A stretch of DNA of 64,000 nucleotides, from contig CAUVXB020000001.1 of NCBI GenBank assembly GCA_963555825.3, forward strand, positions 2,176,001 through 2,240,000, given 5' to 3'. Source of the stretch: Alphaproteobacteria bacterium (GTDB lineage Bacteria > Pseudomonadota > Alphaproteobacteria > JAAXGF01). Shown here in pieces: positions 1 to 64,000 of the stretch. Each line of letters begins with the position of its first letter. Positions within the stretch are counted from its first letter, which is position 1. The notes under the pieces were generated by a model. It searched no databases and was not told the DNA's origin. It saw only the letters and a list, made by a program, of their open reading frames with translations. The translations under genes were made by a program, and so were the position numbers.

Positions 1-112
1 CTTCCTGCAGGGCGATGATATCGGCGCCGTCGACTTCGCTGGCGATCCTCTCCAGATCGAAACGACCGTCTTTGCCGAGTCCGAACTGGATGTTGTAGGT
101 GACGATTTTCAT
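1..112 (-). CDS. Endonuclease/exonuclease/phosphatase (EEP) family protein, 5' part (runs off the window)
   Basis: Minus strand from ATG at 112 reads MKIVTYNIQFGLGKDGRFDLERIASEVDGADIIALQE, with the TYNI and DIIALQE motifs of EEP proteins. Confidence 0.85.
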   Translation of the reverse strand, partial: MKIVTYNIQFGLGKDGRFDLERIASEVDGADIIALQE

Positions 113-120
113 TGAACCCG

Positions 121-789
121 TCACGATGGCAACCGAACGCTGCCGAATCTGGTCTCGGCCCAGCGTGCGATACGCAGGACCGGGTAGCAGTAGGCAAAGT
201 ACATCAGCGCCGTCATGCCGTAGATCACCATCAGTTCCCTTGGGTGGCGCTGGGTGGCGTGTTCACCGGCCCGGACCAGCTCGGCGATGCCGATGACCGA
301 GACGATGGACGTGCCTTTGATGATGATGACATAGACGCCGCCCATCGGCGGGATCATCATCTTCACGGCCTGGGGCAGGACCACGTACCACATGCATTGC
401 AGAGCCGTCATTCCGGTCGAGCGCGCCGCTTCGCTCTGGCCGCGCGGGACGGCCTCGATCGCGCCGCGAACGATTTCCGCGACATAGGTCGAGGTATAGA
501 GACTGAGGGCGATGACGGCCGCCGGAAAGGCTTCCAACTGCAGCCACGAGATTCCCGTCGCCGGCAGCATGAAGTAGACGAAGTAGAGGTGGATCAGGAA
601 CGGGGTGCCGCGCAGCATATGGATATACGCGCCCAGCGGATAGGTGATCACGGCATAGTCCAGTGTCCGCAGCATGCCGACGACGATGCCGAGCAGGCTG
701 CCGAAGAAGATCGTGATCAGGGAAATCTTGAAGGTCATCCATAGACCCTCGAGGAGGAACGGAAATGTCGACAAAATGACGTCCAACAT
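121..789 (-). CDS. Polar amino acid ABC transporter permease
   Basis: RGTP motif, EAA loop (GQSEAARSTGMT), transmembrane helices. Confidence 0.92.
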   Translation of the reverse strand: MLDVILSTFPFLLEGLWMTFKISLITIFFGSLLGIVVGMLRTLDYAVITYPLGAYIHMLRGTPFLIHLYFVYFMLPATGISWLQLEAFPAAVIALSLYTSTYVAEIVRGAIEAVPRGQSEAARSTGMTALQCMWYVVLPQAVKMMIPPMGGVYVIIIKGTSIVSVIGIAELVRAGEHATQRHPRELMVIYGMTALMYFAYCYPVLRIARWAETRFGSVRLPS

Positions 790-802
790 GTGCCTCTCCC
801 CC

Positions 803-1492
803 CTAAGCCCGAGTCGCCGTTCCGCCGAGGCGGCGTTGGACGTAGTTGGTCACCGCCAGCATGACGGCGTAGATCCCCAGGTAGCAGATGCCGACCGTCA
901 GGAACCCCTCGTTCGGCATCAGCCGTTCGTTGAGGATGACCAAACCGGCACCGAACAGCTCGAAGACGCCGATGAAGCTGACCAAGGAACTATCCTTGAT
1001 GAGAACCGCGGTCTGCCCCAACAAGGGCGGTGCGACGCGCGCGAATGCCTGTGGCAAGACGACGTAACGCATGCGTTGCAGATAGCTCATGCCGACGGAC
1101 TGGGCACCCTCGATCTGGCCGCGCGAGATGGACTCGATGCCGGCGCGGATGATCTCGCTCATGAAGGCGCCGGCGTTGAGGCCGAGCGCGATGATGCCCC
1201 CTTCGAGCTCGTCCAGACGGCGGTCGAGAATAGGCAGCGCCGGCAAGGTGAAATAGATCAGATAGATCTGGATAAGCAACGGCGTCGAGCGGATGGACTG
1301 CACGTAGCCAGCGGCAATCCGCCACAACACCGGGTTGGTGGACATCCGCATCATCGCGACGACGGTGCCGACGCAGAGCGACATTATCAGGGCAACCAGG
1401 GAAATCCAGGCCGTCGAACCGAGACCACGGGCGAACTCCGGCAGGTACTGGCCGACCACCCGGTAATTGTAGAAATCGAGAATCCAGTCCAT
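803..1492 (-). CDS. Polar amino acid ABC transporter permease
   Basis: RSTP motif, EAA-like GQIEGAQSVGMS, IKDSSL. Confidence 0.92.
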   Translation of the reverse strand: MDWILDFYNYRVVGQYLPEFARGLGSTAWISLVALIMSLCVGTVVAMMRMSTNPVLWRIAAGYVQSIRSTPLLIQIYLIYFTLPALPILDRRLDELEGGIIALGLNAGAFMSEIIRAGIESISRGQIEGAQSVGMSYLQRMRYVVLPQAFARVAPPLLGQTAVLIKDSSLVSFIGVFELFGAGLVILNERLMPNEGFLTVGICYLGIYAVMLAVTNYVQRRLGGTATRA

Positions 1493-1582
1493 TTCTAGCG
1501 GCTCGATTGCCCGGCGAAAAATTACGGGGGTTCCGCAATATCGGCAGAACCCCCGTGGTCCGTGCTTATGAGAACTCTGGAC

Positions 1583-2377
1583 TTAGTGGTCCATCTTCCA
1601 GGTCGGGCCGCGCATCCAGTAGTCGGCCAATGCTTCCAGGCGTCCGTCGTTGCGGATCAGCATGAAATAATTGTCCATCCAGCGCAGCAGGTGGGTTTCC
1701 TCGGGGCGCGTGGCAAAACTCAGGGGCCAACGCTTGGGCGCCCCTTCGAGGATCTTGAACTCCGGGTATTCGACCATATAACCGGCGGCCGACGCGATGT
1801 CGTTGATCCCCGCGTCGGCACGGTCGGCGGCGACAGCCTGCGCCACCGCGGCGCCGCCGCCGGCGAATTCCTTGATTTCCGTATCAGGGCACTTCTTCTT
1901 CAACAGGCCGACGTTGCTGCTGCCTTGAACGACGCCGATAGAGACACCGCCCTTGCAGGCGTCCTGCCATTTGACGAAGGATTGGCTCTTCTTCGAATAG
2001 AGCACGACATCACTGTAGAGGTAGGGCTCGGTGAAGCTCAAGACCAGCGTACGCTTGGCGTTGGGCGTCATGTCGGCGGCCAGGAAATCGGCCTTGCCGG
2101 AATTGACGGCGGGGATCAAGCCCTTCCAATCATAATCGAGAAGCTTGAGCTCGACACCCATGTCCTCGGCCATCATCTTGACCACCTCGATGGCGAACCC
2201 AGTGCGCTCGCCGTTCTTGTCGACAAAGCTAACGGGCGGTCCCTGCGTCTGAACGGCGACCCACAGCTCGCCACGCTTGACGATGTCCTTCAAGACGTCG
2301 GCCGACGCCGGCTGGACAAACGCGCTCAGTCCGAGCGCGCACAGGCCCAAGCCAAACATTCTGGTGATTTTCTTCAT
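1583..2377 (-). CDS. Polar amino acid ABC transporter substrate-binding protein (family 3)
   Basis: Signal peptide MKKITRMFG...ASA; SBP_bac_3-like sequence; GGGAG upstream of ATG 2377. Confidence 0.9.
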   Translation of the reverse strand: MKKITRMFGLGLCALGLSAFVQPASADVLKDIVKRGELWVAVQTQGPPVSFVDKNGERTGFAIEVVKMMAEDMGVELKLLDYDWKGLIPAVNSGKADFLAADMTPNAKRTLVLSFTEPYLYSDVVLYSKKSQSFVKWQDACKGGVSIGVVQGSSNVGLLKKKCPDTEIKEFAGGGAAVAQAVAADRADAGINDIASAAGYMVEYPEFKILEGAPKRWPLSFATRPEETHLLRWMDNYFMLIRNDGRLEALADYWMRGPTWKMDH

Positions 2378-2486
2378 CTCTAATCTCCCTTCGATCATGT
2401 GCTCCCGTGGTCGGCGGCGCTTCGACCACCTTAGCCAAGGGATGCCCGAGATTCCAACAGATTTAGTATAAATCAATTAGATGTTT

Positions 2487-2498
2487 TGGTCTATACCA
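2487..2498. promoter_or_regulatory. Putative GntR/HutC-family (PhnF/PhnR-type) operator
   Basis: TGGTCTATACCA imperfect palindrome in AT-rich DNA upstream of the binding-protein gene; near-identical site at 4073-4084. Confidence 0.6.
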
Positions 2499-2512
2499 AA
2501 TATGAACGGCCT

Positions 2513-3268
2513 CTAAATGATCTGGCTCAGGAACAATTGCGTCCGTTCATGTTGCGGGTCGTCGAAGACTGCCTCGGGCGTGCCTTCTTCGATGATCGCG
2601 CCATCGTCCATGAAGGTTACCCGGTCGGCCGCTTCGCGGGCGAAACCCATCTCGTGGGTAACGACGATCATGGTCGTGCCCTCGGTGGCCAGATCCTTCA
2701 TCAGCTCGAGAACGCCGCCGACCGTTTCCGGGTCGAGCGCCGACGTCGCTTCGTCGAACAGCATGACCTTGGGCGTCATGGCCAGCGAGCGGGCGATGGC
2801 GACGCGTTGCTGCTGTCCACCGGAAAGCTCGCTCGGGTAGTTGTCCGCCTTGTCGCCGATGCCGACCCGGTCGAGCAGTCGACGGCCGATCTCGTCGGCC
2901 TCGCCCCGTTCGCGCTTGAGGACGACGGTTTGCGGCATGGTGATGTTCTCCAGCGCCGTTTTATGCTCGAACAGGTTGAAGTGCTGGAAGACCATGCCGA
3001 CGCCCTGGCGCAACCGGTTGAGGTCGGTCTTGGGATTGGTCAGCTCGACGCCGTCGATGACGATCGAGCCGGAGTCGATCGGCTGCAATCCGTTGAGCGC
3101 GCGCAGAAACGTGCTCTTGCCCGAGCCGCTCGGCCCGATGACGACAAGAACCTCGCCCTTGTCGACGTGGTTGGTGACGTGTCGGAGCGCATGCACGGCC
3201 GCGCGCCCCGGAATTTCGAAGGTCTTGCAGATATCGTTGACCACAACGATCGGCGTTTCGCTTTGCAT
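2513..3268 (-). CDS. Polar amino acid ABC transporter ATP-binding protein
   Basis: Walker A GPSGSGKS, signature [13 protein letters not shown], Walker B MLFDE. Confidence 0.95.
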
Positions 3269-3292
3269 TTTGCGCTCCCCACCCAAATGTCG

Positions 3293-4033
3293 CTACGCCG
3301 TTGCCTTTTCTTCGATCCTTCCCACCGCCGAGACGCAGATTTCGATTGCGTCGTGACGCCAGAATTCCTGATCGAGCTCGACCACCTCGTTGAACTGATC
3401 GAGAATGGTCCGCGACAGGTAAAGGCTTGGCGTTCCGACCGCGACCCCGAGCGCCTTGGCCACAAATTCCGATAGCGCCGTCGGACGCATGATGATCTGT
3501 GTCCGATGCTCGATGATGCCGAATTTCTCCGACATTATAGCGGTCATCGATTGATCGAGCGGGTAATCCAGAAGACCGGAACAGTGCTCTGCCCTGACAT
3601 GAATTTGTTCAACCAGGACCGCCCGCCCATCGACCGTCCGCAGACGGTTGATGACAAAGATAGGGTCGCCGACGGCACAGCCCAGATGGGCGCATTCCCA
3701 CTGGGAAGCAGCAACCCGCTGTTTCGACAGGACGGTCGTGCCGGCCACCCGGCCCTGCGCCGTGATACTCTTGGTAAAGCTGGTGTTGGCGGTAGGATCA
3801 TATTGGACCCGGGGCGGCGAGACGAACCATCCGCGCCGCTCCTCGCGAAAGATCAGGCCTTCGGCCTCGAGCCGCATCAGTGCTTGGCGCACCGTAACCC
3901 TGGTGATGGAAAATTCGTCGGCCAAGGCCCGTTCCGGCGGGAGCTTAGCACCGGAGACCAGCGCCCCCCTCTCGATCAACGCGGCTAAATGGTCTCGGAC
4001 GCGTAGATAATAGGGCACCCGACGATCCCACAC
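3293..4033 (-). CDS. GntR/HutC-family regulator with UTRA domain, PhnR-like (start uncertain)
   Basis: wHTH KLPPERALADEFSITRVTVRQAL, IFREERRGWFVSPPR, C-terminal UTRA (ELDQEFWRHDA). Confidence 0.85.
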   Translation of the reverse strand: MWDRRVPYYLRVRDHLAALIERGALVSGAKLPPERALADEFSITRVTVRQALMRLEAEGLIFREERRGWFVSPPRVQYDPTANTSFTKSITAQGRVAGTTVLSKQRVAASQWECAHLGCAVGDPIFVINRLRTVDGRAVLVEQIHVRAEHCSGLLDYPLDQSMTAIMSEKFGIIEHRTQIIMRPTALSEFVAKALGVAVGTPSLYLSRTILDQFNEVVELDQEFWRHDAIEICVSAVGRIEEKATA

Positions 4034-4072
4034 CCGGCGAACGTCATCTGAAATGGACCAAATCGATTCATC

Positions 4073-4084
4073 TGGTATAGTCCA
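4073..4084. promoter_or_regulatory. Putative autoregulatory GntR operator
   Basis: TGGTATAGTCCA, one mismatch to the reverse complement of the 2487-2498 site. Confidence 0.55.
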
Positions 4085-4185
4085 TATCTTCGGCATGGCC
4101 GGACGGTACGTACTGTGGTGCGGATTGTCAAGCGACGCGCCGGGCCGTGGCGACGCCGGAGCGGGTTTCACCCCGAAGGGACAAT

Positions 4186-4740
4186 TCAACGAGCACGTCG
4201 CGTTACGGCCTCTCCGCTTCTGTTCGTTCCTCGATGCCGCAAGGCGGGCAAGGCGGCCAAAAGCTCATCGACACATTGCATGACGGATTTGCCAGCAGTA
4301 TCAATCACGAAGTGATTTCGGCCCCACGGATGATATTCCCGATCGAGCACATCCTGCCAAGTCGGCAACTTCAGGCCGGATATGTCGGCGGTGCGCGATT
4401 CAATCCGCTTTCGATGCTCGATCACATCCGAACAAACCACCTCCACTTCGATGCCTTCGCGACCCGCCCGCTCTGCGGCGCTCAACCACCCAGTCCGCGA
4501 CAGATCAATCGGGTTGACTGAATCCGCGACAACTGTTCGGCCCAAACGCAGATTATCTTCGGCCAAGGCATAGCCTACCAGGTAGCCCGCGTCGTCGACG
4601 GGGTGAATGTTGAGGCTGGAATCGGTTATCGCCTGTTCAATGCTGTCGATGCGCAGATAGGTCGCGCAGATGCGGCGGGCGAGTTCGGTGGCGAGTGCCG
4701 TTTTGCCGGTACCGGGTAGCCCCGCAAAAATCACCAACAC
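4186..4740 (-). CDS. AAA_33-type P-loop kinase
   Basis: GLPGTGKT Walker A, YLRIDSIEQ, VVADSVNP. Confidence 0.85.
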   Translation of the reverse strand: MLVIFAGLPGTGKTALATELARRICATYLRIDSIEQAITDSSLNIHPVDDAGYLVGYALAEDNLRLGRTVVADSVNPIDLSRTGWLSAAERAGREGIEVEVVCSDVIEHRKRIESRTADISGLKLPTWQDVLDREYHPWGRNHFVIDTAGKSVMQCVDELLAALPALRHRGTNRSGEAVTRRAR

Positions 4741-4896
4741 AGGATTGCTCCACAGGGTCCATGTGCACAAAAACCTACGCTAGCAGCCGATCGTTGTCGA
4801 TTATCTGAAGCTGACGACGCCGGACCTCTTTGAATGGGTGGTGAAATTCCGGTCGTCACGAGTAACTGGACAATTGCCGAGCGTGGCTCGGCAGCC

Positions 4897-5037
4897 TCGA
4901 TGAGTGGGCCGCCTAGCGCAGCGCGTCGGCGATCAGCACCTCGGCGGCGGCGCGGACGTGGCGCACCCGGTCGGGCGTGCCGGTGACGTGGGCGAGCGCG
5001 GTGGCGCGTTCGGCGAGCAACATGAGACCGCGCTCGA
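4897..5037 (-). pseudogene. Diverged duplicate of the 3' end of the tetR gene (7161-7300)
   Basis: Encodes LMLLAERATALAHVTG...AAAEVLIADALR versus LMLLIEGATALAHVTG...AAAEVLIADALD; the sequence past the stop is also shared. Confidence 0.85.
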
Positions 5038-7005
5038 TCAGGCGGCATCTTCCCTGCGGCCTTCGGCGGCTTCGACCTCGATGAAGGTGTCGTTGTAGGC
5101 CGGCTGACCAGCCGGCGACCAAGACGACGGCGACAGCAGGTTGACGACGGCGTCGGTCTCGGGCGGCTCGCTCCACCACTTGCCGGCCAGGGCCACGGCG
5201 CCGGCGCAAATGGCATCCGTGACTGCGAGAGCGGCCCGGACCTCGCCGCGCTCGTTGCGCAGCACGACGGGCTGGCCGTCGACCAGGCCGCGCTCGGCGG
5301 CGTCGGATGGGTTCATCTCCAGCGCCGGGTGCCCCTGGGCCTTGCGCTGGCGCGGCATGTTGGCGAAGCTTGAATTGAGGAAGTAATGGGACTTGGGCGT
5401 CAGCAGGCGAAGCGCGTCCGAGGCCACCGGCTCAAGCTCATCGCTGGCAAACCGCAACGTCGCCTCGCCCGCCGCCGGGTCGGGCCGGGGCGGCGAGACT
5501 TTGCGCCAACCCTCGACCTTGAGGTCGGCGAGAGCGACCCCGGGCGGCAGAGCCGCGGCGGCGATCGCCTCGTCGCTCTCGCCATAGGCCGGATCATCGA
5601 GCCCGAGGCGCGGGGCCAGCAGCCGCATGACCTCGCCGTGGGACTTGGCTTCGCCGAGCGGCGCGATGGCCGGATTGTTGACCGAGATGTAGTGGTGCCC
5701 CCAGGCGCCCAGCACGTCGAAGTGCTCGAGCTGGGTGGTCGCCGGCAAAACGACATCGGCGTAACGCGCGGTGTCGGTCATGAAGTGCTCGAGCACCACG
5801 GTGAAGAGGTCGTCGCGGGCGAGGCCGCGCCGCACCCGCCCGGCGTCCACCTGGATCACCGCGGGGTTCATGCACCAGACCATCAGGCCCTTGACCGGCG
5901 GCGCGAGGCTCTGGTCGGTCAGCACCGCCCCCAGGGCCGAGAGGTCGAGGCTGCGTGGCGCGCCCGGTGTCAGGTCGGGGCGCGCCGCGGCAAACTCGTC
6001 GAACACCGGGGCGTCGAAGACGAACAGGCCGCCGCCGGGACGGCGCCAATGGCCGCCGAGGATGGCCAGCGCCGAGAGCCCACGCAGGTACGCCTCGCCC
6101 CGCACGGTCTGTTGCGGCGCGACGCCCGAGCGGATCACGGCCGGCTTTGCGGCGGCGAACTCGCGCGCCAGACGCACGACGGTCTCCGCCTCGATACCAC
6201 AGGTGGCGGCCACCCGCTCCGGCGTCCAGGGCTCGACCTGGGCGCAATAGTCGTCGAAATCGGCCGCCGCGGCGCGGGCGTAGTCGAGGTCGGCGAGGCC
6301 CTCGGCCAACATGACCCGGGCCAGGCCGGCGGCCAGCACCGCGTCGCTGCCCGGACGGATGGCGACATGCTCGTCGCATTGCTCGGCCGTGCGGCTCCGC
6401 CTTGGGTCGATGCAAATCACGCGGGCGCCGTGGCGCCGGCGCGCCTCCTTGACGAGCCGCCAGTGGTGATGGCAGGTCGACAGCATGTTGACGCCCCACA
6501 GCAGGATCAGCCGGCTGTCGACCATTTCCTCGGGGTCGAAGCCCACCGGGTGGCCTTCGGCGCAGAGCGCGCTCATCGACGCGCCGCAGACGTCGCCGTG
6601 CAGGTTCGAAGCGCCGAGGCCATGGAACAGGCGCCTCAGTGCCTGGCGCTGGACCGCCCCCATGGAGCCGAGATAGTAGAGCGGCATCAGGGCCTCGGCC
6701 CCGTCGCTCTCGATGATCGCCGTGAACCGACCGGCGATGGTGTCCAGCGCCTCGTCCCAGCTTATGCGTTCGAATTGTCCGCCACCCTTCGGTCCGCTGC
6801 GCCGCAGGGGGTGAAGCAGCCGGTCGGGCGCGTAGGTGCGCGCCTGGTAGTCGTTGACCTTGGCGCAGAGCACGCCGCGGGTGAACGGGTGGTCCTTGGC
6901 GCCGACGACGCGGACGACTCGCCCGTCCTCGACATGGGCGACCCAACTACAGGTGTCCTGACAGTCGAGCGGACAACATCCGATGACCCGTTTCACATCC
7001 GTCAT
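5038..7005 (-). CDS. Molybdopterin (bis-MGD) oxidoreductase family protein
   Basis: N-terminal CPLDCQDTC...LCAK 4Fe-4S motif, TDTARYADVVLPA, C-terminal molydop-binding domain. Confidence 0.9.
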   Translation of the reverse strand: MTDVKRVIGCCPLDCQDTCSWVAHVEDGRVVRVVGAKDHPFTRGVLCAKVNDYQARTYAPDRLLHPLRRSGPKGGGQFERISWDEALDTIAGRFTAIIESDGAEALMPLYYLGSMGAVQRQALRRLFHGLGASNLHGDVCGASMSALCAEGHPVGFDPEEMVDSRLILLWGVNMLSTCHHHWRLVKEARRRHGARVICIDPRRSRTAEQCDEHVAIRPGSDAVLAAGLARVMLAEGLADLDYARAAAADFDDYCAQVEPWTPERVAATCGIEAETVVRLAREFAAAKPAVIRSGVAPQQTVRGEAYLRGLSALAILGGHWRRPGGGLFVFDAPVFDEFAAARPDLTPGAPRSLDLSALGAVLTDQSLAPPVKGLMVWCMNPAVIQVDAGRVRRGLARDDLFTVVLEHFMTDTARYADVVLPATTQLEHFDVLGAWGHHYISVNNPAIAPLGEAKSHGEVMRLLAPRLGLDDPAYGESDEAIAAAALPPGVALADLKVEGWRKVSPPRPDPAAGEATLRFASDELEPVASDALRLLTPKSHYFLNSSFANMPRQRKAQGHPALEMNPSDAAERGLVDGQPVVLRNERGEVRAALAVTDAICAGAVALAGKWWSEPPETDAVVNLLSPSSWSPAGQPAYNDTFIEVEAAEGRREDAA

Positions 7006-7176
7006 CACGTCCCCCAAAGACCGCAACGCGACTCAATATATCGCATCTCAGCGGCGACGTGAGAGAAACGCGTGCAGCACGGGCGGACGTCGCGAGGTCG
7101 GATACCGGAGGTCCGCCAAGGGCCGATAGGCGGGCCTCAACGGGGCGATGCTCGGCCCATTCGATGAGTGGGCCGC

Positions 7177-7740
<564 letters not shown>

Positions 7741-7940
7741 GGTCGGCGCTCCTTTCGATAAACATACAGGTCCGTATATATAGCGCTCTTGTTTTGGCTT
7801 CGCAAGGACACGGGTGACGGCAGCCCTCGGCATGACTGTACGCGACTCCCGGCCTGCTCAATTAAACGAGACGTCGTATTCGCGCCAGAACTGCGATGGC
7901 GGGGAGATTCTGGAAATAATTTCGACTCACGCCTTGTAAA

Positions 7941-7958
7941 ACAGACCGAACTGTCTGT
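7941..7958. promoter_or_regulatory. Putative TetR operator
   Basis: ACAGAC-N6-GTCTGT palindrome in the divergent intergenic region; weaker copy ACATAC-N6-GTATAT at 7762-7779. Confidence 0.6.
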
Positions 7959-8067
7959 ATCAACCATACCGATTGAAAACACTGGTCCCGACGGCAGGCA
8001 TCGAAAGCGCCGTCGCGCGTCACTGGCGCGACCCGGACATCACACCGCACCAAAGGAAGACACCGAA

Positions 8068-8364
8068 ATGCACACATCCAACAGCGTTGTCGCAGGCCGC
8101 ATCGCCGGCTTGCTCGCCACCACCGCGCTGATCCTGGGCATCACGCTCAGCGCCGGAGCATTCGCCCAGCACGGCGGCTCGCGTGGCACGCCAGCCGGCC
8201 GGCCGCAGGCCACGCCGACCTACGACGCCTGGGTCGAGGACAACCGCACGCCGGAGATCACTCTCCGCGTCGAGGCGGCATCCGGAACGATCCTGACCGA
8301 CGCCGCGGTCGACACCGAGGCCCAGGCGATGCCCGAGCGCCGCGTCTTCCGGCAAAGCCGCTAG
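8068..8364 (+). CDS. Small exported hypothetical protein
   Basis: AAGGA RBS, signal peptide ending AFA, host-like codon usage. Confidence 0.55.
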   Translation: MHTSNSVVAGRIAGLLATTALILGITLSAGAFAQHGGSRGTPAGRPQATPTYDAWVEDNRTPEITLRVEAASGTILTDAAVDTEAQAMPERRVFRQSR

Positions 8365-8420
8365 CACCACCGGCGGCACGTGGCCTCGCCACCGCGCCCG
8401 CAAGATCGGAACTCGGAACC

Positions 8421-9020
<600 letters not shown>

Positions 9021-9030
9021 GGAGGCGCTC

Positions 9031-9492
9031 CTGCGCTACACGCGGAGCGGACTGATCCTGCAGGGACACGACTACCCAGCGCTCGTCGACTTCTATGCGC
9101 GGGTCTTGGAGCTGCCCGTCATGTTCGCGTTCGACAACGAACACTCGGTGCTGACCTGCCTCGACATGGGCGGCGCGTACCTGATGGTCGAGCCGGGCGG
9201 CCCGCCGCCGGTCGAAAGCAAGACGGTCGATCAGAACCCGATCACGCTGCGCTTCAACGTCGCCGACATCGACGGCGCGGCCGCGGCGCTGGCCAAGAAG
9301 GGCGTCGCGTTCCGCCGCCGCGACAACCCCTGGGGCCGCACGCTCGACTTCACCGACCCCGAGGGCAATGCCTGTCAGATTCGCGACGAGGTGGGCTTCG
9401 GCGCCCGAATACTCGTCTGCGCGCGGCGACCATTGCGGGATTTTGGCAAGGCCAGCGCCAGTCCCTGTTGCACGGCGCGCCGACGATGGTGA
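9031..9492 (+). CDS. VOC/glyoxalase family protein (CTG or mutated start; 3' end runs into duplicated DNA)
   Basis: AGGAGG then in-frame LRYTRSGLIL...DFYARVLEL...NPWGRTLDFTDPEGNACQI. Confidence 0.7.
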   Translation: MRYTRSGLILQGHDYPALVDFYARVLELPVMFAFDNEHSVLTCLDMGGAYLMVEPGGPPPVESKTVDQNPITLRFNVADIDGAAAALAKKGVAFRRRDNPWGRTLDFTDPEGNACQIRDEVGFGARILVCARRPLRDFGKASASPCCTARRRW

Positions 9493-9582
9493 AGGGGGTA
9501 TCGTCGATCGGCCGGCGCGCTTCCTTGACGGCTTGCGCCGTGCACCAGTTGCGCGCGGCGCGGCGCGGCTGCTCGAAATCCA
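9460..9582 (-). pseudogene. Diverged duplicate of the 3' end of the arm-domain gene (10469-10591)
   Basis: DFEQ..AARNWC...PIDDTPFTIVGAPCNRD versus DFEQAQAAARNWC...PIDDAPFNSVGAPCNRD. Confidence 0.85.
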
Positions 9583-9584
9583 TA

Positions 9585-9739
9585 GCGTCGACACACCGGT
9601 GACCGCCCTCGGCCACCAGACGGTCGACGCGCTGCAATTGGCGCTCGAGGGTTGGGACGGCGATGTCCACCTGATCGGCGACTGCCTCGCCCCGCGCACC
9701 GCCGAGGAGGCCGTGCCGGATGGGCTCAGGGCAGGCTAG
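9585..9739 (+). pseudogene. C-terminal remnant of an NADH:flavin oxidoreductase (OYE/TMADH-like)
   Basis: VDTPVTALGH...VHLIGDCLAPRTAEEAV.DGLRAG with no upstream coding part. Confidence 0.65.
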
Positions 9740-9775
9740 GCGGTGTGACCGGGAAGGCGCGGGCGGCGGCCAGCT

Positions 9776-10177
9776 TCAAAGGTCCGGGAACTTCAGCGGC
9801 CAATCCGACTGAGACCAGCCTTCGGCGATCCGATTCCCGTCCATGTGAAAAATCGAGAGGCCCTCATAACTGACATTTTTCCCTGTCGCGGCCTTGCCGC
9901 CGTAGGCGCCCTGATGGCTGGCCGTGCCGATAAAGCGCACGGCGATCTTGTCGCCGTCGATGAAGAGGTCGGCGATTTCGTAACGGAGGTCGGGGAAGGC
10001 TGTGTGGACCGCCCCGATGAACTCGCGAATGGCCCCGACCCCGGTCAGGATGTCGCCTCCGAAGTAAAACGTGGCATCCTCCTTGACGATCTCGGACAAA
10101 ACATCCAGCTTTTGATCTTCCCAGATTTCATGGATGAACCTGTCCATCACGGCCCGCAAAGCCTCCCTGTCGTTCAT
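9776..10177 (-). CDS. SnoaL-like ester cyclase
   Basis: AFPDLRYEIADLFIDGDKIAVRF.GTASHQG...ATGK. Confidence 0.88.
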   Translation of the reverse strand: MNDREALRAVMDRFIHEIWEDQKLDVLSEIVKEDATFYFGGDILTGVGAIREFIGAVHTAFPDLRYEIADLFIDGDKIAVRFIGTASHQGAYGGKAATGKNVSYEGLSIFHMDGNRIAEGWSQSDWPLKFPDL

Positions 10178-10466
10178 TGTTGTTTCCTTCCTTCACGCGA
10201 GATTGATCCCCCCAATGCGATCGGAGTGAAGAATGAATCGTGTGGGCGGACAAATCTTGTCTGAACTACTGCCCAATCGTTGGGCAGATTTGGCATCAGA
10301 AACTCTATGCAAAAAATGGCGGGCACGGAAAGTGTTTTCCGTACACGGGCTGCGCGAGGATATCGGCCGCGTGTGACCCGAAGTTGATATTCGGTGTCCT
10401 ATGCCAGAACATCGGCTCAAGGATCATAGCCGGCGCCAACATCGAGGGACCGTCCCGTCGGGCGCG

Positions 10467-10823
10467 CTAGTCCCTGTTGCACGGCGCGCCGACGCTGTTG
10501 AAGGGGGCGTCGTCGATCGGCGGCGTGGCCTGCTCGACGGCTCGCGCCGCGCACCAGTTCCGCGCGGCGGCCTGAGCCTGTTCGAAGTCCAGGACCGCGG
10601 CGCCGTCGGCGTCGTCGAGGTCGTCGGCGAGGCCGACCCGTTGTTCCGCGTAGCGCCCCTTCGCTCGGCAGAAGCGTGCGATCCAGAGCCGTGATTCGGT
10701 TCCTTTGTAGTAGCCCAGCTGGCCGCCTTCATCGAGCGCGTGCCAATAGGGCTTGTCGCGGGGCGCGAGGGCGCTTCGGGCCCGCCGGCTCTCGAGGTTG
10801 GTGTCTTCGCCCGTCGCCCTCAT
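10467..10823 (-). CDS. Stand-alone integrase arm-type DNA-binding domain protein (no catalytic domain)
   Basis: LESRRARSALAPRDKPYW...LGYYKG...WIAR...GLADD..DADG..VLDFEQAQ resembles N-termini of alphaproteobacterial tyrosine integrases. Confidence 0.7.
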   Translation of the reverse strand: MRATGEDTNLESRRARSALAPRDKPYWHALDEGGQLGYYKGTESRLWIARFCRAKGRYAEQRVGLADDLDDADGAAVLDFEQAQAAARNWCAARAVEQATPPIDDAPFNSVGAPCNRD

Positions 10824-10838
10824 CGCGCCCAACGATCC

Positions 10839-11564
10839 TCAGCCGGTGTCGTCCTTGGCCGACAGGGTCGGCGCGCGCAGGCGCACCATCTCGCGAACGA
10901 TCTTGCGCAACATCGCGTTGGCGAAGTCGTGGGTGCCTTCGCTGACCTGCACGAAGGACAATGGGCCGCCGATGACCTCGCGCTCGAAATAGCGCGAGAC
11001 GATCTCGATTGCGGAGCCGCGCGCCATGACCAGGCCGTTGATGGTGATGCCGCGCTCGAGCGCGATGTTGCGGTCGATCATGGGGAGGCGGCCGATGTTG
11101 GAGATGCCGTCGGCGACCACGTTGATGACGCTGCGCGTCGCCGGCCACGGCAGCTCGTCGAGCTGGTTCATGCCGATCTCGATGGCGAAGGCGAGATCGG
11201 TCTGCGAACCGTGCGGGGCGAATATCTGGCGGGCATAGTCGAGCTCGAGGATCTTGGCGGCGCCGGCGGCATCGTCGCGGTCGGCGATCCGCGACCAGGG
11301 CAGGATCACCTCGGACCGCCCGAAGCTCGACCAGGTGAGCACCGAAAGCCCGATCGAGCCGTACCAGCCGACCGCGACGGTATCGCGGAAGTTCGAGTGC
11401 CTGAGCGTGTAGACGAGGCCGTCGATTTGCGCCTTGGCCTCATCGGCGTTGATCGATTCGGAGCGGTCGAGCGACACCCCGATGGCGAGATCGACCGGCT
11501 TCGCCGATTGTGCCTGCGCCGCGAGGGGCAGTCAGCTCAGCACCAAAGCCAAAATCCAACGCAT
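10839..11564 (-). pseudogene. DUF1194 (vWA-like) exported protein with an in-frame TGA at codon 11
   Basis: GGAG RBS, MRWILALVLS*LPLAAQAQ...DLAIGVSLDRSESI; ADGISN, GITINGL, VIGGP; stop at 11532-11534. Confidence 0.75.
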
Positions 11565-11743
11565 CTTCGTATCTCCCTAGTCCGACCCGACCAGCATACC
11601 CCATTCGACCATCGCGCCAAAGTCGTTGCGCGATGTTCTGCCGTTTCGGCGCTCGCCCCCTCGCCTCCGGGCAACGATTGCCTTAGCTTATGGACGGCGC
11701 CCTCGCCGAAAGAAGGGCGCGCGAACGATCGGGAGAGCGGGAC

Positions 11744-14467
11744 ATGGCGGAGACGGGCTCGCCGTTCCATCGCGGCGAACAGGCGATCCAGGCGCGGCTC
11801 GGCGTGCGCGACAGGATCGAGGCGCAGGGCCGTCGGATGATCGGCGATCACCTGACCGAGCAGCATCAAGCGTTCTTCGCCCAGTTGCCGCTGCTCATCG
11901 CCGGCTCGGTAGACGCCCACGGCCGGCCCTGGGCGTCGGCGCTGGTCGGCGAACCCGGCTTCATCGACACGTCGGACCCGCTGAGGCTCGCGGTGACGGC
12001 GCCGACCGTCTACGGCGATCCGCTCGACGAGGCCCTCGTCGAGGGCGCCGAGATCGGCCTGCTCGGCATCGAGTTCGACTCGCGCCGCCGCAACCGGGTG
12101 AACGGCCGCATCGCGCGGCGCGGCGCGGACGGTTTCGAGGTCGCGGTCACGCAGGCCTTCGGCAACTGCTCGAAATACATACAGGCGCGCGGCTATCGGC
12201 TCGGCAGCGACATCGGCGACATCGGGGCCTGGCGGCCGGTCGAGCGCGGCGCCGCGCTCGACAGGGACGCGGCGGCGATGATCGCGCGCGCCGACACGCT
12301 GTTCATCGCCAGCCATTTCACCGGCGCGGCGGGCGCGGCGAACCGCGGCGTCGACGTCTCGCACCGCGGCGGCAAGCCGGGCTTCGCGCTGGTCGCCCAC
12401 GAGACCCTGCTGCTGATCCCCGATTACGCCGGCAACTGCATGTTCAACACGCTCGGCAACATCGAGGCCGAGCCGAAATGCGGCTTGCTGTTCATCGACT
12501 TCGATGGCGGCGACACGCTGCAGCTGAGCGGCGAGGCGGAGATCCTGTGGGGCGCCGAGCACAGCGGGCGATTCCCCGGCGCCCAGCGCGTGCTCGCGTT
12601 CCGGATCGACGAGACGCTCCGTATCGAGCGCGCCCTGCCGATCGCCTGGACCTTCGAGGGTTACTCGCCAGTGCTCGACACGCTCGAGCCCGACACGGGC
12701 GACGGGGTGGCGCCCGAGCCGCAGCGCCCGGCGCGGCTCCGCTCGGTCAACGTCTCGATGCCCACCGACGTCGTGCACGACGGCAAGCTGGTGACCACCG
12801 GCATCTTCAAGCAACCGGTCGAGGGCCGGGTCATGCTGCGCCGCATGAACCTCGATGGCGACGGCCAGGCCGATCTATGGGGCCACGGCGGCACGTTCCG
12901 CGCGGTCTACGTCTACTCCTACGACAATTACGCGCCCTGGGCCGAGGAGCTCGGGCGCGACGATTTCGCCTACGGCCAGTTCGGCGAGAATTTCACGGTC
13001 GACGGCATGGGCGACGACGCGGTTCACGTCGGCGACGTCTACCGCGTCGGCGGCGCGCTGGTCGAGGTCAGCCAGCCCCGCGTGCCGTGCTACAAGCTGG
13101 CCATCAAGATGGGCATCGAGGGTTTCCAAAACCGCTTCCTGGCGAGCGGCCGGGTCGGCTTCTACCTGCGCGTCCTCGAGGAAGGCGAGGTCGGCGCCGG
13201 CGACGCCATCGAGCTGGTCCGCCGCGACCCCGAAAGCGTGACCGTGCGCCAGGTCAACGACCTGCTCTATTTCGACAAGGAGAACCTCGAAGGCACGCGC
13301 CAGGCGTTCGACATGCCGGCGCTCGCACACGGCTGGAAGGGCTCGTTCGGGGACCGCCTGGCCAAGGCCGTGGCCAAGCCGCGCGACGGCTTCCGCGATT
13401 TCACGGTCGAGCGCAAGCTGCCCGAGAGCGAGACGATAACCTCGTTCTACCTGACGCCCGACGACGGCGCGCCGCTGGCCGACTTTCTGCCCGGCCAGTT
13501 CCTCAGCTTCGCGCTCGACATGCCTGACCAGCCGAAGCCGGTGTTGCGCACCTATTCGCTGTCCGACGCCCCCAACCCGGCGCGTCACCGCGTCTCCATC
13601 AAGCGCGAGCCCGCGCCCGCCGACCGGCCCGAACTGCCCGCCGGCCTGTCGTCCAACCACTTCCACGACTGCGTCGAGCCCGGCGCCAGGCTCCGCGTCG
13701 GCGCGCCGCGTGGCAAGTTCCACCTCGACGCAGACGGCGAGCGGGCACTGGTGCTGCTCTCCGCCGGCGTCGGCCTGACGCCGATGGTCAGCATGCTCAA
13801 TGCCGTCGTCACCGGCGGGTCGGACCGTCCCGTGTGGTTCATCCACGGCGCGCGCAACGGTCGCGAGCACGCCATGGGGTCCCATGTCAGGGGCATCGCC
13901 GCGGCGCACGACAACATCCATGCCCACGTCGTCTACAGCCGGCCCGACGCGGCCGACGTCGTGGGGCGCGACCACGACAGCGCGGGCCACGTCGACGTCG
14001 CACTCTTGAAACGGCTGCTGCCGTTCGACGACTACGACTTCTACCTGTGCGGCCCGACGCCGTTCATGCGTGCGCTCTACTGCGGGCTGCTCGGTTTGGG
14101 CGTGTCCGAGGACCGCCTCCACTACGAGTTCTTCGGCCCGGCCTCGGTGTTGAAGGAGAGCACCGAGCCCGCCGGCCACGCGGCGCCGACCGTCGAGGCC
14201 GAGCTCGCTGGCGGTGTGACGGTCGCCTTCGCGCGCTCGGGCGTCACCGCGAGTTGGGACCCGGACTGCGAGAGCCTCCTCGACCTCGCCGAGCGCCACG
14301 GCCTCAACCCCGACTACAGCTGCCGCTCGGGCATCTGCCACACCTGCATGTGCGCGCTGGTCGAGGGCGAGGTCGAATATCTCGAGGAACCACTCGACGA
14401 ACCCGATCCGGGCTGCGTGCTGATCTGCTGCGCGCGCCCCAAGACCAGCGTCGTGATCGAGGTCTAG
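11744..14467 (+). CDS. Fusion: two PNPOx-like domains + MOSC(YiiM)/3-alpha + FNR-type reductase + 2Fe-2S ferredoxin
   Basis: SPFHRGE, FGNCSKYIQ, DVSHRGGKPGF; GDGQAD..HGG, FGEN, QPRVPCYKL; RTYSLS, SAGVGLTP, YLCGP; CRSGICHTC...LICC. Confidence 0.9.
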   Translation: MAETGSPFHRGEQAIQARLGVRDRIEAQGRRMIGDHLTEQHQAFFAQLPLLIAGSVDAHGRPWASALVGEPGFIDTSDPLRLAVTAPTVYGDPLDEALVEGAEIGLLGIEFDSRRRNRVNGRIARRGADGFEVAVTQAFGNCSKYIQARGYRLGSDIGDIGAWRPVERGAALDRDAAAMIARADTLFIASHFTGAAGAANRGVDVSHRGGKPGFALVAHETLLLIPDYAGNCMFNTLGNIEAEPKCGLLFIDFDGGDTLQLSGEAEILWGAEHSGRFPGAQRVLAFRIDETLRIERALPIAWTFEGYSPVLDTLEPDTGDGVAPEPQRPARLRSVNVSMPTDVVHDGKLVTTGIFKQPVEGRVMLRRMNLDGDGQADLWGHGGTFRAVYVYSYDNYAPWAEELGRDDFAYGQFGENFTVDGMGDDAVHVGDVYRVGGALVEVSQPRVPCYKLAIKMGIEGFQNRFLASGRVGFYLRVLEEGEVGAGDAIELVRRDPESVTVRQVNDLLYFDKENLEGTRQAFDMPALAHGWKGSFGDRLAKAVAKPRDGFRDFTVERKLPESETITSFYLTPDDGAPLADFLPGQFLSFALDMPDQPKPVLRTYSLSDAPNPARHRVSIKREPAPADRPELPAGLSSNHFHDCVEPGARLRVGAPRGKFHLDADGERALVLLSAGVGLTPMVSMLNAVVTGGSDRPVWFIHGARNGREHAMGSHVRGIAAAHDNIHAHVVYSRPDAADVVGRDHDSAGHVDVALLKRLLPFDDYDFYLCGPTPFMRALYCGLLGLGVSEDRLHYEFFGPASVLKESTEPAGHAAPTVEAELAGGVTVAFARSGVTASWDPDCESLLDLAERHGLNPDYSCRSGICHTCMCALVEGEVEYLEEPLDEPDPGCVLICCARPKTSVVIEV

Positions 14468-14497
14468 CGGGCGGGCGTCTGGCGTGGGCTCGGGTCG

Positions 14498-14935
14498 CTA
14501 ATCCGGCTCCTCGGCGCGCGACGGCACGACGGCGCTCGAGCGCGGGAAGCGCGGCAGGTCGTCGTCGATTTTCAGCCAGGCGAGTTGGCTCTCGGTCCAG
14601 ACGTGGTCGTCCGGGCGAACGTCGCCGGGCCGGTCGAGGCTGCCCAGACTGACCTGCACCCGGTCGTCGAGGACGCTTTCGTGCATCGTCAGCGTGCTGC
14701 CGCAACGCGCGCAGAAGCCGCGTTCGGCATCGACCGAGGAGCGCCAACGGGTTGGTTCGCCCTGGGTCCAGGTGAATGCCTCGACAGGGAAATGGACATG
14801 GGTCAGGAAGGCCGCGCCCGAGGCGCGCCGGCACATGCCGCAGTGACAACTCACGACCCGGATCGGGTCGGCCGTCGCGCGATAGCGCACCGCGCCGCAC
14901 GAGCATCCGCCGGTCCACTCCATCGCTACCTCCAT
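14498..14935 (-). CDS. GFA (CENP-V) family zinc protein
   Basis: GGCSCGAVRY, CHCGMCRR, RGFCARCGS. Confidence 0.92.
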   Translation of the reverse strand: MEVAMEWTGGCSCGAVRYRATADPIRVVSCHCGMCRRASGAAFLTHVHFPVEAFTWTQGEPTRWRSSVDAERGFCARCGSTLTMHESVLDDRVQVSLGSLDRPGDVRPDDHVWTESQLAWLKIDDDLPRFPRSSAVVPSRAEEPD

Positions 14936-14948
14936 GATCGCGGACGCT

Positions 14949-15097
14949 TAGGCCGGAGACCGGTCCCGACCGATCGGTTTCGGTCGGCTCCTAGCAGCCT
15001 GCGACCGCAGGCCGCCGACCGTTCGGCGGAAGCATGCGCGGCGATTGAGCGCAGGTCACCTTTACGCAACGCGTAAAGGTGACCGCACAATGGTCTA
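14949..15097 (+). repeat. Intergenic structured repeat (MITE/REP-like), copy 1 of 3
   Basis: Core GCATGCGCGGCGATTGAGCGCAGGTCACCTTTAC...GTAAAGGTGACCG shared with copies at ~43.0 and ~52.5 kb. Confidence 0.8.
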
Positions 15098-15982
15098 ATT
15101 CCGCCGCTTGAGTTGCAGTTTCTCGCGCGCCTCGTCGGGGGTGAGCGCGCGGGCGCCCATCAGCTCGATGAGGTTGATCGCCTTCTCGACCAGCTGGCCG
15201 TTGGTGGCGAAGACGCCGCGCTCGAGATAGAGGTTGTCCTCGAGGCCGACGCGGACGTGGCCGCCCAACAGGACGGCTTGCGCGACCATCGGCATCTCGA
15301 GCCGCGAAATTCCGAAGCCGGCCCACTGGGCGTCCGGCGGCAACTGGTCGACCATCGCCTTCATGGTCGAAGTGTCGGCCGGCGCGCCCCACGGAATGCC
15401 GAGGCATATCTGGTAGAGCGGCGGATCGTCGACCAGGCCCTCGGCGTAGAGCTGGTTGGCGAAACGCAGGTGGCCGAGTTCGAACACCTCCATCTCGGGC
15501 TTGACGCCGCAGTCCTTGATGCGCTGGGCCATCTCGCGCAGGTAGTGCGGCGGGCTGATGTAGACAGATTCGCCGAAGTTGAGCGAGCCGCAATCCAGGC
15601 TGCAGATGTCGGGGCGCAGCTCGTCGACGTGGAGCAGGCGCTGCTCGGGCGTCGCCATGTCGCTGCCCGGCGCGCCGACGGCGGGGTCGTCCTCGCTCGG
15701 GTACCAGTCGCCGCCCATGCCGGCGGTCAGGTTGATGATCACGTCGGTGCCGCTGGCGCGCACCCGCTCGACGACGTCGCGGAACAGGTTGGGGTCGCGG
15801 TTGCCCTTGCCGGTCTCGACGTCGCGCACGTGGATATGCGCGATCGCCGCGCCGGCTTGCGCCGCCTCGATCGCCGCGCCCGCGATCTGCTCGGGCGTCA
15901 CCGGCATGTCCGGATGCTTGTCCACCGTATCGCCGGCGCCGGTCACGGCGCAGCTCACGATCACCTCGTAGTTCATTGCCAT
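15095..15982 (-). CDS. Beta-keto acid cleavage enzyme (BKACE/Kce family)
   Basis: [37 protein letters not shown]. Confidence 0.92.
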
Positions 15983-16031
15983 CCTCCCTTCGCAGCGCGG
16001 GGTTTCGGCTGCGCACCGCGTCCAAGAGCGG

Positions 16032-17021
16032 TTACATGAACAGGCGCTCGTTTTCCAGCCCTTTGTAGAGATCGGCGACGAATTCGCCGTAGCCGTTGAA
16101 GAGCTGCGTCGGCACGCGGTCGCCGGTCGCCAGGAAGCGCTCGGTCGCCTGGCTCCAGCGCGGATGCGACACCTCGGGGTTGACGTTGGCCCAGAAACCG
16201 TACTCGCTGGCTGCCAGTTCCTCCCAGAACGACTTGGGGCGGGTGTCGGTGAAGCTGATGCGCACGATCGATTTGATGTGCTTGAAGCCGTATTTCCACG
16301 GCACCGCGAGGCGCAACGGCGAGCCGTACTGTTTGGCCATCGGCTTGCCGTAGGCGCCGGTCACCATGAAAGCGAGCTCGTTGGTCGCCTCCTCGATGGT
16401 CAGCCCCTCGATATAGGGCCAGGGATACCAGAACTGGCGCTGGCCGGGCGCCACCTCTTTATCTTGGAAGGTCTCGAACTCGACGTATTTCGCGCCGCTC
16501 AGCGGCTTGGCGAAGTCGACCAGGTCCTTGAGCGGGAAGCCCGACCACGGGATCGTCATCGACCAAGCCTCGACGCAGCGGTGGCGATAGAGGCGCTCCT
16601 CGAGATTCATGCGGCGGATCAAATCGTCGATCTCGACGACCATCTCGTTTTCGACCATGCCGTTGATGGTCACCGTCCAGGGCCGTATCTCGAGCTCCTG
16701 CGCCGCCTGCCAGATTTGCTTGTGCGAGCCGAACTCATAGAAGTTGTTGTACTTGGCGGTGATATCGATATCGGTCAGCTCGCGATCCAGCACGTAGCGC
16801 TCGTTGCGCGCCACCGGATAGAGGTCGGCGGTCGGGTCGTCGTGCTCGACCAGCGGCTCGTCGCCGCCGAACAGCCCAGCGTGCGCGGCGAGCGGCGCCG
16901 AGGCGGCGAGGATCGAGCCCGCCGCGACGCCCTTGAGCAGTGTGCGCCGGTTGACGAAGACATGCTCGGGCGTCGCCGCCTTCTCGGGCAGCTCCCAGCC
17001 CCGCTTGCGTCGGATCAGCAT
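16032..17021 (-). CDS. msrP: Protein-methionine-sulfoxide reductase catalytic subunit MsrP
   Basis: Tat motif NRRTLLK; [38 protein letters not shown]. Confidence 0.95.
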
Positions 17022-17231
17022 GGTCCCGTCTCCCGATGTGAATTGGTCTCAATCAAAACAGCATCCGCGCCCGTCGTCTACCCCGCCGAGACGGGCGACG
17101 GCCAATCACATCTACGTGACGAACAAAAGCGCCCGGCACGTCGGTGCCGGGCGCGTGGCAGCCGAAGGCACCGATGCCCTTGCCGAATTCCTTGAAGTCG
17201 GCCTGCGGAATGCCGATGACGATGGCGGCGC

Positions 17232-19338
<2,107 letters not shown>

Positions 19339-19492
19339 TCAGCCGTCGGCAACCTCTGCGACCGCCTTGTCGCGCCCGATCATCGTGAAGGTGTGGAACG
19401 GCATGCCGAGCCCGGTGATCATTCGAAGCTCCCTTCGATCGTCGCCCCCGAAACGGGCATCCCAGCGGCCGGCGCGCCGACCGCGGGACCGG

Positions 19493-19699
19493 CTAGCTGA
19501 GCTCGATGTCGCCGGTGACGGTGAAGCTGTGCTCGACGCCCGAGAGCGTCACGGTCGCGGTCGCCGCGATCTTGCCGTCGCTCGACAGCGCGCCGCTCGC
19601 GATGCCGTCGCGCACCGCGCCCTCGATCTCGCGCTGGGCGGTGACGCCGACCTTCTTGAGAAACTTGCGGACCGACATGTTGAAGATGTCTTCGTTCAT
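19493..19699 (-). CDS. Small conserved protein (DUF6494-like)
   Basis: MNEDIFNMSVRKFLKKVGVTAQREIE. Confidence 0.8.
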   Translation of the reverse strand: MNEDIFNMSVRKFLKKVGVTAQREIEGAVRDGIASGALSSDGKIAATATVTLSGVEHSFTVTGDIELS

Positions 19700-19753
19700 T
19701 TCGTTCTTCCCCTGGGTAACTGTTTCGCGGAAATAAGGCGCACGCCGCGCTGG

Positions 19754-20167
19754 TCAAGAACCCGCCTCGTCCTCGGGCAGAAAGCGGAACACCATCTCGC
19801 GCAGCGTCACCAGGCCGACCAACTGGCCGCCCTCGGTGACCAGCGCGCGCGCCAGGCCGAAGCGGCTCAACAGCCGGACGGCGTATTTGATGTCCATGCT
19901 GCCGGCGACCGTCAGCACCGGCTTCGACATCACCTCGTAGACGTTGGTGCGCGCCGGCGATCGGTTCTCGGCGATGACCTTGGCGGCGATGTCGGAGAGC
20001 ACGATGATGCCGTATTCGTCGCCCTCGTGGCGACGGTCGATGACCAGCGCGCCGACGTTGTCGCGGCGCATCGTGTCGAGCGCCACCTGGACCGTCGCGA
20101 GGCCGTCGATGATGCCCGGCGACGGCCGCATCAGCTCCTTGACGCTAATGAAGGGCTTGGCGCTCAT
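19754..20167 (-). CDS. CBS-domain protein
   Basis: Tandem CBS repeats (EYGIIVLSDI, VYEVMSKPV, LVGLVTL). Confidence 0.88.
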   Translation of the reverse strand: MSAKPFISVKELMRPSPGIIDGLATVQVALDTMRRDNVGALVIDRRHEGDEYGIIVLSDIAAKVIAENRSPARTNVYEVMSKPVLTVAGSMDIKYAVRLLSRFGLARALVTEGGQLVGLVTLREMVFRFLPEDEAGS

Positions 20168-20514
20168 ATCTGGTCTCCGATTTCGCTCTGGATGGTGCCG
20201 ATCTGCGACGACAGGCCGACGGCGTCCTCGATGTCGATCTGGAAGGCGATGCCCGAGCCCGGCGTGTCCTCGAAGTCGCAGGTCTCGGTGATGCCTTCCA
20301 GAATGCCGCGCGACAGGTGTTCCTCGACCAACAGGAGTATGACGTCGCGCTGACCCTCGAGATCGAGGCCAAGGAACGTCTTGTGCGGCTTGAGGCCCTC
20401 GCCGCGCGCGCTGGTGATCACGGTGCAGCCGGTCGCTCCGGCGTTGCGGGCGCAATCGACCACGTCGTCCGTTTTGTGGTCGTCGACCATGGCGATGATC
20501 AGTTTGAATTTCAT
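20164..20514 (-). CDS. P-II-like signalling protein
   Basis: AGATGCTVITSARGEG, PGSGIAFQIDIEDAVG; typical partner of DUF1538 genes. Confidence 0.88.
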   Translation of the reverse strand: MKFKLIIAMVDDHKTDDVVDCARNAGATGCTVITSARGEGLKPHKTFLGLDLEGQRDVILLLVEEHLSRGILEGITETCDFEDTPGSGIAFQIDIEDAVGLSSQIGTIQSEIGDQI

Positions 20515-21309
20515 CTAGTCCTCCTCGGACGGCAGGGGTTCGGCCCGCCGGGCGCGCCATGCGCCAAGCTGGGCATAGCCCAAAACGGATATAATCGGAA
20601 GCACGCTGGCGAAGGCGATCAGGCCGAAGCCGTCGATCAGCGGGCTGCGGCCGGGGATCGCCGTGGCGAGCCCGAGGCCGAGTGCGGTAACCAGCGGTAC
20701 GGTCACGGTCGAGGTCGTGACCCCGCCCGAATCATAGGCCAGCGCGATAATCGCGCGCGGCGCCATCAACGTCTGGACGATGACGACGAGGTAGCCGGCC
20801 ATGATGTAATAGGGCAGCGGCGTGCCCGTAACGATGCGAAAGGCGCCAAGCGAGACGCCGATGGCGACGCCGAGCGCCACGGTAAGGCGCAGGCCCCAGG
20901 GGTTCAACGCGCCGCCCGACACCTCGCCTGCCTTCCTGGCGACGGCGATCAGCGCCGGCTCGGCGATCGTCGTCGAGAAGCCGATCGTAGCGGCGAATGC
21001 GTAGACCCAGAAGTAGTCCTGCCAGCGGGTCGCCGAATCGGCCCCGCCGACGACCTTGGCATTACTCGCGGCGAGTTCGGCGAGTTGGGTCGCCATCACC
21101 TTGCCGAGCGGGAACAGTGCCTTCTCGAGACCGACCAGGAACAGCGCCAGCCCGATCGTGACGTAGACGAAGCCGATCACCACGCGGCGCGGGTGGGCGA
21201 GCCGCTGGCGCAGCACCAGGGCCTGGAAACCGAACAGGATGATGGCGATCGGCGCGACGTCGAACAGCGTCGACCCGATCGTGCCGCCGATGTCGGAAAG
21301 CCAGGTCAT
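20515..21309 (-). CDS. DUF1538 membrane protein
   Basis: [42 protein letters not shown]. Confidence 0.9.
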   Translation of the reverse strand: MTWLSDIGGTIGSTLFDVAPIAIILFGFQALVLRQRLAHPRRVVIGFVYVTIGLALFLVGLEKALFPLGKVMATQLAELAASNAKVVGGADSATRWQDYFWVYAFAATIGFSTTIAEPALIAVARKAGEVSGGALNPWGLRLTVALGVAIGVSLGAFRIVTGTPLPYYIMAGYLVVIVQTLMAPRAIIALAYDSGGVTTSTVTVPLVTALGLGLATAIPGRSPLIDGFGLIAFASVLPIISVLGYAQLGAWRARRAEPLPSEED

Positions 21310-21316
21310 CGGCGCC

Positions 21317-22051
21317 TCAGACCACCATGCCATAGATCAGCACGAAGACGATCGGCATCAGGCTGGCGAAGGCGATCAGGCCGAAGCCGTCGATCAGCGG
21401 GTTGCGCCCGCGGATCACCGTGGCGAGCCCGATGCCGAACGCGGCGACCAGCGGCACGGTGACGGTCGATGTCGTCACCCCGCCGGCGTCATAGGCGCCG
21501 CCGACGATCTCGTCGGGCGCAAACGGCGTGGTGGCGATGACCAGGCAGTAGCCCGAGATGATGAAGTAGTGGATCGGCCAGCCCTTGACGATGCGGAAGA
21601 CGCCGATCACCAGCGCGACGCCGACCGACACCGCGACGGTGTAGCGTAGCCCCGAGGCGTATTCGGCCAGGGCCGCCTCGTCCTTGCCGATCAGGCCGGC
21701 CTCGGCGGCGCTGCGCGCGGCCTCGGCGGCGACCGCGATCAGCGCCGGCTCGGCCACCGTGGTGCCGAAGCCGAGCGCGAAGGCAAAGCCGAACAGCCAG
21801 AACAGACTGCCTTTGCGCGCGAGGTCGCCGGCCATCGATTCGCCGATCGGGAACAGGCCCATCTCGAGGCCCTGGATGAACAGCGCGAGGCCGAACATGA
21901 CCAGCACCAGCCCGCCGAGGATCGAGTCGAGATTGGCGATCGGCTGGCCGAGGACGGCGAGCTGGAAGAACGCGATCACCAGGATGATCGGCGCGAGGTC
22001 GCGCAGGGTTCCCAGGATCAGGCGGCCGAACGAGGCGAGCGAGGCGAGCAT
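21317..22051 (-). CDS. DUF1538 membrane protein
   Basis: [32 protein letters not shown]. Confidence 0.9.
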
Positions 22052-22145
22052 GCCTCCGCTTGTAGCCGCCCGGGGCGAAGCGGGCAATGACCGAGGTCGC
22101 TTCCAACCCCACCAATTCAGCGGAATGGCATAAGGTGACGGGGCG

Positions 22146-23690
22146 ATGAAACGCATGACGCGAATTGGCGTTGCCGCCGCGGTCGCGACGCTATTGGTCG
22201 TCGCCGGCATCGCCCGCCTGGCCGATCGGCCGGCGCCCGTCGCCGACCCGCCCGTCGGCGGCTACGCCGAGGCGCCGTGCTGGTTCGACGTCGACCTCGA
22301 TCGCACGGTCGTCTGCGGCGCGTTCGTGATCCCGGAGAACTGGGATGTTGACGGTTCACGCACACAGCGCCTTTCCATCGTCACCTTCAAGGCGGCGCGC
22401 GGTTCGGGCGCGGCGGCGCCCATCCTGTTCCTCAACGGCGGACCGGGCGACCGGGTGCGCACCCGCACCGACAACGAGGTCCGCGATTGGGCCGATTGGC
22501 TCAAGCGCGAGACCTGGACCCATGAGCGTGACTTCATCGTACTGGCCCAGCGCGGCACCAACTGGACCGACGCCAACCTCGCCTGCGCCGAGCTCGGCGA
22601 CCCTCGGCTGTACGCCGGTGTATCGGAACAGCCGGGCGCCGAGACCGATTGGCGCACCGACACCAAACGAGCGTACGAGGCATGCCGCGACGGACTCGTC
22701 GCCGCCGGCCACGATCTGGCGGCCTACAGCACATACCAGGGCGCCAAGGACGTCGCCGGGCTCAGACACGCCATGGGCGTCGACGGCTGGGTGCTCTACG
22801 GCGTCTCCTATGGCACGCGCCTGGCGCTCACGGTGATGCGCGATCATCCGCGGGGCATCGACGCCGCCGTGCTGGATTCGGTCTGGCCGCCCGAAGTCGG
22901 GGTCGGCGCCGACGACTCCGCCGCCTTCATGGCGACGCTGACCAAGATCGCCGAGGCCTGCCGGGCCGACGCGGTCTGTAACGGTCGTTATCCCGACGTC
23001 GTCGGCGCGTTCGTCTCGTCGATCGAACGCCTGCGCCGCGCGCCCGTCGAGATCTCCGTCCCGGGCACCGGCGGCGCCAAGTCGCTGTACGTTCTCTACG
23101 ACCCCACCTTGTTCGTCGACACGCTGTATTTCGCGATGTACTGGTGGGATACGGTGAAGACGATACCGAAGGCGGTCGACGGCTTCGCGCGGTCGGATTT
23201 CGACGCCTTCGTCGGACTCGCGCGCGATTACATCGACGACCCGCAATACGAGGCCTTCGCCCACGGCACGGCCACCGCGATCAACTGCAACGACAACCTG
23301 GCGGTCGATGCCGCCGTCGACTGGGACGCGCAGGTGGCGGCGTATCCGTTTCTGCGTGAATGGATAGACGACTTCAACGACGACACGTTCTGCGACGACT
23401 GGGCGCTCGACGTCGCGCGCCGCGGCACGGCGGCACCCACCGTGAGCGATATTCCGACGCTGCTGCTCGCCGGCGGGCTCGACGTCGCGACGCCGGCCGA
23501 ATACGCGCGCATGACCGCCGCCCGACTGTCGGCGTCCCATCTGTTCGTCTTCCCGGCGACGAGCCACGACGTCATCGACAGCCACCAATGCGCCAGCGAC
23601 TTGGTCGCCGCGTTCCTGGCCGACCCGGCCCCGCGGCCAGCGCCCGGCTGCTTCGACCCCGACGAATCGGTCCAATTCGACGACGACTGA
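22146..23690 (+). CDS. Exported alpha/beta hydrolase (TAP-like peptidase/esterase)
   Basis: Signal/anchor peptide, LNGGPG, QRGT, GVSYG nucleophile elbow, D(VATP) and H(DVI). Confidence 0.88.
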
Positions 23691-23877
23691 CCTCACGGCC
23701 TCCGTATGCCACGGCCTCATGCTCCAACGTCTCTATTCACGCGGAGACGCGGAGCGGTCAAGTTGGTCGAAACGCGGCTCATTCAATGCGTTAGGCCGGG
23801 GCGCGGCAGCCCCAATTCCCCCGCCGACGCGCTCCGCGTCTCCGCGTCTCCGCGTGAGTTCGGGGCACCATCTATTC

Positions 23878-23944
23878 GGTGTCAGACACCAATTTTACCT
23901 ATTATTTTCAATAATCTAACATACGAGAAATAGTGTCTGACCCC
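23878..23944. repeat. Short inverted-repeat element with AT-rich core
   Basis: GGTGTCAGACACCAATTT ... AAATAGTGTCTGACCCC. Confidence 0.7.
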
Positions 23945-23989
23945 ATTAAGTTCCGGAGTTCGTTTGGGGGTGGCGGCGCGGTGGTGGGC

Positions 23990-24106
23990 TCAGATGATGG
24001 CGTGGCGCACCTTGGCCGAGACCCACTCGCTGACCACCACCGTGGCGATGATGATGAGCAGGATGACGGCGGCCGGATCGAACTCGTAGCGATCGAAGGC
24101 GGTGTT
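23990..24106 (-). pseudogene. C-terminal remnant of a PhnE-type phosphonate ABC permease
   Basis: NTAFDRYEFDPAAVILLIIIATVVVSEWVSAKVRHAII* with no upstream part. Confidence 0.65.
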
Positions 24107-24144
24107 CGGCGTCGCGCCCTCCGGGCCGCCGCGCGCCCCAAAGC

Positions 24145-24717
24145 CTAATCGTTGCCAACGGTTCGATTCACGCGGCGGCGCGGAGACGCGGCGTAGACGA
24201 TTTGCCGGCGCAATGGGTCGCCTTCGGGCACGCGGGGATGGTCGAAATCGCGCGACGGATCACGGCTCATGCCGATGCGTTTCATGACGTTGACCGAAGA
24301 TGTGTTGGCCGTCGCGGTATAGGCGACGACTTCATCGATCCGCAGATTTGAGAAGCCATGGTCGAGCCATTTCTCGGCGGCTTCGGTGGCATAGCCGTTG
24401 CCGACGAATTGCGGATCGAGCTGCCAGCCGATTTCGAAATGCACATCATCCGAAAATGGCAAATAGTCCGGCACGGGCCGAATGCCGACGTCACCGATAA
24501 CGGCGCCGTCGGCTTTTCGCTCGACGACGGCATAGCCACAGCCTGTCTCGGTTATGGTCTCGATCTGCTTGTCGATGAAGTCGTCCGACTCGGCGGGCGT
24601 TACGACACCCGTATGATAGATCCGCGTTTGCGGGTTACCGGCGATCGTGGCGAACACGGGCCGATCTTCAGCGCGGTGGTTGCGGATGATGAGGCGCTCG
24701 GTTTCAAAGATGATCAA
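24145..24717 (-). CDS. GNAT (RimJ/RimL-type) N-acetyltransferase inside a repeat unit
   Basis: ETERLIIR, FEIGWQL, GNGYATEAA, N..S..VMKRIGM, DFDHP; TTG start after repeat-derived GGAGG. Confidence 0.9.
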   Translation of the reverse strand: MIIFETERLIIRNHRAEDRPVFATIAGNPQTRIYHTGVVTPAESDDFIDKQIETITETGCGYAVVERKADGAVIGDVGIRPVPDYLPFSDDVHFEIGWQLDPQFVGNGYATEAAEKWLDHGFSNLRIDEVVAYTATANTSSVNVMKRIGMSRDPSRDFDHPRVPEGDPLRRQIVYAASPRRRVNRTVGND

Positions 24718-24769
24718 TTAACCCCCCTCCGCGTCCTCCGCGCCTCCGCGTGCTCATCTTGAGCCGCAC

Positions 24770-25213
24770 CTAACGACCATCACCGTTTCGATTCACGCGG
24801 AGACGCGGAGACGCGGAGGGTTCAAGATCATTAACGATCCGCTTGAGTCCCTCTTTAAGCGTCGGCGCGCCGAAATTGATCAACAATCCGACCGACAAAT
24901 TCATGAGACGCAGATAGGTCAGCACCTGCTTCGGGTGAACGGATTGAAGCCGCTCGACCGACTTGATTTCAACGACAACGCGCGACTCGACCAGCAAATC
25001 CACGCGGAGCCCGTCATCGAAATGCAGGCCGTCATAGTCGAACGATACCGGTTTCTGCCGCTCGACCAGCAAGCCGCACCGCTGCAAATCGCGCGCCAGC
25101 ACCGTCTCATAGACTGACTCCAGCAAGCCCGGCCCAAGCCCCGTGTGTAGCTTGTATGCCGCGTCGACAATCTCGCCGGTGACGTCGTCCAATGATTCCG
25201 CCGTTGTCATCAA
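24770..25213 (-). CDS. GxxExxY protein (PD-(D/E)XK nuclease-like)
   Basis: LGPGLLESVYE motif, RVDLLVE...VEIK, QVLTYLR, GLLINFG. Confidence 0.93.
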   Translation of the reverse strand: MMTTAESLDDVTGEIVDAAYKLHTGLGPGLLESVYETVLARDLQRCGLLVERQKPVSFDYDGLHFDDGLRVDLLVESRVVVEIKSVERLQSVHPKQVLTYLRLMNLSVGLLINFGAPTLKEGLKRIVNDLEPSASPRLRVNRNGDGR

Positions 25214-25280
25214 TCTTCTCGGCGTCCTCCGCGCCTCCGCGTGCCCCGTCTAGCTGTTAACTGTTACCGGCCGTTTAAGT

Positions 25281-25429
25281 CACGCGGAGACGCGGAGTGC
25301 GCGGAGAACTCGAGATCATTCACGCCCCGTGCGAAACCCGTAAGCCGCGTCAACAATCTCGCCGGCGGCGCCGTCGAAAGCCTTTACTGTCACCATTAAA
25401 CTACTCCGCGTCCTCCGCGTCTCCGCGTG
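25281..25429 (-). mobile_element. Internally deleted miniature of the GxxExxY unit
   Basis: MVTVKAFDGAAGEIVDAAYGFRTG (N-terminal homolog) joined out of frame to VNDLEFSA (C-terminal homolog), with both flanking repeats kept. Confidence 0.8.
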
Positions 25430-25455
25430 CCCCCTATTGTTTCGCTGACGCCCGC

Positions 25456-27588
25456 CTATGGCCCGCGGCGGCGCTTCTTCGACTTGCGCTGCTGGAAGGC
25501 GCCGTGGCGGCCGCGGCCGTAGGGCTGGCCGGGCGCACCGACCTTGGCCTTGTGATGGCGCGGCACGACGCCGAGCTCGATCGCCTCGAGGCGCTGGATC
25601 TCGTCGCGCAGCCGGGCGGCCTCCTCGAACTCGAGGTCTGCGGCGGCGGCGCGCATGCGCTTGTTCAGATCGGCCAGGTGCGTCTTGAGGTTGTCGCCGA
25701 CCAGGTGAAGCACGTCGCCGGTGTCGACCGTCACGTAATCGGCCTCGGCGACCGAATGCAGGATGTCGTTGACCTGTTTGCGCACGCTCTCGGGCGTGAT
25801 GCCGTTGGCCGCGTTGAACGCCTGTTGCTTCTCGCGCCGCCGGTTGGTCTCGCCGATCGCCGCCTCCAGGCTCCGGGTCATCTTGTCGGCGTAGAGCACA
25901 ACGCGGCCGTCGATGTTGCGCGCGGCGCGGCCGATTGTCTGCACCAGCGAGGTCTGCGAGCGCAGGAAGCCCTCCTTGTCGGCGTCGAGGATGGCGACCA
26001 GCGCGCATTCCGGGATGTCGAGCCCCTCGCGCAACAGGTTGATGCCGACCAGCACGTCGAAGGCGCCGAGGCGCAGGTCGCGGATGATCTCGATACGCTC
26101 CAGGGTGTCGATGTCGGAATGCAGGTAGCGCACCCGGATGCCCGCCTCGTGCATGTACTCGGTGAGGTCCTCGGCCATGCGCTTGGTCAGCGTGGTGACC
26201 AGCACGCGTTGTCCCTTGGCGGCGCAGTCGCGGCACTCGGCCATCAGGTCGTCGACCTGGTTCTCGACCGGACGCACGATGCAGACCGGATCGATCAGCC
26301 CGGTCGGGCGGATCAGCTGCTCGGTGAAGACGCCGCCGGTGCGGCCGAGCTCCCACGGCCCCGGCGTCGCCGAGACGTAAATCGCCTGCGGCCGCATGGC
26401 GTCCCATTCCTCGAACTTCAGGGGCCGGTTGTCGATGCAGCTCGGCAGCCGGAAGCCGAAATCGGCGAGCGTCGATTTGCGGTTGAAGTCGCCGCGATAC
26501 ATGCCGCCCAGCTGGGGCACCGCGACGTGGCTCTCGTCGACGAAGATCAGCGCGTTGTCGGGCAGATACTCGATCAGTGTCGGCGGCGGCTCGCCCGGCG
26601 CGCGCCCGGTCAGGAAGCGTGAATAGTTCTCGATGCCGGCGCAGTGGCCGACCGTCTCGAGCATCTCCAGATCGAAGGTCGTGCGCTGCTCGAGCCGCTC
26701 GGCCTCCAAGAGCTTGCCGTTGTCGCGGAACCAGGCCAAACGCTCCTTGAGCTCGGCGCGGATGCCGACGATGGCCTGCTTGAGCGTCGGGCGCGGCGTC
26801 ACGTAGTGGCTGTTGGCGTAGACCTTGACCGCCTCGAGCGCCGCGGTCTTGTGGCCGGTCAGCGGGTCGAATTCGACGATCTCCTCGATCTCCTCGCCGA
26901 AGAGCGACAGCCGCCAGGCCCTGTCCTCGTAGTGCGCGGGGAATATCTCGACGACGTCGCCGCGCACCCGGAAGCAGCCGCGCGTGAAGTCCGCATCGTT
27001 GCGCCGGTACTGCAGCTCGACGAGTTGGCGCAGCAATTGCGCGCGGTCCACCTGGCCGCCGACCTTCAACTCGATGATCATCCGCGCGTAGGTCTCGGGC
27101 GAGCCGATGCCGTAGATGCACGACACCGAGGCGACGATGATGACGTTGTCGTTCTCGAGCAGCGCGCGGGTCGCCGAGTGGCGCATGCGGTCGATCTGCT
27201 CGTTGATCGAGGCGTCCTTCTCGATATAGGTGTCGGTGCGCGGCACGTAGGCCTCGGGCTGGTAGTAGTCATAATACGAGACGAAATACTCCGCCGCGTC
27301 GTCGGGGAAGAAATTCTTGAACTCGCCGTAGAGCTGGGCCGCCAGCGTCTTGTTCGGCGCCAGCACCAGCGCCGGCCGGCCGACCCGCTCGATCACCTTG
27401 GCCATGGTGTAGGTCTTGCCCGAGCCGGTGACGCCCAACAGCACCTGATCGCGCTCGCCTTGCGCCAGCCCGGCGACCAGCTCCTCGATCGCCTTCGGCT
27501 GATCCCCCGCCGGCCGGTAGTCGGAGACGAGGCGGAACGGGCCGGTTTTGGGCGGGGATGCGGGGTGCGTTGCAACTTGGCTTGGCAT
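25456..27588 (-). CDS. uvrB: Excinuclease ABC subunit B
   Basis: [33 protein letters not shown]-terminal UVR domain. Confidence 0.98.
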
Positions 27589-27664
27589 GGGTTCTATATA
27601 GGGGCAAGGGGGTCAGAATTTCCAGGGTCGCGGCCCTGAAGGAACCAAAACAGCGGAGAATTCG

Positions 27665-29281
27665 ATGACCAAATCCATCTCACCACAAGCGCTCCACGAC
27701 GCGCTGACCGACGGCGGCGAGATCGCGCTTCTCGACGTGCGTGAGGAGGGCGTGTTCGCCAAGCGCCATATCCTGCGGGCGTGTCCGATGGCGCTGTCCA
27801 GGCTCGAGATCATGGTCGCCAAGCTGGTGCCCCGGCGCGGCTGCCGCGTCGTGCTATGCGATGCGGGGGATGGGCTCTCGGAGCGCGCCGCCGCGCGGCT
27901 CGCCGGGTTCGGTTATGGCGAGGTCGCGGTGCTCGCCGGCGGGGTCGAGGCTTGGGCGGCGGCAGGCTACGAGCTCTACGCCGGCGTCAACGTGCCGTCG
28001 AAGGCGTTCGGCGAGTTCGTCGAGGTGACCTATGGCACACCGCGCATCTCAGCCGCCGAGCTCGATGCGCGGCGCGCGGCGGACGACGACCTGGTCATCC
28101 TCGACAGCCGGCCGATGACCGAATTCCGCAACATGTCGATCCCGGGCGGGCTCGACTGTCCGGGCGCCGAGCTCGCATACCGGGTGCACGACGCGGTTTC
28201 GTCGGCCGCGACCACCGTGGTGGTCAACTGCGCCGGGCGGACGCGCTCGATCATCGGCGCCCAGTCGTTGATCAACGCCGGCGTCGCCAACCCGGTGGTC
28301 GCGCTCGAGAACGGCACCATGGGCTGGCACCTCGCCGGGCTCGAGTTGGCGCGCGGCGCCGAGCAGCGGGCACCCGAGGTCTCGGCGGACGGGCTCGAAA
28401 TATCCCGCGAAGCCGCCGCGCGGGTCGCCGCGCGCTTCGGCGTCAAGACAATCGACGCGGCTACGTTGGCGCGCTTCGAGGCCGAAAGCGACCAACGCAG
28501 CCTGTTCGTCTTCGACGTGCGCAACCCCGAGGAATTCGAGGCCGGCCACCGCGCGGGCGCGCGGCTCGCCGCCGGCGGCCAGCTGGTCCAGGCGACCGAC
28601 CGCTACGTCGGCACGCAGAACGCGCGCTTCGTGCTGGTCGACGACACCGGCGTGCGTGCCACCATGACCGCGTCGTGGCTGATCCAAATGGGCTGGCGCG
28701 ACACCTATGTGCTCGAAAGCGGTCTTGGCGTGCTGGCGGGCGGGCTGGGCGATGAACCGCTGGTGGCGGGGCCCGAGCCCGCCGAGGTGCTCGGCCTCGA
28801 GGCGATCGAATGCGGCGAGGTCACGGCCGCCGCGCTCGACGACTTGCTCGCCGCCGGCGAGGCCACGGTGGTCGACCTCGAGACGAGTCTCCGCTATCGC
28901 GACGGCCACATCCCGGGCGCCTGGTTCGCGGTGCGCGCGCGCTTTGCCGACAGCCTCGCCAGGGTGCCGGTCGCCGGTACGCTGGTGCTGACCTCGCCCG
29001 ACGGGCTGCTCGCCCGGCTCGCCGCGCCCGATTCCGCGGCGCTGACCGACGCTCCGGTCAAGCTGTTGGCCGGCGGCACCGAGGCGTGGCGCGCCGCCGG
29101 CCTGCCGCTCGAGACCGGGCATACGAACATGGCCGACGAGCCTGACGACATCTTCTACCGGCCCTACGACGACAGCCGCAGCGTCGAGCAGGCGATGAAC
29201 GACTATCTGGTCTGGGAGGTCGGCCTGGTCGAGCAGATCGCGCGCGACGGCACGATCGGTTTCGAGCCCTGGCCGGTATGA
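27665..29281 (+). CDS. Multi-domain rhodanese (sulfurtransferase)
   Basis: Four rhodanese repeats; VNVPSKAFGE, NCAGRTRS, GHIPGA. Confidence 0.9.
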   Translation: MTKSISPQALHDALTDGGEIALLDVREEGVFAKRHILRACPMALSRLEIMVAKLVPRRGCRVVLCDAGDGLSERAAARLAGFGYGEVAVLAGGVEAWAAAGYELYAGVNVPSKAFGEFVEVTYGTPRISAAELDARRAADDDLVILDSRPMTEFRNMSIPGGLDCPGAELAYRVHDAVSSAATTVVVNCAGRTRSIIGAQSLINAGVANPVVALENGTMGWHLAGLELARGAEQRAPEVSADGLEISREAAARVAARFGVKTIDAATLARFEAESDQRSLFVFDVRNPEEFEAGHRAGARLAAGGQLVQATDRYVGTQNARFVLVDDTGVRATMTASWLIQMGWRDTYVLESGLGVLAGGLGDEPLVAGPEPAEVLGLEAIECGEVTAAALDDLLAAGEATVVDLETSLRYRDGHIPGAWFAVRARFADSLARVPVAGTLVLTSPDGLLARLAAPDSAALTDAPVKLLAGGTEAWRAAGLPLETGHTNMADEPDDIFYRPYDDSRSVEQAMNDYLVWEVGLVEQIARDGTIGFEPWPV

Positions 29282-30135
29282 CCGCCTCGCCGCCCGTCTT
29301 CGACCTGCCGCTTACCGACGACGCGATCGCCGCCTATGGTTGCGACGGCGTGGTCATGGTGCGCGGCGTGTTCGACTCAAGCCTGCGCGCCGCGATGGCG
29401 GCCGGCATGGCGGCGGCCGAGCGACGACCGAGCCCGCGCACCGCCCTCTACACCGAGCCTGGCTCCGACCAGCGTTTTTTCTACGATGCGCCGATGTGGG
29501 GCGATCTCGCTCAGTTCGACGCCGTCGCGGCGAACTCGCCGGCGGCCGAGATTGCCGGACGGTTGATGGGCGGCGGCCAAGCGCGCTATTTCTACACGTC
29601 GCTCTTCCATCGCAGCCCGGGCACCGCGCGGCGCACGCCGTGGCACCAGGACGGACCGTACTGGTGCGCGCGCGGCACGGGCATCAGCTCGTGGACGCCG
29701 CTCGACCCCCTGCCCCGCGAATGCGCGCTCGAGTTCGTGCGCGGCTCGCACGCCTGGCGCGCCCGCTACCAGCGCCCCGACTTCAGCGCGATGGTCCGCG
29801 AAGGCTATCTCGAGGACGACGCCGTCGAGGACACCCCGCTGCCCGACATCGAGGCCGACCGCGGATCGTACGACATCATCGCCTGGGACATGGCCCCGGG
29901 CGACTGCGTCTTCTTTAGCTCGATGGTGCTGCACGGCGGCTGCGCGGTGCTGCCCGCCGGCCAGGACCTGCGCGCGGTGTCGATGCAATGGCTCGGCGAC
30001 GACGCGGTCTACCGCCCCCACCCGGGCGGCACCGACCCCGACGTCACCCCGGTGATCGAGGCGCAAGGCGTTTCGCCCGGCGACGCCATCGACTGTCCGG
30101 CCTGCCCGGTCTTGTGGCCGCGCGCCGCCGCTTAG
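29278..30135 (+). CDS. Phytanoyl-CoA dioxygenase (PhyH) family 2OG-Fe(II) oxygenase
   Basis: TPWHQD, LEFVRGSH, MAPGDCVFF...LHG. Confidence 0.9.
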   Translation: MTASPPVFDLPLTDDAIAAYGCDGVVMVRGVFDSSLRAAMAAGMAAAERRPSPRTALYTEPGSDQRFFYDAPMWGDLAQFDAVAANSPAAEIAGRLMGGGQARYFYTSLFHRSPGTARRTPWHQDGPYWCARGTGISSWTPLDPLPRECALEFVRGSHAWRARYQRPDFSAMVREGYLEDDAVEDTPLPDIEADRGSYDIIAWDMAPGDCVFFSSMVLHGGCAVLPAGQDLRAVSMQWLGDDAVYRPHPGGTDPDVTPVIEAQGVSPGDAIDCPACPVLWPRAAA

Positions 30136-30149
30136 ACGCGCTCGCGGCC

Positions 30150-31181
30150 ATGGTGGCTGCTGCGGCCACGCTCGCGCTCGCCGCTGGCCCGGCGCCGGGC
30201 GATGCGCTCGACCTTTGCTACGAGGCCGAGATCGCGCGCGCCGATGGCGAGGCCGAGCGCGCCATCGTCTACTACACGCGCTGCATCGCCGGCGGTGCGC
30301 TGGCGCCGGCCAACCTGGCGACCGCCTACAACAACCGGGGCGTCGCCTATCACGACCAGGGGCTCTACGACCAGGCCATCATCGATTACGGCCGCGCGAT
30401 CGACGTCCGGCCCGACTACGCCAACGCGTACTACAACCGGGGCGGCACCCGTCACGAAACCGGCGACTACGTGGCCGCGTTGGCCGACTTCGACGCCGCC
30501 ATCGGGCTCGCGCCAAACGACGCCGACGCCTATGTCGCGCGCGCCAACACGCATCACGACATCGGCGCGTTCGCAGCCGCGGTCGCCGACTACTCGGCCG
30601 CGCTCGAGCGTAGGCCGGGCGACGTCGTCGCGTTGAACAGTCGCGGCATCGCCTATGCCGACACCGGCGCCTACGCCCAGGCGCTCGCCGACTACGATAC
30701 GGCGATCGGACTGGCGCCCGGTTTCACCGAGGTGTTGCTCAACCGTGGTCGGACGCGTTTCTACATGGGCCGCTTCGCCGACGCCGTGCCCGACCTCGCC
30801 GCCGCCGTATCGGCCGAACCCGATGACGCCTACCGCAGGGCCTGGCTCTATCTGGCCGAGGCGCGCGCCGGCCACGGCGGCCAAAATGCGCTGGCCGCCA
30901 ACGCGGGGCGCCTCGACTTCGGCGTCTGGCCGGGCGCCGTGATCGCGCTGCTGCTCGGCCGCACCGACGTCGCGACGGTCGCCGGTTTCGGCGCGGGCTC
31001 GGCGAGCCGCGCCGGGCGCGAGCGACGCTGCGAGGCCTATTTCTACATCGGCCAGTACCAGCTTCTCGACGGCGACAGAGTGGGCGCGGCGCGGTCCTTC
31101 CGCAGCGTGCTCGAGACCGGCGTCACCAATTTCGTCGAGTACCAGGGCGCCCGCGCCGAACTGGCGCGGCTGGCGAACTGA
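30150..31181 (+). CDS. TPR protein, NlpI-like
   Basis: Repeated AYNNRG/AYYNRG TPR units; C-terminal CEAYFYIG...TNFVEY. Confidence 0.88.
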   Translation: MVAAAATLALAAGPAPGDALDLCYEAEIARADGEAERAIVYYTRCIAGGALAPANLATAYNNRGVAYHDQGLYDQAIIDYGRAIDVRPDYANAYYNRGGTRHETGDYVAALADFDAAIGLAPNDADAYVARANTHHDIGAFAAAVADYSAALERRPGDVVALNSRGIAYADTGAYAQALADYDTAIGLAPGFTEVLLNRGRTRFYMGRFADAVPDLAAAVSAEPDDAYRRAWLYLAEARAGHGGQNALAANAGRLDFGVWPGAVIALLLGRTDVATVAGFGAGSASRAGRERRCEAYFYIGQYQLLDGDRVGAARSFRSVLETGVTNFVEYQGARAELARLAN

Positions 31182-31415
31182 CACTTGGCTACAAGACGCC
31201 AAAAACGGAAGGTCGCGCGAATCGAACACTCAATCGGGTTCCGTCCACCGAACTCAATCGGTCGAACGACCGGCCCCCCAATCATCGGACGTGGCTTTCC
31301 ACCGATCATACAATCCTGCATTCGTTTTTCATTGCTACTTATAAAAGAAATTACTGATTTAAAACGCTATCATTGGCCACCGAGGATCATTGCGAAACCC
31401 AGTAGGGAGAGTTCG

Positions 31416-32441
31416 ATGCTATCATTCTTGAACACCAAAGGTTCGACTGCGGCACTGGCTCTAACGATTGTCCTTTCTCTCGCTGCAATGCCGACCATGG
31501 CGGTCGCGGACGATCGACTGCGCTTCATCGTCTTCGGCGACGCCCCCTACTCGGATGAGCAGAGTCGTGAACTGGAAGAAGACCTCGCTCCGATGATCCG
31601 GGAGGCCAAAGTTCCGTTCTTGATTCACTTGGGCGATTTCAAAGGTAGCAAGGAATCTTGCACCAAACTCTTGATCCGGAAGCGCTACAATCAGCTCATG
31701 AATTTGCATCCGAGACCGGTATTTTACACGCCGGGTGACAATGAATGGACCGATTGCGACCACACCAAAAAATTGGAACCGAAGGATCGGCGTCCCGAAT
31801 TGGAGCGACTCGATTTCCTGCGCACCCTAATCAGGTCCAGACCCCTGACGCTACCGGACGGTTGGAACTATGCCCGCCAACCGAATTTCCCCGAGAACGC
31901 GCGTTGGACGCAGGGTAAGGTGATGTTCGCGACCGTCCATATCGTCGGCACCAACAACGGCCGCCATTATATCGACAAGGATGATATCGAGAGGGCGCTG
32001 GACCTGGTGGACAAACGCGATGAAGCCAACCGGGTCTGGCTCAAGGAAGCTTTTGACGCGGCACATAAATACAACTCGGGCGCCGTGGTCATCGCTTCCC
32101 AGGCCGATGTGATAGATGTGGAAAATGACGTTCGCGACATGCCGTGCAGTCGCACCGTGCGCATGAGGTGCGATGCCTTTGCCCCATTCCGGGACCATCT
32201 AATGCGCCTCGCGGCCGGTTTCAAGAAGCCGGTGCTGTTTGTTCATGGCGACACCAAATGGTTTTGCCTCGACAAGACGTTTGGCGGGAAAATAGCTCCC
32301 TTGCTGTGGCGGCTCAATGCCCTGGGTGACACCACTTCTAAAGTCGACGCGACGGACATTACCGTGCGGTTCCACGATGAAAATCGGCCTTTCGAGATCA
32401 AGCCACTGACAACCGACGAGTCGCTCGAAAAATGCCGCTAA
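31416..32441 (+). CDS. Exported calcineurin-like metallophosphoesterase
   Basis: GDAPY, HLGDFK, TPGDNEWTDC, VHGD; lower GC than neighbours. Confidence 0.85.
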   Translation: MLSFLNTKGSTAALALTIVLSLAAMPTMAVADDRLRFIVFGDAPYSDEQSRELEEDLAPMIREAKVPFLIHLGDFKGSKESCTKLLIRKRYNQLMNLHPRPVFYTPGDNEWTDCDHTKKLEPKDRRPELERLDFLRTLIRSRPLTLPDGWNYARQPNFPENARWTQGKVMFATVHIVGTNNGRHYIDKDDIERALDLVDKRDEANRVWLKEAFDAAHKYNSGAVVIASQADVIDVENDVRDMPCSRTVRMRCDAFAPFRDHLMRLAAGFKKPVLFVHGDTKWFCLDKTFGGKIAPLLWRLNALGDTTSKVDATDITVRFHDENRPFEIKPLTTDESLEKCR

Positions 32442-32520
32442 TTCCGTTTGGATCGAGCCTCGACGTAGCGCGCCTCGAGCGCTTTGATTGAGCCCTGGAT
32501 CGACGTGACCTTGGCGCGGA

Positions 32521-33105
32521 TCACCGGATCGAGGGGTGCGCTTCGAAATGTTCGACGGTGCCCGCCTCCATGTCGAACTTCTGGCGCTCGGACTGGTGCG
32601 GGATCGCCGTGCCGTACAGGTGCAGGTGCATCTTGACGTCGTCGCCCGACATGTGGATCGAGTGGATGTCCTCGGGCATCAGGCAGACGCCGGCGCCGGG
32701 GCGCACGGTGATCTCCCGGGCGACGCGCAGCTCGGCCTTGCCGGCGGCCGTGTCCTCGCCGACGCGCTCATAGATCCTGTTGTGCTCGTCGCCGCGCACG
32801 CCGACCACGACCGCCCAGGTCTTGTGGTTGTGCGGCGGCGTGTTCTTCTCGTCGGTGCCGCAGTTGAGGTAGAGCGTGAAGCGGTGGTCGTCGTCCTCGC
32901 TCAACAGGTAGAGCTGGCTGTCGCGGCCGCTCTCGGGCGGCGTGTACTCGGCGTGCGGGAACAGATCGGTCCGGTCGCCGAGCTTGATCAACTCGGCGCG
33001 GATCGCCTCGAGCGCGGTACGGGTCACGCCCTGGGCCGCCTCGATCTCGCGCACCGCCGCGATGGTCTCGGCGACCGCCGTCGCCCGTGCCTCGGCAACG
33101 CTCAT
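32521..33105 (-). CDS. Thiol (cysteine) dioxygenase-family cupin
   Basis: TPPHNHKTWAVV, EDIHSI, HLHLYG. Confidence 0.85.
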   Translation of the reverse strand: MSVAEARATAVAETIAAVREIEAAQGVTRTALEAIRAELIKLGDRTDLFPHAEYTPPESGRDSQLYLLSEDDDHRFTLYLNCGTDEKNTPPHNHKTWAVVVGVRGDEHNRIYERVGEDTAAGKAELRVAREITVRPGAGVCLMPEDIHSIHMSGDDVKMHLHLYGTAIPHQSERQKFDMEAGTVEHFEAHPSIR

Positions 33106-33181
33106 GTCAGCCTCCGTCGTATCCCTGAATGTCCTCGGCCGATGATCGCGCAATCGGCCCGCGCCGTCCAGTCCGGTGCGT

Positions 33182-33994
33182 TCAATCGGGCAGCGTCTGG
33201 GCAAGCCGTCCACCGAGGCGCAATGGCTGGACGTCGAGCGCAAGCCCGGTGGTATCGTCGGTCTCGACCACGGTGCCGCACAGCGTTGCCTCGCCGAGCG
33301 CGGGCGTCAGTCGGCCGGTCGGCATCTGCCGCGTGAAGCGCGCGACCGCCAGCGACTTCTCCATGCCGATCACCGAATCATAATCGCCGCACATGCCGGC
33401 GTCGGTGTGATAGGCGGTGCCGCCGGGCAGGATCTGCGCGTCCGCGGTCGGCACGTGGGTGTGGCTGCCGACCGCGAGCGAGGCGCGGCCGTCGACGACA
33501 TGGCCGAGCGCCATCTTCTCGCTGGTCGCCTCGCCGTGGATGTCGACGACGCAGGCGGCCACCGTGCCGCCCAGCCGGTGTTGCGCCAGCGCGGCCTCGA
33601 CGGCGGCGAACGGATCGTCGAGCGTCGGCATGAACAACCGGCACATGACGTGCACGACCAGCACCTTGCGGCCCCGCTTCGCCTCGAACACCCCGGCGCC
33701 GCGCCCCGGTGTGCCCTTGGGATAGTTGAGCGGGCGCAGCAGCCGCGGGTCGCTGTCGATATAGGTGATGATCTCGCGCTGGTCCCAGACGTGGTTGCCG
33801 GTCGTGATGACGTCGGCGCCGGCGGCATAGAACTCGGCGCAGATCTTCGCCGTGATGCCAAAGCCGGCGGCCGCGTTCTCGCCGTTGAGCACGACGAAGT
33901 CGAGACCGAGTTCGTCGCGCAGGCCGGGCAGCCGGCCGGTCACCACGTCGCGTCCGGCGCGGCCGACGACGTCGCCGATGAACAGGATCTTCAC
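33182..33994 (-). CDS. ymdB: YmdB-like metallophosphoesterase (TIGR00282 type)
   Basis: GDVVG, NGENAA, TGNH, HGEATSEK, GSHTH. Confidence 0.9.
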   Translation of the reverse strand: MKILFIGDVVGRAGRDVVTGRLPGLRDELGLDFVVLNGENAAAGFGITAKICAEFYAAGADVITTGNHVWDQREIITYIDSDPRLLRPLNYPKGTPGRGAGVFEAKRGRKVLVVHVMCRLFMPTLDDPFAAVEAALAQHRLGGTVAACVVDIHGEATSEKMALGHVVDGRASLAVGSHTHVPTADAQILPGGTAYHTDAGMCGDYDSVIGMEKSLAVARFTRQMPTGRLTPALGEATLCGTVVETDDTTGLALDVQPLRLGGRLAQTLPD

Positions 33995-34578
33995 GCGAAG
34001 GCCACCGCGCGGCACTCGGTCACCAGCCAATCGAGCGGCTGGTCGTTGGTGTTCGTCGGCACCGACGCGATGCATTGTGCGTCGAAGCTTATGCCGACCG
34101 CGGTCACCGCCGAGCCGGCCGCGCGCAGGCCATCGAGCGTGCGGTCGTAGAAGCCGCCGCCATAGCCGAGCCGAAAACCGCGCGGATCGACCGCGAGCAG
34201 GGGCACCAGCAACAGGCTGGGCGTTACCTCGGCCGCCGCCTCGCCGGGCACCGAGGTGCCGAAGACGGCCGGCTCGAGGGTATCGCCCGGCCGCCAGCGC
34301 CGGAAGACGAGCGGCCGTCCCTTGCCGAGGACCACCGGCAGGCCGATCGGATGGCCGCGTGCGTCGAGCGCGCCGAGCAGCGGGCGCGCATCGAACTCGT
34401 CGTCCATCGGCCAATAGCCGGAAACGACACAACCGGGCGCCGGCGTGATCGCGTCGAAGAATTGGCTGACCGCGTGTTCGCCGGCATCGGGCGCGGCGGC
34501 GCGGGCTTCGCTCCGGCGCGCGCGGGTCTCGGCGCGCAGCAGGCGCTTCGCCTCGGCGGTCGGATCGGCGGTTGTCAT
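33991..34578 (-). CDS. ygfA: 5-formyltetrahydrofolate cyclo-ligase
   Basis: LVPLLA...RLGYGGGFYDRTL; lies downstream of ssrS. Confidence 0.93.
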   Translation of the reverse strand: MTTADPTAEAKRLLRAETRARRSEARAAAPDAGEHAVSQFFDAITPAPGCVVSGYWPMDDEFDARPLLGALDARGHPIGLPVVLGKGRPLVFRRWRPGDTLEPAVFGTSVPGEAAAEVTPSLLLVPLLAVDPRGFRLGYGGGFYDRTLDGLRAAGSAVTAVGISFDAQCIASVPTNTNDQPLDWLVTECRAVAFA

Positions 34579-34609
34579 CGGGACGCCGCCGAGCGGCGGT
34601 GGAAGTTGA

Positions 34610-34768
34610 GCGGGACCGCCTCGACCGTCGGCCTATGCAAGTCCTCTGTGGCCTGCTTGTGCAGGTGGGCGCCATATTCCGAAACCACGGCTCCGGAAGG
34701 GACAGCTCCCGTTTGGTCGATATTGGCCCCAGGGAATAATGCGACCTGACGTGCCGCGCAGTGCCCGC
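34610..34768 (-). ncRNA. ssrS: 6S RNA (boundaries approximate)
   Basis: Conserved zapA-ssrS-ygfA synteny; minus strand has TTCCCTGGGGCC...CGGGAGCTGTCCC...GGCGCCCACCT resembling alphaproteobacterial 6S. Confidence 0.85.
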
Positions 34769-34783
34769 CCATGCTTATCTTAA

Positions 34784-36425
34784 CCGACATTCCCCATATA
34801 CCATCCAAATTCGTGGAAATCGTACCACTTTCCCACCGCCAAGGGAACTGTATCCCCTATGCAGCCATCCGATGGCATGATTTTGGTAATCGGCCCGCGC
34901 TTGGAAGGCCACTCGGTCATTTTTCTCGCCATCCAGACACACCTCTCCTGTCGCTTTCTCCTCGCCGTCGATTCCCTCGGCCTACGCCGGAGCGGGTCTT
35001 CGTCGCAGATCATCAATCAAGCTCAGGATTTTCCGGAACAGGTCCCTCGGCACCGCCACCTCAGCCAATTGGAACGTAACGTAGCGGCCATGTCGGACAA
35101 CCTTGGCCCCGATCTTCACCAGCTTGTCGCGCAACGTCGTCATCGACCAGTGCTCCACCTCCTTCGGCAAAGCCAGTGTCCTCATGAAGTTGCCCAGATT
35201 GTAGGCCAGGGCGTGAAGCTGGAGCCGAACGGCATTGTTGCGGAACTTGCGACATGACAGACGGGTCCAGTTGATGGCGTTCTTGCCTTCCTTGATGTGC
35301 TGCTCCGCCGTGCCACGGTGATTATAGAACGCCACCACCCGCTTGGTAGGGCGCGACAGATTAGTGACGATGAAACCGACGCGAGGAACCAGCTCGCCGG
35401 GGTGCCACTCCACTTTGGCCACGACACGGCGCTTCTTGTTCCACGATCCGGCCTGATAGCTGAAGCTGGCGTGGAAACGGCGAACATGGTCGGGCGGGCG
35501 ACCGACAGGTCGCGTAAGCAGATGGGCAATGTTCCGCTGGAGAATCGCGTTCGCTTTGAGGCGGATGACGTAGAGTAATCCCTCGGCTTCGAGATATTCG
35601 TATATCTCCGGTGAGGCGAAGGCGGCATCGCCACGAAAATACAGCCGCACCTTCCTTTCCTTATAGCGCATCACCACCGGCTCCAGAACATTCCGCCATC
35701 CGTCGGCACTGTGAACATTACCGGGGCGCAGGGAACATCTCTCCAAGTCGCCGAACTGGTTGAACAGGAATAGCGGATGCTAGCAGGTACAGCCGAAGTG
35801 ACCATTGTACGCTGTTCCCTCTTGTTCGCCATGGGTCGGGCTGACGCTGCTGTCCATGTCGAGAATGATCATCTTCGGCGGATGGCGGTCATGAACCTTG
35901 TCGATCCACACCCCGTTCATGTCGACCAAGGCTTCAACGTTCTCGTCGGTGGCCAATAGCTCCGTCTCGAAGCGTCCCATCTGGCTGGTGGAAGCGGCCT
36001 GTCTTTCGATGGCCTTGCCGCCAACAATCCAGCGCATGGCGGGATCGCGTCCCAGACGGTCGGCGTCGTTCACATCGTCATAGCCGCCAAGGCGCCCGAA
36101 AACGGACTGGCGAAACTGACCCGTCATGCCGTGCCATCCGTTCTTGCCGGTACGGCTATCCTGGAAAACACCCTCGGCCATCTCAGTCAGGCCGAGGGCA
36201 TCGTCAAGCTCCCGGTAGGCGAGCAACCCGGCATCAGAGGTGATCTTGGAACCGTGGAATTCAAGCTTCAATCGACGGTCAAAAACGACCCGAAGGCACC
36301 CCGGTTTCGATTCACCCATCGGGTGTGCCATATCCGCCGCTCCATGTATGCTACAACTTCATGATTCTTATAGCAGAATCGCCTTCTCGCCGCACTGAAT
36401 ATCGACGATACTTGGGAAATGCGGG
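34784..36425 (-). mobile_element. IS1380-family element, copy 1
   Basis: Imperfect terminal IRs (CCCGCATTTCCC / CCGACATTCCCC); 5-bp TSD CTTAA at 34779-34783 and 36426-36430. Confidence 0.95.
34982..36331 (-). pseudogene. IS1380 DDE transposase with internal TAG (35780-35782)
   Basis: TSDAGLL, LDMDSS, GCTC*HPLF, RGDAAF, YNHRGTAEQHIKEGK. Confidence 0.92.
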
Positions 36426-36426
36426 C

Positions 36427-36768
36427 TTAAGCACTCTCGAGGTGGTCTGCAATATCCTCGATCCGACGGGCGATGGCCTCCATGACGGGCGCGACCGCGG
36501 CGTCGGGCTCCGGCGCCGTCGCTTTCTTCACCTTGGCCGCGGTGGCGCCCAGGCGGTCGATCTCGGCGCCGGCGTCGAACAGCTTGTCGCACAGCACCAG
36601 GCTCGCCATCACCATGAGCCGAAGGTCGCCGACGTTGCCAACGCTCTCGACCAGCTCGGCGACCCGGTCGTCGACATAGGCGCCGAGGCGCTTGATCCGC
36701 TCCTCCTCGCCGTCCTCGCAGGCGATGTTGTAGTCGCGGCCATTGACCGACAGCGTGACCTGGCCCAT
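36427..36768 (-). CDS. zapA: Cell division protein ZapA
   Basis: VNGRDYNIACEDGEE...RLMVMASL; synteny with ssrS. Confidence 0.93.
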   Translation of the reverse strand: MGQVTLSVNGRDYNIACEDGEEERIKRLGAYVDDRVAELVESVGNVGDLRLMVMASLVLCDKLFDAGAEIDRLGATAAKVKKATAPEPDAAVAPVMEAIARRIEDIADHLESA

Positions 36769-36769
36769 G

Positions 36770-37009
36770 TCAGCCCTCCAGAACGGTCTTGAGGTGCGCG
36801 ATCGCGGCGTCGAGCCGGCCCGTTGCCGTCTCGGTCACCTGCTCCAGCGCGGCGTAGTCGTTGCGTATCTTCTCAAGATCGGCGCTCAATTGCTGTTGAT
36901 CGCCCTGCGGCGCGCCCCCTGCGGTCGCTTGTTCCTTGAGCCTGCGCGCCGCGGCCTCAAGCCTGTCGAGTGCGGCCTCCAATTTTTGCTGTGCTTCTGT
37001 CGGGCTCAT
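36770..37009 (-). CDS. Small coiled-coil protein upstream of zapA (DUF4164-like)
   Basis: LEAALDRLEAA...RLDAAIAHLKTVL; conserved position in Alphaproteobacteria. Confidence 0.75.
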   Translation of the reverse strand: MSPTEAQQKLEAALDRLEAAARRLKEQATAGGAPQGDQQQLSADLEKIRNDYAALEQVTETATGRLDAAIAHLKTVLEG

Positions 37010-37208
37010 AATCAAACAATTTCAGTGTGTTACATTGAAACACTCATGCCTTGCTAAGGCTTTTAAGTCATATCGCACGGAACGCGCGGCGTCAATCGCG
37101 CCCGGTGAGCAGCGCCGGCCGCGCGGCGGCAACAAGCCGGTTGACGTTGCAGACGCGGGAAGCCATGGTGCGACGCGCCCGCGAGGCGCTCACCCTAACC
37201 CGGAATTC

Positions 37209-37453
37209 TCGCCATGGACAGGTGCGGCACGGCGGATATCGGACGACAGGCGAGGAAAAGCGCGCGGCGCGATGCTTGCGCATCGGGCAAACGCTTTGAC
37301 GCCGCCTGTCGTCCGATATCCACCGCCCTTCGGGTCGCGCCGGGCGGGCCGCCCGCGGCGTCGAAGGCCTTGCGCGTAGCCCAGGCTATGCGCGGCGGCC
37401 TTCTTCTGGCGGATCGGCGCCGCCCGACGCGATGACGCGCCTGTCCATGGTGA
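37209..37453. repeat. Nested inverted-repeat element upstream of tkt (MITE-like or structured RNA)
   Basis: Outer IR 37209-37226/37436-37453 (16/18 match); perfect 19-bp inner IR 37234-37252/37303-37321; further small hairpins. Confidence 0.75.
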
Positions 37454-37495
37454 CAAGGCCGGGCTAGACGCAACTGATCACGAATTTTCCCGCAT

Positions 37496-39502
37496 ATGAC
37501 GATGGCCCAATCCACTGACGAGGCTGCCGCCGTCGGCCACCACGAGATGGCCAACGCCATCCGCGCCCTGGCGATGGACGCGGTTCAGGCGGCCAATTCG
37601 GGCCACCCCGGCATGCCGATGGGCATGGCCGACGTGGCGACCGTCCTGTTCGACCAATTCCTCAAGTTCGATGCGAGCCGCCCCGACTGGCCCGACCGCG
37701 ACCGTTTCGTGCTGTCGGCCGGCCATGGCTCGATGCTGCTCTATTCGCTGCTCTATCTGACCGGTTACGAGAACATGACGATCGACCAGCTGCGCAGCTT
37801 CCGCCAGCTCGGCAGCCGCACGCCCGGCCACCCCGAATACGGCCATACGGCGGGCGTCGAGACGACCACCGGGCCGCTCGGCCAGGGCCTCGGCAACGCG
37901 GTCGGCATGGCGCTCGCCGAGCGTCACCTGGCGGCGCGTTTCGGGCCGGATGCGGTCGATCACCACACTTATGTCATCGCCAGCGACGGCGATTTGATGG
38001 AGGGCCTCAGTCACGAGGCGGCGTCGCTCGCCGGCCATCTGGGCCTCGGCAGGCTCATCGTGCTGTACGACGACAACGGCATTTCGATCGACGGCTCTAC
38101 CGCTCTATCGCTCTCTGACGATGCGCTCGGCCGCTTCGCGGCCTATGGCTGGGAGACGGCGGCCGTCGACGGCCACGATCCGGACGCGGTCGCCGCCGCG
38201 ATCGCCGCCGCGCGCGGCGGCGACCGGCCGTCGCTGATCGCCTGCCGCACGACGATCGGCTACGGCGCGCCGACCAAGGCGGGTACGGCGGCGGCCCACG
38301 GCGCGGCCTTGGGCGCGGACGAGATCGCCGGCGCGCGCGAAGCGCTCGGCTGGCCCCATCCACCGTTCGAGGTGCCCGACGACATATTGGCGCGCTGGCG
38401 TGACTGTGGCGCCCGGGGCGCTGGCGAGGCGGCGTCGTGGGACGCCCGCATCGCCGGCCTCGATGCCGCGACGCGCGCTGAATTCGAACGCGTCCAGCGG
38501 GGTGGCCTGCCGGACGGCTGGCACGACGTGGTCGTCGCGCACAAGGCGCGCCTCGCCGACGAGCGACCCACTTGGGCGACGCGCAAGGCGAGCCAGGAAG
38601 CGCTCGAGGTGCTGATTCCGGCGATCCCGGAGATGGTCGGCGGTTCGGCCGACTTGACCGGCTCGAACAACACCAAGGCGGGCAACATGGCGGCCATCTC
38701 GGCCGGCAGCTACGGCGGCCGCTACATCTATTACGGCGTTCGCGAGCACGGCATGGCGGCGGCCATGAACGGCATGGCGATCCACGGCGGCGTCATCCCC
38801 TACGGCGGCACCTTCCTGATGTTCACCGACTACTGCCGGCCGTCGATCCGCCTGGCGGCGCTCTCGGGGCTGCGCGTCGTTTATGTCATGACCCATGATT
38901 CGATCGGCCTCGGCGAAGACGGGCCGACGCACCAGCCGATCGAGCATCTCGCGTCGCTGCGCGCGATGCCCAACCTCAACGTCTTGCGCCCGGCCGACGC
39001 CATCGAGACCGTCGAGTGCTGGGCGCTCGCGCTCGCCGCGCCGCACACCCCCTCGGTCATCGTACTGACCCGCCAGGGTCTGGCCACGGTGCGCACCAGT
39101 CATACCGAGGAGAACCTCTGCGCGCGCGGCGGCTACACGCTCGCCGCAGCCGACGGCGCGGCGCGGGCAACGCTGATCGCGACCGGTTCCGAGGTCGGCG
39201 TCGCGCTCGCCGCGCGCGAGACGCTACAGGCCGAGGGCGTGCCGACCGACGTCGTCTCGCTGCCGTGCTGGGAGTTGTTCGACCGCCAGGACGCCGATTA
39301 TCGCGCCCAGGTGCTCGGCGCCGACACCGCGCGCGTCGCGGTCGAAGCGGCGGCGCCGTTCGGCTGGGAGCGCTATGTCGGCGACCGCGGCACGGTCATC
39401 GGCATGACGAGCTTCGGCGCCTCGGCGCCGGCCAAGGACCTGTTCGCCCACTTCGGCATCACCGCCGAGGCCGTCGTCGCCGCCGTCAAGGAACGGCTCT
39501 AG
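37496..39502 (+). CDS. tkt: Transketolase
   Basis: [34 protein letters not shown]. Confidence 0.98.
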
Positions 39503-39521
39503 TATTCCCTGGCCCGATTAG

Positions 39522-41850
39522 GTGCAGGTGACCGACCTCGGCATCAACCAACCGGTCGAGCGGCGCGAGGACGCGCGGCTGCTGGCCGGGGCCGGTTCAT
39601 CGCCGACGCGCAGCCGCCCGGCACGGTGCATGGCGTCGTGTTGCGCTCGCCACACGGCCATGCCCGCATCGAAAACCTCGACGTCGGCGCGGCATCCACG
39701 GCGCCCGGCGTCCTCGCCGTCATCACCGCCGCCGACCTCGCCGCCGACGGTGTCGGTGAGAACCCGTTGTTGTTCAAGCCGCCGGTACGCGAGGGCACGG
39801 TATTCGTCGAACACCTGCCGCCGGTGCTCGCCGCCGAGGTCGTGCGTTTCGTCGGCGATGGCGTCGCCTTCGTCGTCGCCGAGACGCTCGATCAGGCGCG
39901 CGACGCCGCCGAGCTGGTCGAGGTCGACTACGCGCCGCTGCCCGCGATCGCCGATTACCAAGCGGCGGCGCGCGACGATGCGCCGGCCGTCTGGGACGAC
40001 GCCCCCGACAACATCGTCTTCACCTATGAGATCGGCGATCGGGCGGCGACCGACGCGGCGCTGGCCGCCGCCGCGCATTCGTCGAGCTCGAAGTCCTGAA
40101 CAACCGCGTCGTGGTCAACGCGATCGAGACGCGCGGCGCGATCGGCCAGTGGGACGCCGCGCGCGGCAAGTTCACCCTCGAGACCGGCACGCAGATGCCG
40201 AACCGCAAGAAGCTGCAGCTCACCGAGCATGTCTTCGACATCGACGCCGATGCGCTGCGTGTCGTCGTCAGCGACGTCGGCGGCGGCTTCGGCGGCAAGA
40301 ACACGTTGTATCCCGAGCACGTCCTGGTGCTCTACGCGGCGCGCCGGCTGGGCCGTCCGGTCTGCTGGATCGGCGAACGCGGCGAGGCCTTCACCGCCGA
40401 CTACCACGGCCGCGACAACCTGACGCGCGCCCGGCTCGCGCTCGACGGCGACGGACACATGCTCGGCATCGCGATCTCGACGCGCGCCAACATCGGCGCC
40501 TACACCTCCGACCGCGCGGCGATCGCGCCGGTCAACAGCGTCACCATGATCCCAAACATCTATCGCGTGCCGGCGCTCCACGCCGAGGTCCGCGGGGTCT
40601 ACACCAACACCCAGCCGACGACGGTCTACCGTGGCGCAGGCCGGCCCGAGGGCCTCTACCTGATCGAGCGGCTGATCGATGTCGCGGCGCACGACTTACG
40701 CATCGACCGGGTCGAATTGCGCCGCCGCAACCTGATCCCGGCCGACGCCCTGCCGCACCGGACGCCGACCGGCGTGACGTACGATACCGCCGACTTCGCC
40801 GCCATCATCGAGGCCGCGACGGAACGCGCCGACTGGGCGGGCGCCGCGGCGCGCAAGGCCGCGGCCGCCGAGCGCGGCAAGCTGCGCGGCATCGGCATGG
40901 CAAGCTATGTCGAGCGAACCGGCGGCGGCGCGGCGATGGGCGAGAGCGCGCGGATTTCTTTCGACGGCGACGGCAACGCCGCGGTCATGGTCGGCTCGAT
41001 GGCCAACGGCCAGGGACACGAGACGATGTTCAGCCAGATCGTCGCCGATCGCCTGGGTCTGCCGTTCGACAAGATCGCCATCGTCGAGGGCGACACCGAC
41101 CGGGTGGCGACCGGCTCGGGCACCGGCGGCTCGTGGTCGGCGGTGCTCGGCGGCGGCGCGATCTGGCTGGCCGCCGAGCGCATCGTCGACACGGGCCGTG
41201 TGATCGCCGCCCATCTGCTGCAGGCATCGTCCGGCGAAATCGAGTTTGACAGGGGCGTCTTCCGGGTCGCCGGGACCGACCGGTCCGTGACGCTCGAGGC
41301 GGTCGCCCGGGCCGCACAGGATCCCGCCAGCCTGCCGCCGGATAGTGCGCCCGGCCTCGACGAGACGGCCCGCTTCACGCCCACCGATCACACCTACCCA
41401 TACGGCTGCCACGTCTGCGAGGTCGAGATCGACCGCGAGACCGGCACTGTCGAGATCATCGGCTACACCGCGGTGCACGACTTCGGCGTGGCGCTCAACC
41501 CGTTGATGCTGGCCGGCCAATTCCATGGCGGCGTCGCGCAAGGGCTCGGCCAGGCGCTACACGAGCACACCGCATACGACGCCGACGGCCAGGTGCTGAG
41601 CGGCTCGTTCATGGACTACCGCCTGCCGCGCGCCGACGACCTGCCGGCATTCGACTACGTCATGCAGCAGACGCCGGCCGCGCAGAACCCGATGGGCATC
41701 AAGGGCGGCGCCGAATCGGGCGCCGCCGGCGCGCCGCCGGCCGCGGTCAACGCAGTGGTCGACGCGCTCGCCCCGTTCGGCGTCCGCCACCTCGACATGC
41801 CGGCGACGCCCGAGAAGATCTGGCGGCTGATCCAGAGCGGCGAAGGATAG
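39522..41850 (+). pseudogene. Xanthine dehydrogenase/CoxL-like molybdenum subunit with two frameshifts (~39593, ~40078)
   Basis: RREDARLL, RSPHGHARI, DVGGGFGGK, YRGAGRPE, GQGHET spread over three frames. Confidence 0.88.
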
Positions 41851-41969
41851 TCAACGGCGTCCGGTTGGGTCGTCGCCCTATTGGCTCTACATCGCTGTTG
41901 ACCCACGGCGGCGAGGCGTCTAGACCAGCGGCGCACGCCACAACTCGCTATGTCTCCAGGAGAAAGTGA

Positions 41970-42971
<1,002 letters not shown>

Positions 42972-42974
<3 letters not shown>

Positions 42975-43122
42975 TGCGTCAGCCGAACACACGGCCGGCA
43001 TCTACCAGCCTGCGACTGCAGGCCGCCGACCGTTCGGCCAGTCTTGATCCGATAAGATTGGCATGCGCGGCGATTGAGCGCAGGTCATCTTCACAGCGTG
43101 AAGGTGACCGGAAACCAAACTA
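42972..43122 (+). repeat. Intergenic structured repeat, copy 2 of 3
   Basis: Fills the gap-pgk spacer; same core as the 14.95-kb copy. Confidence 0.8.
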
Positions 43123-44316
<1,194 letters not shown>

Positions 44317-44328
44317 TCCGGTTCGCCG

Positions 44329-44769
44329 ATGGGCCGGCCCGTCATCGTCTTCCACAACCTCGAACACGCCCGCGCCGCGCTCGCCGGCGCGGTCGAGGCG
44401 GATGTCGCGATCACCCTGCGCAGCGCGCCCGGCGCCGCGGCCTACGCCGGCGCCGGCTATCTCAAGGCGATCGCCGACGCCGCCACCAAAGGCCACCCGG
44501 ACGCCCGAGTGACCTGGGTCATCGACTGCGGCGCCGACGCCGGTACGGCGCTCGGCGCGCTGCGCATCGGCTGGCAACGCGTGCGCTTTTCGGGCCCCGA
44601 TTCACTGCGTGAAAAACTCACCGACATTGCCGCCCAACAGGATGCCACGGTAACCGGCGAGACCACCGGCGAGACGGTTCTCGACCTCCTCGACACTACC
44701 GGCCCAGAAGCAACCTGCCTGGCCTTCCTCGACAAAGCACGGGCCCGCGACCCATCCAGCAAAGGTTGA
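44329..44769 (+). CDS. Hypothetical protein downstream of pgk
   Basis: SAPGAAAYAG...IDCGADAG.AL.ALR.G; host-like codon usage. Confidence 0.75.
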   Translation: MGRPVIVFHNLEHARAALAGAVEADVAITLRSAPGAAAYAGAGYLKAIADAATKGHPDARVTWVIDCGADAGTALGALRIGWQRVRFSGPDSLREKLTDIAAQQDATVTGETTGETVLDLLDTTGPEATCLAFLDKARARDPSSKG

Positions 44770-45183
44770 TCGAGCCGAATAAAAATGCAAAAATTGCATG
44801 GTGATGCTTGTTCATCAATCGGCACCGGGGGATAAAAGGATATACTCGCAATTCGATACGATCTATCGGTCTGGTGACCGTTGGCCGAAATTGTGCTTGC
44901 GGCCCACGGAGTAGAACCGTCAGTGCTTTTTGTTTGAAAAATGAAATCAGGGAACGAAAATGCGAAAAGAAAACGTTAAAGAATATGAGCTGTTGCGGCG
45001 CGAAGTTCAAGATGTGAAAAATTGTATAACCAGCTACATGGGGTTTTCCCTTGGTGGATCGGCTTTTGCGTTCATCATAATTGATAACACCCGCATTTCC
45101 CAAGTATCGTCGATATTCAGTGCGGCGAGAAGGCGATTCTGCTATAAGAATCATGAAGTTGTAGCATACATGGAGCGGCGGAT

Positions 45184-46533
45184 ATGGCACACCCGATGGG
45201 TGAATCGAAACCGGGGTGCCTTCGGGTCGTTTTTGACCGTCGATTGAAGCTTGAATTCCACGGTTCCAAGATCACCTCTGATGCCGGGTTGCTCGCCTAC
45301 CGGGAGCTTGACGATGCCCTCGGCCTGACTGAGATGGCCGAGGGTGTTTTCCAGGATAGCCGTACCGGCAAGAACGGATGGCACGGCATGACGGGTCAGT
45401 TTCGCCAGTCCGTTTTCGGGCGCCTTGGCGGCTATGACGATGTGAACGACGCCGACCGTCTGGGACGCGATCCCGCCATGCGCTGGATTGTTGGCGGCAA
45501 GGCCATCGAAAGACAGGCCGCTTCCACCAGCCAGATGGGACGCTTCGAGACGGAGCTATTGGCCACCGACGAGAGCGTTGAAGCCTTGGTCGACATGAAC
45601 GGGGTGTGGATCGACAAGGTTCATGACCGCCATCCGCCGAAGATGATCATTCTCGACATGGACAGCAGCGTCAGCCCGACCCATGGCGAACAAGAGGGAA
45701 CAGCGTACAATGGTCACTTCGGCTGTACCTGCTAGCATCCGCTATTCCTGTTCAACCAGTTCGGCGACTTGGAGAGATGTTCCCTGCGCCCCGGTAATGT
45801 TCACAGTGCCGACGGATGGCGGAATGTTCTGGAGCCGGTGGTGATGCGCTATAAGGAAAGGAAGGTGCGGCTGTATTTTCGTGGCGATGCCGCCTTCGCC
45901 TCACCGGAGATATACGAATATCTCGAAGCCGAGGGATTACTCTACGTCATCCGCCTCAAAGCGAACGCGATTCTCCAGCGGAACATTGCCCATCTGCTTA
46001 CGCGACCTGTCGGTCGCCCGCCCGACCATGTTCGCCGTTTCCACGCCAGCTTCAGCTATCAGGCCGGATCGTGGAACAAGAAGCGCCGTGTCGTGGCCAA
46101 AGTGGAGTGGCACCCCGGCGAGCTGGTTCCTCGCGTCGGTTTCATCGTCACTAATCTGTCGCGCCCTACCAAGCGGGTGGTGGCGTTCTATAATCACCGT
46201 GGCACGGCGGAGCAGCACATCAAGGAAGGCAAGAACGCCATCAACTGGACCCGTCTGTCATGTCGCAAGTTCCGCAACAATGCCGTTCGGCTCCAGCTTC
46301 ACGCCCTGGCCTACAATCTGGGCAACTTCATGAGGACACTGGCTTTGCCGAAGGAGGTGGAGCACTGGTCGATGACGACGTTGCGCGACAAGCTGGTGAA
46401 GATCGGGGCCAAGGTTGTCCGACATGGCCGCTACGTTACGTTCCAATTGGCTGAGGTGGCGGTGCCGAGGGACCTGTTCCGGAAAATCCTGAGCTTGATT
46501 GATGATCTGCGACGAAGACCCGCTCCGGCGTAG
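45184..46533 (+). pseudogene. IS1380 transposase with the same internal TAG (45733-45735)
   Basis: Translation equals copy 1 except one N/S change. Confidence 0.92.
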
Positions 46534-46649
46534 GCCGAGGGAATCGACGGCGAGGAGAAAGCGACAGGAGAGGTGTGTCTGGATGGCGAGAAAAATGACC
46601 GAGTGGCCTTCCAAGCGCGGGCCGATTACCAAAATCATGCCATCGGATG

Positions 46650-48099
46650 GGCGATGTCCCTATCTCTGTTGAAATTCGTGGGGCAGGCGTCGCTGGTTGA
46701 TGATGCTATGCTGCCTTCATGATGGTTTCAATGGCACTGTCGGCCTGAGCCTTTCTCAAGTGTTCCTGGAGAGCATTTCGGAGGATGGGCAGCTGACGAT
46801 AGGCCTTGAGGCGACGGAAGGTTTTCTGGGCCTCCAGCAGGCCGGCGGCGGTCCATCTGAGCGCCATCTCGGCGTGTCTCCAGCGTTTGACGTTGCGGGT
46901 GACCTGGCGCACCGTGCCGAGCGCGTTCTCGACGATGTTGGTGCAGGCGAGCGAGCGCCGGAGTTCGTGCGGCAGGCCGAGGCGGATGACGGTGAGGATC
47001 TCGTCCAGCCCCTCCAGGATGCTGCCCGAGACGCCCGGTTCCTCATGCTCCAGACGCCGGGCCAGGTTGCGCAGCAGCCGTTCGGCCTTGTCTGCGTCGT
47101 CCTGGTCCCAGGCCTGACGGAGCGCCTTCTTGACGCTCGCATGCAAATGCAGGGGCAGGCGCTCGATGATGTTACGGCCCTTGTGGACCTGGCAGCGCTG
47201 GATGGCGGCGGCCACACCGAAGGTGTTGCGGATCGCTTTGCTGAGCGCCTTCGCGCCATCGACGATGAACAGCCGGGGCAGCGTCGGATCGAGCCCCCTG
47301 GCGAGGAGATTGTCGAGCAAGGCCTGGACGACGACAGTGTTCTCCGTCGCCCCCTCGACCACGGCCAGGACATGCTTGTCGCCGTTGCCATCGACGCCGA
47401 TCGCCGCCACCAAGACATGGTCGCCGACATGCAGACCGTCGATCTGGATGACCAGCAGGTCGAGCTCCGAGAGGTCCGAGGCGAGCCAGGCCTTCATCTT
47501 CTTGCGCGACAGCGCCACAAAGCGCCGGGAAACGGCCGACTTCGAGGTGCCGTCGCCACGCGCTTTCGCCAGGTCGCCCTCGGGCAGACGGACCGCGCGG
47601 TGGTACTTGCGGGTCGACACGTTCAGGACCATCAGGTTGAGCGCCCACTCGAGCAACAGGTTGCCGTCGCGCAGCACCTGCCAGCTCTCCAAACCCACCT
47701 CCTTGCCAGCATGGTCGCGAACCCGTGGCCGCTGCACTTTCACGCGGCCGCCGTGGTAGCCGATCTCGCTCTGCGTATGGCCCCAGCGATAACCCCGACG
47801 GTTCCCATGGCGACGATGTCGGGCCCCGCACACGGTCGTGGCGTCCTCCTCCATCATCTCGGCCAAGGCCTCGACCCCGGCCAGGAGACAGAACCGATCC
47901 ACGCTGAGACGGACTGCGTCCATCGCGTCTGCCAGCGGCGGCATAGGAAACGAGGTGGCAAGGGCTTTCGGGCTACTGGAACTACGGATATTCTTTCCCA
48001 TGGTGTCGTTCTCCCTCTTGGGTTTGCAGCACCCGGAGCCTAACGGCTCCAGGAGAGCGACACCTACCTCAACTTTTCAACATCGACCGGGACATCTCC
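46650..48099 (-). mobile_element. IS256-family element
   Basis: IRs GGCGATGTCCC / GGGACATCTCC; 8-bp TSD ATCGGATG at 46642-46649 and 48100-48107. Confidence 0.95.
46706..48001 (-). CDS. IS256 (mutator-type) transposase
   Basis: IQIDG, FIVDGAKAL, QRCQVHK, TNIVE. Confidence 0.95.
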   Translation of the reverse strand: MGKNIRSSSSPKALATSFPMPPLADAMDAVRLSVDRFCLLAGVEALAEMMEEDATTVCGARHRRHGNRRGYRWGHTQSEIGYHGGRVKVQRPRVRDHAGKEVGLESWQVLRDGNLLLEWALNLMVLNVSTRKYHRAVRLPEGDLAKARGDGTSKSAVSRRFVALSRKKMKAWLASDLSELDLLVIQIDGLHVGDHVLVAAIGVDGNGDKHVLAVVEGATENTVVVQALLDNLLARGLDPTLPRLFIVDGAKALSKAIRNTFGVAAAIQRCQVHKGRNIIERLPLHLHASVKKALRQAWDQDDADKAERLLRNLARRLEHEEPGVSGSILEGLDEILTVIRLGLPHELRRSLACTNIVENALGTVRQVTRNVKRWRHAEMALRWTAAGLLEAQKTFRRLKAYRQLPILRNALQEHLRKAQADSAIETIMKAA

Positions 48100-49309
48100 A
48101 TCGGATGGCTGCATAGGGGATACAGTTCCCTTGGCGGTGGGAAAGTGGTACGATTTCCACGAATTTGGATGGTATATGGGGAATGTCGGTAACAGTATGT
48201 CCAGCGACGCTATGGGTCCATATGCGTCATTCACGCCAATTGCGATTGCACTTGTAATCACGTTAGTGTTGTTGATCGTCTACTACAAATTCAACTCTCA
48301 CAACAGATATGCGGGCTATTGCAAATTGCTAAACGAAGAATCATGGAACATCCCGTCGGAATTAAACGAAGATGTGTATACCTGGGAAATTTGCATTGAC
48401 AGACTTAGGCACTTCGACACGCATAAACACGAACTAATTAGCCTTTGTGAAGGAGCAACCATCGAAGTCGAAGGTAACGTTGATGACGCGAAAAAACGGC
48501 AGATAAAAGACAAATTTTCTTCGGAGATTCAAGATATTTCGGGACTCGATCCGAAAATTGACAATAATAAAAAGAGGAATGGTTTTCGCTTGTTTCGACG
48601 TTCAATTCGAGGAGAGCATGACTCTTCATCCTGGGGATTCCCAATCCGGGTGACTTTAGTTTTCTTTTTGACTAGCACGGTGAATATTTTATGGAATTGT
48701 TGGATTTATTTGGCAGACATCATCACTTTTAGCCAATGCCAGCAAGGTCGGATACGGAGCAATTATTGTGCAAATAATATTTCTTACTCTCAACATCGTT
48801 ATATTTTCAGTGTTGTTGTCTCTTTGGTCGTTTTTATTTGGAAAACTCCACACGCTTATGAATGGCAGCTCCACAGTTCACAATTTTTATCTGAGGTTTA
48901 TCCCAATTCGAAACAATTACTTGTGTCGATATCTACAAATTACTCTACTATATAAGATGGGATTTGGCCTCTAGTCGGTGAGGCACGGGATAAACGCGCA
49001 TTCGACAGTGCCTTGCGTTCGCATTGGGGACGTTTTGAACGTAGCTTGATAGCTCCGTCTGTTTCGCGCACATGCGGAGATTTTATGGCTGATATTGGGG
49101 GTGACAAGTTGGATCATCGGATGGAGCAGTCGATCCTCGTAAGTTGGGAGACAGGGCCGTAGTTTGTCAATATTTCGGCTGTGTAGGGTTTTGCGTTGAG
49201 AGGGAAACGGCAATTCGCCTAATTCCGTGCGCGGCCGTTGCAAATCGGTCTTGGCTGGGCTATCTCATGGGTCGATCACGCAATCCCCGAGCGACAGAGA
49301 ACCCGCCCC

Positions 49310-50341
49310 ATGACCGCACACGAACTCGTTGAAACCGCCCGGGCATTGGTCGCCGAGGGCAAGGGAATCCTGGCCGCCGACGAGAGCAGCGGCACCATCA
49401 AGAAGCGCTTCGATTCGATCGGCGTGGAGTCGACCGAGGAGAACCGCCGCGCCTATCGCGAATTGCTGTTCACCACGCCAGGCGCCAACGAATTCATCTC
49501 GGGCGTCATCCTCTATGACGAGACGCTGCGCCAATTCGCGGCGGGTGGCGAATCGCCGTTCCCGTTGCTGCTCGCCGATCAGGGCGTCATTCCCGGCATC
49601 AAGGTCGACACCGGCGCCAAGGCGCTGGCCGGCGCGCCGGGCGAGAAGATCACCGAGGGGCTCGACGGCCTGCGTGAGCGTTGCGCCGAGTACTATGCGC
49701 TGGGCGCGCGCTTCGCCAAATGGCGCGCCGTGATCACCATCGGCGACGGCATCCCGAGCGCCCGTTGTATCGACGCCAATGCCCATGCGCTGGCGCGCTA
49801 CGCGGCGCTGGCGCAGGCAGCCGGGCTGGTTCCGATCGTCGAGCCCGAGGTAATGATGGACGGCGATCACGGCATCGAGCGCTGCGCCGAGGCCACCGAG
49901 GCGGCGCTGAATGCCGTCTACCGCGAACTCCATGCCCAGCGGGTCATGCTCGAGGGCAGCCTCTTGAAGCCCAACATGGTGCTGCCTGGCGCCGATCACG
50001 CGGCGCAGGCGAGCGTCGCCGAGGTCGCCGAGGCGACCGTCGCCGTGCTGCGCCGCTGCGTGCCCGCCGCAGTGCCCGGCATCGTCTTCCTATCGGGCGG
50101 CCAAAACGACACGGTCGCCACGGCGCATCTCAACGCGATGAACGCGATGGACACGGCGCACCCGTGGCAGCTGAGTTTCTCATACGGCCGCGCTCTGCAG
50201 GCACCGACCCTCAAGGCGTGGGCCGGCAAAGCCGAGAACGCTGCCGCCGCCAAGGACGCCTTGTACCACCGGGCGCGGCTCAACGGTGCTGCCCGCTACG
50301 GCCGCTACAGCGCCGAAATGGAGCGCGAAGCGGCCGCCTGA
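49310..50341 (+). CDS. fba: Class I fructose-bisphosphate aldolase
   Basis: KGILAADES, FAKWR, PIVEPEV, LLKPNMV, FLSGGQ, FSYGRALQ. Confidence 0.96.
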   Translation: MTAHELVETARALVAEGKGILAADESSGTIKKRFDSIGVESTEENRRAYRELLFTTPGANEFISGVILYDETLRQFAAGGESPFPLLLADQGVIPGIKVDTGAKALAGAPGEKITEGLDGLRERCAEYYALGARFAKWRAVITIGDGIPSARCIDANAHALARYAALAQAAGLVPIVEPEVMMDGDHGIERCAEATEAALNAVYRELHAQRVMLEGSLLKPNMVLPGADHAAQASVAEVAEATVAVLRRCVPAAVPGIVFLSGGQNDTVATAHLNAMNAMDTAHPWQLSFSYGRALQAPTLKAWAGKAENAAAAKDALYHRARLNGAARYGRYSAEMEREAAA

Positions 50342-50357
50342 GGGCCCGCCGCCACCG

Positions 50358-51005
50358 ATGGCAACCACCGAGCGGCGCTGCCGCCTCTATCTGATCACGC
50401 CGCCCGACCTGGCGCCCGACGGTTTCGCGCCGTCGCTCGCCGAGGCGCTCGACGGTGGCGACGTCGCCTGCGTCCAGCTCCGCATGCCGGACGTCGACGA
50501 CGGGGTGCTTGTCCGCGCCGTCGAGACGTTGATGCCGATATGCCGCGAGCGCGACGTCGCCTTTCTGGTCAACGGACACATCGATGTCGTCGCGGGTCTC
50601 GACGTCGACGGCGTGCATATCGGCCGCGCCGAGGGCGTCGCCGAGGCGCGCCGACGGCTCGGCGACGGCGCCATCGTCGGGGTTTCCTGCGGCGGCTCGC
50701 GCGACGCCGCGATGCGCGCCGGCGAGGCGGGCTGCGACTACGTCTCGTTCGGCGCCCTGTTCGCTTCGACGACGCTGCCGGACGCGGAAATCGTCGCGAC
50801 CGATGTCGTCGCCTGGTGGAGCGACCTGATGGAAGTGCCCTGCGTCGCGGTCGGCGGACTGACGCCGGCGAATTGCGTGGCGGCGACGGCGGCGGGCGCT
50901 GATTTCATCGCCGTTTCGGCGGCGGTGTGGAGCGATCCGAAGGGTCCCGGCGCGGCCGTCGCGGCGTTCAACGCGGCGATTGAACGCGCCCGGACGACCT
51001 GTTAG
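50358..51005 (+). CDS. thiE: Thiamine-phosphate synthase family protein
   Basis: RLYLITPP, VQLR, DGVHIG, IVGVSC, PCVAVGG; the usual ND motif reads NG. Confidence 0.85.
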   Translation: MATTERRCRLYLITPPDLAPDGFAPSLAEALDGGDVACVQLRMPDVDDGVLVRAVETLMPICRERDVAFLVNGHIDVVAGLDVDGVHIGRAEGVAEARRRLGDGAIVGVSCGGSRDAAMRAGEAGCDYVSFGALFASTTLPDAEIVATDVVAWWSDLMEVPCVAVGGLTPANCVAATAAGADFIAVSAAVWSDPKGPGAAVAAFNAAIERARTTC

Positions 51006-51058
51006 GTTCCGCGCGCGAAATCACCCCGCCGAACACCAAAATCCGCTAGGCTTACGCC

Positions 51059-51625
51059 ATGAAGATCAACGGCAACGCTATCCGTCCCGGCAACGTCATC
51101 GAGCACAAGGGCCGCCTGTGGGCCGCCGTCAAGATCATGCACACGCAGCCCGGCAAGGGTGGCGCCTATGCCCAGGTCGAACTCAAGGACATCCGCAGCG
51201 GCACCAAGCTCAACGAGCGCTTCCGCTCGGCCGAGACGGTCGAACGCGTGCGGCTCGACGAGAAGGAGCACCAGTTCCTCTACGCCGAGGACGCGCAACT
51301 CACCTTCATGGACAACGAGACCTACGAGCAGATCACGCTCGACGCCAGCGCGGTCGGCGAGCAGGTGGTCTACCTGAGCGATGGCATGACGGTTACCATC
51401 CTCAGCTTCGAGGGCGAGCCGATCTCGGTACAGCTGCCCGACATGGTCACGCTCGCGATCGCCGAGACCGAGGCCGTCATCAAGGGCCAGACGGCCTCGT
51501 CGTCGTTCAAGCCGGCGATTCTCGAGAACGGCGTGCGCATCATGGTGCCGCCGCATGTCGAAGCGGGTACCCGCGTCATCGTCGCCACCGCCGACGGCGC
51601 GTACCGTGAGCGCGCGCGCGATTAG
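51059..51625 (+). CDS. efp: Elongation factor P
   Basis: PGKGG loop, [14 protein letters not shown]. Confidence 0.97.
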
Positions 51626-51646
51626 CGCGCGCCGCCCCTCCCCCAT

Positions 51647-52447
51647 ATGGCTCCCCGTTCCCCCACCATCACCGTCATGACCCAGGCGGCCTACAAGGCC
51701 GCCCGCGGGCTGACGCGCGATTTCGGCGAGATCGAAAAGCTTCAGGTCTCGAAGAAGGGGCCGGCCGATTTCGTCACCAACGCCGATTTGCACGCCGAGA
51801 AAGTACTGCGCTACGAGCTCGCGCGGGCGCGGCCCGGCTTCGGTTTCCTGCTCGAGGAGGCCGGCGCGATCGCCGGCGACGACGAGAGCCGGCGCTGGAT
51901 CGTCGACCCGCTCGACGGCACACTCAACTTCATGCACGGCATCCCGCATTTTGCCATCTCGATCGGCCTCGAGCAGAATGGCGAACTGGTCGCCGGCGTG
52001 ATCTACGACCCGTTGCGCGACGAGCTGTTCCACGCCGAGAAAGGCGCCGGCGCCTACCTCAACAACCACCGCCTTCGCGTTTCGTCGCGCGGTAACCTCG
52101 CTGACGCCGTGATCGCCACCGGTATTTCGTGGCGCGGCCGCGAGCGCCACGAGAGCTATCCGGCAGAGCTCGAGGCGGTGACGGCCAAGTGCGCCGCCGT
52201 GCGCCGCCTGGGCGCAGCCGCGCTGGATATCGCCTATGTCGCCGCCGGCCGCTACGAGGCCTTCTGGCAACCGGCGTTGTCGCCTTGGGACATCGCCGCC
52301 GGCCTGTTGATCGTGCGCGAGGCGGGCGGCTACGTCACCGAGATCGACGGCGGCGCCAACCCACTCGGCTCGGGCGACGTGCTGGCCGCGAACGACCGCC
52401 TGCACCGCCCCCTGACGGTGCTCCTCAAGGCCGCCGCCAAGGGTTAG
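51647..52447 (+). CDS. suhB: Inositol monophosphatase family protein
   Basis: DFVTNAD, WIVDPLDGT, WDIAAG. Confidence 0.93.
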   Translation: MAPRSPTITVMTQAAYKAARGLTRDFGEIEKLQVSKKGPADFVTNADLHAEKVLRYELARARPGFGFLLEEAGAIAGDDESRRWIVDPLDGTLNFMHGIPHFAISIGLEQNGELVAGVIYDPLRDELFHAEKGAGAYLNNHRLRVSSRGNLADAVIATGISWRGRERHESYPAELEAVTAKCAAVRRLGAAALDIAYVAAGRYEAFWQPALSPWDIAAGLLIVREAGGYVTEIDGGANPLGSGDVLAANDRLHRPLTVLLKAAAKG

Positions 52448-52610
52448 GGCATAAGCCGATAGATCGGAATCGATCGGCCTATGCCCGCCTGCGCCAATCG
52501 TGATTCCGACATAATGGGAGGCCGTCGGCCCTGCGGCCAGCTTTGATTCCATAAGATTGGCAAGCGCGGCGATTGAGCGCGGGTCACCTTTACGCAGTTA
52601 AGGCGACCGG
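52445..52610 (+). repeat. Intergenic structured repeat, copy 3 of 3
   Basis: GATTGGCAAGCGCGGCGATTGAGCGCGGGTCACCTTTACGCAGTTAAGGCGACCG. Confidence 0.75.
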
Positions 52611-52739
52611 ACAATGCGCGAGTGAGTCCTGGTTTATGGCAAGGCGGTTGTTGTCGGTTGGCCCCTGAGTTATTGTGACAATGCGGCGCGCGACGAGGGT
52701 TTGTCTCACCGCATGCGCCGAAATGAACGAGCGGAACGA

Positions 52740-53570
52740 ATGATGATGGGCAGTCTGAAAAGTCCGCGGGGGAGGCTATCGATCCACGTCGCAATCGCCG
52801 TCGCCCTGGTCGGCGGCGCGGCCCTTGGCGCGACGGGCGCATCGGCACAGAACACGCTGGTCATCGGCGGCAGCGGCCTGCCCGGCGTCGAGGTCAATCT
52901 GCAGGCGATCGAGACGTTAGGCTACCTGCCGGCACCGCGCCAGCTGCTGACGCCCGGCACGCCGAGAAGCGGCGCGCCGGCGATCCAACTGATTCCGCCG
53001 GGCGGCGTGGCGGCGCCCGCGCGGGTCACGCTGGCGCCCCCGCCGCCGCCCGAGCCCGCCAGCCCACCGCCCATGCCGGAACCGGTCGTGACGACGACGG
53101 CCACCATGATGCCCGAGCCGGAGCCAGCGCCCGCGCCGCCACCCGAACCCGAACCGGTCGCCGCACCGGAACCGCCACCGGCGCCCGAACCGGTTGCCGA
53201 ACCGGCGCCGGTCGTCGCGGCGCTGCCGGCCGCCGTGCCCGTCGGCGGCATGGCGCCGGGCGAGGAGATGCGCCTGTTGTTCGACGGCGATTCGGCCGAA
53301 CTCGCCGGCGACGCGTCGACCCAGCTCAGCGATCTCGCCGCGCAGCTCACCGCCGACGAGGGCTTGCGCGTACAGGTCAAGGCCTACGCAAGCGGGTCCG
53401 GCGGCAGTGCGAGCACGGCGCGCCGCATCTCGCTGTCGCGCGCGCTCGCCGTCCGCGCCCATCTGATCGGCGAGGGCGTGCGCTCGACGCGCATCGACGT
53501 CCGCGCGCTGGGCAACAAGTCCGAGGATGGACCCGCCGAACGCGTCGACGTCGTACTCGTCGCCCGTTAG
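52740..53570 (+). CDS. Exported Pro-rich OmpA-like peptidoglycan-binding protein
   Basis: Signal peptide, PEP-rich linker, ARRISLSRALAVR...RIDVRALG...ERVD. Confidence 0.85.
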   Translation: MMMGSLKSPRGRLSIHVAIAVALVGGAALGATGASAQNTLVIGGSGLPGVEVNLQAIETLGYLPAPRQLLTPGTPRSGAPAIQLIPPGGVAAPARVTLAPPPPPEPASPPPMPEPVVTTTATMMPEPEPAPAPPPEPEPVAAPEPPPAPEPVAEPAPVVAALPAAVPVGGMAPGEEMRLLFDGDSAELAGDASTQLSDLAAQLTADEGLRVQVKAYASGSGGSASTARRISLSRALAVRAHLIGEGVRSTRIDVRALGNKSEDGPAERVDVVLVAR

Positions 53571-53624
53571 CCCTCCGGCGCGAACGAATCTGGCCCGATT
53601 GACAGACCCCCGATTGACAGACCA

Positions 53625-54776
53625 ATGACACGGCCTCAGGTCTACCTCACGCGCATGGTCTTGTTCGTCTGCGTCGTCGCCGTGGCGGCGGCGTGGATGT
53701 TCGTCGGTTTCGACACGATCCCGCGCGCCTTCATGGCCAATCGTTGGCTCAACGGCCTGATCATCGGCGTCATTCTTCTGGGCATCGGCTACATTTTCCG
53801 CCAGGTCGTCAGCCTGTCCCCCGAGGTCGACTGGATCGAGACCTTCAGGCGCAACGAGCCCAGCCTTGCCGTGCAGAAGCCGCCCCGCCTGCTAGCCTCG
53901 ATGGCGACCATGCTGGGCGAGCGCCAGGGGCGGCTCTCGCTGTCGGCGATGTCGATGCGCGCGCTCCTGGACAGCATCGCGTCGCGGCTCGATGAATCGC
54001 GCGACATCTCGCGTTATCTGATCGCCCTTTTGATCTTCCTCGGCCTGCTCGGCACGTTCTGGGGCCTGCTCGACACGATCTTTTCGGTCGCCGCGGTGAT
54101 TCAGGGTCTATCGGTCGGCGAAGGCGACATCACGGCCATTTTCGACGACCTCAAGAGGGGCCTTCAGGCGCCGCTGTCGGGCATGGGGACGGCATTCTCC
54201 TCGTCGCTCTTCGGCCTCGCCGGCTCGCTCGTGCTCGGCTTTCTCGACCTGCAGGCGAGCCAGGCACAGAACCGCTTCTACAATGACCTCGAGGAATGGC
54301 TATCGAGTCTGACGCGGCTCGGCAGCGGCGTCGAGCTGGGCGACGGGGGCCAGTCGGTGCCGGCTTACGTCAGCGCGCTCCTCGAGCAGACGGCCGAAAG
54401 CCTCGATACGCTTCAGCGCACGCTGACGCAGGGCGAGAGCAGCCGCTCGACGGCCGATCTGCGCATGCTTGACTTGACCGAGAAGCTCGCGACGCTGACC
54501 GACCAGATGCGCGCGGCACAGACCCTGATGGTCAAGCTCGCCGAGAACCAGATGGACCTCAAGCCGATACTGCAGCGCCTGACCGATCTGTCGGCCCAAA
54601 CCGACGGCGGCGTCGACGAGGCGACGCGCGGGCATATCCGCAACATCGACGTCTACATTACCCGCCTGCTCGAAGAGACCGTGTCGGGGCGCACGCAGTT
54701 GATCGACGGACTGCGCAGCGAGATCAAGCTGCTGGCCCGCACGATCGCCGCGCAAAGCGACGCGAACCGGGAATAG
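53625..54776 (+). CDS. MotA/TolQ/ExbB-like membrane protein
   Basis: FLGLLGTFWGL, GMGTAFSSSLFGL. Confidence 0.88.
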   Translation: MTRPQVYLTRMVLFVCVVAVAAAWMFVGFDTIPRAFMANRWLNGLIIGVILLGIGYIFRQVVSLSPEVDWIETFRRNEPSLAVQKPPRLLASMATMLGERQGRLSLSAMSMRALLDSIASRLDESRDISRYLIALLIFLGLLGTFWGLLDTIFSVAAVIQGLSVGEGDITAIFDDLKRGLQAPLSGMGTAFSSSLFGLAGSLVLGFLDLQASQAQNRFYNDLEEWLSSLTRLGSGVELGDGGQSVPAYVSALLEQTAESLDTLQRTLTQGESSRSTADLRMLDLTEKLATLTDQMRAAQTLMVKLAENQMDLKPILQRLTDLSAQTDGGVDEATRGHIRNIDVYITRLLEETVSGRTQLIDGLRSEIKLLARTIAAQSDANRE

Positions 54777-54788
54777 GGGCCGCGCCCG

Positions 54789-56255
54789 ATGGCGAGTCGC
54801 CTGCGCCGCCAACAACGTACCAGCGACATCTGGCCTGGCTTCGTCGACGCCCTGTCGACGTTGCTCTTGGTCATCATGTTCGTGCTCGTCGTCTTCATGC
54901 TGGCGCAGTATTTCCTCAATTGGGCGCTGTCGGGCGCCGACAAGACGATCGACAGGTTGACCCGCCAGGTGAATGAGCTGGCCGAGTTGTTGTCGCTCGA
55001 GCAACAGGGCAACGCCGAGTTGCGCCTCGACATCGCCCAGGTCTCGGCCCAACTGCAGAACTCGAGCGCGGCGCGCGACGAACTCTCGTCGCAGCTTCTC
55101 GCGCTTCAATCGGAACACGGCGCGCTCGGCGCGCGGCTCGCCAGCATCGTGACCGAGCGCGACGCGCTCGAGCTGCGCGTCGAGCAGATTACCGAGCGCG
55201 CCGCGTTGGCAGATGCGGAGGCCCAGGCGCTGCGCGAGGCGCTCGCCGAGGCCGACAAGACGATCACCGCCGACCGCGAGACGATCGAGCTCCGGCTCGC
55301 CGAGCTGGCCAGCCTTCGCCAAGACATCGCCGCTCTGCGCAAGGTGCGCGACGAGCTCGAGGGTCAGGTCGGCCAGCTCGCCGTGATCCTCGAAGAGAAA
55401 CAGGGTGCGCTGGACGAGAGCCGCGCCGACGTGACGCGGCTCGATCAGGCGAACACCGCGCTGCGCGACCGCTCGAAGGAGCTCGAGGCGCGGCTCAGCG
55501 ACGAACAAGAGCGCACGTCGCTCGCCCAGAAGGAGATCGAGAAACGCGAGGTGCGCCTGCGCGACCTGGTGCTCGCCCTACGCCAGAGCGACGAGGCGCT
55601 GCTCGCCGAGCGCGACCTGTCGGCCGAGGCCCAGGCCAAGATCGACCTCTTGAACCAGCAAATCGCCCTTCTCAGGCAGGAACTTGCGCGCATTGCCGAT
55701 GCGCTCGACGCGTCGGAAGCCAAGGACATCGAGCACCAGGCGGTAATCGCCGATCTCGGCACCAGGCTCAACCGCGCGCTCGCCGGCAAGGTCCAGGAGC
55801 TGCAGCGCTACCGCTCGGAATTCTTCGGCAAGCTGAGCGAGGTGTTGGGCGACCAGCCGGGCATCCGGGTCGAGGGCGACCGTTTCGTCTTCTCGTCGGA
55901 GGTGCTGTTCGCCTCGGGCTCGGCGGTTCTCGGCGACGAAGGCCGCGTTCAGATGTCGCGGCTCGCCGAAACCTTGCTGCTGATCGCCGCCAAAATTCCC
56001 GACGACCTGCCCTGGATACTGCGCGTCGACGGCCACACCGACAAGATCCCGATCTATACGGAAAAGTTCCCGTCGAACTGGGAACTGTCGACCGCTCGCG
56101 CGATCTCGGTGGTGCGCTATCTGACGGACCAGGGCGTACCGCCCCATCGACTGGCGGCCACCGGCTTCGGCGAATTCCAGCCGATCGATACGCACGACGA
56201 CGAGATCGCCTTGCGCCGCAACCGCCGGATCGAACTCAAGCTGACCACCCGGTAG
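54789..56255 (+). CDS. MotB-like protein with long coiled coil and OmpA-like domain
   Basis: WPGFVDAL TM motif, GHTD, NWELSTARA, NRRIE. Confidence 0.9.
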   Translation: MASRLRRQQRTSDIWPGFVDALSTLLLVIMFVLVVFMLAQYFLNWALSGADKTIDRLTRQVNELAELLSLEQQGNAELRLDIAQVSAQLQNSSAARDELSSQLLALQSEHGALGARLASIVTERDALELRVEQITERAALADAEAQALREALAEADKTITADRETIELRLAELASLRQDIAALRKVRDELEGQVGQLAVILEEKQGALDESRADVTRLDQANTALRDRSKELEARLSDEQERTSLAQKEIEKREVRLRDLVLALRQSDEALLAERDLSAEAQAKIDLLNQQIALLRQELARIADALDASEAKDIEHQAVIADLGTRLNRALAGKVQELQRYRSEFFGKLSEVLGDQPGIRVEGDRFVFSSEVLFASGSAVLGDEGRVQMSRLAETLLLIAAKIPDDLPWILRVDGHTDKIPIYTEKFPSNWELSTARAISVVRYLTDQGVPPHRLAATGFGEFQPIDTHDDEIALRRNRRIELKLTTR

Positions 56256-56261
56256 CCCCGC

Positions 56262-57362
56262 TTGACGCTCATCTCCGCACCACAACTGCGTCAAATGGTG
56301 TTGGCGCTCGCTATTGGCGCGGTCGGCGGCGCGGTCTTCGCCTGGTTGCGCATGCCGCTCGCTTGGATGATGGGCGCCATGTGCCTGACCACGGTGGCGT
56401 CGCTGGCGCGCGCGCCGATCCGCGTGCCGACGCCGCCGCGCCAGTTCATGATTGCGGTTCTCGGCATCATGCTGGGCAGCGCCTTCCGCCCCGAGATGCT
56501 CGATCAGGCCGGCCAGTGGGGCATCAGTCTCGCGGGGCTTTTCGTCTACGTCGCCGTGGTCGCCGCGATGGTCGCCTGCTATTTCCGCTGGGTCGGCCGT
56601 TACGACCCGACGACGGCGTATTTCGCGGCGATCCCGGGTGGCCTCTCCGAGATGATCATGGTCGGCGGCGCATCCGGCGGCGACGAACGGACGATCGCGC
56701 TGACGCACGCCTCGCGTATCCTGATCGTCGTCCTGATCATTCCCTTCTGGTTCCGCCTGGTCGAAGGCTACGTGCCGCCGCCCGGCGGCATCGGCTCGGC
56801 ATTCCCGCCATTCTTGGAAATCCCGGCATACGACCTCGTGGTGTTGACGCTGTGCGGCGTCATCGGCTATCCGCTGGCGCGCCTGATCGGCGTCCCCGCG
56901 GCGCCGTTGACCGGACCGATGGTATTGAGCGCCATCGCCCATCTCACCCTGATGACGTCGTCCCGCCCGCCGCTCGAATTGATCATCGCCGCCCAGGTGG
57001 TGATGGGCAGCGCCATCGGCTGCCGCTTCGCCGGCATCGCCGTCGCGCGCGTGCTGCACGCGATCTTCGTGGCGCTCGGGGCGACGGCCATCATGCTCGG
57101 CGCCGGTGTCGCCTTCAGCCTGGCCATGGGCCGGCTGACCGATCTCCCGGTCGAGGCCCTTGCGCTCGCCTACGCGCCCGGCGGGCTCGCCGAGATGAGC
57201 CTGATCGCGCTCGCGCTGGGCATCGACCCGGCGCTGGTCTCGACCCACCATGTGGTGCGTATCTTCATCGTCGTGCTGATCGCGCCGTTCGCCTTCACGG
57301 TCTTCACGCGCTACCGCGACAGGCGCCGCGCCGCGGCGGGCCAACCGGCCAAGGGCGACTAG
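56262..57362 (+). CDS. AbrB-family (putative ammonia monooxygenase) membrane protein
   Basis: Internal duplication with PGGLSEM and PGGLAEM motifs. Confidence 0.88.
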   Translation: MTLISAPQLRQMVLALAIGAVGGAVFAWLRMPLAWMMGAMCLTTVASLARAPIRVPTPPRQFMIAVLGIMLGSAFRPEMLDQAGQWGISLAGLFVYVAVVAAMVACYFRWVGRYDPTTAYFAAIPGGLSEMIMVGGASGGDERTIALTHASRILIVVLIIPFWFRLVEGYVPPPGGIGSAFPPFLEIPAYDLVVLTLCGVIGYPLARLIGVPAAPLTGPMVLSAIAHLTLMTSSRPPLELIIAAQVVMGSAIGCRFAGIAVARVLHAIFVALGATAIMLGAGVAFSLAMGRLTDLPVEALALAYAPGGLAEMSLIALALGIDPALVSTHHVVRIFIVVLIAPFAFTVFTRYRDRRRAAAGQPAKGD

Positions 57363-57564
57363 AGCGTCGTCCGATTTGTTCGAAGTCGATCGTTATCGGA
57401 AAATGGTCGTCGTGCCACGGCATCCCGCCCGAAGGCTGTGTTCGGATGCGCAGTGGTCACGGTCTTGGGTGGGACTTACGGCCAATCAATAATCTTCGAT
57501 CATGTCCGGTTTCGAGCGCAAAGCGGACTCCGCAACGTGTTCTGCCTAATGTCAGCTTTTAGCC

Positions 57565-57725
57565 GAGGCTGTTGAAAAAGTCGGTAGCGGAACCAAACTC
57601 GCCAATTTCCCGGAACCAATGAGAATTCGATTTCAATGAAATCAAAGACTTAGGAAAACACCGATTTCGGAGAATTGGCCAATTCAGGCTAAAAATGGAT
57701 GTTTCGGGACTTTTTCAACAGCCTC
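57565..57725. mobile_element. 161-bp MITE
   Basis: Perfect 18-bp IR GAGGCTGTTGAAAAAGTC; 4-bp TSD AGCC at 57561-57564 and 57726-57729. Confidence 0.9.
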
Positions 57726-57727
57726 AG

Positions 57728-58676
57728 CCATGTGTGGACGGCTCCCTGTTGGCAAGAGATTTTGTGACGTTGATGCAAGCTGGTCGGGTGCTGCCATGTG
57801 TCCGGCCTTTTGGTGCGGCGTACATGTGTGGACGGCTCCCTGTTGGCAAGAGATTTTGTGACGTTGATGCAAGCTGGTCGGGTGCTGCCATGTGTCCGGC
57901 CTTTTGGTGCGGCGTACATGGCCGCTGGCCCTAATGCGATCCGCGGGGTCGGGTCCCATGTGTGGACGGCTCCCTGTTGGCAAGAGATTTTGTGACGTTG
58001 ATGCAAGCTGGTCATGTGTCCGGCCGTACATGGCCGCTGGGGCTGGCCTGTGACGATGCTGCGGATGGTCGGGTGCTGCCATGTGTCCGGCGCGGGGTCG
58101 GGTCCCATGCGATCCGCGTGGACGGCTCCCTGTTGGCAAGAGATTTTGTGACGTTGATCCTGCAAGCATGCCTTTTGGTGCGGCGTACATGGCCGTCCGG
58201 CCTTGCGATTGGTGCGGCCCATGGGCGGACGGCTCCCTGTTGCCAAGATGCGATCCGCGATGCAAGCTGGTCGGGTGTGGACCGCCCCTGCGGCCCATGT
58301 GTGGACGGCGTACATGAAGCCGCTGGTTAATGCGATCCGCGGGGTCGGTCCCAGCGCAAGATGATTTTGTGACGTTGATGCAAGCTGGTCGGGTGCTGCC
58401 ATGTGTCCGGCCTTTTGGTGCGGCGTACATGGCCGCTGGCCCTAATGCGATCCGCGGGGTCAAGCTGGTCGGGGGTCCCATGTGTGGACGGCTCCCTGTT
58501 GGCAAGAGATTTTGCTGGCCATGCAAGCTGGTCGGGTGCTGCCATGTGTCCGGCCTTTTGGTGCGGCGAGATTTTGTGACGTTGATGCAAGCTGGTCGGG
58601 TGCTGCCATGTGTCCGGCCTTTTGGTGCGGCGTACATGGCCGCTGGCCCTAATGCGATCCGCGGGGTCGGGTCCCA
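57728..58676. repeat. Scrambled tandem amplification of the terminal ~135 bp of the IS1111 non-coding end
   Basis: About seven partial or shuffled copies of CATGTGTGGACGGCTCCC...GCAAGCTGGTCGGGTGCTGCCATGTGTCCGG...GGGGTCGGGTCCCA. Confidence 0.85.
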
Positions 58677-59904
58677 GTCATAAGCACGCGCTCGAGGCGC
58701 CGTGGCTATAGCGGGTTTTCCCGATCCTCGGTTCGACCGATTTTGCATTACGTCACTTACACTCCGCCAAACTCGTGAACGCCTTGTTTTCGTCGGCCTA
58801 GGCCGTCGCGGGCCTGCGATAGGTTCCGCCATGTCTCAGAAGCGCCCAGGCAATGCGGGCGTTCTTGTTGGCCAGCGCCACGGCCGCGACCTTGGTCGGC
58901 TTGTCGGCGATGATGTTGGCAAGCCATGGATCGGTCGTGCCGCGTCGCTTGGCGTGGCGGATGACCGTCATGGCGCCGGCGACCAGCAGCCAGCGCAGGT
59001 ATTGATCGCCCTGCTTGGAGATCCGCCCCATGCGCTCCTTGCCACCGGTCGAGTTCTGTCTTGGCACCAGCCCGATCCAAGCGGCCATTGAGCGGCCCGA
59101 TTTGAAGATCGACGGATTGGCAATCGAAGATGCCAGCGCGCTCGCCGTGATCGGTCCGATGCCGGGTGTGGTTTCGAGACGCAGGCTCTCTTCGTTCGTC
59201 CGGTGCCAGGCGTGGATACGCCTCTCAGCGCCGACGATCTCCCGCTCCAGCGACAGCAACTGCCGCGCCAGCCCTTCCAGGCAAGTCCGCGCCAGGGGCG
59301 GAATGCGCTCATCCGCCTCATCGCTGATCACCGCGAGCAGCTCCTTGACCTGCGGCAACCCGGTTCGCGCCACCACCCCGAACTCCGCCATGTGCGCCCG
59401 CGTAGCGTTGACCAGCATGGTTCTCTGGCGGACCAGAAGCTCGCGCGTTCGGTGCAGCATCAGAACGCTCTGCTGCTCGACGCTCTTCACCGCGACAAAG
59501 CGCATCGTCGGGCGCGTGACGGCCTCGCAAATAGCCTCCGCATCGGCAGCGTCATTCTTGTTCCGCTTCACGTAGGGCTTCACATAGCGCGGCGGCATCA
59601 GCTTGACCTCATGCCCAAGCGCCGCGATCTCCCGCGCCCAGTAATGCGCGGTCGCACATGCCTCCATACCAACCAGGCAGGGCGGCTGTTTCTCGAAGAA
59701 GGCCAGCACCTGACGCCGCCTCAACTGACGGCGGACGACCACGGTTCCCTCGGCGTCAACGCCATGCACCTGAAATACGTTCTTCGCAAGATCAACACCG
59801 ATCGTGATAACTTCGTTCATGGACGGCTCCTATTTCCCTGTGGTTCATCGAAACCACCATTTTGGCACCTAGATGCCTGCGGGTGGGAGCCGTCCACCGC
59901 ATCA
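57731..59904 (-). mobile_element. IS110-family element, IS1111 group
   Basis: Sub-terminal IR GTGGACGGCTCCC at 57734-57746 and 59885-59897; long 3' non-coding region; CA core at both ends. Confidence 0.88.
58798..59820 (-). CDS. IS110/IS1111 DEDD recombinase
   Basis: GVDLAK, MEAC, KNDAADAEAI, PGIGPITA, GLVPRQNSTGG. Confidence 0.96.
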   Translation of the reverse strand: MNEVITIGVDLAKNVFQVHGVDAEGTVVVRRQLRRRQVLAFFEKQPPCLVGMEACATAHYWAREIAALGHEVKLMPPRYVKPYVKRNKNDAADAEAICEAVTRPTMRFVAVKSVEQQSVLMLHRTRELLVRQRTMLVNATRAHMAEFGVVARTGLPQVKELLAVISDEADERIPPLARTCLEGLARQLLSLEREIVGAERRIHAWHRTNEESLRLETTPGIGPITASALASSIANPSIFKSGRSMAAWIGLVPRQNSTGGKERMGRISKQGDQYLRWLLVAGAMTVIRHAKRRGTTDPWLANIIADKPTKVAAVALANKNARIAWALLRHGGTYRRPATA

Positions 59905-60467
59905 CTAGCGGACATTCGCACGGGACGCCGCAGAGCGATGATTGCTCCTCGAATCACATCGGCGTCCGCCCTCGCTGACGACGATGAAGGGTGCCAAGAA
60001 CATGGGGTGGGTGAAGTAGTTTTTGCCCTCGGTCTCCATCATCGACAGCACAGAGCAACGGAACGACCTCATGGGTTCTCCTCGGTATGATTAGTGCGGA
60101 TCGCCGCAGCGCGGGCTTCCATATTGGCCGCTTCTGATCCACGGTCGGTCTCTCGTAGCAGGGTGGCGTTTTCGTCGCGATGGACCCAACCCGGAAGTCG
60201 GCATCGCTGCCACTGGGCATTCTCAACGTCGTGCAGTAGCATCGAACAAATCGTTTAATTACTTATCAACCTTGCTGCATAATTTGAGTTCGTAACTCGG
60301 ATTCGGCTTGGGCCGAGATCGGTTTTGCCGCCGACGTTGAACGCACCAATGCTGAAATCCTGCCGCACATTCTGACGGCGGAAGGCGACCGCGGTGCGGT
60401 AATGACGATCAAGCAGTACAGGGGCGAGACAATATGGCTGTGACTGGCATCGAAGCAATACCACTCC

Positions 60468-61592
60468 CTAGTGTCCCGATTCCGAAGTTCGCATGATTTT
60501 CGCCTGCTGTTCAGCGATTTCGATTGTTCGGAGGCAGAAGCGCTGGATGGCGCCGAGGATGTCATCGGCGGATTTGGTCCATTTGAAGGGTTTGGGGTTC
60601 TGGTTTGTCGTGTCGATGTAGTCGAGGATGGTGCGCTCCAACTCCTTGGTGGAGCGATGGACGCCGCGCCTGATCTGCTTGTCGGTCAGCAGCCCGAACC
60701 AGCGCTCGACCTGGTTCAGCCAGGAGGCGCTGGTGGGTGTGAAATGGGCCTGCCAGCGCGGCCGTTTGGCGAACCAGTCGCGGATCGCCTTGGTCTTGTG
60801 GGTCCCGTAGTTGTCCATGACGATGTGGATGTCGAGATCAGCAGGGACGTTCGCCTCGACGAGGTCGAGGAATTTGCGGAACTCTCGGGCCCGATGGCGC
60901 GGGAAACATTTGCCGATGATCTCTCCCGTGGCGATGTCGAGGGCCGCGAAGAGAGAGGTCGTGCCGTGGCGCTTGTAGTCGTGGCTGCGCCGCTCCGCCT
61001 GCCCGGGGCGCATCGGCAAGAGGGGCTGGGAACGGTCCAGGGCCTGGATCTGGCTCTTTTCGTCGACACAGAGAACCAGGGCACGATCCGGCGGCGCCAA
61101 ATACAGACCGACGATGTCGCGGACCTTCTCCACGAAGAAGGGATCGCTCGACAGCTTGAAGGTCTCCGAGCGATGCGGCTGCAAGCCGAAGGCCCGCCAG
61201 ATGCGATGAATGGTCGAGGGCGCGTGGCCGCTCGCCCGCGCCATCGAGCGAAGGCTCCAATGGGTCGCGTCCGGCGGCGTCTCTTCCAGCGTCAGCCGGA
61301 CCGCTTCCGCGATGGCGTCATCGCCGATTTGACGCGGCGCGCCGGGGCGGGGTTCGTCGTACAGACCGTCGAGGCCCTCCGCCGCATAGCGGCGACGCCA
61401 CTTGCCCACGGTGTCCGCGCTCGCCTCGAGACGAACGGCGATCTCCTTGTTCTCCAACCCTTCCGCCGCCGCCAAGACGATCCGAGCCCGCCGCGCAAGC
61501 CCCTGCGACGTCTTGCGACGACGAGACAGCGCCTCCAATTCGGCGCGCTCGTCATCGCTCAAAGAGATCGTCACCGCCACTCTCGCCATCAA
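60468..61592 (-). CDS. IS630 transposase
   Basis: N-terminal [31 protein letters not shown]. Confidence 0.95.
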
Positions 61593-61649
61593 TCGCGCCT
61601 CCTAAAAACAAATAGAGACATAATCATATCAATTTATCGATCAGGACAC
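60471..61649 (-). mobile_element. IS630-family element
   Basis: Ends GTGTCC/GGACAC; TA duplicated at 60469-60470 and 61650-61651. Confidence 0.93.
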
Positions 61650-63185
61650 TAGGGTGATCGCCGCGTTGATCGCCTCGGCGCTTTATGTAGCAACTTATCT
61701 ATCCTTCGTCCGCCTCTTGAGATATCCACGGAACTGGTATCCGCCCAGCTTACGCGCGTCCCTGACGACAGGAGTGCTCGCGGCCCTTACAGTAGCGCTG
61801 GTATCGCTGTCGCCCGATGGCCTCGACCGTGCCGCCCTGGCCGTCTCGGTCGGTTTTATCGTCGTCTTGTTTTACATAATAGCGGCCCCTGCGCTCGCCT
61901 TTTGGCCGGCCTCCGGATTGGCCAACCGGGCGGTAGAATTCTTGGCGAAACACTGCAACTACGCTGGGCTGTGGCTGCTGGGTCCGGCCTTCTTCGCGGG
62001 ATTGGCGATCTCAAACATCAAACTCCAAGCGTTCCTGGCAACCGCAATGGCAATCGAACTAACATGGTTCCTTCGTCAGCTTTGGGTCGGTCGCCAACAG
62101 CGCCGTCTTTATCCCCTAACCAATAACGACCTGTCGGTCCTGGAGACCTAGGCGAAGGGCGATCTTGCGGCATTCCGGCAACGCCATGACATCCGCGAGC
62201 TGGTGCTGTCAAAGGACGCCGTCGGTTGGAAAGGGTGTGGGAAAGGGACGCCAGCCTGTCCACTCAATCTCTACGTCAACCGTCTCGGTCTCAACACTGC
62301 GCCCTGCTGCCGTGATCACATGAAGGATCTTAGCCATTATGTCGCCGCCTGCTTGGTCGAAATGGGTGTCGTGCATTGGCTGGAGGGGGGCAGCCTTCTT
62401 GGGGCCGTACGGGAGAGCGGAAAGCTTCTCGATTGGGAGGACGACATCGACCTCTCGGTTCTGCTCGACGATGACACGACCTGGGAGCGGTTGACGGCCG
62501 AATTCGTAGAACGCGGTGCGCGGGATGGTTACAATGTCGACCTTTTCGACAAGAAAGGCTTCGTCTCGATTTCATTCGATCCGCCAAAACGATGGCCCTT
62601 CCGGTGGGAGCGCAATCGCCTGCGTGGCGAAATCCGAGCCGACATAATAATTTACCGACGGGCGATCAGCTACGGTGAAACCGTGCTCGAAAGGCGGAGT
62701 CACAAGGGCGCCATGCCGGCCACCGAGAGCGGCGGTTATGGCGTACCGCTGGAAATCGTCTTACCTACATCGACGGTCCCCTTTCTCGGCGGAGAAATTG
62801 CCTGCCCGAACCAATCCGAAGCTTACTTACGGATGTTGTACGGCGACTACAGTAAGGTCGATTATACCTATGTCGATTCGGGACCGGCCAATGCTCGCGC
62901 AAGAATAAACCTTGCCTATCCGGTTATCACCCACACCCACTATATGTAGTGTGCACCCATTTTCCTGAGTAAAGCTCGGTGCAGGTCGAAGCGGAGATAT
63001 CTCCGGCGATGCCGAGCAGGGACTCGGACGGCATTGTAGCGGCTTTTAGGCGACACTTTAGCGTGGTGGAAATCCTAATCATTGAGTCGGATTTGGCAAA
63101 ACGCCACGTTGCATAAAGGACCGTCACTTCATTGAAATTTATCTGAAATCGGAGGTGAACGACACCGATGGAATATTCCAGGAAA

Positions 63186-63494
63186 TCAGAGCTTCATTGA
63201 ATTGTAGGATTCGAGTGCCGGATTATTCACAAATAGCTCTGTGAACTGGTTTTCAAGTTCGCTCAATACGTCATATGGAGTAAACGGATTGAGGATCACG
63301 TTCTTGCGTGTCGCTTCGTCTTCGCTGCGACTCAAAACGCGCAGGAGACTAACAGGCGCGGACGGGTTCTTCGCAACGATTCGTGCCAGCGCGTCGCTTT
63401 CTTCGACTAGTGCCGTCAATCGCTCAGACGATGTCGTTTCATCAGCAGCTTCCCGTCTGGCCGTGGGTTTCTTCGTTTTTCCCTTGGTCGCCAC
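63186..63494 (-). CDS. Short HEAT/LRV-repeat-like protein, possibly truncated
   Basis: VAKNPSAP..LLR.L and VILNPFTP..VL..L repeats. Confidence 0.55.
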   Translation of the reverse strand: MATKGKTKKPTARREAADETTSSERLTALVEESDALARIVAKNPSAPVSLLRVLSRSEDEATRKNVILNPFTPYDVLSELENQFTELFVNNPALESYNSMKL

Positions 63495-63564
63495 CGTTCC
63501 GTCCCCCGATGTTAAGTACGTGACGTGAATTAAACTCCGGTTCGGTTTTCAGAACAATCAAGAA

Positions 63565-64000
63565 TTAGCCGGATCGCCTCCTCAATGCGCCTGCGCCGGC
63601 CCTTGCCTGCAGTCCAAGGAGACACACTACATATAGTGGGTGTGGGTGATAACCGGATAGGCAAGGAATAAACATTATCGGCGATCCACCAGTCCAATAG
63701 TCAACCGCAATATCGTTCGTACGGCAGACGTGCCGAACATCATCTCCGGTACCGTGAAAGTATTGACTGTAATAGTCTCTCCACTTGCCCACCCCACCGG
63801 AGTTGCAGGGTGCGAAATAGGGGCAGGTCACCGGCTTAAATGTTGCCGCAGGCGTATGATGGAGTTTCTCGGACGACTTCTCTGCTGGCTCGGGTTTCAC
63901 GACTACCGGGTGGTTGACGCGAACTTCAGCTTCGGCGCCGGCGGCGGGGTCGAAACGGTGGAATACCGGCGCTGCGGCGGCCGGGTGACGCGCCACGGCA
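63565..64000 (-). CDS. Hypothetical protein, probably the 3' part of a gene starting outside the window
   Basis: Open frame of at least 143 codons; no recognised motif. Confidence 0.35.
   Translation of the reverse strand, partial: AVARHPAAAAPVFHRFDPAAGAEAEVRVNHPVVVKPEPAEKSSEKLHHTPAATFKPVTCPYFAPCNSGGVGKWRDYYSQYFHGTGDDVRHVCRTNDIAVDYWTGGSPIMFIPCLSGYHPHPLYVVCLLGLQARAGAGALRRRSG

Follow-up and report, generated by a model that had tools for sequence, protein, structure and literature searches.

The window, by which we mean the whole 64-kb stretch of DNA analysed here, holds an array of four small units downstream of uvrB. The units measure 120, 584, 450 and 149 bp and are bounded by eight arms of CGCGGAGR octamers, which alternate in orientation, see Table 1. 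A search of the window with the motif CACGCGGAGRCGCGGAG, allowing at most two mismatches, gives ten matches, all within positions 23738-25429, while 100 shuffles of the window give on average 0.29 matches and at most two. The ten matches represent eight sites, because the octamers repeat in register and two sites are scored twice. Both the motif count and the coordinates agree with the sequence-only reading of this DNA, which had described eight alternating repeats that define units of these lengths near uvrB. That reading had placed the units directly downstream of uvrB. The adjacency to uvrB holds, as the end of this gene lies 26 nt from the last arm, but not all units are adjacent, since a long spacer separates units 1 and 2. 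The flanking motifs noticed earlier are present as well, with TTCGATT before two left arms and CCCC after two right arms.

Table 1. Features of the array and its surroundings (positions in the window).
Feature	Position	Length	Strand	Remarks
Unit 1	23738-23857	120 bp		no gene; arms 23737-23756 and 23830-23857
Spacer between units 1 and 2	23858-24167	310 bp		permease gene remnant and AT-rich hairpin
GNAT acetyltransferase gene	24145-24717		minus	PF13302 E 1.4e-29
Unit 2 tail arm	24168-24191			degenerate (TCACGCGGCGGCGCGGAGACGCGG); overlaps the final GNAT codons
Unit 2	24169-24752	584 bp		holds the GNAT gene
Unit 2 head arm	24727-24753			GGAGG 8-10 nt ahead of the GNAT start codon
Stretch absent from related X8 population	24755-25456	702 bp		units 3 and 4 with spacers
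GxxExxY / PDDEXK_3 nuclease gene	24770-25213	147 aa	minus	PF13366 E 1.1e-37; TIGR04256 E 7.9e-39
Unit 3 tail arm	24793-24818			translated as ...PSASPRLRVN, end of the GxxExxY ORF
Unit 3	24794-25243	450 bp		holds the GxxExxY gene
Unit 3 head arm	25218-25243			octamer arm
Unit 4	25281-25429	149 bp		internally deleted GxxExxY unit; arms 25281-25306 and 25404-25429
uvrB	25456-27588		minus	flanking housekeeping gene; orientation as units

The head arms of units 2, 3 and 4 form one family of direct repeats (96% identity). Unit 4 had been taken for a deleted copy of the GxxExxY unit, and this is what it is: the head arm and about 27 codons are retained, followed by the last few codons and the tail arm, at 76-84% identity to unit 3. 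Units 1 and 4 fold strongly as DNA, unit 1 as a long hairpin (-42.7 kcal/mol, z -4.9) and unit 4 with -48.9 kcal/mol (z -6.5). The source genome (G000) contains only five units of the CGCGGAG type, including a gene-less unit at C2:1430129.

The protein encoded in unit 3 passes the curated cut-offs of both PF13366 (129.4 bits, cut-off 22) and TIGR04256 (132.6 bits, cut-off 35), and its gene is the single GxxExxY gene of the source genome. The protein has the GxxExxY motif and the catalytic D...ExK signature of PD-(D/E)XK nucleases; all 32 sequences compared have G29, E32, Y35, E36, D72, E82 and K84. The predicted model (pLDDT 89.7) shows an alpha/beta PD-(D/E)XK nuclease fold, in agreement with the nuclease-like signature proposed earlier. 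Structurally, the best match to the model is 3ijm_B (Z 8.3). Searching the PDB by sequence gives nothing below E 0.36, and Foldseek with the model against the PDB gives no match at E<=1e-3. A wide structural comparison returned only generic PD-(D/E)XK folds (Z 5-8) and therefore indicates no specific functional analogue. Natural tandem GxxExxY fusions of 275-295 aa point to a dimer. The family comprises 17,631 sequence clusters at E<=1e-3, and phyla are intermixed in the protein tree. In the part of a PD-(D/E)XK survey that lists the family, its row reads 'Unknown ... multiple transfers' (PMC3424549). Phage records gave no match, and of 72,556 plasmid records only 5 did, mostly megaplasmids, so these records point to no vehicle.

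The gene-in-arms architecture holds across phyla. We compared 80 loci from at least nine phyla, encoding proteins 56-78% identical to the source GxxExxY protein, with 303 shifted controls. The inverted repeat between the two flanks exceeds the 95th percentile of the controls at 62 loci and the control maximum at 57, nearly always with a CGCGGAG-type motif, and the median score is 19.5 against 8 in the controls. A motif search yields 52 complete gene units of 425-480 nt. Thus, the arms are enriched beside GxxExxY genes, one of the checks named in the sequence-only reading, and gene plus two arms form a conserved unit. At least 67 of the 80 ORFs run through the tail arm in the same frame (...LR[VI]N), and conservation ends sharply at the arm ends, past which the ORF tails vary. 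Changes in the two arms are paired: 44 units have GC and 7 have AT at position 6, and the corresponding counts at position 14 are 40 and 8. Variants of the whole arm are also seen among the gene units (CGCGAAG and CGCAGAG, three times each), and other GxxExxY subfamilies have other octamers (CACAGAGA and CACGAAGN, again three each). GGAG and GAAG arrays are mixed inside single arms, hence a strict matching of arm type to gene fails.

Gene-less hairpins with the same arms are dispersed mostly in genomes that hold the gene. The census covered 401 genomes of the class, with at least six arm matches as threshold (the largest control count was five). Eight genomes reach this threshold, and six of these have a GxxExxY homologue, compared with 15 of the 393 others (Fisher p 2.6e-7, where related genomes are non-independent). 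All five further gene-bearing genomes that were examined (G411-G415) have 11-52 arm matches each, with 0-1 in the controls. The relative G016 has one GxxExxY gene inside arms and about 48 arm matches, with both arms present at 21 of 31 examined places. Around the G016 hairpins, convergent neighbour genes are common by crude ORF calling. The interiors of the gene-less units are mostly unrelated to each other, which means that they did not arise as plain copies of a single master. Many G016 hairpins and 3 of 16 in G414 sit within other repeat families, and these could have spread as passengers. There are also orphan arms: G173 and G199 have 10 and 18 arm matches and no TIGR04256 match, G116 has 46 CGCGGAG-type matches and no cognate gene, and the source genome itself has at least eight hairpins of a CACAGAG type, likewise with no cognate gene. 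Rfam returns only sub-threshold look-alikes of plant miRNA precursors (33 bits, gathering score 96). Of the earlier proposal, the gene-less and internally deleted units are upheld as derivatives or companions of the gene-bearing unit, whose autonomy is presumptive; the cargo-carrying derivative is not upheld, as discussed below.

The closest parallel is the REPIN/RAYT system, in which REP doublets occur with a single-copy REP-associated tyrosine transposase, as described in the parts of PMC3116915, PMC5581495 and bioRxiv 10.1101/2022.05.22.493013 that treat its layout. Judged by those descriptions, three features are held in common: a single-copy enzyme gene between inverted repeat copies, gene-less hairpin doublets of the same repeat scattered between genes of the same genome, and long vertical inheritance within one order, Sphingomonadales in the case of the GxxExxY units. 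However, the enzyme here is a 147-aa PD-(D/E)XK nuclease (PF13366) and not a Y1/HUH transposase (PF01797), the arms are arrays of three octamers and not a REP palindrome, and the tail arm lies inside the ORF. Furthermore, the interiors of the GxxExxY units vary, and mixing between phyla is strong. The suggestion of a RAYT/REPIN-like layout built on a different enzyme is therefore upheld, as the flanked gene belongs to PF13366 and G016 lacks a RAYT. That the arms are ordinary REPs or REPINs, moved by a RAYT and flanking GxxExxY genes by chance, is already close to refuted. Three Y1_Tnp matches exist in the source genome and some in G173, G199 and G116, and the hairpins lie in intergenic DNA as REPs do. 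But G016 reaches its high arm count with no Y1_Tnp (PF01797) match, the Y1_Tnp genes of the source genome are far from every arm, and 57 of 80 independent GxxExxY loci carry the arms.

The units also resemble IS/MITE pairs, as terminal inverted repeats surround one gene and both a deleted copy (unit 4) and gene-less copies exist. Here, however, the only ORF of the GxxExxY unit encodes the 147-aa nuclease, which has no known strand-transfer transposase fold, and the unit is usually single-copy, with no near-identical multiple copies. Beyond the arms, the window, G016 and the 52 gene units show neither a target-site duplication nor another direct repeat. At 26 Sphingomonadales loci the gene unit occupies one fixed place, between fabD and fabG inside the fab operon, which indicates vertical inheritance and no hopping there.

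Relatives differ in the presence of units. G200, a congener of G016, has no arm matches and no GxxExxY protein match at E<=1e-15, and the orthologous site of the G016 gene unit is empty: the intergenic region is about 533 nt long in G016 and 95 nt in G200, and too diverged for a base-exact junction. Empty sites of three G016 hairpins were also sought in G200, where the flanks are too diverged (66-77% identity) to align and the contigs break. A clean presence/absence at orthologous sites would fit a homing-type selfish gene, whose nuclease would cut arm-free empty sites, so that repair from the occupied copy would insert the unit, the arms being just the edges of the cassette. The small single-domain nuclease, the strong mixing between phyla and the stop of conservation at the arm ends would fit as well. 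However, the insertion sites are unrelated, with flanks common only to small groups of 2-3 loci outside the sphingomonad cluster, so no common homing target is apparent. Nor would homing explain the gene-less hairpins, their arrays and the octamer build, and we regard it as very improbable.

The second difference concerns the array itself. In the metagenome run X8, one 309-nt contig (depth 75; the window's own strain is represented by contigs of depth 80-86) is without units 3 and 4, and the break lies at an arm. In this variant, uvrB is joined through 16 other bases to the head arm of unit 2, which is kept. The units are therefore polymorphic between related lineages, one of the checks that had been named for the element. 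A search for the variant lineage through GNAT in metagenome contigs found one close locus only (67% identity), which has no arms. Recombination of the head arms, which are direct repeats, may have produced the arm-bounded indel.

The GNAT gene is a resident syntenic gene that became bracketed by arms, and not mobile cargo as had been proposed. In a relative of the same family (G005) the order uvrB ... GNAT - DUF1538 gene pair is conserved, and GNAT has no arms. Compared with this relative, the window's GNAT has a different C-terminal sequence past QIVY, the point at which the arm begins. Among 80 metagenomic loci with GNAT homologues, not one carries arms.

A bracketed resident gene could also result from swapping by host enzymes, with the arms as pdif/Xer- or integron-style recombination sites and GxxExxY as the commonest passenger. 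Like integron and pdif arrays, the window shows small units with hairpin-forming or inverted sites at their borders, with alternating arm orientation, and a unit-wise difference between lineages; the X8 indel can likewise be read as recombination of directly repeated head arms. However, attC sites have R and L core sites of the form GTTRRRY, and no attC-type core is found at the arm ends, which read TCACGCGGAG(N)CGCGGAG... The best match to the integron integrase TIGR02249 in the source genome scores 79 bits against a cut-off of 265, none lies near the locus, and the nearest generic tyrosine recombinase is about 77 kb away. The attC-like alternative raised earlier is thus not borne out. Adjacent pdif/Xer modules have common 28-bp XerC-spacer-XerD sites, whereas neighbouring units here have their own arm pairs, by eye octamer arrays unlike dif sites, with spacers of 36-40 nt and no common site. 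The content is also nearly always GxxExxY: of five arm pairs more than 300 nt apart in G411-G415, four contain this gene. As the octamer type, moreover, tracks the GxxExxY subfamily and the 80 metagenomic GNAT loci are arm-free, swapping by host enzymes appears distinctly improbable.

It is also conceivable, though on balance unlikely, that the arms act in the transcript. The head arm, in the 5' UTR with its GGAG, would then pair with the tail arm of its own or the preceding unit, at the 3' end of the ORF, and the resulting stem would control translation, serve as an RNase III cleavage site or make the message more stable. Hairpins elsewhere in the genome would serve for RNA processing or act like terminators, with the nuclease either an RNA-processing enzyme or just the product of the gene under regulation. 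The fixed reading frame of the tail arm and the position of the head GGAG near the start codon agree with this, as does the strong folding of both within-unit and between-unit arm pairings. No sigma-70-like promoter is found in 23500-25700, the gene upstream of the unit is co-directional at 33 of the 46 non-sphingomonad loci with a call (crude ORF calling), and the sphingomonad unit lies inside an operon. ORF-bearing intervening sequences (IVS) of 23S rRNA are similarly built: the S23p-encoding IVS of Coxiella and Leptospira, as given in the relevant part of PMC4990558, is 444 nt long and has a single small ORF, and its ends form a 28-bp stem that RNase III cleaves. The two are alike in length (about 430-450 nt), in their terminal inverted repeat with a stem of about 28 bp and in having one small ORF; both also occur sporadically and are suspected of horizontal transfer. 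However, the GxxExxY units sit between protein-coding genes and carry a nuclease, while the IVS lie inside a helix of 23S rRNA, from which RNase III excises them, and carry a four-helix-bundle ORF (PF05635). This family has no match in the source genome and so offers no partner for the orphan CACAGAG hairpins.

Several observations do not fit an action in the transcript. Among mispairs in the arms, G-T (15) is about as frequent as A-C (12), so the sense strand has no wobble signature, and the GAAG-type arms have no GGAG. A constraint on structure alone leaves unexplained why the same octamer recurs across phyla and why all three octamers change jointly in both arms, and it accounts neither for one congener having gene and hairpins while the other has none, nor for the arm-bounded indel.

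We suggest, with a little more confidence than doubt, that the array belongs to a widespread family of mini-elements of about 440 bp, in which the GxxExxY gene is enclosed by inverted arms of 26-30 nt with three octamers each. The nuclease, probably as a dimer, is predicted to recognise and cut the octamer arms, and cutting would drive the copying, loss or arm-to-arm recombination of units. The gene-less units (units 1 and 4 and C2:1430129) would then depend on the nuclease in trans. In transcripts, the 26-bp stems of head and tail would also be double-stranded, which would conceal the ribosome-binding GGAG and make the stems likely RNase III substrates, so that the units probably also shape the expression of uvrB, GxxExxY and GNAT. 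The deletion derivative, the enclosed resident gene and the unit-wise polymorphism point to arm-arm recombination and not to classical transposition. Such an action on the arms, and the mobility of the element, would be the work of a 147-aa nuclease with no obvious means of joining DNA strands; this speaks against the explanation, as do the orphan arms, the absent target-site duplications, the fixed fabD-fabG site, the mostly unrelated interiors of gene-less units, the hairpins that may have spread as passengers, the mixed arrays within single arms and the small number of units in the source genome.

A broader proposal, to which we give somewhat less than even credence, is that GxxExxY proteins are the enzymes of a new class of PD-(D/E)XK-based mobile or recombination elements. 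Their arms would be portable sites cut by the dimer, by which gene-less hairpins spread, units are swapped and residents such as GNAT become bracketed.

The literature search, which covered freely accessible papers, found among those listed no description of the arms or of a link between PF13366/GxxExxY and repeats. If the nuclease cuts or recombines the arms as predicted, the array would be an undescribed kind of selfish DNA element. What the window contributes is an array in tandem that includes a deletion derivative, a case of a resident gene caught between arms, and a natural polymorphism by whole units. PF13366/TIGR04256 ranks among the larger protein families that are still catalogued with unknown function, and tying it to a defined DNA partner gives it a directly testable function. 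The link between arms and GxxExxY explains a class of intergenic hairpin repeats found in many phyla, and with this pairing the few enzyme classes known to maintain REP-like repeat populations would be joined by a further one.

The motif CACGCGGAGRCGCGGAG, with at most two mismatches allowed, gives 10 matches across the window, every one of them within 23738-25429; in the shuffled window the mean is 0.29 matches and the maximum 2. The 10 matches make up eight arms that alternate in orientation and bound four units, whose sizes had been read correctly from the sequence alone. The features of the locus, of the genome holding it (G000, contigs C1 and C2) and of two tandem arrays are listed in the table. 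Judged from its sequence, unit 4 is a GxxExxY unit with an internal deletion, as the sequence-only reading had it: it retains the head arm (on the start-codon side) followed by about 27 codons, and the tail arm (at the 3' end of the ORF) preceded by the final codons; it and unit 3 are 76-84% identical.

Coordinates of the features (window positions unless a contig or locus is named)
Feature	Coordinates	Strand	Details
Unit 1	23738-23857		120 bp
Unit 2	24169-24752		584 bp
Unit 3	24794-25243		450 bp
Unit 4	25281-25429		149 bp
uvrB	25456-27588	minus	
GxxExxY/PDDEXK_3 gene	24770-25213	minus	PF13366 E 1.1e-37; TIGR04256 E 7.9e-39
GNAT gene	24145-24717	minus	PF13302 E 1.4e-29
Permease 3'-end remnant	23992-24126	minus	ABC-type; between unit 1 and GNAT unit
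AT-rich stretch	23878-23944		17-nt inverted repeat
Alpha/beta-hydrolase gene	22146-23690	plus	TAP-like; between unit 1 and DUF1538 gene pair
Gene-less unit, G000	C2:1430129-1430262		134 bp
CACAGAG-type hairpin, complete, G000	C1:644067-644158		
CACAGAG-type hairpin, complete, G000	C2:226584-226785		
CACAGAG-type hairpin, complete, G000	C2:251626-251728		
CACAGAG-type hairpin, complete, G000	C2:1452509-1452608		
CACAGAG-type hairpin, complete, G000	C2:1773301-1773411		
CACAGAG-type hairpin, complete, G000	C2:1807112-1807212		
CACAGAG-type hairpin, complete, G000	C2:2738106-2738195		
CACAGAG-type hairpin, complete, G000	C2:3127830-3127903		
Solo octamer array, G000	C2:1081748-1081863		
Solo octamer array, G000	C2:1083238-1083357		
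Solo octamer array, G000	C2:1811401-1811448		
Solo octamer array, G000	C1:893240-893271		
Tandem gene-less units, Limisphaerales	L103:2065-3800		around GxxExxY gene; period 164 nt, spacers 28 nt
Tandem gene-less units, Caldilinea	L104:2833-3643		around GxxExxY gene; period 87 nt

Read in gene orientation, a unit consists of a head arm, (T)CACGCGGAG-G-CGCGGAG-GA-CGCGGAG, an interior and a tail arm, CTCCGCG-T-CTCCGCG-T-CTCCGCGTG(A); both arms therefore comprise a CAC and, behind it, three octamers. The head arm supplies GGAG or GGAGG a few bases upstream of the start codon, while the tail arm lies within the 3' end of the ORF, is translated as ...PSASPRLRVN, and leaves the stop codon to the flank beyond. 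When single-stranded, gene-less units form long hairpins (z -4.9 to -7.8), and the tail-spacer-head junctions of adjacent units also fold (z -4.5 and -7.3). From what is established for RNase III, perfect stems of 26 bp in a transcript are expected substrates of this enzyme, and in transcripts they would be expected to occlude GGAG, whatever occurs at the DNA level; in PMC4990558, RNase III is shown to cleave the Coxiella intervening sequence at its 28-bp stem. A purely RNA-level element is a rival explanation.

The same layout is observed directly in other genomes. A scan with one genome per species gave 467 stretches encoding relatives, and for the best 80 loci (56-78% identity) the 160 nt upstream of the gene were compared with the 160 nt downstream, against 303 shifted controls. 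The flank inverted repeat exceeds the 95th percentile of the controls at 62 of the 80 loci and the control maximum at 57, with a median score of 19.5 versus 8. These repeats are the CGCGGAG octamer motif, the sole exception being L095, where the strongest repeat is another sequence. The motif search recovered 52 complete units with the gene, 425-480 nt long, in which the two arms change together: G-C outnumbers A-T by 44 units to 7 at position 6 and by 40 to 8 at position 14, and in some lineages all six octamers are jointly replaced by CGCGAAG or CGCAGAG. The tail arm is read in one frame in at least 67 of the 80 ORFs (R[LI][RG][VIL]N in 52, a form with one change in another 15), and the ORFs extend 1-28 residues past it into unrelated flank; conservation therefore stops at the arm. 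Genes only 45-50% identical to that of the window lie between arms of CACAGAGA x3 (G116, G278) or CACGAAGN x3 (G158). The constant periods of the two tandem arrays look like local amplification rather than separate insertions.

Residues G29, E32, Y35, E36, D72, E82 and K84 of the protein are invariant in 32 sequences, and the AlphaFold model (pLDDT 89.7) has the alpha/beta PD-(D/E)XK fold. Structural matching places generic folds at the top: 3ijm_B leads at Z 8.3, with BpuSI, CinB, Cas4, TT1808 and Hjc following at Z 5-8. At E<=1e-3 there are 17,631 representative clusters, which makes this a very large family. Tandem fusions occur in some members, with a second half that is without the GxxE glutamate and the ExK motif, which suggests a dimer as the working form. 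Three such fusions of 282-295 aa (P0011, P0013, P0021), whose first half retains GxxExxY, D and ExK, are pseudo-dimers with one active site and possibly nickases.

The GNAT gene had been taken for cargo, and this does not hold. In G005, a genome of the same family with no arm matches, uvrB is followed in order by a 387-aa membrane protein, by GNAT (71% identical) and by a DUF1538-like pair; there is no inverted repeat around GNAT in this genome, and arms occur at 0 of 80 GNAT-homologue loci from metagenomes. In the window the DUF1538-like pair lies to the left of the locus, and GNAT diverges from that of the relative only after ...QIVY, where the tail arm starts. Together with L078, a locus where another resident-looking gene, oppositely oriented, lies between two arms, this indicates that arms can come to bracket resident genes. 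Since GNAT directly adjoins the DUF1538 pair in G005, the alpha/beta-hydrolase gene is a further local insertion. The 310-bp gap between units 1 and 2 holds the permease remnant (...EWVSAKVRHAII, then stop) and an AT-rich hairpin. The remnant is 74-88% like two adjacent genes in the relatives G005, G021 and G023 and has no second copy in G000; the AT-rich stretch, in a genome of 65% GC, contains a terminator-like stem (GGTGTCAGACACC, then a T run) and is 73% similar to C2:2371696-2371765.

Arms without the gene are also dispersed. G000 (6.04 Mb, 2 contigs, 99.3% complete) has one TIGR04256 match, the gene of unit 3, and elsewhere a single gene-less unit with the arm motif; three other matches with 2 mismatches are chance-like. 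A second gene-less family comprises at least 8 complete CACAGAG-type hairpins (arms GAACCACAGAGACACAGAG...), in which one arm has grown to 15 octamers; there are also solo arrays that are 12-14 octamers long. Among 41 relatives the arm motif occurs only in G000 and in G016, a 100% complete genome of the same class and a different family. G016 has one arm-enclosed GxxExxY gene and 48-51 arm matches, and at 21 of 31 fetched places a span of 140 nt takes in both arms, in most cases as a hairpin of about 63 bp. REPs driven by RAYT would be a rival explanation for such hairpins; G016 has no Y1_Tnp (RAYT) match. Two palindromic families, GCGAATGCGGGCCACCCAGGTG / CTGGGTGGCCCGCAT and GGGGAGGTCGACGCGCG...GCGGGTGGGG, flank many of its octamer hairpins (L036-L066) in inverted pairs, and the hairpins occupy loops of larger ones, giving BIME-like mosaics.

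An even sample of the class (401 genomes) was searched with a degenerate arm pattern; eight genomes have at least 6 matches, the maximum for the reversed control pattern being 5. A GxxExxY homologue (E<=1e-15) is present in 6 of these 8 versus 15 of the 393 others (Fisher p 2.6e-7, kin such as G116 and G278, of one genus, not being independent). Five further gene-bearing genomes, reached via loci, have 11-52 matches each, with controls of 0-1. The co-occurrence of gene and dispersed arms is observed directly. Several findings speak against strict pairing. There are 10 arm matches in G173 and 18 in G199, and neither genome has a TIGR04256 match; G116 has 46 CGCGGAG-type matches and genes only of the other two types, and G000 has no cognate gene for its CACAGAG-type hairpins, the arm type found around GxxExxY genes of G116 and G278. 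Furthermore, GGAG and GAAG arrays are mixed in single arms in Sphingomonas, unit interiors are mostly unrelated among themselves, and many G016 hairpins lie within other palindromic repeat families. In G414, three near-identical hairpins (L172, L174, L182) lie within a larger repeated element with its own inverted ends (GACCGATCGACATTCA...), so some hairpins spread as passengers of another element.

At 26 Sphingomonadales loci both flanks are in common, with the unit between fabD and fabG and co-directional with both, from which the gene unit there is judged old and fixed. Outside this order, a quick, weakly resolved protein tree intermixes at least nine phyla, by submitters' labels and with many records being MAGs, and no non-proteobacterial phylum forms a single group. 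One locus titled Arthrobacter sp. (L115), whose protein groups with the Sphingomonas aquatilis one at support 98 and whose fabD/fabG flanks are those of sphingomonads, is probably from a mislabelled or contaminated assembly.

An empty site is seen in G200, a congener of G016 with no arm or protein match: the intergenic DNA between hydantoinase and TerB-DnaJ, orthologous in the two genomes, is 95 nt there versus about 533 nt in G016, where 446 nt are the unit. Homing is a rival explanation to be weighed beside this site. An arm-bounded indel is present in the metagenome run X8, where a 309-nt contig (depth 75) accompanies contigs of the window's own strain (depth 80-86). At about 87-92% similarity to the window, this contig has 24754 and 25457 joined by 16 other bases; a related population thus carries uvrB followed by a short spacer, the head arm and GNAT, without the 702 bp holding units 3 and 4. 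The left break is 2 nt outside the arm, and units 2, 3 and 4 have head arms that are direct repeats of one another, 96% identical, so the difference can be read as recombination between two head arms. Cassettes moved by a host recombinase are the rival explanation at this point.

The likeness to known systems is one of logic: the Y1 transposase that defines RAYT/REPIN, the transposase and target duplication of IS/MITE, and the IntI and attC of integrons are not features of the present units. rRNA intervening sequences are alike in logic, size and build but differ in location and in PF05635. The GxxExxY family is entered with function unknown in a table of PMC3424549 and mentioned in passing in PMC8934634, and in the searchable literature we found no description of octamer arms or of a gene-in-hairpin layout.

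We lean, by a little, towards a system in which a nuclease acts on its own arms, the steps involving the protein being those that we infer. In this system the protein would act as a dimer that recognises the octamer arrays of both arms, as duplex, fold-back or cruciform, and cuts close to the TCACG ends. Units would then be copied, deleted or exchanged through host repair and recombination from arm to arm, and the gene-less units would rely on the protein in trans.
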